Positions 1 through 27,303 are shown, numbered from the stretch's first letter. The stretch is DNA of 27,303 nucleotides from Chloroflexota bacterium (GCA_031395235.1 JANNUM010000016.1:1-27303), one strand, 5' to 3'. Numbers and translations are program-made. Notes: generated from the sequence alone by a model not told the origin.

Positions 1-584
1 GCGACCTCGAGGATCGGCTTCATCTTCAACATCGAGCCGAAGAGGGCCTGCGCGCCGCTCACCCGCCCCGACCGTTTCAGATATTCGAGCGTGTCCGCGA
101 CGGCGTAGATCGGGATCTTCCCCGAGAGCCTCTTGGCGAGCGCCACCGCCTCCTCGAACGAGCCGCCGCCGCGGCGCAGGCGCGCGCACGCGGTGGCGAT
201 GAGCGAGATGCCGCCCGCGAGGGACCGCGTGTCGATGACCAGGGCGGTCACGTCGGGCATCGCCTGCGCCGTCGTATTGGCGACCGAGAACGTGCCGGAC
301 AGCTCCGTCGCGACCACCAGCACCAGCAGCTGCTTCGTTCCCTCGGCGACGATCGCGTCGTAGACGTCGCGGCACTCGCCCATGTTCGGCTGTGAGGTGC
401 CAGTGAGCACGCCGGGCGCTGCGATGCGCCGGTAGAACTCATCGGCCGAGAGGTCAACGTTCGCGGTGAACGTCTCCGACCCGATGTCGACGTGGAGTGG
501 AAGCCAGCGGATGTCGAACTCCTGCTGCAGCTCAGGCGTGAGGCAGGCGGTCCCGTCGACGACGATCGCGAAACGCTCGCTCAT
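1..584 (-). CDS. DegV family fatty-acid-binding protein (3' end runs off the window)
   Basis: Not in the ORF track; translated by hand from ATG at 584: MSERFAIVVDGTACLTPELQQEFDIRWLPLHVDIG...TSQPN...ELSGTF...VIDTRSLAGG...DTLEYLKRSGRVS...LKMKPIL. These are DegV-type motifs (TSQP, SGT, LxYLxRSGR, KPIL). ATGA overlap with the birA stop (581-584). Confidence 0.9.
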   Translation of the reverse strand, partial: MSERFAIVVDGTACLTPELQQEFDIRWLPLHVDIGSETFTANVDLSADEFYRRIAAPGVLTGTSQPNMGECRDVYDAIVAEGTKQLLVLVVATELSGTFSVANTTAQAMPDVTALVIDTRSLAGGISLIATACARLRRGGGSFEEAVALAKRLSGKIPIYAVADTLEYLKRSGRVSGAQALFGSMLKMKPILEV

Positions 585-1351
585 GCGAGAGCGACCTCAC
601 CGGCGACGACGCGCTCGGTGCCGGATGGCGTGCGCACCAAGAGCGCGCCGTCGTCGTCGATCGCGGCCGCGATGCCACGGAGCGGCGCCCGCTCCCCGGC
701 GCGCACCTCGACCGTCTTGCCGAGGAACGTCGAGCGGCGGCGCCATTCGTCGAGCGCGGCGCCGCGCTCGGTGGTGTCTTCGAGACGGTCCAGCTCCCGT
801 GTCAGCCGCGCGAGAAGGGCAAGCCGATCGAGCGGATAGCCGGCCATCGCGAGCGAGATCGCTCGCTCGCGCAGCTCCGCGGGGAAATCGTCGGGCCGTT
901 GATGCACGTTGATCCCGATACCGAGCACGAGCACGCCTCCGTCGCCATCCGATGTCGCGTGGGCGAGCGCGCCCGCGACCTTCCGCCCCTCGACGTGTAC
1001 GTCGTTGGGCCATTCTAGGCGGGCATCCGCGCCCACCAGGGCGTCGAGAGACCGCGCGATCGCCACGCCGGCGAGCGCGGCGAAGAGCGCGGGCGCGACC
1101 GGCGCGGGGCGCACGATCCACGACGCGAGGAGACTCGTCCCCTTGGGCGCGACCCAGACCCGGCCACGTGTTCCCTGCCCCGCACTCTGCTCGTTCGCGA
1201 CGACGATGCCTCGTGACGCACCCTGCGCCGCGAGCTCGCGCGCGCGCGTCTGCGTCGTCGGAAGGACGTCGTGGTACTCGACACCGCGTCCGAGCTCGCG
1301 CGCGAACGCCGAACGGGCGGCGGGATCGGCGAGCAGCGCGAGTCGTGCTAT
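581..1351 (-). CDS. birA: Biotin-protein ligase without an N-terminal HTH (group I BirA); start probably non-canonical (ATA at 1351)
   Basis: C-terminal 256 aa of ORF 581..1759: EQSAGQGTRGRVW (GRGRxGRxW loop), WPND, RKVAGAL, GIGINV and a C-terminal SH3-like barrel (GIAAAIDDDGALLV). The upstream part of that ORF is an out-of-frame shadow of thrB. Confidence 0.85.
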   Translation of the reverse strand: MARLALLADPAARSAFARELGRGVEYHDVLPTTQTRARELAAQGASRGIVVANEQSAGQGTRGRVWVAPKGTSLLASWIVRPAPVAPALFAALAGVAIARSLDALVGADARLEWPNDVHVEGRKVAGALAHATSDGDGGVLVLGIGINVHQRPDDFPAELRERAISLAMAGYPLDRLALLARLTRELDRLEDTTERGAALDEWRRRSTFLGKTVEVRAGERAPLRGIAAAIDDDGALLVRTPSGTERVVAGEVALA

Positions 1352-2247
1352 TTGAGGACCTGTGCGCCGGCGGCGCGTACGCGCACGACGCGTCCGCGCC
1401 CGGGGGCACCCGCGGCCGCGGCGGCCTCCTCCATCGCGGCGACGACGCGCGGAGCCAGCCGCGTGGGCGCGACCGCCAGAACGCTGGGTCCGGCGCCCGA
1501 CAACGCGGCACCGAACGCCCCCGCCTCGCGCGCCGCGGTGATGATCTCGCCGAGCGCGGGCACGAGCTTGGTGCGCGCGGCCTGGTGGAGACGGTCCACC
1601 ATCGCGAGCGCGAGCAGGGCACCGTCCGCGCGCATGACCGCGGCGATGAGCGCCGCGCCGTGCGCGACGTTGAAGACGGCGTCGTCGCGCGAGACCTGCG
1701 CGGGGAGGACGGCGCGCGCCTGCTCGGTGGAGAGCGGGCGTCCAGGTATGAGCAGGCACACGCGCCAGGTGCGCGGGAACACGAGGCGCGTCGCGAACGG
1801 ACCGCCATCGTCCGGCAGTGCCACGGTGAACGCGCCGTACAAAGCCGCGGCGACGTTGTCGGCGTGTCCCTCCACCTCGCTCGCGATGCGCAACAGGGTG
1901 CGGCGGTCGAAGGGCTCGCCGAGCAGGGTGTTCGCGGCCACCGCACCACCGACGATCGCCGCGGCGCTGGAGCCAAGCCCACGCGCGATCGGGATCGCCG
2001 ATCGCTGCGTCACGTGCTGGGCGACGAGCTCACGACCCGCGGCTTTCGCGACGGCGCGCGCCGACACGACGAACAGGGTCTCGTCGTCCGGGGGGATCCC
2101 CGGTCCGTCGCCCTCGACGGTCACCGACCACGTCTTCGCCGGTCGCTGCTCGAACTCGGCGAGCAGCGGCAGCGCGAGCGCGAACGTATCGAATCCCGGA
2201 CCGAGGTTCGCGCTCGAGGCCGGCACGCGGACGCGCAGCTCGCTCAC
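1348..2247 (-). CDS. thrB: Homoserine kinase
   Basis: VRVPASSANLGPGFD, IPIARGLGSSAAA (GHMP kinase ATP loop), EGHADNVAAALYG, LSGAGPS. Confidence 0.95.
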   Translation of the reverse strand: MSELRVRVPASSANLGPGFDTFALALPLLAEFEQRPAKTWSVTVEGDGPGIPPDDETLFVVSARAVAKAAGRELVAQHVTQRSAIPIARGLGSSAAAIVGGAVAANTLLGEPFDRRTLLRIASEVEGHADNVAAALYGAFTVALPDDGGPFATRLVFPRTWRVCLLIPGRPLSTEQARAVLPAQVSRDDAVFNVAHGAALIAAVMRADGALLALAMVDRLHQAARTKLVPALGEIITAAREAGAFGAALSGAGPSVLAVAPTRLAPRVVAAMEEAAAAAGAPGRGRVVRVRAAGAQVLK

Positions 2248-2258
2248 GACGGGGGCAC

Positions 2259-3326
2259 CTAGGCGCGCGCGGCGTGCGCGATCGCGCCCATCACCGCGTC
2301 GGCGGTCGCGTCCACGATCGCGACCTCCTGACTGAGCGAGCGCACGGTCTCGGAATCCTTGAGACCGTTGCCGGTCAAGACGCAGACGACGCTCGACACG
2401 CCACGCAGTCCCCCGCTCCGCGCGCGCTTACGAAGCCCAGCGACCGACGCCGCGCTCGCGGGCTCGACGAACAGGCCCTCGCGCCGAGCGAGGTCCCGGT
2501 ACGCGTCGAGGATCTCCGCGTCGCTCACGGCCTCGATCGCGCCGCCGGACTCATCCCTGGCGCGCAGCGCGCCCTGCCACGACGCCGGCGCGCCGATCCG
2601 GATCGCGGTGGCGATCGTCTCCGGCTCGGCGACGGGCCGGCCAAGCACGATCGGCGCCGCGCCCTCCGCCTGCCAGCCGTACATGCGGGGCCGGCGCGTC
2701 GACATTCCCGCGCCGACGGCTTCAACGAACCCGCGCCAGTACGCGGTGATGTTCCCCGCGTTACCGACGGGGATGAACAGCGCGTCGGGAGCGTCGCCGA
2801 GGCTCTCGCAGATCTCGAACGCCGCGGTCTTCTGACCCTCAATGCGATGCGGATTGACGCTGTTTACGAGCGTCGCTTCCCCCTGCGCCGCGAGCTCTTT
2901 CACGACCGTGAGTGCCGCGTCGAACGGACCCCGCACCGTGACCACCGTCGCGCCAAACACGATCGCCTGGGCGAGCTTGCCGAGCGCGACATTACCCGCC
3001 GGCAGGACGACGGTGCACGGAAGGCCCGCGCGCGCCGCGTAGGCCGCGGCCGACGCGGCGGTGTTCCCGGTCGACGCGCAGAGGATGGCGCTCGAGCGGT
3101 CTTCCAGGGCCTTCGCGATGGCGACGACCATGCCGCGGTCCTTGAACGAGCCCGTCGGATTCGCGCCCTCGACCTTGAGCCACACCCTGTCGACGCCGGT
3201 CTCGCGCTCGAGCGACGGCGCGCGCACGAGCGGCGTGCCCCCTTCGCCGAGCGTGAGCCGCGGCGTGCGGGACGTCACGGGCAGATACGCGGCGTACCGA
3301 TCGATGAGACAGAGCGCGGGTGTCAC
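2259..3326 (-). CDS. thrC: Threonine synthase (PLP-dependent)
   Basis: TLGEGGTPL, KVEGANPTGSFKDRG (PLP lysine), ASTGNT, PVGNAGN, EPASAAS, LTGNGLKD. Start placed at GTG 3326, 6 nt after a TACCAT -10 box. Confidence 0.93.
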   Translation of the reverse strand: MTPALCLIDRYAAYLPVTSRTPRLTLGEGGTPLVRAPSLERETGVDRVWLKVEGANPTGSFKDRGMVVAIAKALEDRSSAILCASTGNTAASAAAYAARAGLPCTVVLPAGNVALGKLAQAIVFGATVVTVRGPFDAALTVVKELAAQGEATLVNSVNPHRIEGQKTAAFEICESLGDAPDALFIPVGNAGNITAYWRGFVEAVGAGMSTRRPRMYGWQAEGAAPIVLGRPVAEPETIATAIRIGAPASWQGALRARDESGGAIEAVSDAEILDAYRDLARREGLFVEPASAASVAGLRKRARSGGLRGVSSVVCVLTGNGLKDSETVRSLSQEVAIVDATADAVMGAIAHAARA

Positions 3327-3332
3327 GGCGGG

Positions 3333-3338
3333 ATGGTA
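3333..3338 (-). promoter_or_regulatory. -10 element TACCAT of a leaderless thrC transcript
   Basis: Minus strand reads TACCAT-cccgcc-GTG (TANNNT, 6 nt, start codon); no SD present. Confidence 0.6.
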
Positions 3339-3411
3339 GCCCTCAGCCCTCCTACTGTGGCGTGCGCGAAGCGCAAACGCCAAACAGATGAGCGCAGCGA
3401 AGCTGCGCGAA

Positions 3412-3417
3412 TACCAT
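3412..3417 (+). promoter_or_regulatory. -10 element TACCAT of a leaderless AI-2E transporter transcript
   Basis: TACCAT-gggcgcc-GTG(3425); the hexamer is identical to that of the divergent thrC promoter. Confidence 0.55.
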
Positions 3418-3424
3418 GGGCGCC

Positions 3425-4549
3425 GTGAGCCTTAGTGCGAGGGAACATCGGCTGCTCCAGGCGCTGGTGGTGCTCGCGATCCTATATCTGGCGTTCCAGG
3501 TGTTCGCGCTCGGGTGGGTCGCCGTCGCTCAGGTCGCGGACGTCATCATCATCTTCGTCGCGGCGTGGGCGCTCGCCTATCTGCTCTCGCCGCTCGTGAA
3601 CCGCATCGACACGGGGACGCCGCTGAATCGCACGCTCGCGGTCGTGGTCGTCTACATCGCGATCGCGCTCGTGCTCGTGCTCATCGGCCTGCTCGTGGTC
3701 CCGCCCCTCGTCGCGCAGCTCAACGACCTGGTCACCCGCGGACCCGAATATGGCGAGCGCGCATCGCAGCTCGCGGCCAGCCTGCAAACAACGCTCGAGC
3801 GTGTCGGGATCCGCGTGGACCTCACCGAGTTCTATGGAACGCTGCCGCGTCGCCTCGGCGACCTCGCGGCGGCCTACGCGGCGGACATCCTCGGTGTCGT
3901 GTCAGCGACGGCCGCGGTCTTCTTCAATGTGACACTCGTGTTGATCATCGCGTTCCTGATGCTCAACGACGGTGACTCGATGTGGCACCGCTTCACCCGC
4001 GCGCTGTCGCCTGAGCTCGGGAGCGAGGCGGAGCTCCTGCGACACAGCGCGGACCGCTCCTTCGGCGGCTTCATCCGCGGCTCGCTGATCCTCGGCCTCA
4101 TCTACGCCATCGCGACGCTCGCGATCCTCGTCCCGCTCGGCGTTCCATATGCCGGCGTCCTCGCCCTCGTGTCGGGTCTGACCATGATCATCCCGTTCTT
4201 CGGGCCGATCATCGCCATGATCCCCGTGATCGCGGTGACCTTCCTCGGCGCTCCAGACCGCCTGCTGATCGTGTTCATCCTCGTGCTCGCGGTGCAACAG
4301 GTGCTCCTGAACGTCGTCAGCCCGCGCATCATGTCGCGGAGCATCGGCATCCACCCGATCTTCATCTTCCTCGCGCTTCTCCTCGGCGCGAAGCTCGCCG
4401 GCTTCTGGGGCGTGTTCCTCGCGGTGCCGGTCGCCGGCATCGTCAACACCTTCCTCCGCTACTCGTACGAGCTCGCCGCGGGCCGGCGCACCCGAGTGCA
4501 AGCCGCCACGCTCATCGAGGATCGCGAGGCGCGAGCGGCCGGACAGTGA
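3425..4549 (+). CDS. AI-2E family (PerM/UPF0118) transporter
   Basis: About 8 hydrophobic helices; AYLLSPLVNRI, GGFIRGSLI, IPFFGPII, NVVSPRIMSRSIGIHP, GFWGVFLAVP are typical AI-2E motifs. Alternative start ATG 3416. Confidence 0.9.
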   Translation: MSLSAREHRLLQALVVLAILYLAFQVFALGWVAVAQVADVIIIFVAAWALAYLLSPLVNRIDTGTPLNRTLAVVVVYIAIALVLVLIGLLVVPPLVAQLNDLVTRGPEYGERASQLAASLQTTLERVGIRVDLTEFYGTLPRRLGDLAAAYAADILGVVSATAAVFFNVTLVLIIAFLMLNDGDSMWHRFTRALSPELGSEAELLRHSADRSFGGFIRGSLILGLIYAIATLAILVPLGVPYAGVLALVSGLTMIIPFFGPIIAMIPVIAVTFLGAPDRLLIVFILVLAVQQVLLNVVSPRIMSRSIGIHPIFIFLALLLGAKLAGFWGVFLAVPVAGIVNTFLRYSYELAAGRRTRVQAATLIEDREARAAGQ

Positions 4550-5346
4550 GCGCGCGACGGCACATCCTCATCACGAATGACGACGGGATCGACGCGGACG
4601 CGCTCCCACCGCTCTCCCAGGCGCTCGCGAAGCTCGGCGACGTCGACATCATCGTGCCCGAGCGCAACTGGAGCGGGGCGAGCCACAGCATCACGCTCTT
4701 CCGGCCACTGCGCGTGCGACCCACGAAGCTGCGGAGCGGGCAAGGGGCCTTCATGACCGACGGATCGCCGACGGACTGCGTGCGCCTCGCGGTCCTTGGG
4801 TTCCTCAAGCATCGGCCGGACATCGTCGTGAGCGGGATCAACCGCGGCGCGAACATGGGCGACGACATCACGTACTCCGGCACCGTGGCCGCGGCCATGG
4901 AAGGCCTTCTCTCCAACATCCCGTCGATCGCGATCTCGATCGGCGCGTTCGGTGGGGACATCGACTACGGACCGGCCGCGAGCTTCGCGGCATTGCTCGC
5001 GCGCAACATCCTGGACCGCGGGTTCGCGCCCGACTCCCTGCTCAACGTCAACGTGCCCCCGCTGCCTCGCGATCAGATCGCCGGCGTCGAGGTGACGCGC
5101 CTCGGCAAGCGCACGTACCGCGACCAGCTCGTCGAGCGCCTCGACCCGTACGGCAATCCCTACTACTGGGTCGGCGGCCCGGCGGTGAGCGACGAGGCCG
5201 AGGACGGGACGGACGTCGCGGCGCTACGCGCCGGGAAGATCAGCGTGACGCCGATCGCGCTCGATCTCACCAATCACGCGCTTCTGGAGGAGCTCGCGCG
5301 CTGGGACTGGGGCTGGAGCGCCCCGGTCGAGGTCTCCGCGGACTGA
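4546..5346 (+). CDS. surE: 5'/3'-nucleotidase SurE
   Basis: ILITNDDGI, SGASHSITL, DGSPTDCV, VVSGINRGANMGDDITYSGTVAAAMEG, GKISVTP; GTGA overlap with the upstream gene. Confidence 0.96.
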   Translation: MSARRHILITNDDGIDADALPPLSQALAKLGDVDIIVPERNWSGASHSITLFRPLRVRPTKLRSGQGAFMTDGSPTDCVRLAVLGFLKHRPDIVVSGINRGANMGDDITYSGTVAAAMEGLLSNIPSIAISIGAFGGDIDYGPAASFAALLARNILDRGFAPDSLLNVNVPPLPRDQIAGVEVTRLGKRTYRDQLVERLDPYGNPYYWVGGPAVSDEAEDGTDVAALRAGKISVTPIALDLTNHALLEELARWDWGWSAPVEVSAD

Positions 5347-7628
5347 CCGAGGCGCGGCGGTTCGCCCAGGAGCGTCGCGCTCACATAGCAGGCGATCGCG
5401 AGCCACGCCAGTCCGGTGAATCCCGTTTCGAGGGCCAGTCCGGCGGCGACGATCGAGCCGACGACCGACGCGACGCCGTTCACGCCCCACGCCCACGCGA
5501 GCAGGTTCCGCTCATGCGCGCCGGCGGCATTGAGCACGCGCGGGAAGGCGGTGCCGAGGGGAAATCCGAGCGCGATGGCAAAGACCAGCGCGATGATCAC
5601 GCGCACGACGAGCGGTCCCGCGAGCGTGGCGTCCGCCGCGCCGGGCAGGATCACCAGGACCGCGGCGAGTGCCACGGTGCTCCCGAGCGCGGCGCCGCGC
5701 ATGCCGCCGGGAAGCCGGCGGATGCTCGCCGAGCCCGCGGCCGCGCCGGACAGGAGCCCGGCCACGCCGACCGCGAGCGCCAGCGTGGGCTGACCGAGGT
5801 ACAGGGTCAGACGCTGCAGGAGGACGATCTCGACGACGATGAAACCGGTCCCGAGCAGTACCGCATAGCCCGTGACCCAGCGCGTGAGCCGTGCGTCGGA
5901 GCGCGACACCGTGCGGCGCAGCGGCAGCAGGATCAGGGCGAACGACAGGAGCAGGGCCGTGATCAGCGCCGCGACGAGCGTCTGCTGGCCCTGGGCCAGC
6001 GGCGCGCGGCCGGCGAGCGTCTCGCCCAGCGGGACGCTGTCGAAGAAGAACGGGCGGTCGTCGGTCGACGGGCTGTGACCGTTCGACGAGAAGGTCGCCG
6101 CGAGCCGTCCGCTCCTTCGGCTCCCGTCGTATGCCACCTCGAAGCCGTGTGCCCCGGCGAAGTCGCGAACGACCTTCATGCTGGCTTCGTCGAACTCCTC
6201 AGCGCGCACGAGCATCAGGCCGAACTCGGCGCTGCGAACGACGGCCAGATGCCGCTCGGGACGCAGGGCGCCGACGCGGCGGAGGCCGGCGCCGGCGACC
6301 TCCATCGCCCTCAGCATCTCGGTCGGCGGATCCCGATACCAGCGACCGATCGAGAGCGTCCCGCCCGGAGCGAGATGGCCGACGTAATCGGCGAACGCCT
6401 CCTCGGTATAGAGGTAGCTCTCTGAAAGGGCGTACGCGCCGCTCTGGAGCGCGGCCCAGCTGTCAACGACAGTCATCACGATGACGTCGTAGCGGTCGCT
6501 CGAGCGCCGCACGAAACTCCGCGCCTCGTCCGCGACGATCGTCACGCGCGGGTCGTCGTAGAGAGCGCCGCCGTAGTCGCGGTAGCGACCCTGCACCGTG
6601 GCGATCACCGCGCGGTTCACGTCGACACCGGTGACGGTGCGCGCGCCGCGACGGAGCGCGACCAGAACGTCGATGCCCCCGCCTGGACCGATGACCAGCA
6701 CGCTCGGCCGCTCCACCAGGAGGTACGGCGTGGCGAGGACGCTCGCATCGAGCACCGCGCCGTCCGCCTGCGTGCCGCCTTCGACGATCAGGGTCGCGGC
6801 ATCGAGGTCGATCCGCATGATGAGAGAGCGCGGCCGCTGTCCGTCGAAGGCCGTGTCGACGAGGAAGTCGTACGCGCTTGACGCTCCGTCGGCGCCGTAG
6901 CGGACGACGTCGACCCTGCCCTGCGGATCCCAGCGCGCGGACTCGACGGTGGCACCGCGCCGCAGGTCCTCGAGGATCGGCTTGAACGCGGCCGGTCGGA
7001 GCGGCGCGATCTGGTCGCCGACGGACGCGAGCGCGAGCGTGAGCAGGACGGTCGGGAGGACGGCGCCGAGCGCGACGCGCCGGCGCGCCTTCGCGTCGGC
7101 GAGGACCAGGGCAGCGATCGCGGCAAGCGCTGCGGCCGCCCCGTATTCCCCGGGCGCGCCGAGTGTGCGCATCGCGATGAACGCGAGGACTCCGCCGACC
7201 GCGGCGCCGGCGAGGTCGGCGGCGTACGTGCGCCCGGCCCACGCGGGATCGGCCGCGAGCGCGCGGACGACGACCCAGCTGACCAGGACGTACGGCAGGC
7301 TGCTCGCCGCGTAGATCAGCACGACCGCGAGGCTGACGTCGAGCGCCGCCGGGTCGACGATCGTCGCGACGGCCATCGCGAGCACGTAGCTCGCGCTCGC
7401 GAGTGCCGCGAGGCGCGACGTGCTGGGTGCGCTCGGACGCCGATCGATCAGCGTCGCCGCGGTCGCTCCGGCGCCCACGCCGAGCAGCGCGATCGACACC
7501 GCCACGAAGGTGAGGTGGTAGCCAAGCGTCGCGCTGAAGAGGCGCGTCTGCGCGACCTGAAAGAGCAGCGCCGAGCACGAGAGGAGGAACACCGCCGCGG
7601 CGGTGCGCGCGGAGAAGGATCGGAGCAT
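5274..7628 (-). CDS. Large membrane protein with a central spermidine-synthase-like (class I SAM-fold) domain
   Basis: 784 aa; about 6-7 N-terminal TM helices, a soluble domain VLVIGPGGGIDV...VTGVDVN...VADEARSFVRRSSDRYDVIVMTVVDSW...SESYLYTEEAF, then about 6 C-terminal TM helices (LYLGQPTLAL, WAWGVNGVASVVG). Confidence 0.8.
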   Translation of the reverse strand: MLRSFSARTAAAVFLLSCSALLFQVAQTRLFSATLGYHLTFVAVSIALLGVGAGATAATLIDRRPSAPSTSRLAALASASYVLAMAVATIVDPAALDVSLAVVLIYAASSLPYVLVSWVVVRALAADPAWAGRTYAADLAGAAVGGVLAFIAMRTLGAPGEYGAAAALAAIAALVLADAKARRRVALGAVLPTVLLTLALASVGDQIAPLRPAAFKPILEDLRRGATVESARWDPQGRVDVVRYGADGASSAYDFLVDTAFDGQRPRSLIMRIDLDAATLIVEGGTQADGAVLDASVLATPYLLVERPSVLVIGPGGGIDVLVALRRGARTVTGVDVNRAVIATVQGRYRDYGGALYDDPRVTIVADEARSFVRRSSDRYDVIVMTVVDSWAALQSGAYALSESYLYTEEAFADYVGHLAPGGTLSIGRWYRDPPTEMLRAMEVAGAGLRRVGALRPERHLAVVRSAEFGLMLVRAEEFDEASMKVVRDFAGAHGFEVAYDGSRRSGRLAATFSSNGHSPSTDDRPFFFDSVPLGETLAGRAPLAQGQQTLVAALITALLLSFALILLPLRRTVSRSDARLTRWVTGYAVLLGTGFIVVEIVLLQRLTLYLGQPTLALAVGVAGLLSGAAAGSASIRRLPGGMRGAALGSTVALAAVLVILPGAADATLAGPLVVRVIIALVFAIALGFPLGTAFPRVLNAAGAHERNLLAWAWGVNGVASVVGSIVAAGLALETGFTGLAWLAIACYVSATLLGEPPRLGQSAETSTGALQPQSQRASSSRSA

Positions 7629-7635
7629 CGGCCGA

Positions 7636-7641
7636 AATCTA
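7636..7641 (-). promoter_or_regulatory. -10 element TAGATT, leaderless promoter of the spermidine-synthase-like gene
   Basis: Minus strand TAGATT-tcggccg-ATG(7628). Confidence 0.55.
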
Positions 7642-7654
7642 GACGGTCCGTCTA
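7640..7654. repeat. Perfect 7-1-7 inverted repeat TAGACGG-T-CCGTCTA
   Basis: Read directly from the sequence; it overlaps the -10 box above and the stop codon of the DUF71 gene. Confidence 0.8.
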
Positions 7655-8356
7655 CTTTGGCACGAGGGCAGCGGTGGTCACCTCAAGCTGCGCGAAGCGC
7701 CCATCGTCGCGGCGCTCGCCCGCACGCCATGCGAGCGGTCGCGCGAAGAACGGACCGGCGAACGCGAACGAGTGGTATTCGCCGTTCTCGCCACACGGAT
7801 CGATGCCGGTTGCGGCGACGTCGCGCACGAAGTCCGCATCGACCACGCGTCCGAGCCACGACGCGTCGAGCTTCGCGGTTTCGACACAGGTCAGCACGGC
7901 TCGCCCACCGATCGCGACGAATTCGGAGAGCAGCGCGGCCGACGCCTCGCCCCACAGCGGCTCGACGTGGTCCAGGCCGAACGCGCGCGTGCGCTCCTCG
8001 TACCACGCGCGGACGTCCGCGAGATGGATGTCGCCGAACACGATGCCACGACAACCCTGCTGCACGAGCGCGGCGAACGTCTCGCGCAGCGACGGGTCAA
8101 AGGTCTCCCAGTCGGTCGGCACGCTCAAGAGTGGCACACCGGCCGCCTCTGCCTGGAGCGCGATCGCGTCGACCGGTGTGGCGTGGAACCGCACGCGCGC
8201 AGTCGCGCGGTCGTAGACGTTGACGAGCCAGTCGACCCGCAGTCCGCGGCGACGCGCACGCCAGAGCGCCAGGGCGCTGTCCTTGCCACCGGACCACATC
8301 AGCGCGTACCGCTCCGCGGCTTCTCGCGCCTTCGACTGCTCGCAGTAGGAGTTCAT
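7652..8356 (-). CDS. DUF71/COG2102 (diphthine-ammonia ligase-like) PP-loop ATP pyrophosphatase
   Basis: LMWSGGKDSALAL (PP-loop), IVFGDIHLADVRAWYE, EPLWG, DPCGENGEYHSF. ATG at 8356 in an ATGA overlap with the microprotein stop. Confidence 0.9.
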   Translation of the reverse strand: MNSYCEQSKAREAAERYALMWSGGKDSALALWRARRRGLRVDWLVNVYDRATARVRFHATPVDAIALQAEAAGVPLLSVPTDWETFDPSLRETFAALVQQGCRGIVFGDIHLADVRAWYEERTRAFGLDHVEPLWGEASAALLSEFVAIGGRAVLTCVETAKLDASWLGRVVDADFVRDVAATGIDPCGENGEYHSFAFAGPFFARPLAWRAGERRDDGRFAQLEVTTAALVPK

Positions 8357-8568
8357 TCGACGATCCCGTAGCGCGCGTCGACAACACCGGCGCGCACGAC
8401 GTGGACACACAGCCCGGCGATGCAGCCGTTCGAGGCGCAGCGCGCCGTGCAGAGATGACCACGCGCGCAGCCGATGCAGAACCGCGCGTCCTTGCAGACA
8501 TCGCAGCGCGCGTAGCGCCCGAGATCGAGCGTCGCGTCGCACGCCGCGCAGCGGTCCTCAGCCGGCAC
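8353..8568 (-). CDS. 71-aa Cys-rich putative metal-binding microprotein
   Basis: 10 Cys and 2 His with CxxC x3; overlaps btuD by 11 nt and the DUF71 gene by 4 nt (ATGA), filling the operon gap exactly. Confidence 0.75.
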   Translation of the reverse strand: MPAEDRCAACDATLDLGRYARCDVCKDARFCIGCARGHLCTARCASNGCIAGLCVHVVRAGVVDARYGIVE

Positions 8569-9361
8569 GAGCGTGCCGCTCCTCTACGGTGGCGGGCTCC
8601 GGGATCACGAAGGGCCGCCCGTCGTGCGCGACGACGCGCAGGCCCGGACCGAAGACCTCCGCGACGAGCTCGGCCGTGATGACGCGGCTCGGCTCCCCGT
8701 CGCGGACGACGGCGCCGTCCGCGAGCAGGACGACGCGCGATGCGAACGCGGCGGCCAGATTCAGATCGTGCAGGACGGCGACGACCGCGAGACCCCGCAC
8801 GCGGGCGAGCGTCACGACCCGCTCGAGCGTCGCGCGCTGGTGCGCCGGGTCGAGATGCGCCGTCGGCTCGTCGAGCAGCAGCACGCCGGCCTCCTGCGCG
8901 AGGGCCATCGCGAGCACGGCACGCTGACGCTCGCCGCCCGACACCCGGTCGATGCGACGGTCGGCCAGGTCCGTGGCACCGATGTCGTCGAGGGCGCGGG
9001 CGACGGCGCGCGCATCGTCGGAGCCGAGGGTCCCGAGCGGTCCTAGCCGCGACGTCCGGCCGAGCGCGACGATCTCACGGACGGTGAACGGAAAGAGCGT
9101 CTCGAAGACCTGCGGCACGACCGCGATGTGACGCGCGATGGAGCGGCGGTCCAGCGCCGTCACGTCGACGCCGTCGATCGTCACGCTGCCCGCCACTGGT
9201 CGCAGCAGTCCGCCGAGCACGCGCAGCAGCGTGGACTTCCCGGCGCCGTTCGGACCGATGAGCGCGACGAGCTCCCCCGCATGCGCGACGAGCCCGACGC
9301 CGCGAAGCACCTCACGCTCGCGATACCCGGCCCTGATCCCGCGGGCTACGACGCTGCTCAA
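8558..9361 (-). CDS. btuD: Cobalamin/Fe-siderophore ABC transporter ATPase
   Basis: Walker A GPNGAGKST, signature VSGGERQR, Walker B LLLDEP, H-loop VLHDLNLAA; TTG start in a TTGA overlap. Confidence 0.9.
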   Translation of the reverse strand: MSSVVARGIRAGYREREVLRGVGLVAHAGELVALIGPNGAGKSTLLRVLGGLLRPVAGSVTIDGVDVTALDRRSIARHIAVVPQVFETLFPFTVREIVALGRTSRLGPLGTLGSDDARAVARALDDIGATDLADRRIDRVSGGERQRAVLAMALAQEAGVLLLDEPTAHLDPAHQRATLERVVTLARVRGLAVVAVLHDLNLAAAFASRVVLLADGAVVRDGEPSRVITAELVAEVFGPGLRVVAHDGRPFVIPEPATVEERHARAG

Positions 9362-10344
9362 ACGAGATCCCGCCGCGAGCGCACGAGCAGCACGAGGAAG
9401 AACGGCGCACCGACGAGGCCCGTGATGACGCCCACCGGCAGCTCCGCGGGAGCGAGCGCGGTCCGCGCGCCGAGATCGGCGAGCACCAGGGCCATGGCGC
9501 CGGCCGGGATGCTCGCGACGATGAGGCGCCGGTGCGTCGCTCCGAGCAGGAAACGAAGCGCGTGCGGGATCACCAGCCCGACGAACCCGACGAGGCCGCC
9601 GATCGCGACAGCGGCGCCGGTGAGCAGCGCGGTCGTGGCAAGCACCGCCGCGGTCGTCCGATCGAGATCCACACCGAGCGCCGCCGCGGTCTCCTCGCCG
9701 AACGCGTACGCGTCGATGCGTGGCGCGAGCAGCAGCGCACCGATCACGCCGACCGTGACGACGGCCGCGGCCACCGCGAGCTCGCTCCAGTTGATGACCG
9801 AGATGCCGCCCTGCAGCCAGCCGAGGACGGCACGCAGGCGGAGCGCGAGACGATCGCTCGAGACGAGGATGAACGTCACGAGCGCACCAGCGAATGACGT
9901 GAGCACGACGCCGGCGAGCAGGACGGTGAGGACGGTCGTTCTCCCGCCAAGGCGCGCGAGGCGCCAGACGAGCGCGATCGCACCCATCGCGCCGCCGAAT
10001 GCGGCGAGTGGCACGAGCGCCGGCTCAAGCCCGAGCGCGACCGCCAGCACCGCGCCAAGGGATGCGCCCGCGGACGTCCCGGTGACGAAGGGATCCGCCA
10101 GCGGATTCCGCAGCATGCCCTGGAGCAGGGTGCCGGCCGCCGCGAGCGCGCCGCCGACGAGCGCCGCGCCGAGCACGCGCGGCAGACGGAGCTCGCGGAT
10201 GATCGTGCCATTCGTCCCCTCCGCGCCGAGCAGCGCCGAGAGCACCTCGCCTGGCGCGATGGCCACGGCGCCGACGAGGATGCCCGCAGCCGCGCTCACG
10301 ACGAGAGCGGCCGCGAGCAGCGCGAAGACGGTGAGGGTGCGCAA
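9358..10344 (-). CDS. btuC: Cobalamin/Fe-siderophore ABC permease (FecCD/BtuC family)
   Basis: LRLPRVLGAALVGGALA, RNPLADPFVTGTSAGA, GEETAAALGVD, GFVGLVIPH; TTG start directly after the btuF stop. Confidence 0.92.
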   Translation of the reverse strand: MRTLTVFALLAAALVVSAAAGILVGAVAIAPGEVLSALLGAEGTNGTIIRELRLPRVLGAALVGGALAAAGTLLQGMLRNPLADPFVTGTSAGASLGAVLAVALGLEPALVPLAAFGGAMGAIALVWRLARLGGRTTVLTVLLAGVVLTSFAGALVTFILVSSDRLALRLRAVLGWLQGGISVINWSELAVAAAVVTVGVIGALLLAPRIDAYAFGEETAAALGVDLDRTTAAVLATTALLTGAAVAIGGLVGFVGLVIPHALRFLLGATHRRLIVASIPAGAMALVLADLGARTALAPAELPVGVITGLVGAPFFLVLLVRSRRDLV

Positions 10345-11283
10345 CTACCGGAAGAGCTCCGGATGCACGAGCCTGGCGTACGCCTCCGCGGCCTCGCCGA
10401 CGCGAGGACCGGGCCGGTTGATCAGGTTGGCGGCGATCGTGACGATCCGCTTGTTCTTCACCGCGCTGACCTGTGACCATCCCGTTCGCCCAGCGACCTG
10501 GTCCGGTTTGGCCGAATAGTCGGACGCGTCGAGAACGATGATCTCCGGATCGCTCCGGAGGATCTCCTCCGCCGAGAGCTGCGGGTATGCGCTGGTCGCG
10601 CGCGCGGCGATATTCTGGCCGCCCGCGATCTCGATCAGGTCGTGGATGTACGACCCGGGTCCGACGGTGAAGATCTTGATCGGGTCGGAGGCGTCGATCT
10701 CGTGATACACGCGCGGCCTCATCGCCGCGGCTGACATCTTCGACCTGACGTCGTCCACACGCTTCTGGATGTCGCGCGCCATCGCCTCGCCGTCGCTCCC
10801 GACGGCTCGCCCCAGCAGGATCGCGGTGCGCGCGACGTCACCGACGCTCTGCGGATCGACGACGAGCACGAGGAGACCTGCACCCGCGAGCTTCTCGATC
10901 GTGCCGTCGGAGAACTTCACGCTGAGAACGAGGTCGGGCTTGAGGGAAACGACCTTTTCGAAGTTGACCTTGATGCCGCCGACCTTCTCGAGCTGCTTCG
11001 CCGCCGCAGGCTCGTCCGAGAAGTCATCCGCGCCGACGACCCGCGCTCCCGCGCCGAGCGCGAAGAGGAACTCGGTGATCGACGGGCCGATGGAAACGAT
11101 GCGCTCCGGACGCTTCGGGACCGTGACGGACCGGTTCTGGAAGTCGGTGACCGTGGCCGGGAACGTGGCGACGGTCGCTGAGGCGATGGGTTGCTGCGTG
11201 GGGGTCGGCGTGGGCGCGGCGGCGCCACAGGCGGAGGCGACGAAGAGGAGGACGACGAGGATGGGCGCGAGACGGAAACGCAT
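10345..11283 (-). CDS. btuF: Cobalamin-binding lipoprotein (BtuF-like helical-backbone substrate-binding protein)
   Basis: Start ATG 11283 with SD AAGGAG; signal peptide with lipobox ASA-C; PERIVSIGPSITEFLFALG, PDLVL, TVGPGSYIHDLIEIAGGQN. B12 specificity inferred from the riboswitch. Confidence 0.88.
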   Translation of the reverse strand: MRFRLAPILVVLLFVASACGAAAPTPTPTQQPIASATVATFPATVTDFQNRSVTVPKRPERIVSIGPSITEFLFALGAGARVVGADDFSDEPAAAKQLEKVGGIKVNFEKVVSLKPDLVLSVKFSDGTIEKLAGAGLLVLVVDPQSVGDVARTAILLGRAVGSDGEAMARDIQKRVDDVRSKMSAAAMRPRVYHEIDASDPIKIFTVGPGSYIHDLIEIAGGQNIAARATSAYPQLSAEEILRSDPEIIVLDASDYSAKPDQVAGRTGWSQVSAVKNKRIVTIAANLINRPGPRVGEAAEAYARLVHPELFR

Positions 11284-11289
11284 TTTGGC

Positions 11290-11428
11290 TCCACTCCTTT
11301 TTCGCGAAGGCGTGTTGGCCGCGAGCAGGAGTACCAGGCGACCTGAGTTAGGACGAACGTCCATCACAGTGGCGCGACCCTGCCGGAATCTCACCGGCTT
11401 CGCTGGGACCCTGCCTATTCAGTTGTGG
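11290..11428 (-). ncRNA. Cobalamin riboswitch (short, class-II-like) with expression platform
   Basis: Minus strand: ACAACTGAATAGG...AAGCCGGTGAGATTCCGGC (P4 with T-loop, 11382-11398) AGGGTCGC GCCACTG (11367-11373) TGAT GGAC-GTTC-GTCC TAACTCAGG. An anti-SD ACTCCT (11327-11332) is complementary to the SD AGGAGT (11293-11298). Lies directly upstream of btuFCD. Confidence 0.88.
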
Positions 11429-11440
11429 GCATGCGAGGCG

Positions 11441-11704
11441 CTACGCGGGGACGCGCTGGGTCGTGTACTTCACCGCGTCGGTGAGGTGGGTCTCGAAGAG
11501 ACGCTGAAGGGTCATGACATGGGCGCACAGACCCGAGGTATGGAAGTGATCGCATTCGCACGACCACTCATCTCCGTGGAGCGAGACGCTATGGGAGCTG
11601 TTGTCGCCGCGGAATCGGACCTCGAATTCCTGAAAGGTGATCCGCTGGGGCTCTTCGGCGTATCGCTTGGCCTTCTCGATCTTGGAGATGAGGCTCGAGT
11701 ACAT
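11441..11704 (-). CDS. Small SWIM-type zinc-finger protein (87 aa)
   Basis: MYSSLISKIEKAKRYAEEP...CECDHFHTSGLCAH (CxC-x8-CxH); strong SD GGAGG 7 nt before the ATG. Confidence 0.8.
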   Translation of the reverse strand: MYSSLISKIEKAKRYAEEPQRITFQEFEVRFRGDNSSHSVSLHGDEWSCECDHFHTSGLCAHVMTLQRLFETHLTDAVKYTTQRVPA

Positions 11705-11753
11705 CCACCGACCTCCACCGCTCCGTCGTTCCGGCTGGCGCCGGACGAGAGGG

Positions 11754-11759
11754 ATTCTA
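11754..11759 (-). promoter_or_regulatory. -10 element TAGAAT upstream of the SWIM gene
   Basis: Near-consensus TAGAAT about 50 nt upstream of ATG 11704; it uses the TAG stop of the HD-GYP gene. Confidence 0.45.
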
Positions 11760-13130
11760 ACTCGCCACCACTCGCGGGTGCGTGTGCGGCGCGTCGTCGG
11801 CGATCGCGGCCAGGCGGGCCACGGGAATGCTGAGGAATGCGGTCACGACGGCCGGATCGAACTGCGACCCGCCGCAGCGCCGGATCTCTTCGCGCGCGGC
11901 GTCGATGAGCAGCCCACGGCGATACGGGCGGTCGCTCGTCATGGCGTCGAACGAGTCGCCCACCGCGAAGATGCGGGCGCCAAGAGGGATATGGTCACCC
12001 TTGAGCCCGTTCGGGTAACCCATCCCGTCCCAACGCTCGTGATGGTGCCGAACGATCCGCGCGACGTCTTCCAGGAACGGGATGCCCGAGATGATCTGCG
12101 CGCCGAACTCGGGGTGGCGCTTCATCACGGCCCATTCCTTTTCGCTGAGAGCGGTCGGCTTGCGGAGAACGTTGTCCGGGACACCGATCTTGCCGACGTC
12201 GTGGAGCAGCGCGCCGCGGCGCAGCGTCGCGAGCTCCGCGCCGCGGATGTTCATCTGCTCGAGCAGCAGCTCCATGTATGCGACGACGCGGTCGGAGTGG
12301 CCACCCGTCTCGTTGTCGCGGAAGTCGAGCGCGCTGGTCAGAGCCGTGAGGGTCGCGTCGTAGGTGCGCTCGCGCAGCGCGAGCGCGTCCTCGAGCGCGC
12401 CGGCCTGCGCGACGATCCGCTTCGAGGACCGTGCATAGACGCCGCGCAGCACCAGCCAGAGGAAGGCCGCGGCAAAGGCGATGATCGCCGCGAGGGTGAC
12501 CTGGATGCGCATGAGCGCGGCGTCGATCGCAGCCATGTCGCGCCAGACGACGACAGCTCCGACGGTCTGACCCTTCTGTTTCACCGGGCTCCAGGCCTCC
12601 AGCGAGCGGATCTCGCTCGTGCCGGGACCGGGTGTCGCGCTCGAGCCTGCGGCCGAGACCCCACCGGAGTGATGCGTGTTATAGGTGCCGAAGCCGAGCG
12701 CCGTGCCCGGGACGCCGAGCTTCGGATCGGCCACGATCGTCGTCCGCTCTGCCGTGCGCATGCCCTTCAGCGCGGCGTCGAGCTGCTGATACGTGCCGAG
12801 ATCGAGACGACGGCCGACCTCGTCCTGATCGTACGAGAAGACGATGGCGCCGCTGCGATCGAAGAACTGGGTCGCTACGACGTTGTAGATCGAGAAGTGG
12901 AACGAGACGTCCCTCCTGAGCTCCCGTTGCTCGTCGGACGACAGACCTCGCTCGAACACCTCGTCGCCAAAGACCGTGCCGAAGTGGCTCGCCACAGCAG
13001 CCTGAGTGAAGGCAGTCGTCTCATCCTGGACGTAGCGGCCCACGAGGTAGGCGGTGCCCGTCGCGAGCACCGGCGCGGTCAGGGCGAGCACGGCGGCGAG
13101 GGCCAGCGAGAAGCGCGCGACCGGGCTCAT
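11757..13130 (-). CDS. Membrane-anchored sensor HD-GYP cyclic-di-GMP phosphodiesterase
   Basis: Two TM helices flank an extracytoplasmic domain. C-terminal D-FRDNETGGHSDRV, LLHDVGKIG, RHPEFG, HHHERWDGMGYP, DSFDAMTSDRPYR form a complete HD-GYP motif set. Start uncertain (13130; in-frame ATG 13154 or GTG 13181 also possible). Confidence 0.92.
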   Translation of the reverse strand: MSPVARFSLALAAVLALTAPVLATGTAYLVGRYVQDETTAFTQAAVASHFGTVFGDEVFERGLSSDEQRELRRDVSFHFSIYNVVATQFFDRSGAIVFSYDQDEVGRRLDLGTYQQLDAALKGMRTAERTTIVADPKLGVPGTALGFGTYNTHHSGGVSAAGSSATPGPGTSEIRSLEAWSPVKQKGQTVGAVVVWRDMAAIDAALMRIQVTLAAIIAFAAAFLWLVLRGVYARSSKRIVAQAGALEDALALRERTYDATLTALTSALDFRDNETGGHSDRVVAYMELLLEQMNIRGAELATLRRGALLHDVGKIGVPDNVLRKPTALSEKEWAVMKRHPEFGAQIISGIPFLEDVARIVRHHHERWDGMGYPNGLKGDHIPLGARIFAVGDSFDAMTSDRPYRRGLLIDAAREEIRRCGGSQFDPAVVTAFLSIPVARLAAIADDAPHTHPRVVAS

Positions 13131-13294
13131 GACGCCCCGCCCGAGGTCCCCCATGCCACCGCTGGTACGCACGCGGCTCACGCCTTGGATGGCTCCCCTT
13201 ACGTAGTTGATCGCTCGCGCGTGAGCATCGCGGTGACGCGTATAGCGGGGATAACTCGCGCGGGGGATGCCGGGTGGCTGGCGGGTATCGGTGT

Positions 13295-13816
13295 TTAGGG
13301 CCGCGGTGGCTTGTATGCCCGCCACGCATCGAGGCCACGCGCAGTAGACGGCCAAGCCAGCTCCTCGAGCGCGGGGAGCTCGTCGCGCGGGAAGAAGCGC
13401 GCCTCGGACGCCTCGTCGGGCGCCACGCGCAGCTCGCCGCGTTCGATGCGGGCCCGGTAGACGACGACCAGGATCGGGAAGCCCGGCCGCATCCAGCTCG
13501 CGAGCAGTCCATCGAGGCTGACGTGGAAGCCGGTCTCCTCCTCGGTCTCGCGCACCGCGGCCTGCTCCGGTGTCTCGTCGTCCTCGACCAGACCGCCGGG
13601 GAGCGCCCAGTGGCCGTCTCTCGGACCGTAATTCAGGCGCATCAGGAGCACTCCGCCGTCCCGCTCGACGATCGTGTTCGCGCCGATCTGCACGTGCATG
13701 AAGTCGGCGAAGTCGCACACCGGACAGGTCGGACGGTCGCGTCCGTCGATGCGCGTCGGGACGAGCGCCGTGCCATCGCGCGGGCAGAACGCGAAGCGCG
13801 ACGCGCGGTGGATCAC
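13295..13816 (-). CDS. Nudix hydrolase with an N-terminal zinc ribbon
   Basis: FCPRDG...CPVC ribbon; Nudix box GGLVEDDETPEQAAVRETEEETG; GTGA overlap with the upstream gene. Confidence 0.9.
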   Translation of the reverse strand: MIHRASRFAFCPRDGTALVPTRIDGRDRPTCPVCDFADFMHVQIGANTIVERDGGVLLMRLNYGPRDGHWALPGGLVEDDETPEQAAVRETEEETGFHVSLDGLLASWMRPGFPILVVVYRARIERGELRVAPDEASEARFFPRDELPALEELAWPSTARGLDAWRAYKPPRP

Positions 13817-14874
13817 CCCTTGGCGAGTCGCTCCTTGAGGTGATCGATCGACTTGACCGGCGTCGGGTCGGCGCCGTTGAGCAGCGCGACATAGAAGGAG
13901 ACGTAGTCGGTGAAGAGCGTCAGTTGCAGGATCTCAGAGAACATGCTCGAGCCGCTGAACTGCAGGGTCTTGTGCGGGATGGTCGCGCGGTCGAGGAGGT
14001 CGCGCGTCACGTCGAAGCGGAGCTTGTGGCGCGGGTTGTCGCGATCGCTGCGCAGCAGGAGCACGGTGAGCGCCTCGCGCGCGACGTCGGGATGCGGAAA
14101 GCCGACTACCGCGTTGTGGTTGAGCTCGCTCATGACGTCGTAGGCGGCCCAGTTCTTCGCGTTCTCGTTCCACTGGCCTTTGACGCGGCGCGCCATGACG
14201 CCCATCACGCCGGCGCCGTAGGCGAAAATGACGCGACCATAAAGCTCGATCGCGAGCTTCTTCGCGTCATTCGTCCGCGCTCCCTCGTGCACGCGCTCCT
14301 CGAGCTTCGCGAGATCCGCGAGCGCGGCATCCACGTCGGTCGAGAGGTCACGCACGAACCCGAGGCGTACGAGCGCTCCGAGCACGAGGCCGAGGGAGTA
14401 GCCGAGCGCCGCGCGCGGCTGCGCCGCGTAGCTGAAGCTGATCACGGGGTACCGAGCGGCCTTCGAGAGCTCCGCGATCCTGCCGCCGGTCGTCAGCGCG
14501 AGGATGCGCGCCCCGCGGCGCTGCGCCTCCTCGAAGCTCGAGAGCGTCTCTTCGGTGTTGCCCGAGTACGAGGAGACGATCACGAGCGAGTCGCGCCCGA
14601 CGTAGGCCGGGAGTCCGTAATCGCGATGCACGCTCATCGGGACCTTCAGATCGCCGGAGAGCAGCGCCGCCGCGAGGTCGCCACCGATCGCGGAGCCGCC
14701 CATGCCAGCGACCGTGATATTGCGCACGTCTCCGTGCGCCGGCGGAAGCTGCGCTGCGCGCGCGATCGTCCACGCGTCGCGCACCTGCTTCGGGAGATCC
14801 TTGATGCGGTCGAGCATGTTGCCGGGGTCGGCCGCGCGGATGCGCTCGACCGATTCGATCACTGTCGTATCCAT
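13813..14874 (-). CDS. Bifunctional phosphoglucose/phosphomannose isomerase (SIS domain, archaeal-type)
   Basis: GMGGSAIGG, SSYSGNTEETL, TTGG, RRVKGQWNENAK, ELNHNAVVG. ATG 14874 in a TGATG overlap. Confidence 0.9.
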   Translation of the reverse strand: MDTTVIESVERIRAADPGNMLDRIKDLPKQVRDAWTIARAAQLPPAHGDVRNITVAGMGGSAIGGDLAAALLSGDLKVPMSVHRDYGLPAYVGRDSLVIVSSYSGNTEETLSSFEEAQRRGARILALTTGGRIAELSKAARYPVISFSYAAQPRAALGYSLGLVLGALVRLGFVRDLSTDVDAALADLAKLEERVHEGARTNDAKKLAIELYGRVIFAYGAGVMGVMARRVKGQWNENAKNWAAYDVMSELNHNAVVGFPHPDVAREALTVLLLRSDRDNPRHKLRFDVTRDLLDRATIPHKTLQFSGSSMFSEILQLTLFTDYVSFYVALLNGADPTPVKSIDHLKERLAKG

Positions 14875-16322
14875 CACACGTTCCCTTTGACCATCTTCTG
14901 GCCCAGGTCGAGCATCGGCGTGAGCTCGGACTCGGCGCGCGTCTCGGCGTACACGCGGACCAGCGGCTCCGTCCCGGAGAGGCGCATCAGCAGCCACGAG
15001 CCGTCGTCGACGAAGAACTTCACGCCGTCGCCGGTGTCGAGGTCGACCACACGCTTCACCGTGTGCCCCGCGAGCTCGCGCGGCTTCGCGGACCGCAGCC
15101 GCTCCATGATCTTCGGCTTCTCCTCGCCGTACGTTGCGGCATCAAGGCGAAGGTCGCGTCGCAGGTAGAAGGAAGGGCCCGCCAGATCCATCAGCTCCGC
15201 GATGAGCTGTGACGGCTTCTTTTTCGTCTTGAGCATGAAGTCGAGGAAGAAGAGGTCCGCGACGATCCCGTCGCGCTCCGGCAGGTGCATCGCGAAGCCG
15301 AAGCCGCCGGACTCCTCGCCGCCCATCATCGCCCCGGTCTCCTGCATCTTCGGCCCGATGTACTTGAAGCCCACCGGCACCTCGTGGACAGGGACGCCGT
15401 ACTTCTCGCCGAGGCGGTCGACCATCGAGGTCATGTTCACGGTCTTCACGACCGGCTGCCGCAGCTTGCGGACCTCCAGGAGGTACCACATGAGCAGCGC
15501 GTAGGTGGTGAGCGTCGTGACGAAGCGCCCCTTCTCGTCACCGAGTCCGGCGCGGTCAGCGTCGCCGTCCACCGCGAGGCCGACGTCCGCCTTCTCGGCG
15601 GTGATGCGGGCGAGGAACTCGTCGGTGTTCGGCGGGATCGGCTCGGGGTTGAGGCCACCGAAGTACGGGTTGCGCTCGCCATGGATCTCGACGACCTGCG
15701 TCTTGCCGCCGCCGAGCAGCCGCGGGAAGTAACCGCTGGCGCTGCCGTAAAGCGGCTCGCACACGATGCGGTACCCCGCGCCGCGAAAGGCATCGAGATC
15801 GAAAAGCTCCGCGACCCGCGCGAGGTAATCGGGCGCGGGATCGAAGAGCTCGATGCGACCGGCGGCCTTCGCGTCCTCGAACGGCATGCGCCGGACGTCC
15901 TGCGGCCGCGTCTGGAGCGGGTGGATGATGGCCTCCAGCTCTTTGAGCATGTCCGGCGCGGCCGCGGCCCCCGTCTCCGACTTCACTTTGAACCCGTTGT
16001 CGGGCCACGGGTTGTGACTCGCGGTAATGACGATCCCGGCCTTGGCCTTCTTACGCATGGTCGCGTACGAGAACGACTGCGTCGGCGCCGCGGCGGTGGA
16101 CAGGAAGACGTTGATGCCGTGGGCCGCGACGACTTCTGCGGCGGCGGCCGCGAAATGCTCCGAGGCGAAACGGCGGTCGAATCCGATCACGACGCCGCGA
16201 CCGGACTCGCCGCTCTTCTGCACCCACTGGGCCACCGACTGCGCGCAGACGCGCACCGCGTCGAACGTGTACTCCTCGGCGATGCGCGCGCGCCAGCCGT
16301 CCGTGCCGAACACGATCTTCAT
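14874..16322 (-). CDS. Phosphoglucomutase/phosphomannomutase family protein
   Basis: FGTDGWR, ITASHNP (phosphoserine), DGDADR (metal loop), GGEESGG (sugar loop), RLSGTEPLVRVYAE. Confidence 0.95.
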   Translation of the reverse strand: MKIVFGTDGWRARIAEEYTFDAVRVCAQSVAQWVQKSGESGRGVVIGFDRRFASEHFAAAAAEVVAAHGINVFLSTAAAPTQSFSYATMRKKAKAGIVITASHNPWPDNGFKVKSETGAAAAPDMLKELEAIIHPLQTRPQDVRRMPFEDAKAAGRIELFDPAPDYLARVAELFDLDAFRGAGYRIVCEPLYGSASGYFPRLLGGGKTQVVEIHGERNPYFGGLNPEPIPPNTDEFLARITAEKADVGLAVDGDADRAGLGDEKGRFVTTLTTYALLMWYLLEVRKLRQPVVKTVNMTSMVDRLGEKYGVPVHEVPVGFKYIGPKMQETGAMMGGEESGGFGFAMHLPERDGIVADLFFLDFMLKTKKKPSQLIAELMDLAGPSFYLRRDLRLDAATYGEEKPKIMERLRSAKPRELAGHTVKRVVDLDTGDGVKFFVDDGSWLLMRLSGTEPLVRVYAETRAESELTPMLDLGQKMVKGNV

Positions 16323-17287
16323 GCGCGGACCTCCGCCCTCACCTGGCCCCGCCAGTACTCGAGCGTGTCCCTGAGCGAAGTGCGCAGGAGGGTCCGCGGC
16401 GCCCAGCCGGTCCGACGGTGGAAACGGCCGGCGTCGAGCGCGAACGCCGTTGGCGCGCCGGACCGTACGCGGTCGGGATCGAGCTCCGCGCGAATCGGCA
16501 CGCGCGCGAGCGCGACGAGCGTCCCAAGGATCTCGCCCACCGAGACGGCCACGCCGGTGCCCACGTTGTACACGGCCACGCCCGCCTCGGTGAGATCCGT
16601 CGCCAGCGCGTACGCCGCGGCCATGTCGCGCACATCCAGGAAATCGCGACGCGCGTCGAGGACGCCGTGCTTCACGACCGGCTCCGCTATACCTGCCTCA
16701 GCCTCCGCGATCTGTTTCGCGAATGCCGACGCCGCCAGTCCCGGGTGCTGCCGCGGTCCGATCTGATTGGCGGGACGGAGCACCGTCGTGGCGGCGCCGC
16801 GCCGGTCGCCGAACTCGCGGACCAGCGCCTCCGACGCGACCTTCGTCGCGGCATAGACATTCGCGGGTCGCAGCGACGCGCGCTCGTCGACGATCTCCGA
16901 GTCGGGGGCGCCGTACACGTCCGCGCTCGACGCCATGACCAGGCGGACCTCGGGATGCGCGTCCAGCGCGGCGAGCAGCGTCGCGGTGCCGAGCACGTTG
17001 ACCCGCACGGCCGAGACCGGATCGCGGGCCGCGAGCGTGGGGACGGCCTGCGCCGCCAGGTGCACGACCGCATCCGGCCGCGCGGCGGCGAGCGCCGCGC
17101 TCACCGCGGCGACGTCGAGGATGTCCCCGCGGTGCACGCGCACACGGTCGGCGATGGTGGCGAGATGCGGAAACGGCGGATCCTCATGCGCGATGCCGTG
17201 CACGACGTCGCCCAGAGACACGAAGCGCTCGGCGAGATGGCTGCCCGCGAATCCCGTGATGCCGGTGATGAGGACGGTGCGGGGCAC
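16319..17287 (-). CDS. GDP-4-dehydro-6-deoxy-D-mannose reductase-like extended SDR (Rmd/GMD family)
   Basis: TGITGFAGSHL, HLAAQ, SSADVYG, YAATK (YxxxK), IGPRQ...SAFAKQIA, RDFLDVRD. It lacks the GMD T-S-E catalytic Glu, which favours a reductase. Confidence 0.8.
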   Translation of the reverse strand: MPRTVLITGITGFAGSHLAERFVSLGDVVHGIAHEDPPFPHLATIADRVRVHRGDILDVAAVSAALAAARPDAVVHLAAQAVPTLAARDPVSAVRVNVLGTATLLAALDAHPEVRLVMASSADVYGAPDSEIVDERASLRPANVYAATKVASEALVREFGDRRGAATTVLRPANQIGPRQHPGLAASAFAKQIAEAEAGIAEPVVKHGVLDARRDFLDVRDMAAAYALATDLTEAGVAVYNVGTGVAVSVGEILGTLVALARVPIRAELDPDRVRSGAPTAFALDAGRFHRRTGWAPRTLLRTSLRDTLEYWRGQVRAEVRA

Positions 17288-17293
17288 CTCGGA

Positions 17294-17299
17294 AGAGTA
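17294..17299 (-). promoter_or_regulatory. -10 element TACTCT, leaderless promoter of the rmd-like operon
   Basis: Minus strand TACTCT-tccgag-GTG(17287), inside a 12-nt intergenic gap. Confidence 0.5.
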
Positions 17300-19645
17300 T
17301 TAGTTCGCGGGGGTGAGCGCCGTCGGCACGGTCGCGAGCGGAAGCCGGATCGTGAACGTGCTGCCGCGGCCGACGGTGCTCGTCACGCTGATCGTTCCGC
17401 CGTGCTGCTCGACGATCTGCCGAACGATCGCGAGGCCGACGCCGCTGCCCGCGACCCGTCCTGCGACGTTCGCACCGCGCGCGAAGCGCTCGAAGATCCG
17501 AGCCAGGTCCGCCTCCGGGATGCCGATGCCCTCGTCGGTCACGGCGCAGAACGCGACGCGGCCCTGTGGCGACTCCAGGGTGCCGATGCGCACCATCACG
17601 CGGCCGTTGGCGGAGTTGTACTTGAGCGCGTTGCCGAGGACGTTCGTGATCGCGCGCTCCAGCCGCACGGCGTCCCAGTCGCCGATGACCTCTCCGTCCG
17701 TCTCGATGTTGACGGTCTGCCCGCGCCAGAGCTCGTTGAGCTCGGATGTGACGCGGCGGACGAGCTCGGTCAGATCCGTCGGCGCACGGCGCAGCTCGAG
17801 GGTCGGGTCCGCCTGCCGGCGCACGAGCTCCAGCAGCTCGTCGATGAACGCGGTCATGCGGCCCACCGCGTTCATGATCCGATCCAGGCTTGGCGCGTTC
17901 GCCGTCAGATCATCGCCGTGCATGCGCCGGCGGAGGAGCTGCGCCGTCCCGCTGATCACCGTGAGCGGCGTCTTCACGTCGTGGGCGACAGCGGAGAGGA
18001 AGTCGTCGCGCGTCCGGACCGACTGACGCACCTCGTAATAGAGCCGCGCGTTCTCGACGCCGACGGCGACGCGGCGCGCGAGCTCGCCCGCGAGGGCGAG
18101 GTGCGCTTCGGTATACGCGCGACCCGATTCCGCGGTGATGAACAGGATCGTTCCGCGCACCTGTCCACCGACCACGAGCGGTTCGCAGATATACGACCGC
18201 GGGCTCAGCTCCCGGTAGATTGCGAGCTCGTCCGATCCACGCGCCGCCTGCTGGAGAAAGTCATCCGAGGTGTCGCCGTTCAGCTCTGCCCGCCCCGTAG
18301 TGACGACCCGCCCGATCGGACCCCGGGAGCTCGCCACGTCGGGCGGATAGGTCTCGTGCAGCCGCTGCGCGAGAGGCTGCTTCGCGGGATCGGCATGCGC
18401 GACGGCGGCGCGCGTGATGCGGCCGGCATCCACGATGTCGACGACGCACCAGTCCGCGAAGTCCGGGACCGCGATGCCCGCCGCGGTGCGGAGCGTCTCG
18501 GTGTACTCGAGCGATTCGGTGAGCCGTTCGCTCGCGGTCGCGAGCAGGCGGAGATCATCCTCGCGCTGCGCCACCGCCGCCTGCATCGTCCGCATCGCCG
18601 CCGACAGCTGCTCGACCTCGGCGCCGCCCGCGAGCTGCGGGATGACCGGCCGGTCCCCACGGCCGATGGCGACCGCGCTGCGCGAAAGCTCGCGCAGCGG
18701 CCGCGCCAGCCGGTTGGCGACGTACGCCGCAAGGAGCCCAGCGATGAGCAGCGTGCCCAGGACCACCGCGGCGTCGCCGGCCAGGCGCGCGACAAGCTCC
18801 CTCTCGAGCGCGGCGAGCGGCCTGGTCATCGCGAGGACCCAGCCGGTGCGGGCGATCGGCGCGAGCGCGCCGTAGCGGCGGTCGCTGCTGAGCGGGGTCG
18901 CGACGCCGTCGACGGGCACCACCCGCCCCAGCAGCGCGTCTCGCACGCCGGGCGCGTCCATGAGGTCGATCTCGGTGATCGCGGGCTCGGTTCGATCCGA
19001 CGCGTAGAGGAGCCGTCCGACCTCGTCGATGAGCGCGACCTGCGCGTCGGGCGGGAAGTCCACACGCAATGTCTGGAGGACGCGCTCCGGGTAGAACGCG
19101 GTGATGACGAAGCCTCGCACCGAGCCATCGGCGGCGCGGATCGGCCGCCCGAACGCGACCGTGATGTCGCCACTCTGCAGACCCGTGATCGTGCCGCTCC
19201 AGACGCGATCCGCACCCGCCTTGAGCCTCGGCAGGTAGGGCCGCGAAGACAGATCGATGCCGATCCCCTCGCCGCTGGCGGATGCCACGACCTTTCCGCT
19301 CGGGTCGGTGATGAAGAACGCGCGCAGCTCGGGATACGCCTTCGCGAGCGACGCGAGATACGCGCCGAAGTTCGCCTGGTCGTAGGGCTGGGTGGCGCCG
19401 GCGAGCACGCCGGCCATCGCGAACGTCGAGTTCTCGAGATCGCGCAGAAAGCCGTCGACGATCGACGCGCCGTTGCGCGCCGACCGCGTCGCGGTGTCGA
19501 GCTCGCTCGCGCGCCGCTCTCGCACCTGATCGGCGTACGACAGCGAGATGATGAGAAGTACCGGGATGGCGACGACGGCGACGAGGAGCGTCAGCCGAGT
19601 CGAGAGCGACCAGGGCCCGCGGAGCCACTTTATCAAGGTGACCAT
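17300..19645 (-). CDS. Sensor histidine kinase (TM-dCache-TM-HAMP-GAF-HisKA-HATPase)
   Basis: H-box AHDVKTPLT, N-box NVLGNALKY, G1 DEGIGIP, F-box IFERF, G2 GSGVGLAIV; HAMP RLARPLRELS; GAF AVPDFADWCVV...ELARRVAVGVENARLY. Start taken as ATG 19645. Confidence 0.93.
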   Translation of the reverse strand: MVTLIKWLRGPWSLSTRLTLLVAVVAIPVLLIISLSYADQVRERRASELDTATRSARNGASIVDGFLRDLENSTFAMAGVLAGATQPYDQANFGAYLASLAKAYPELRAFFITDPSGKVVASASGEGIGIDLSSRPYLPRLKAGADRVWSGTITGLQSGDITVAFGRPIRAADGSVRGFVITAFYPERVLQTLRVDFPPDAQVALIDEVGRLLYASDRTEPAITEIDLMDAPGVRDALLGRVVPVDGVATPLSSDRRYGALAPIARTGWVLAMTRPLAALERELVARLAGDAAVVLGTLLIAGLLAAYVANRLARPLRELSRSAVAIGRGDRPVIPQLAGGAEVEQLSAAMRTMQAAVAQREDDLRLLATASERLTESLEYTETLRTAAGIAVPDFADWCVVDIVDAGRITRAAVAHADPAKQPLAQRLHETYPPDVASSRGPIGRVVTTGRAELNGDTSDDFLQQAARGSDELAIYRELSPRSYICEPLVVGGQVRGTILFITAESGRAYTEAHLALAGELARRVAVGVENARLYYEVRQSVRTRDDFLSAVAHDVKTPLTVISGTAQLLRRRMHGDDLTANAPSLDRIMNAVGRMTAFIDELLELVRRQADPTLELRRAPTDLTELVRRVTSELNELWRGQTVNIETDGEVIGDWDAVRLERAITNVLGNALKYNSANGRVMVRIGTLESPQGRVAFCAVTDEGIGIPEADLARIFERFARGANVAGRVAGSGVGLAIVRQIVEQHGGTISVTSTVGRGSTFTIRLPLATVPTALTPAN

Positions 19646-20307
19646 TGTGGCCGCGCCACGAAGAGGCCATCCTCGCGCGCGACCGGCAGCGCGAAGTCGA
19701 AGCGGTCTACCTGGCAAGCAAGCTCGGCGTCGCGACGCGGGAACCAGTCGGGCCAGTTCGGATCCTCATCCTTCCAAAGCGACGCGACGATCGCGGAGAT
19801 ATCGGTGGGCGCGTCAGTGAGACGTGCTGCGATGTAGCGCGCGCAGGCCTCGTCCTCGTCGGAGGTCTCGGCGCCACCGTGCCCCATCGCGACCAATGTG
19901 ACCTCATCCGCAGTGTCCCGTAAATGGCGGACCGTCGCTTCAGCCATGACGAAACTACCGAGAACGATCGCGCGCGCCGCCGTCGCGGCGCTCACGCCCT
20001 GTGTGCCCGCGCCCGTGCGCTGAACGACGCGACGCCCGGTAAGGTCGAGGCGCTCGATCGCGGAGGGCGAGTTGCCGACGTCGAAGCCCGGGATCGGGCG
20101 GCCGTCGATCTCGCCCGTGAGGAACAGCGACGGATCCTCACGCTTCAGCGCCAGCGCTTGCTCGTGATCCGCGACGAGCACTATCTCGCGCGCTCCGGCG
20201 GCGACGCAGAACGCCGCGGTCGTGAAGGCGCGGAAGACGTCGACGATGACGGCGTTACCGGTCGCTCCGCGCGCACCGTCGAGGAAGCGCGCCACGCGGA
20301 CGTTCAT
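19633..20307 (-). CDS. 2-phosphosulfolactate phosphatase (ComB) family protein
   Basis: AVIVDVFRAFTT, GEIDGRPIPGFDVGNSPS, RTGAGT, EDEACA, DAELACQVDRF. ATG 20307. Confidence 0.85.
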   Translation of the reverse strand: MNVRVARFLDGARGATGNAVIVDVFRAFTTAAFCVAAGAREIVLVADHEQALALKREDPSLFLTGEIDGRPIPGFDVGNSPSAIERLDLTGRRVVQRTGAGTQGVSAATAARAIVLGSFVMAEATVRHLRDTADEVTLVAMGHGGAETSDEDEACARYIAARLTDAPTDISAIVASLWKDEDPNWPDWFPRRDAELACQVDRFDFALPVAREDGLFVARPQWSP

Positions 20308-20318
20308 AGCGCGCCGGA

Positions 20319-21512
20319 TCAGAGCACGGTCGCGGTAAAGGGCCGGCGGCCGCTCGCGAAACGCTCCAGCGAGAGGTCGGTGATGTCGAGGGTGTGTGCG
20401 CGCCCGTCGAGCATCTCCTCGACGACGAGCTGCGCCGTCGCGGGCGTATGCATGAACCCGTGTCCGGAGAAGCCGGCCGCCACGTAGAGACCCGCGACGC
20501 CCGGCACCGCGCCGACCACGGGATGGTCGTCGGGCGTCATTTCGTAATAGCAGGACCACGAGGCGGTGATGCGCAGGTCCGCGAAGCGCGGATGCCGCCA
20601 GGCCGCACGCGCGCGGACCCACGGCTCGAGCGACGGGGGAACGACGAGCTGCGCGAACTCGCCGGGAACGAACGCCGCGGGCGGCGAGCCGGGACCCTTC
20701 TCGACCCGACCGTCGCCGGTGAGGTTCGGCATGGCGAAGCGCTGCGTGGCACCCTTGGGTCGGAAATGGAAACCGGATTCCCATTCGATGGTCAACGGGA
20801 CGCGCGACAGTGCCGGGTACGGACCGGACTCCATGATCGACCTCGCGTAGGGCCAGATCGGGATGGCGGCGCCGGCGGTCGCGGCGAGCGGCGCCGTCCA
20901 GCAGCCCGTCGCGAGCAGGACCCGCTCGCAGGAGATGACGCCGTCGGACGTGCGCACGCCGGTCACGCGATCACCCTCACGCAGGATCTCGAGCGCGGCG
21001 GCGCCCTCGCGGATCTTGACACCACCCAGCTGCGCGAACGAGGCGAACCCCGCGAGCGCCTCCAGCGGATCCCCGTAGCCGTCCTCAGCGCCGAAGCGCC
21101 CACCGACGAGGTCGTCGGTGCGGATGCCCGGCACGAGCCGCTCGATCTCGGACCGATCGACCATCTCGACGTTCACGCCGACGCGTTCGTACAGCGGCAA
21201 TGGCTCGCGCAGCTGCGCCAGACCCAGGGCGGTGCCCGCGATGAAGAGGTAACCGCGCTGCTGGAAATCGTGCTTGGCGCCGGTCCGGTCCTCGAACGAC
21301 CGCCAGAACGCGACCGCGAGCTTCGAGAGGCGCACATCGAGCTCGTCGACGAACTGGTGGCGGATGCCGCCGAGGCCGCCTTTGCTCGTCCCCTGCCCCA
21401 GCTGGTCCCGCTCGAGCAGCACGACGTCGTGCTCGCCGCGCTCGGCGAGGAAGAACGCTGCGGCGCAGCCGACCACACCACCGCCGACGATGACGGTGGA
21501 GGCGGTCGCTAT
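20319..21512 (-). CDS. FAD-dependent oxidoreductase, DAO/sarcosine-oxidase-beta-like; probable ATA start
   Basis: TVIVGGGVVG (Rossmann), LLERD, GGIRHQF, DGYGDP, LATGCW, YEMTPDDHPVVG, GFSGHGF. The rest of track ORF 20319..22640 is shadow sequence. Confidence 0.9.
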   Translation of the reverse strand: MATASTVIVGGGVVGCAAAFFLAERGEHDVVLLERDQLGQGTSKGGLGGIRHQFVDELDVRLSKLAVAFWRSFEDRTGAKHDFQQRGYLFIAGTALGLAQLREPLPLYERVGVNVEMVDRSEIERLVPGIRTDDLVGGRFGAEDGYGDPLEALAGFASFAQLGGVKIREGAAALEILREGDRVTGVRTSDGVISCERVLLATGCWTAPLAATAGAAIPIWPYARSIMESGPYPALSRVPLTIEWESGFHFRPKGATQRFAMPNLTGDGRVEKGPGSPPAAFVPGEFAQLVVPPSLEPWVRARAAWRHPRFADLRITASWSCYYEMTPDDHPVVGAVPGVAGLYVAAGFSGHGFMHTPATAQLVVEEMLDGRAHTLDITDLSLERFASGRRPFTATVL

Positions 21513-22345
21513 TCCGCCACCTCTTCGAAGCGGAGCTTCTCGTCCTGCTCGGTGATCCGTCCGAAGCGCGGGATGTCGTGCGTGAAGCCGACGATCCACC
21601 TCTCGGAGACCGCGCGGGGCAGGATGACCTTCTTCGCCGCGAGCGTCTCGAGCGGGAACAGGTCGAACGCCGGTATCCACGGCAGTCGGAGATGGTGCCG
21701 GTCGGGCATGAAGTCGGACGAAAAGAAGAGCGTCTCGCCGGCATCGCTCACGCGCACCGTCTGCGTGCCGCGCGTGTGTCCCGGCACACGGTCGAGGCGG
21801 ATCCCGGGCAGGATCTCGACGCTCTCGTCGATGAGCTCGAGCTTGCCCGCCGCGTCGAGCGGTGCGTAGTCGTCGCCGAAGTACGAGCCGCGGGTGCGCT
21901 CGTTGGGCGCGTTCGCGTCGACCCATTCGAGCCGCTGGAACACGTACGACGCGCGAGGGAATGTCGCGACGATCTTGTCGCCATCGCGGTACGTGTTCCC
22001 GCCGGCGTGATCGAAATGTAGATGGGTATTCACGACGAGCGTGACATCCTCCGGTCGAACGCCGCGGCGCCCGAGCTCCTCCAGGAGCCGCGGCGGCCCC
22101 TCGATGCCGAAGATCTCCTTCGAGCGCTCCGTCAGCTTCGGCCCCGCGCCCGTCTCGACCACGACGACGTTGCCCGCGCCGTCGCGGATCAGCAGACAGT
22201 TCATGTTCAGCGCGACGCGATTGCGGTCGTCCGCCGGCTTCTCCTTCTCCCAGAGCGCCTTCGGGACGACGCCGAACATCGCGCCGCCGTCGAGCCGGAG
22301 GATGCCGTCGCTGAAGATCTCCACCTGAAAACGACCGACGCGCAC
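21509..22345 (-). CDS. YtnP-like metallo-beta-lactamase-fold hydrolase
   Basis: LDGGAMFGVVPKALW, THLHFDHAGG (HxHxDH), GHTRGTQ, FTHD. GTG 22345. Confidence 0.9.
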   Translation of the reverse strand: MRVGRFQVEIFSDGILRLDGGAMFGVVPKALWEKEKPADDRNRVALNMNCLLIRDGAGNVVVVETGAGPKLTERSKEIFGIEGPPRLLEELGRRGVRPEDVTLVVNTHLHFDHAGGNTYRDGDKIVATFPRASYVFQRLEWVDANAPNERTRGSYFGDDYAPLDAAGKLELIDESVEILPGIRLDRVPGHTRGTQTVRVSDAGETLFFSSDFMPDRHHLRLPWIPAFDLFPLETLAAKKVILPRAVSERWIVGFTHDIPRFGRITEQDEKLRFEEVAE

Positions 22346-22365
22346 GAAGAGGCAGTATGCGAGCT
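22346..22365. promoter_or_regulatory. Putative overlapping bidirectional -10 elements (CAGTAT on +, CATACT on -)
   Basis: Only 20 bp lie between the two divergent GTG starts; both -10-like hexamers share 22353-22359. Confidence 0.45.
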
Positions 22366-23106
22366 GTGAAGGACGTACGCGCGCAGTTCGCCAAGACGGC
22401 CGCGGCGTATGTATCGAGCGCGACGCACGCATCGGGTGAGGATCTCGAGCGGCTCATCAAGGTCGCGGCGCCGCGGAACAGCGAGCACGCCCTCGACCTG
22501 GGCTGCGGCGTGGGCCACACGCTGCGGCGCATCGCGCCCCTCGTCGCCTTCGCGGTCGGAGCGGACGCGACGCTCGAGATGATGCAGGCGGGTCGCGCGG
22601 GCGTCGTGAGCGAGCCCAACGCGGCGTTCGCGCAGTCCAACGCGACCGCGCTTCCCTTCGCGGACGCGACCTTCCATTTCGCGACGTGCCGGCTCGCCGC
22701 ACATCACTTCAGCGACGCCCCGTCCGCGTTCCGCGAGGTGGCGCGCGTGCTACATCCCGGTGGCCGCTTCGTGCTCGTCGACAACCACGCGCCGGACGAC
22801 CCCGCGCTCGATGCCTTCATCAACGAGCTCGAGACGCTGCGCGACGCCTCGCACGTGCGCAACCACACCCTCGACGGTTGGCGGACGCTGCTGGAAGGCG
22901 CGGGCTTCCGCGTCAGCGTCGAATCGGAGGGCATGGTGACAAAGCTCACGACGGAATCATGGCTCGAGCGTTCCCAGACGCCCCTCGATCGAGCGGCCGA
23001 GGTGCGACGCCGCCTGCGCGAGGCACTCGGGCGGACACGGGACGCGTTCCGCATCACTGACACGACGTTCGACGTGCACAAGGTCGTGCTGCTCGCCCGG
23101 AGGTGA
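22366..23106 (+). CDS. Class I SAM-dependent methyltransferase (UbiE/YcgJ-like)
   Basis: ALDLGCGVGHT, VGADAT, ATALPFADATF, AAHHFSD, RVLHPGGRFVLVD, RDASHVR. Alternative start ATG 22357. Confidence 0.88.
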   Translation: MKDVRAQFAKTAAAYVSSATHASGEDLERLIKVAAPRNSEHALDLGCGVGHTLRRIAPLVAFAVGADATLEMMQAGRAGVVSEPNAAFAQSNATALPFADATFHFATCRLAAHHFSDAPSAFREVARVLHPGGRFVLVDNHAPDDPALDAFINELETLRDASHVRNHTLDGWRTLLEGAGFRVSVESEGMVTKLTTESWLERSQTPLDRAAEVRRRLREALGRTRDAFRITDTTFDVHKVVLLARR

Positions 23107-23609
23107 GCGACCCGCGGTTGTTCGTTATGCCCGCGTCCGCGTACGAGACCTCGGCGGTAATGGCGCTGCTCGACAGCGCGGCGCAGTGGCTGCTGGACCG
23201 CGGGATCGATCAGTGGCATCCCGGCCAGTGGGGGCGCGACCGGATCGCCGACGCGATCGATCGCGGCGAGACCTTCATCGCGCGTCTGGACGGCCATCTC
23301 GTCGGGACCATCTCGTTCCAGCGGGCGGACGATTTCATGTGGCCGGATGCGGCGGACGACGCGGGCTACGTGCACCGCCTCGCGATGTCCGTGCACGGCC
23401 AGGGACTCGGACACGAGCTGCTGGAATGGGCCGAGGGCCAGATCGCGGAGCAAGGCCGACTCTTCGCCCGATTGGACTGCGCCTGCAACAACCCGAAGCT
23501 GCGCCGCTACTACGCGAATGCGGGTTACCGCTACATAGGCGATCGGACTGTGCGCGCGGGGACGACCAGCTTCTGCGGCAGTCGGTACGAGAAGCGGGTG
23601 CGTTCGTGA
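23103..23609 (+). CDS. GNAT family N-acetyltransferase
   Basis: YVHRLAM..HGQGLGHELL (acetyl-CoA motif A), RLDC...NPKLRRYYANAGY; GTGA overlaps at both ends. Confidence 0.85.
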   Translation: MSDPRLFVMPASAYETSAVMALLDSAAQWLLDRGIDQWHPGQWGRDRIADAIDRGETFIARLDGHLVGTISFQRADDFMWPDAADDAGYVHRLAMSVHGQGLGHELLEWAEGQIAEQGRLFARLDCACNNPKLRRYYANAGYRYIGDRTVRAGTTSFCGSRYEKRVRS

Positions 23610-24328
23610 ATCTCCATGACCTGCCGACACTTGCCGACGTGCCCGGCGCGACCGCCGCGCAGATGGCCGAGGCCGACCGGATCGCGTCGGAAGAGCTCGG
23701 CGTCCCGCTCGAGCTGCTCATGGAGAACGCGTCGCACCAGATCGCCGCAGCAGCACGTCTCTTCCTGGGGACTGTCGCCGGCAAGCGGATCGTGGCGCTC
23801 GCCGGCAGTGGGAACAACGGTGGCGACGCTCTCGGCGCGCTTCGTCACCTGAGCGGCTGGGGCGCGGACGTCCGAGCCGCGCTGTCGGGCCCCGCGGAAC
23901 GGCTGCGTCCCCTCGCGCGACGGCAGCACAACATCCTCGCGACCCTCGGAGTGCCCCTCGACGCGACCGTCGACGATGCCGACCTCCTGATCGATGGTCT
24001 GCTGGGCTACAGCGCTGCTGGTCCGCCGCACAACGGGGTCGCCAAGCTCATCCGCGCCGCCAACGCGTCGCGCCTGCCGATCCTCGCGGTCGATCTGCCC
24101 TCAGGCCTGCATCCGGATACCGGAGAGCCCTTGGGTATCACGATCCGCGCCGTGCTCACCGTCACGCTGGCGCTGCCGAAGCGGGGGCTGATGGCAACGC
24201 CGTCCCGCGCACTCGTCGGCGAGCTGCTCCTCGCTGACATCGGCATCCCGCCGCAGGCCTTCGACCGTCTCGGCATCGAGACGCGCGGTCTGTTCGGCGG
24301 TGGCGATCTCGTCCGTATCATCCGCTGA
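23606..24328 (+). CDS. nnrE: NAD(P)H-hydrate epimerase (stand-alone YjeF_N domain)
   Basis: QMAEADR, LMENAS, GSGNNGGD, IDGLLG, AVDLPSG, TVTLALPKRGL, LADIGIP. GTG 23606. Confidence 0.88.
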   Translation: MNLHDLPTLADVPGATAAQMAEADRIASEELGVPLELLMENASHQIAAAARLFLGTVAGKRIVALAGSGNNGGDALGALRHLSGWGADVRAALSGPAERLRPLARRQHNILATLGVPLDATVDDADLLIDGLLGYSAAGPPHNGVAKLIRAANASRLPILAVDLPSGLHPDTGEPLGITIRAVLTVTLALPKRGLMATPSRALVGELLLADIGIPPQAFDRLGIETRGLFGGGDLVRIIR

Positions 24329-25176
24329 TGCCCCTCCAAGGAAAGCGCCTCGCGTTCATCGGCGGCGGGACGATGGCGGAGGCGATGATCCGCGGCCTGC
24401 TCGACAAGCACCTCGTACCGCCGTCGCACGTGTTCGTCACGGGCCCGCGCCGCGAACGGCGGGCGGAGCTGACGAAGCGGTTCGGCGTGAAAGCGCTCGC
24501 GTCGAACGTGGACGCCGCGCAGAGCGCGCACATCGTCGTGCTGTCGGTGAAGCCCCAGGTCCTCCCCGCGGTGCTCCGCGAGCTACGCGGCAAGCTGCGC
24601 GTCGACCAGCTCGTGATCTCGATCGTGGCCGGCGCCCCGCTGGCGGTGCTCAGCGAGGGCCTTGACCACGCGACGATCGTGCGCGCGATGCCCAACACGC
24701 CCGCGCAGATCGGGATGGGCATCACCGCCTGGTGCGCTGCAGCGGGCGTGGAGCGCGATCAGCGCGACCGCGCGAAGGCGATCCTCGGCGCGCTCGGCGA
24801 GGAGATCGAGGTCGAGGAGGAGGGCATGGTCGACATGGCGACCGCGCTCTCCGGCACCGGACCGACGTACGTGTTCCTGTTGATGGAGGCGCTTGTCGAC
24901 GCGGGCGTGCATCTCGGGTTCTCGCGGCGCGTCGCGGAAGAGCTGGTGCTCCGCACCGTCGAAGGCTCCGCCGTGTTCGCGCGCCGCAGCGGACGGCATC
25001 TCGCGGAACTACGGAACATGGTCACGTCCCCCGGTGGCACCAGCGCCGCGGCGATCTACGAGCTCGAGAAGGGCACGATGCGCACGGTGCTGTCGCGCGC
25101 GGTCTACGCCGCGTTCGTGCGGACGCGTGAGCTCGGCGCCGAAGCGCAGGCGAAGCTGCAAAAAACGAAGCAGTGA
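24328..25176 (+). CDS. proC: Pyrroline-5-carboxylate reductase
   Basis: FIGGGTMA, LSVKPQ, ISIVAG, VRAMPNTP, TALSGTGP, VTSPGGTS, LEKG. Confidence 0.96.
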   Translation: MPLQGKRLAFIGGGTMAEAMIRGLLDKHLVPPSHVFVTGPRRERRAELTKRFGVKALASNVDAAQSAHIVVLSVKPQVLPAVLRELRGKLRVDQLVISIVAGAPLAVLSEGLDHATIVRAMPNTPAQIGMGITAWCAAAGVERDQRDRAKAILGALGEEIEVEEEGMVDMATALSGTGPTYVFLLMEALVDAGVHLGFSRRVAEELVLRTVEGSAVFARRSGRHLAELRNMVTSPGGTSAAAIYELEKGTMRTVLSRAVYAAFVRTRELGAEAQAKLQKTKQ

Positions 25177-25201
25177 TGCGGCGGGGCTCGCTGCTCGGAC
25201 G

Positions 25202-25654
25202 TTAGGCCGGCGCGATCTGGTTCACCTCGAAGCGCTCGCCCGCGTTCGAGATCTGGGCGTGCGCGTCGACGGCCTTCATCCAAGCGGCGCCGCCCGCCGC
25301 GAGGGCCTCGAACGTCTTCGCCTCGGAGCGGCTGGGCCACAGGAGCACGGTGTGCTCGTGCGGCGCGCCCTCGGAGAGGAAGCGTTCGAGGTCCGCCTGG
25401 GTCTTGAGGACGAGCGCGGCTCCCGCCTTGGTGCCGGCGGGGCCGAAGCTCACCTTCCGTGGTGACCATGCGGTGAGCCAGCTCGGAGCGGCGCCGTCGT
25501 GGCCAACGACCGCCACCAGCGGCGTCGGCCCGAAGCCCCAGAGCCACGCGGCCGTTTCGGCGACGGTCTCCGGGTCGGCGAGCGGACGGTACTCCGCGTC
25601 AGCCGGCGGGAGCTCCACGACGAACCGGTCATATGCGACCTGGCTCACCTGCAT
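25202..25654 (-). CDS. Hypothetical protein (150 aa)
   Basis: Normal amino-acid composition and GC3-biased codons; fills the space between proC and the ABC permease; no family recognised. Confidence 0.7.
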   Translation of the reverse strand: MQVSQVAYDRFVVELPPADAEYRPLADPETVAETAAWLWGFGPTPLVAVVGHDGAAPSWLTAWSPRKVSFGPAGTKAGAALVLKTQADLERFLSEGAPHEHTVLLWPSRSEAKTFEALAAGGAAWMKAVDAHAQISNAGERFEVNQIAPA

Positions 25655-25716
25655 GTCGCGCTAGGAGTAGCACCGAGCGGTCAGCCGAGTCAGCCACGGA
25701 AGGGTATCGGTCCGGG

Positions 25717-25734
25717 CTAGTACTCCAGTACTAG
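25717..25734. repeat. Perfect 18-bp palindrome CTAGTACT-CC-AGTACTAG
   Basis: Read directly; AT-rich against the background; overlaps the oppC-like stop codon and lies upstream of the hypothetical gene. Confidence 0.85.
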
Positions 25735-26567
25735 GTTCCCGATCGCCGGAGACGCGGGTCGAGCGCGTCCCGGAGGGCGTCGCCGAGGAAGTTGAAGGCA
25801 AAGACCGCGAGGAAGATCGCCGTACCGGGGCCGAGGCTCATCCACCACATGAGGTTGGACAGGTATCGAGCGTTGTAGTTGATGTCCTGGCCCCACGACG
25901 GCGTGGGCGGCTGTGCGCCGAGGCCGAGGAATGACAGAGCGGCCTCCGCGAGGATCGCTCCGGCCGTGCCGAGCGTGGCCTGCACGATCAGAGGATTGGT
26001 GATGTTGGGGAAGATGTGGCGGGCCACGATGCGCAGCGGGGTCGCGCCGATCGTGCGCGCGGCCACGATGTACTCCCGCTCGCGCACCGAGAGCACCTGA
26101 CCGCGCGTAAGACGCGCGTACGCCGGGATGGCGACGATGCCGATGGCGATCATCGCGTGCTGGATCTGCGGTTTCTCCTGGGTCGCGACGATCGCGATCG
26201 CGAGGAGCAGAGCCGGGAAGGCAAGGAGCGTGTCGATCGCGCGCATCGCCAGGAGATCTATGAGGCCGCCCAGGTAGCCCGAGAAGAGCCCGACCGTCAC
26301 CCCGATGCCGAAGCCGATCCCGACGGAGATGAACCCCACGGTCAGCGAGGTCTGTGAGCCCCAGATGACGCGCGAGAGCACGTCGCGACCGAGGTCGTCC
26401 GTCCCGAACCAATGCCGCAGGCTCGGAGGCTCGAGGCTCTGCGAGACGTCGACTTTGATGGGGTCGTAGGGCGCGATGAACGGCGCGAGCAACGCGACAA
26501 GCACGAGCAGGAGAACGATCGTGCCGCCGATGAGGATGCGTAGGTTGCGCCGTACCAAGTACCTCAC
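25731..26567 (-). CDS. Peptide/nickel ABC transporter permease (OppC/DppC-like)
   Basis: HWFGTDDLGRDVLSRVIWG, FPALLLAI, EAA loop EYIVAARTIGATPLRIVARHIFPN, EAALSFLGLG..P.PSWG. GTG 26567 in a GTGA overlap. Confidence 0.93.
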   Translation of the reverse strand: MRYLVRRNLRILIGGTIVLLLVLVALLAPFIAPYDPIKVDVSQSLEPPSLRHWFGTDDLGRDVLSRVIWGSQTSLTVGFISVGIGFGIGVTVGLFSGYLGGLIDLLAMRAIDTLLAFPALLLAIAIVATQEKPQIQHAMIAIGIVAIPAYARLTRGQVLSVREREYIVAARTIGATPLRIVARHIFPNITNPLIVQATLGTAGAILAEAALSFLGLGAQPPTPSWGQDINYNARYLSNLMWWMSLGPGTAIFLAVFAFNFLGDALRDALDPRLRRSGT

Positions 26568-27303
26568 GCGCGCGCCTTCCCGTAGGAGATGCGCGGATCG
26601 AGCCAAGCGTAAACGATGTCCACGAACAGGTTCGCGAACATGAACGAAAGTGCGGAGAGCAGCACGATCGCCTGGACCACCGGATAATCGCGACCGTTGA
26701 TGCTGTCCACCACAAGGCGGCCGATCCCAGGCCAGAAGAAGATGGTCTCGGTGATGATCGCGCCCTCGATGATCGCGCCCACCTGCAAGCCGATGATCGT
26801 CACGACCGGGATCAGCGCGTTCTTCATCGCGTGGCGGAACACCACGAGCTGCTCGGTCAGGCCCTTCGCACGTGCGGTCCGCATGTAGTCCTGCCCCAGG
26901 ACGTCGAGGAGGCTCGAGCGCACCTGGCGTAGGTTGACGGCGGTGCTCGCGGTCGCGAGGGTGATCGCCGGGAGCACCAGACGCCTGAGGTTCGCGAGCG
27001 GATCCTCAACGAAATCGGTATAGCCGCCGGGCGGGAAGACTCGGAACATGAGGGAGAAGACGAGAATGAGGATGATCGCGAGGTAGAAGTTGGGCAGCGA
27101 CACGCCCGCGATCGTGAAGCCGGTCGCCAGGAGATCGAGCGGCGAGTTGCGCTTGAGCGCGGAGAGGGTGCCGACGACGAGCGCGATCGTCACCGAGAGC
27201 AGCAGCGCGGCCGCGCCAAGCTCGAGCGTTTTCGGGAGGCGCTCGAGGATCGCCTCCAGCACCGGCTGGCGCGTGCGCAGCGACCGACCGAAGTCGCCCT
27301 GCT
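26564..27303 (-). CDS. Peptide/nickel ABC transporter permease (OppB/DppB-like), 5' end outside the window
   Basis: GDFGRSL, RLPKTLEL, SLPNF, DYMRTARAKGL...RHAMKNALIP, ETIFFWPGIG, RDYPVVQ, LDPRI. Confidence 0.93.
   Translation of the reverse strand, partial: QGDFGRSLRTRQPVLEAILERLPKTLELGAAALLLSVTIALVVGTLSALKRNSPLDLLATGFTIAGVSLPNFYLAIILILVFSLMFRVFPPGGYTDFVEDPLANLRRLVLPAITLATASTAVNLRQVRSSLLDVLGQDYMRTARAKGLTEQLVVFRHAMKNALIPVVTIIGLQVGAIIEGAIITETIFFWPGIGRLVVDSINGRDYPVVQAIVLLSALSFMFANLFVDIVYAWLDPRISYGKARA

Follow-up and report, generated by a model that had tools for sequence, protein, structure and literature searches.

A predicted B12-riboswitch operon of a Limnocylindria bacterium combines corrinoid transporter-like genes, a DUF71 enzyme and a ZZ-like cysteine-rich microprotein

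Enzymes of the DUF71/PP-loop family work by ATP-dependent adenylation. Dph6 of archaea and eukaryotes provides the model for adenylation of a carboxylate followed by its amidation, and carboxylates are also activated by QueC and LarE. Corrinoid side-chain amides or carboxylates are acted on by CbiZ, which hydrolyses, and by CobQ/CbiP and CobB/CbiA; CobQ and CobB serve de novo synthesis, use glutamine and form ADP. A DUF71-B12 subgroup has been defined by the motif ENGE[F/Y]H, which replaces EGGE/DxE of Dph6, and B12 transporter genes such as btuCDF adjoin 75 of its 102 genes (PMC3541065). From the phyletic pattern, a strict anti-correlation with CbiZ in bacteria, and with clustering with cbiB also reported, de Crecy-Lagard proposed in 2012 a CbiZ-like role for this subgroup (PMC3541065). 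DUF71-B12 occurs widely among prokaryotes that salvage B12, and its reaction has gone unassigned since 2012; our literature search found no follow-up paper showing a substrate.

Here we describe a DUF71-B12 locus within a stretch of 27,303 nucleotides (the window) from a Chloroflexota bacterium (GCA_031395235.1, JANNUM010000016.1:1-27303), whose host is best explained as a cobamide-auxotrophic Candidatus Limnocylindria bacterium. All elements lie on the minus strand, in the following 5' to 3' order:

11284..11426, minus strand: AdoCbl (B12) riboswitch aptamer (RF01482, 49.7 bits, E 5e-8, model 1-149)
10345..11283, minus strand: btuF-like substrate-binding lipoprotein, 312 aa (PF01497, 5.9e-36)
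9358..10344, minus strand: btuC-like FecCD permease, 328 aa, TTG start (PF01032, 2e-80)
8558..9361, minus strand: btuD-like ABC ATPase, 267 aa (PF00005, 3e-33)
8353..8568, minus strand: 71-aa, 10-Cys ZZ-like zinc-finger microprotein (homologues, dN/dS, AF2, fold matches)
7652..8356, minus strand: DUF71-B12 subgroup PP-loop ATP pyrophosphatase, 234 aa, the last gene (PF01902, 6e-40)

The riboswitch was absent from an Rfam scan at gathering threshold and was picked up by a local RF01482 search, in which the full model was aligned at a score 0.3 bits below the gathering cut-off of 50. At the orthologous position in five relatives the same model scored 52.4, 42.2, 52.4, 61.6 and 64.4 bits. In all of them, as here, the riboswitch ended one base short of the btuF ATG. 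In the window its 3' hairpin reached the btuF start, covering the AAGGAG ribosome-binding site. The element thus occupies a 5' leader upstream of a B12-related gene, as an AdoCbl riboswitch does. Gene order and positions agreed with a preliminary description of this DNA, and its four stop/start junctions proved correct on reading the sequence: abutting TAG and TTG between btuF and btuC, a TTGA overlap between btuC and btuD, an 11-nt overlap between btuD and the microprotein gene, and an ATGA overlap between the latter and the DUF71 gene, which was kept in a relative as GTGA. Conservation of overlaps and riboswitch in relatives also favored its suggestion of a single, translationally coupled unit behind a B12 riboswitch. 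Judged from these sequence features, the locus is very probably a B12-repressed operon for corrinoid acquisition.

The products of the three transporter genes all matched their Pfam class families, and the btuF product began, as lipoproteins do, with a signal peptide and Cys lipobox. Scores for the NCBIfam equivalogs were below cut-off for BtuF (100 versus 234 bits), BtuC (233.9 versus 461 and 204.9 versus 334 bits) and BtuD (128.8 versus 281 bits), and the corrinoid ABC ATPase model NF007082 gave 241 bits (cut-off 537) with the btuD product. Because no equivalog cut-off was reached, the label of corrinoid transporter derives from the riboswitch together with family class, and we infer corrinoid specificity from the riboswitch.

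The DUF71 protein scored 137.5 bits with PF01902 (DUF71/Diphthami_syn_2; cut-off 23.2), and its nearest solved structures were 2D13 and 3RJZ. It has a conserved SGGKDS PP-loop (S22 to S27) and an ENGEYH motif at residues 190-195, of which E190, G192, E193 and H195 were invariant across 17 sequences. In fold, PP-loop and motif, and in being encoded next to btuFCD in a B12-controlled locus, the enzyme matches the published subgroup (PMC3541065), and its placement there, as previously noted, was upheld. In other loci it also clustered with an ECF transporter and with cobT. Although it shares the Pfam family and ATP-binding residues with Dph6, Dph6 identity was rejected: the protein scored 107.5 bits with the equivalog TIGR03679, below the cut-off of 197.3, and has His at the position of the catalytic Glu in EGGE/DxE. 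Close relatives are publicly annotated as "diphthine--ammonia ligase"; given this score and substitution, and since to our knowledge bacteria have no diphthamide, the name is probably a misnomer. Another module, RPKAWGAL...RRAIWA, also occurs on DUF71-B12 proteins.

What is new at this locus is the microprotein, the link between DUF71-B12 and btuFCD having been published (PMC3541065, which does not mention a Cys-rich module). Its gene starts with GTG, with GAGGAG 10 nt upstream, and relatives use ATG at the same position. Homologues formed 49 clusters with 59-92% identity, in which ten Cys and one His were conserved family-wide; nine Cys were invariant, and C7 and H38 were present in at least 90% of alignment rows. 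The dN/dS ratio was 0.275, compared with 0.15 for btuD and 0.22 for the DUF71 gene. By these measures this is a genuine conserved coding gene under purifying selection.

No family in Pfam or NCBIfam matched the microprotein. Its ligand spacing, CxxC-x11-CxxC-x5-CxxC-x3-HxC, fits the pattern of ZZ-type/cross-brace zinc fingers (p62, Ada2, CBP/p300, HERC2), and the AF2 model had a pLDDT of 86. ZZ domains came first, and took up most of the leading rows, in the VIA fold ranking, with Z of 4.3-4.6 over 48-54 residues, values too low to prove homology; they also came first in the Atlas shape search (TM 0.52-0.59). Foldseek gave no match at E <= 0.001. Among 33 members searched, none reached the gathering score of any Pfam family, the ZZ families PF00569 and PF25299 included, and sub-threshold matches were to ZZ_ADA2 in 4 (best E 0.0015) and ZZ in 1 (E 0.21). 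The microprotein differs from known ZZ fingers in three invariant Cys (C44, C49 and C54) beyond the eight ZZ-type ligands, in a C-terminal beta-hairpin, and in being bacterial and encoded in a cofactor operon. It also differs from the Cys-rich Zn or Fe-S sites that accompany the ATP pyrophosphatase core in QueC, TtuA/TtcA and some LarE proteins: there the ligands lie inside the catalytic polypeptide and in a different fold, whereas here they belong to a ZZ-like protein that is encoded separately and is dispensable, or to a C-terminal domain.

The family is small, with 37 representatives in 1.84 billion proteins. Within the genus, DUF71 lay directly downstream in all 11 microprotein-bearing genomes. 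Besides btuFCD-microprotein-DUF71, B12-linked gene orders comprised cobT-microprotein-DUF71 in a metagenomic locus (L028), an extended microprotein overlapping DUF71 by 4 nt (L030), btuD-microprotein alone, followed by a convergent SurE gene and without DUF71 (L036), and two DUF71::microprotein fusions. In one fusion (P0090, locus L017) the module is at the C-terminus of DUF71, and the gene lies behind an RF00174 cobalamin riboswitch (72 bits) and an ECF transporter; the other (P0065) is collinear with it and 51% identical. All B12-linked members belonged to a single clade of 16 rows (support 99/98). Three tested members of this clade (P0050, P0054 and P0055) were found in unrelated contexts, as were 4 of 4 tested members of the sister clade. 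Homologues are thus repeatedly associated with B12 and DUF71 genes in one clade, in gene orders that vary. The microprotein is also missing from most DUF71-B12 loci, including family f70 and G169; one congener deleted it yet kept btuFCD-DUF71, and DUF71 was not found in three microprotein-bearing Thermomicrobiales genomes. The earlier view of an undescribed partner therefore holds in that the gene is genuine, adjoins DUF71 in three further gene orders and is fused to it in two divergent proteins, and does not hold as a constant pairing. The microprotein is accessory and dispensable, and it likely functions with DUF71 or in the handling of corrinoids.

Further analysis of B12 pathway content suggested what the imported substrate may be. 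AdoCbl-dependent mutases of the MCM family were present in all 41 genomes searched. A PduO-type adenosyltransferase was present, and GATase_3 matches in the source genome were only non-specific. Searches of the source genome (87% complete) recovered none of CbiB, CbiZ, CobS, CobU and CobT. DUF71 was carried by 16 of 41 Limnocylindria relatives; only one of the 41 yielded CbiB and CobS, and neither was recovered from 15 of the 16 with DUF71, although these are MAGs of 64-97% completeness and unfound genes may reflect incompleteness. In such genomes the substrate would most likely be a complete cobamide with a hydrolysed amide. We propose that the host imports complete cobamides, adenosylates them through the PduO-type transferase and uses them in mutases. 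The DUF71 enzyme, following its family chemistry, would adenylate a carboxylate on the imported corrinoid, and ATP and ammonia would then restore a hydrolysed side-chain amide, which is cofactor repair and not remodelling. The bond concerned is of the kind handled by CbiZ, CobQ/CbiP and CobB/CbiA, whose folds are unrelated to DUF71. The microprotein may dock at the C-terminal face of DUF71 as a metal-stabilised accessory subunit, probably holding two putative ZZ-type Zn sites in addition to the three further invariant Cys.

Parts of this model differ in strength. For the model as a whole, a B12-repressed corrinoid acquisition operon with DUF71 and an accessory microprotein, we put the chances at about even. 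Re-amidation, first suggested in the preliminary description as its author's own idea, is compatible with import of complete corrinoids and is the most economical reading because the nucleotide-loop genes are missing, yet it is tentative and less likely than not. Slightly more doubtful still is the specific version in which DUF71-B12 and its ZZ-like partner form a repair enzyme whose three extra Cys would bind a third metal or ligate cobalt so as to present the corrinoid.

Alternatively, the microprotein may act in corrinoid uptake or trafficking itself, its link to DUF71 being secondary; it might accept corrinoid handed over by BtuCD, coordinate cobalt by a thiolate, or aid decyanation or reduction before adenosylation. 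The 11-nt overlap with btuD, the btuD-microprotein locus followed by SurE, and the three Cys left over from ZZ-type ligation are in keeping with such a role. However, both collinear fusions join the module to DUF71 and not to a transporter subunit, no btuD lies beside the microprotein in the cobT-linked and extended loci, and one btuFCD operon with DUF71 is without it. We consider this role unlikely.

Replacement of CbiZ, by which DUF71-B12 would produce cobyric acid by cleaving pseudo-B12 or cobinamide, or would serve lower-ligand remodelling in some other way, with help from the microprotein, draws on the published anti-correlation and cbiB clustering (PMC3541065), on CbiZ not being found in the source genome, and on the microprotein-DUF71 pair after cobT in one metagenomic locus. 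It fits these genomes poorly: cobyric acid would have no onward route, since only one of the 16 DUF71-bearing genomes yielded CbiB and CobS and neither CobU nor CobT was recovered from the source genome. In addition, the intact PP-loop suggests ATP-dependent adenylation, not hydrolysis. At 87% completeness, the gene content of the source genome speaks against a CbiZ-type salvage pathway with its downstream steps; the "remodelling" of the preliminary description is disfavored, and CbiZ replacement appears improbable.

We give equally little credence to the possibility that the microprotein is a generic small zinc finger, a regulator or hitch-hiker kept in the operon by lineage inertia. Several members do stand alone in unrelated contexts, one congener lost the gene, and the family is rare, occurring in 1 of 301 genomes of the phylum, namely the source genome itself. 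However, the family is so small that six B12-linked gene orders, two of them fusions and one behind a second class of riboswitch, go far beyond chance, and both the stop/start overlap with DUF71 and purifying selection have been maintained. B12 riboswitches control B12-independent alternatives too, and DUF71 could act on a non-corrinoid substrate needed when B12 is scarce, sharing only regulation with the transporter, as our literature search found no paper showing a DUF71-B12 substrate and the DUF71 gene of family f70 is divergent from the btu genes without a riboswitch match of its own; but such a substrate has a low probability, because DUF71 adjoins uptake genes and not B12-independent isozymes, and is linked to two unrelated transporter types (BtuFCD and ECF), to cobT and to cbiB (PMC3541065).

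These observations bear on how DUF71-B12 may be studied. A Cys-rich accessory domain, separate or fused, belongs in any reconstitution of the enzyme, and its absence may explain why DUF71 alone would look inactive. Genomes that need AdoCbl but are without nucleotide-loop enzymes provide a natural test set; they narrow the substrate to complete cobamides and argue against CbiZ replacement. The locus also draws attention to a ZZ-like finger family of prokaryotes that has no Pfam model, and to bacterial DUF71 homologues being systematically, and probably wrongly, annotated as "diphthine-ammonia ligase". If cofactor repair is the true function, strict B12 auxotrophs could draw on degraded corrinoids found in soil; the role of DUF71-B12 would then be settled, and the microproteins would stand as a new family of bacterial zinc fingers that takes part in handling a cofactor.

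The operon lay on the minus strand of the window, and consisted of a riboswitch followed by five genes:

11426..11284, minus strand: AdoCbl riboswitch (RF01482)
11283..10345, minus strand: btuF (PF01497), with an N-terminus of lipoprotein type
10344..9358, minus strand: btuC (PF01032)
9361..8558, minus strand: btuD (PF00005)
8568..8353, minus strand: microprotein of 71 aa with 10 Cys, an ORF read from the sequence
8356..7652, minus strand: DUF71 gene (PF01902, 137.5 bits)

All elements listed in the preliminary description were found on this strand, and the stop/start junctions that it had claimed from btuF to DUF71 (in order, TAG|TTG, TTGA, an 11-nt overlap and ATGA) were the same in our reading of the sequence. 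The microprotein/DUF71 overlap ATGA was preserved as GTGA in one relative. None of the transporter genes reached the NCBIfam equivalog cut-offs, and the corrinoid specificity of the transporter was therefore deduced from the riboswitch. We regard the identity of the operon as very likely.

The riboswitch was recovered in an E-value scan of positions 11200-12000, where the match spanned the full model (E 5e-8). Its score of 49.7 bits is below the gathering score of 50 bits, which explains the fact that a gathering-threshold Rfam scan of the whole window listed nothing. RF01482 also occurred at the orthologous site in five relatives (52.4, 42.2, 52.4, 61.6 and 64.4 bits), and on this comparative evidence the window copy is accepted as real. 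Its 3' hairpin stopped a single base short of the btuF ATG and took in the AAGGAG ribosome-binding site, an arrangement that would fit translational control. The terminator scan, which is weak in DNA of 70% GC such as this window, showed no minus-strand site from 11428 to 7652, and folding the leader as a single sequence gave no useful signal (z 0.09).

Several neighboring genes were also observed. Directly upstream of the riboswitch, an 87-aa ORF (11441-11704, minus strand) contained a CxC...CxH motif resembling SWIM (PF04434, at 18.2 bits slightly under the cut-off). It showed 80-92% identity at the equivalent position in relatives, and a homologue with 59% identity was located tail-to-tail with DUF71 at locus L023 of a sister family (f70), whose DUF71 comes without the microprotein; this ORF may be part of the B12/DUF71 system. 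Upstream of it was a 711-aa protein (11757-13892, minus strand) with a C-terminal HD_5 (HD-GYP-type) domain; its slot was occupied by a shorter, 474-aa HD_5 gene in one relative (L002), and another (L001) was without it. At the opposite end, a 784-aa polytopic membrane protein (5274-7628, minus strand) with a weak spermidine-synthase/methyltransferase domain started 23 nt past the DUF71 stop. Since no terminator-like site was present between the two, this gene may be co-transcribed with the operon. Relatives had different genes in this slot (SurE or a 229-aa ORF).

The DUF71 protein contained an SGGKDS PP-loop, and its residues 190-195 formed the motif E190-N-G-E-Y-H195. It has been reported that ENGE[F/Y]H, in place of the EGGE/DxE of Dph6 (diphthine-ammonia ligase), defines the B12-linked subgroup of this family, DUF71-B12, and that B12 transporter genes such as btuCDF adjoin 75 of 102 DUF71-B12 genes (de Crecy-Lagard et al., PMC3541065). 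The window's enzyme differed from Dph6 in this motif, and scored 107.5 bits with the Dph6 equivalog model, well below the cut-off of 197.3. Based on both features, we assigned it to this published, still uncharacterised kind; the link between DUF71-B12 and btuFCD was thus already known. No experimental follow-up on DUF71-B12 was found in the literature searched. In public records, close bacterial homologues (P0098, P0106, P0108, P0111 and others) are named 'diphthine--ammonia ligase', yet they missed the Dph6 equivalog cut-off and carried the B12-subgroup motif. This naming therefore appears to be based on homology only, and the public label on close relatives is probably wrong.

Sequence conservation indicated a genuine gene for the microprotein. 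A word-indexed search returned 49 clusters of 70-73 aa with 59-92% identity, and the position of its GTG start was ATG in several of them. Across 33 sequences, C10, C22, C25, C31, C34, C40, C44, C49 and C54 were invariant, and C7 and H38 were at least 90% conserved. Members without C7 had a His two residues past C10, which would be a swap of the kind typical of zinc sites. Median pairwise dN/dS was 0.275, compared with 0.15 for btuD and 0.22 for DUF71 at the same loci. The microprotein had been described as unknown, and indeed no Pfam or NCBIfam model matched it at threshold in the HMM search; its sub-threshold matches were all cross-brace zinc fingers (IRF2BP RING, MYND and ADA2 ZZ). AF2 with the family alignment produced a confident model (pLDDT 86), for which the top rows of an exhaustive structural comparison were mostly ZZ domains (Ada2, p62, Nbr1, RSC and HERC2; Z 4.3-4.6 over 48-54 residues). 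An Atlas shape search with the model was in agreement, again pointing to ZZ domains. Foldseek against PDB gave no match at E <= 0.001, and an ESM Atlas feature search returned unnamed clusters only. The Cys spacing, CxxC-x11-CxxC-x5-CxxC-x3-HxC, appears to agree with a ZZ-type binuclear site, and three further invariant Cys lie outside this site. Profile matches to PDB sequences (scorpion toxins, E >= 0.017; CBP/p300 ZZ, E 0.14-0.2) were taken as chance, compositional hits of a Cys-rich sequence.

The microprotein family is very small: among 1.84 billion representatives, a profile search detected 37 homologues at E <= 0.001, and of 301 Chloroflexota genomes sampled, the window's own was the only one with a confident match. 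The microprotein was present in 10 of 24 species of the genus (tallies of these 24 congeners take in G322, a genome flagged unpublished, on which no claim depends), and DUF71 was immediately downstream on the same strand in all 11 microprotein-bearing genomes. Because these 11 genomes represent one lineage, other, independent arrangements were sought, and six B12-linked gene orders were found:

(a) riboswitch-btuFCD-microprotein-DUF71, in the window's genus
(b) cobT (PF02277)-microprotein-DUF71, with a 4-nt cobT/microprotein overlap (L028)
(c) microprotein with an N-terminal RPKAWGAL...RRAIWA extension and a 4-nt overlap into DUF71, adjoined by a divergent btuF-like fragment (L030)
(d) DUF71 with the Cys domain fused at its C-terminus (P0090 in L017, and P0065)
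(e) btuD-microprotein, then a convergent gene, without DUF71 (L036)
(f) RPKAWGAL module on its own, extending the C-terminus of DUF71 (L023, sister family)

A classical cobalamin riboswitch (RF00174, 72.3 bits) preceded the fusion P0090, as did a lipoprotein gene and an ECF transporter. P0065, from a separate sample, aligned collinearly with P0090 over 275 residues at 51% identity; two such collinear, divergent fusions imply that the fusion is old and not an assembly error. In the maximum-likelihood tree, every B12-linked member belonged to one 16-row clade (99/98 support). Two apparently longer forms, P0087 and P0089, were single members whose joins fell inside conserved motifs; they resembled chimeras or products of a deletion, and were not counted as fusions.

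Additional features were observed at these loci. The first gene past the L017 riboswitch (765-1235) encoded a 156-aa lipoprotein of no family, and a MoeA-like gene (5210-6490) had a 4-nt overlap with the end of the DUF71::Cys-domain fusion. RPKAWGAL...RRAIWA was a second accessory module, about 45-70 aa long and with no Pfam match (L023:5989-6219, plus strand; P0088 residues 26-69; P0060; P0062). Its two forms, C-terminal on DUF71 in family f70 and N-terminal on the Cys domain at other loci, shared 59% identity over 44 aa. Besides, a tRNA-Sec gene (RF01852, 71 bits; L027:2332-2425, plus strand) was found on a short contig with a stand-alone microprotein homologue.

The preliminary description viewed the microprotein, located between btuD and DUF71, as an undescribed partner. 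Its linkage held in all 11 genus genomes that carry it and in the recurrent orders and fusions, but it was lost in one congener and unlinked elsewhere. In this congener (G315, L021:620-790), btuFCD-DUF71 was kept, and the btuD stop and microprotein start were followed by a few codons and then directly by DUF71; the microprotein gene was thus cleanly deleted. Within the B12-linked clade, three of the members tested stood alone. The four tested from the sister clade all occurred in unrelated contexts, and three Thermomicrobiales genomes with the microprotein had no DUF71. These observations argue for an accessory module, and not an obligate subunit, that by its gene neighborhoods was taken up by DUF71-B12/corrinoid uptake in one clade. 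A functional partnership with DUF71 or corrinoid handling appears fairly likely. Complex prediction for DUF71 and the microprotein scored 0.00, giving no verdict for or against.

The window's genome, of 2.4 Mb and 87% completeness, yielded no CbiB, CbiZ, CobS, CobU or CobT; it encoded a PduO-type corrinoid adenosyltransferase and two methylmalonyl-CoA-mutase-family genes. Among 41 Limnocylindria genomes, DUF71 was present in 16, CbiB and CobS in only 1, MetH in 6 and the AdoCbl-dependent mutase family in all 41; the absences rest on incomplete MAGs, several of them 91-97% complete. Since CbiB and CobS are scarce and the mutases universal, these organisms seem to depend strictly on importing complete cobamides. 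The CbiZ-like role proposed for DUF71-B12 in 2012 would yield an intermediate that genomes without CbiB and CobS cannot use. Such cleavage, as well as lower-ligand remodelling, is therefore disfavoured in this lineage, and with it the earlier suggestion of a remodelling module. GATase_3 (CobQ/CobB C-terminal domain), considered as a sign of corrinoid amidation, was matched in 14 of 14 control genomes and was uninformative.

The preliminary interpretation is partly supported: the operon, the DUF71-B12 subgroup and the recurrent linkage and fusion of the microprotein stand, remodelling is disfavoured, and the partnership of the microprotein is not constant. In the proposed re-amidation by DUF71, the operon would be expressed under B12 scarcity and BtuFCD would import corrinoids. 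DUF71-B12 would adenylate a corrinoid carboxylate, adenylation of carboxylates being the chemistry of PP-loop enzymes in its family, and ammonia would then re-form the amide, rescuing cobamides with hydrolysed side chains. This amidation chemistry is the doubtful part of the scheme. As about four residues part the two halves in the fusions, the ZZ-like protein would be placed at the C-terminal face of DUF71, where it may aid substrate binding or presentation. What is new is the ZZ-like accessory domain rich in Cys, together with its fusions and the missing nucleotide-loop genes; these make the old question of DUF71-B12 function more testable.
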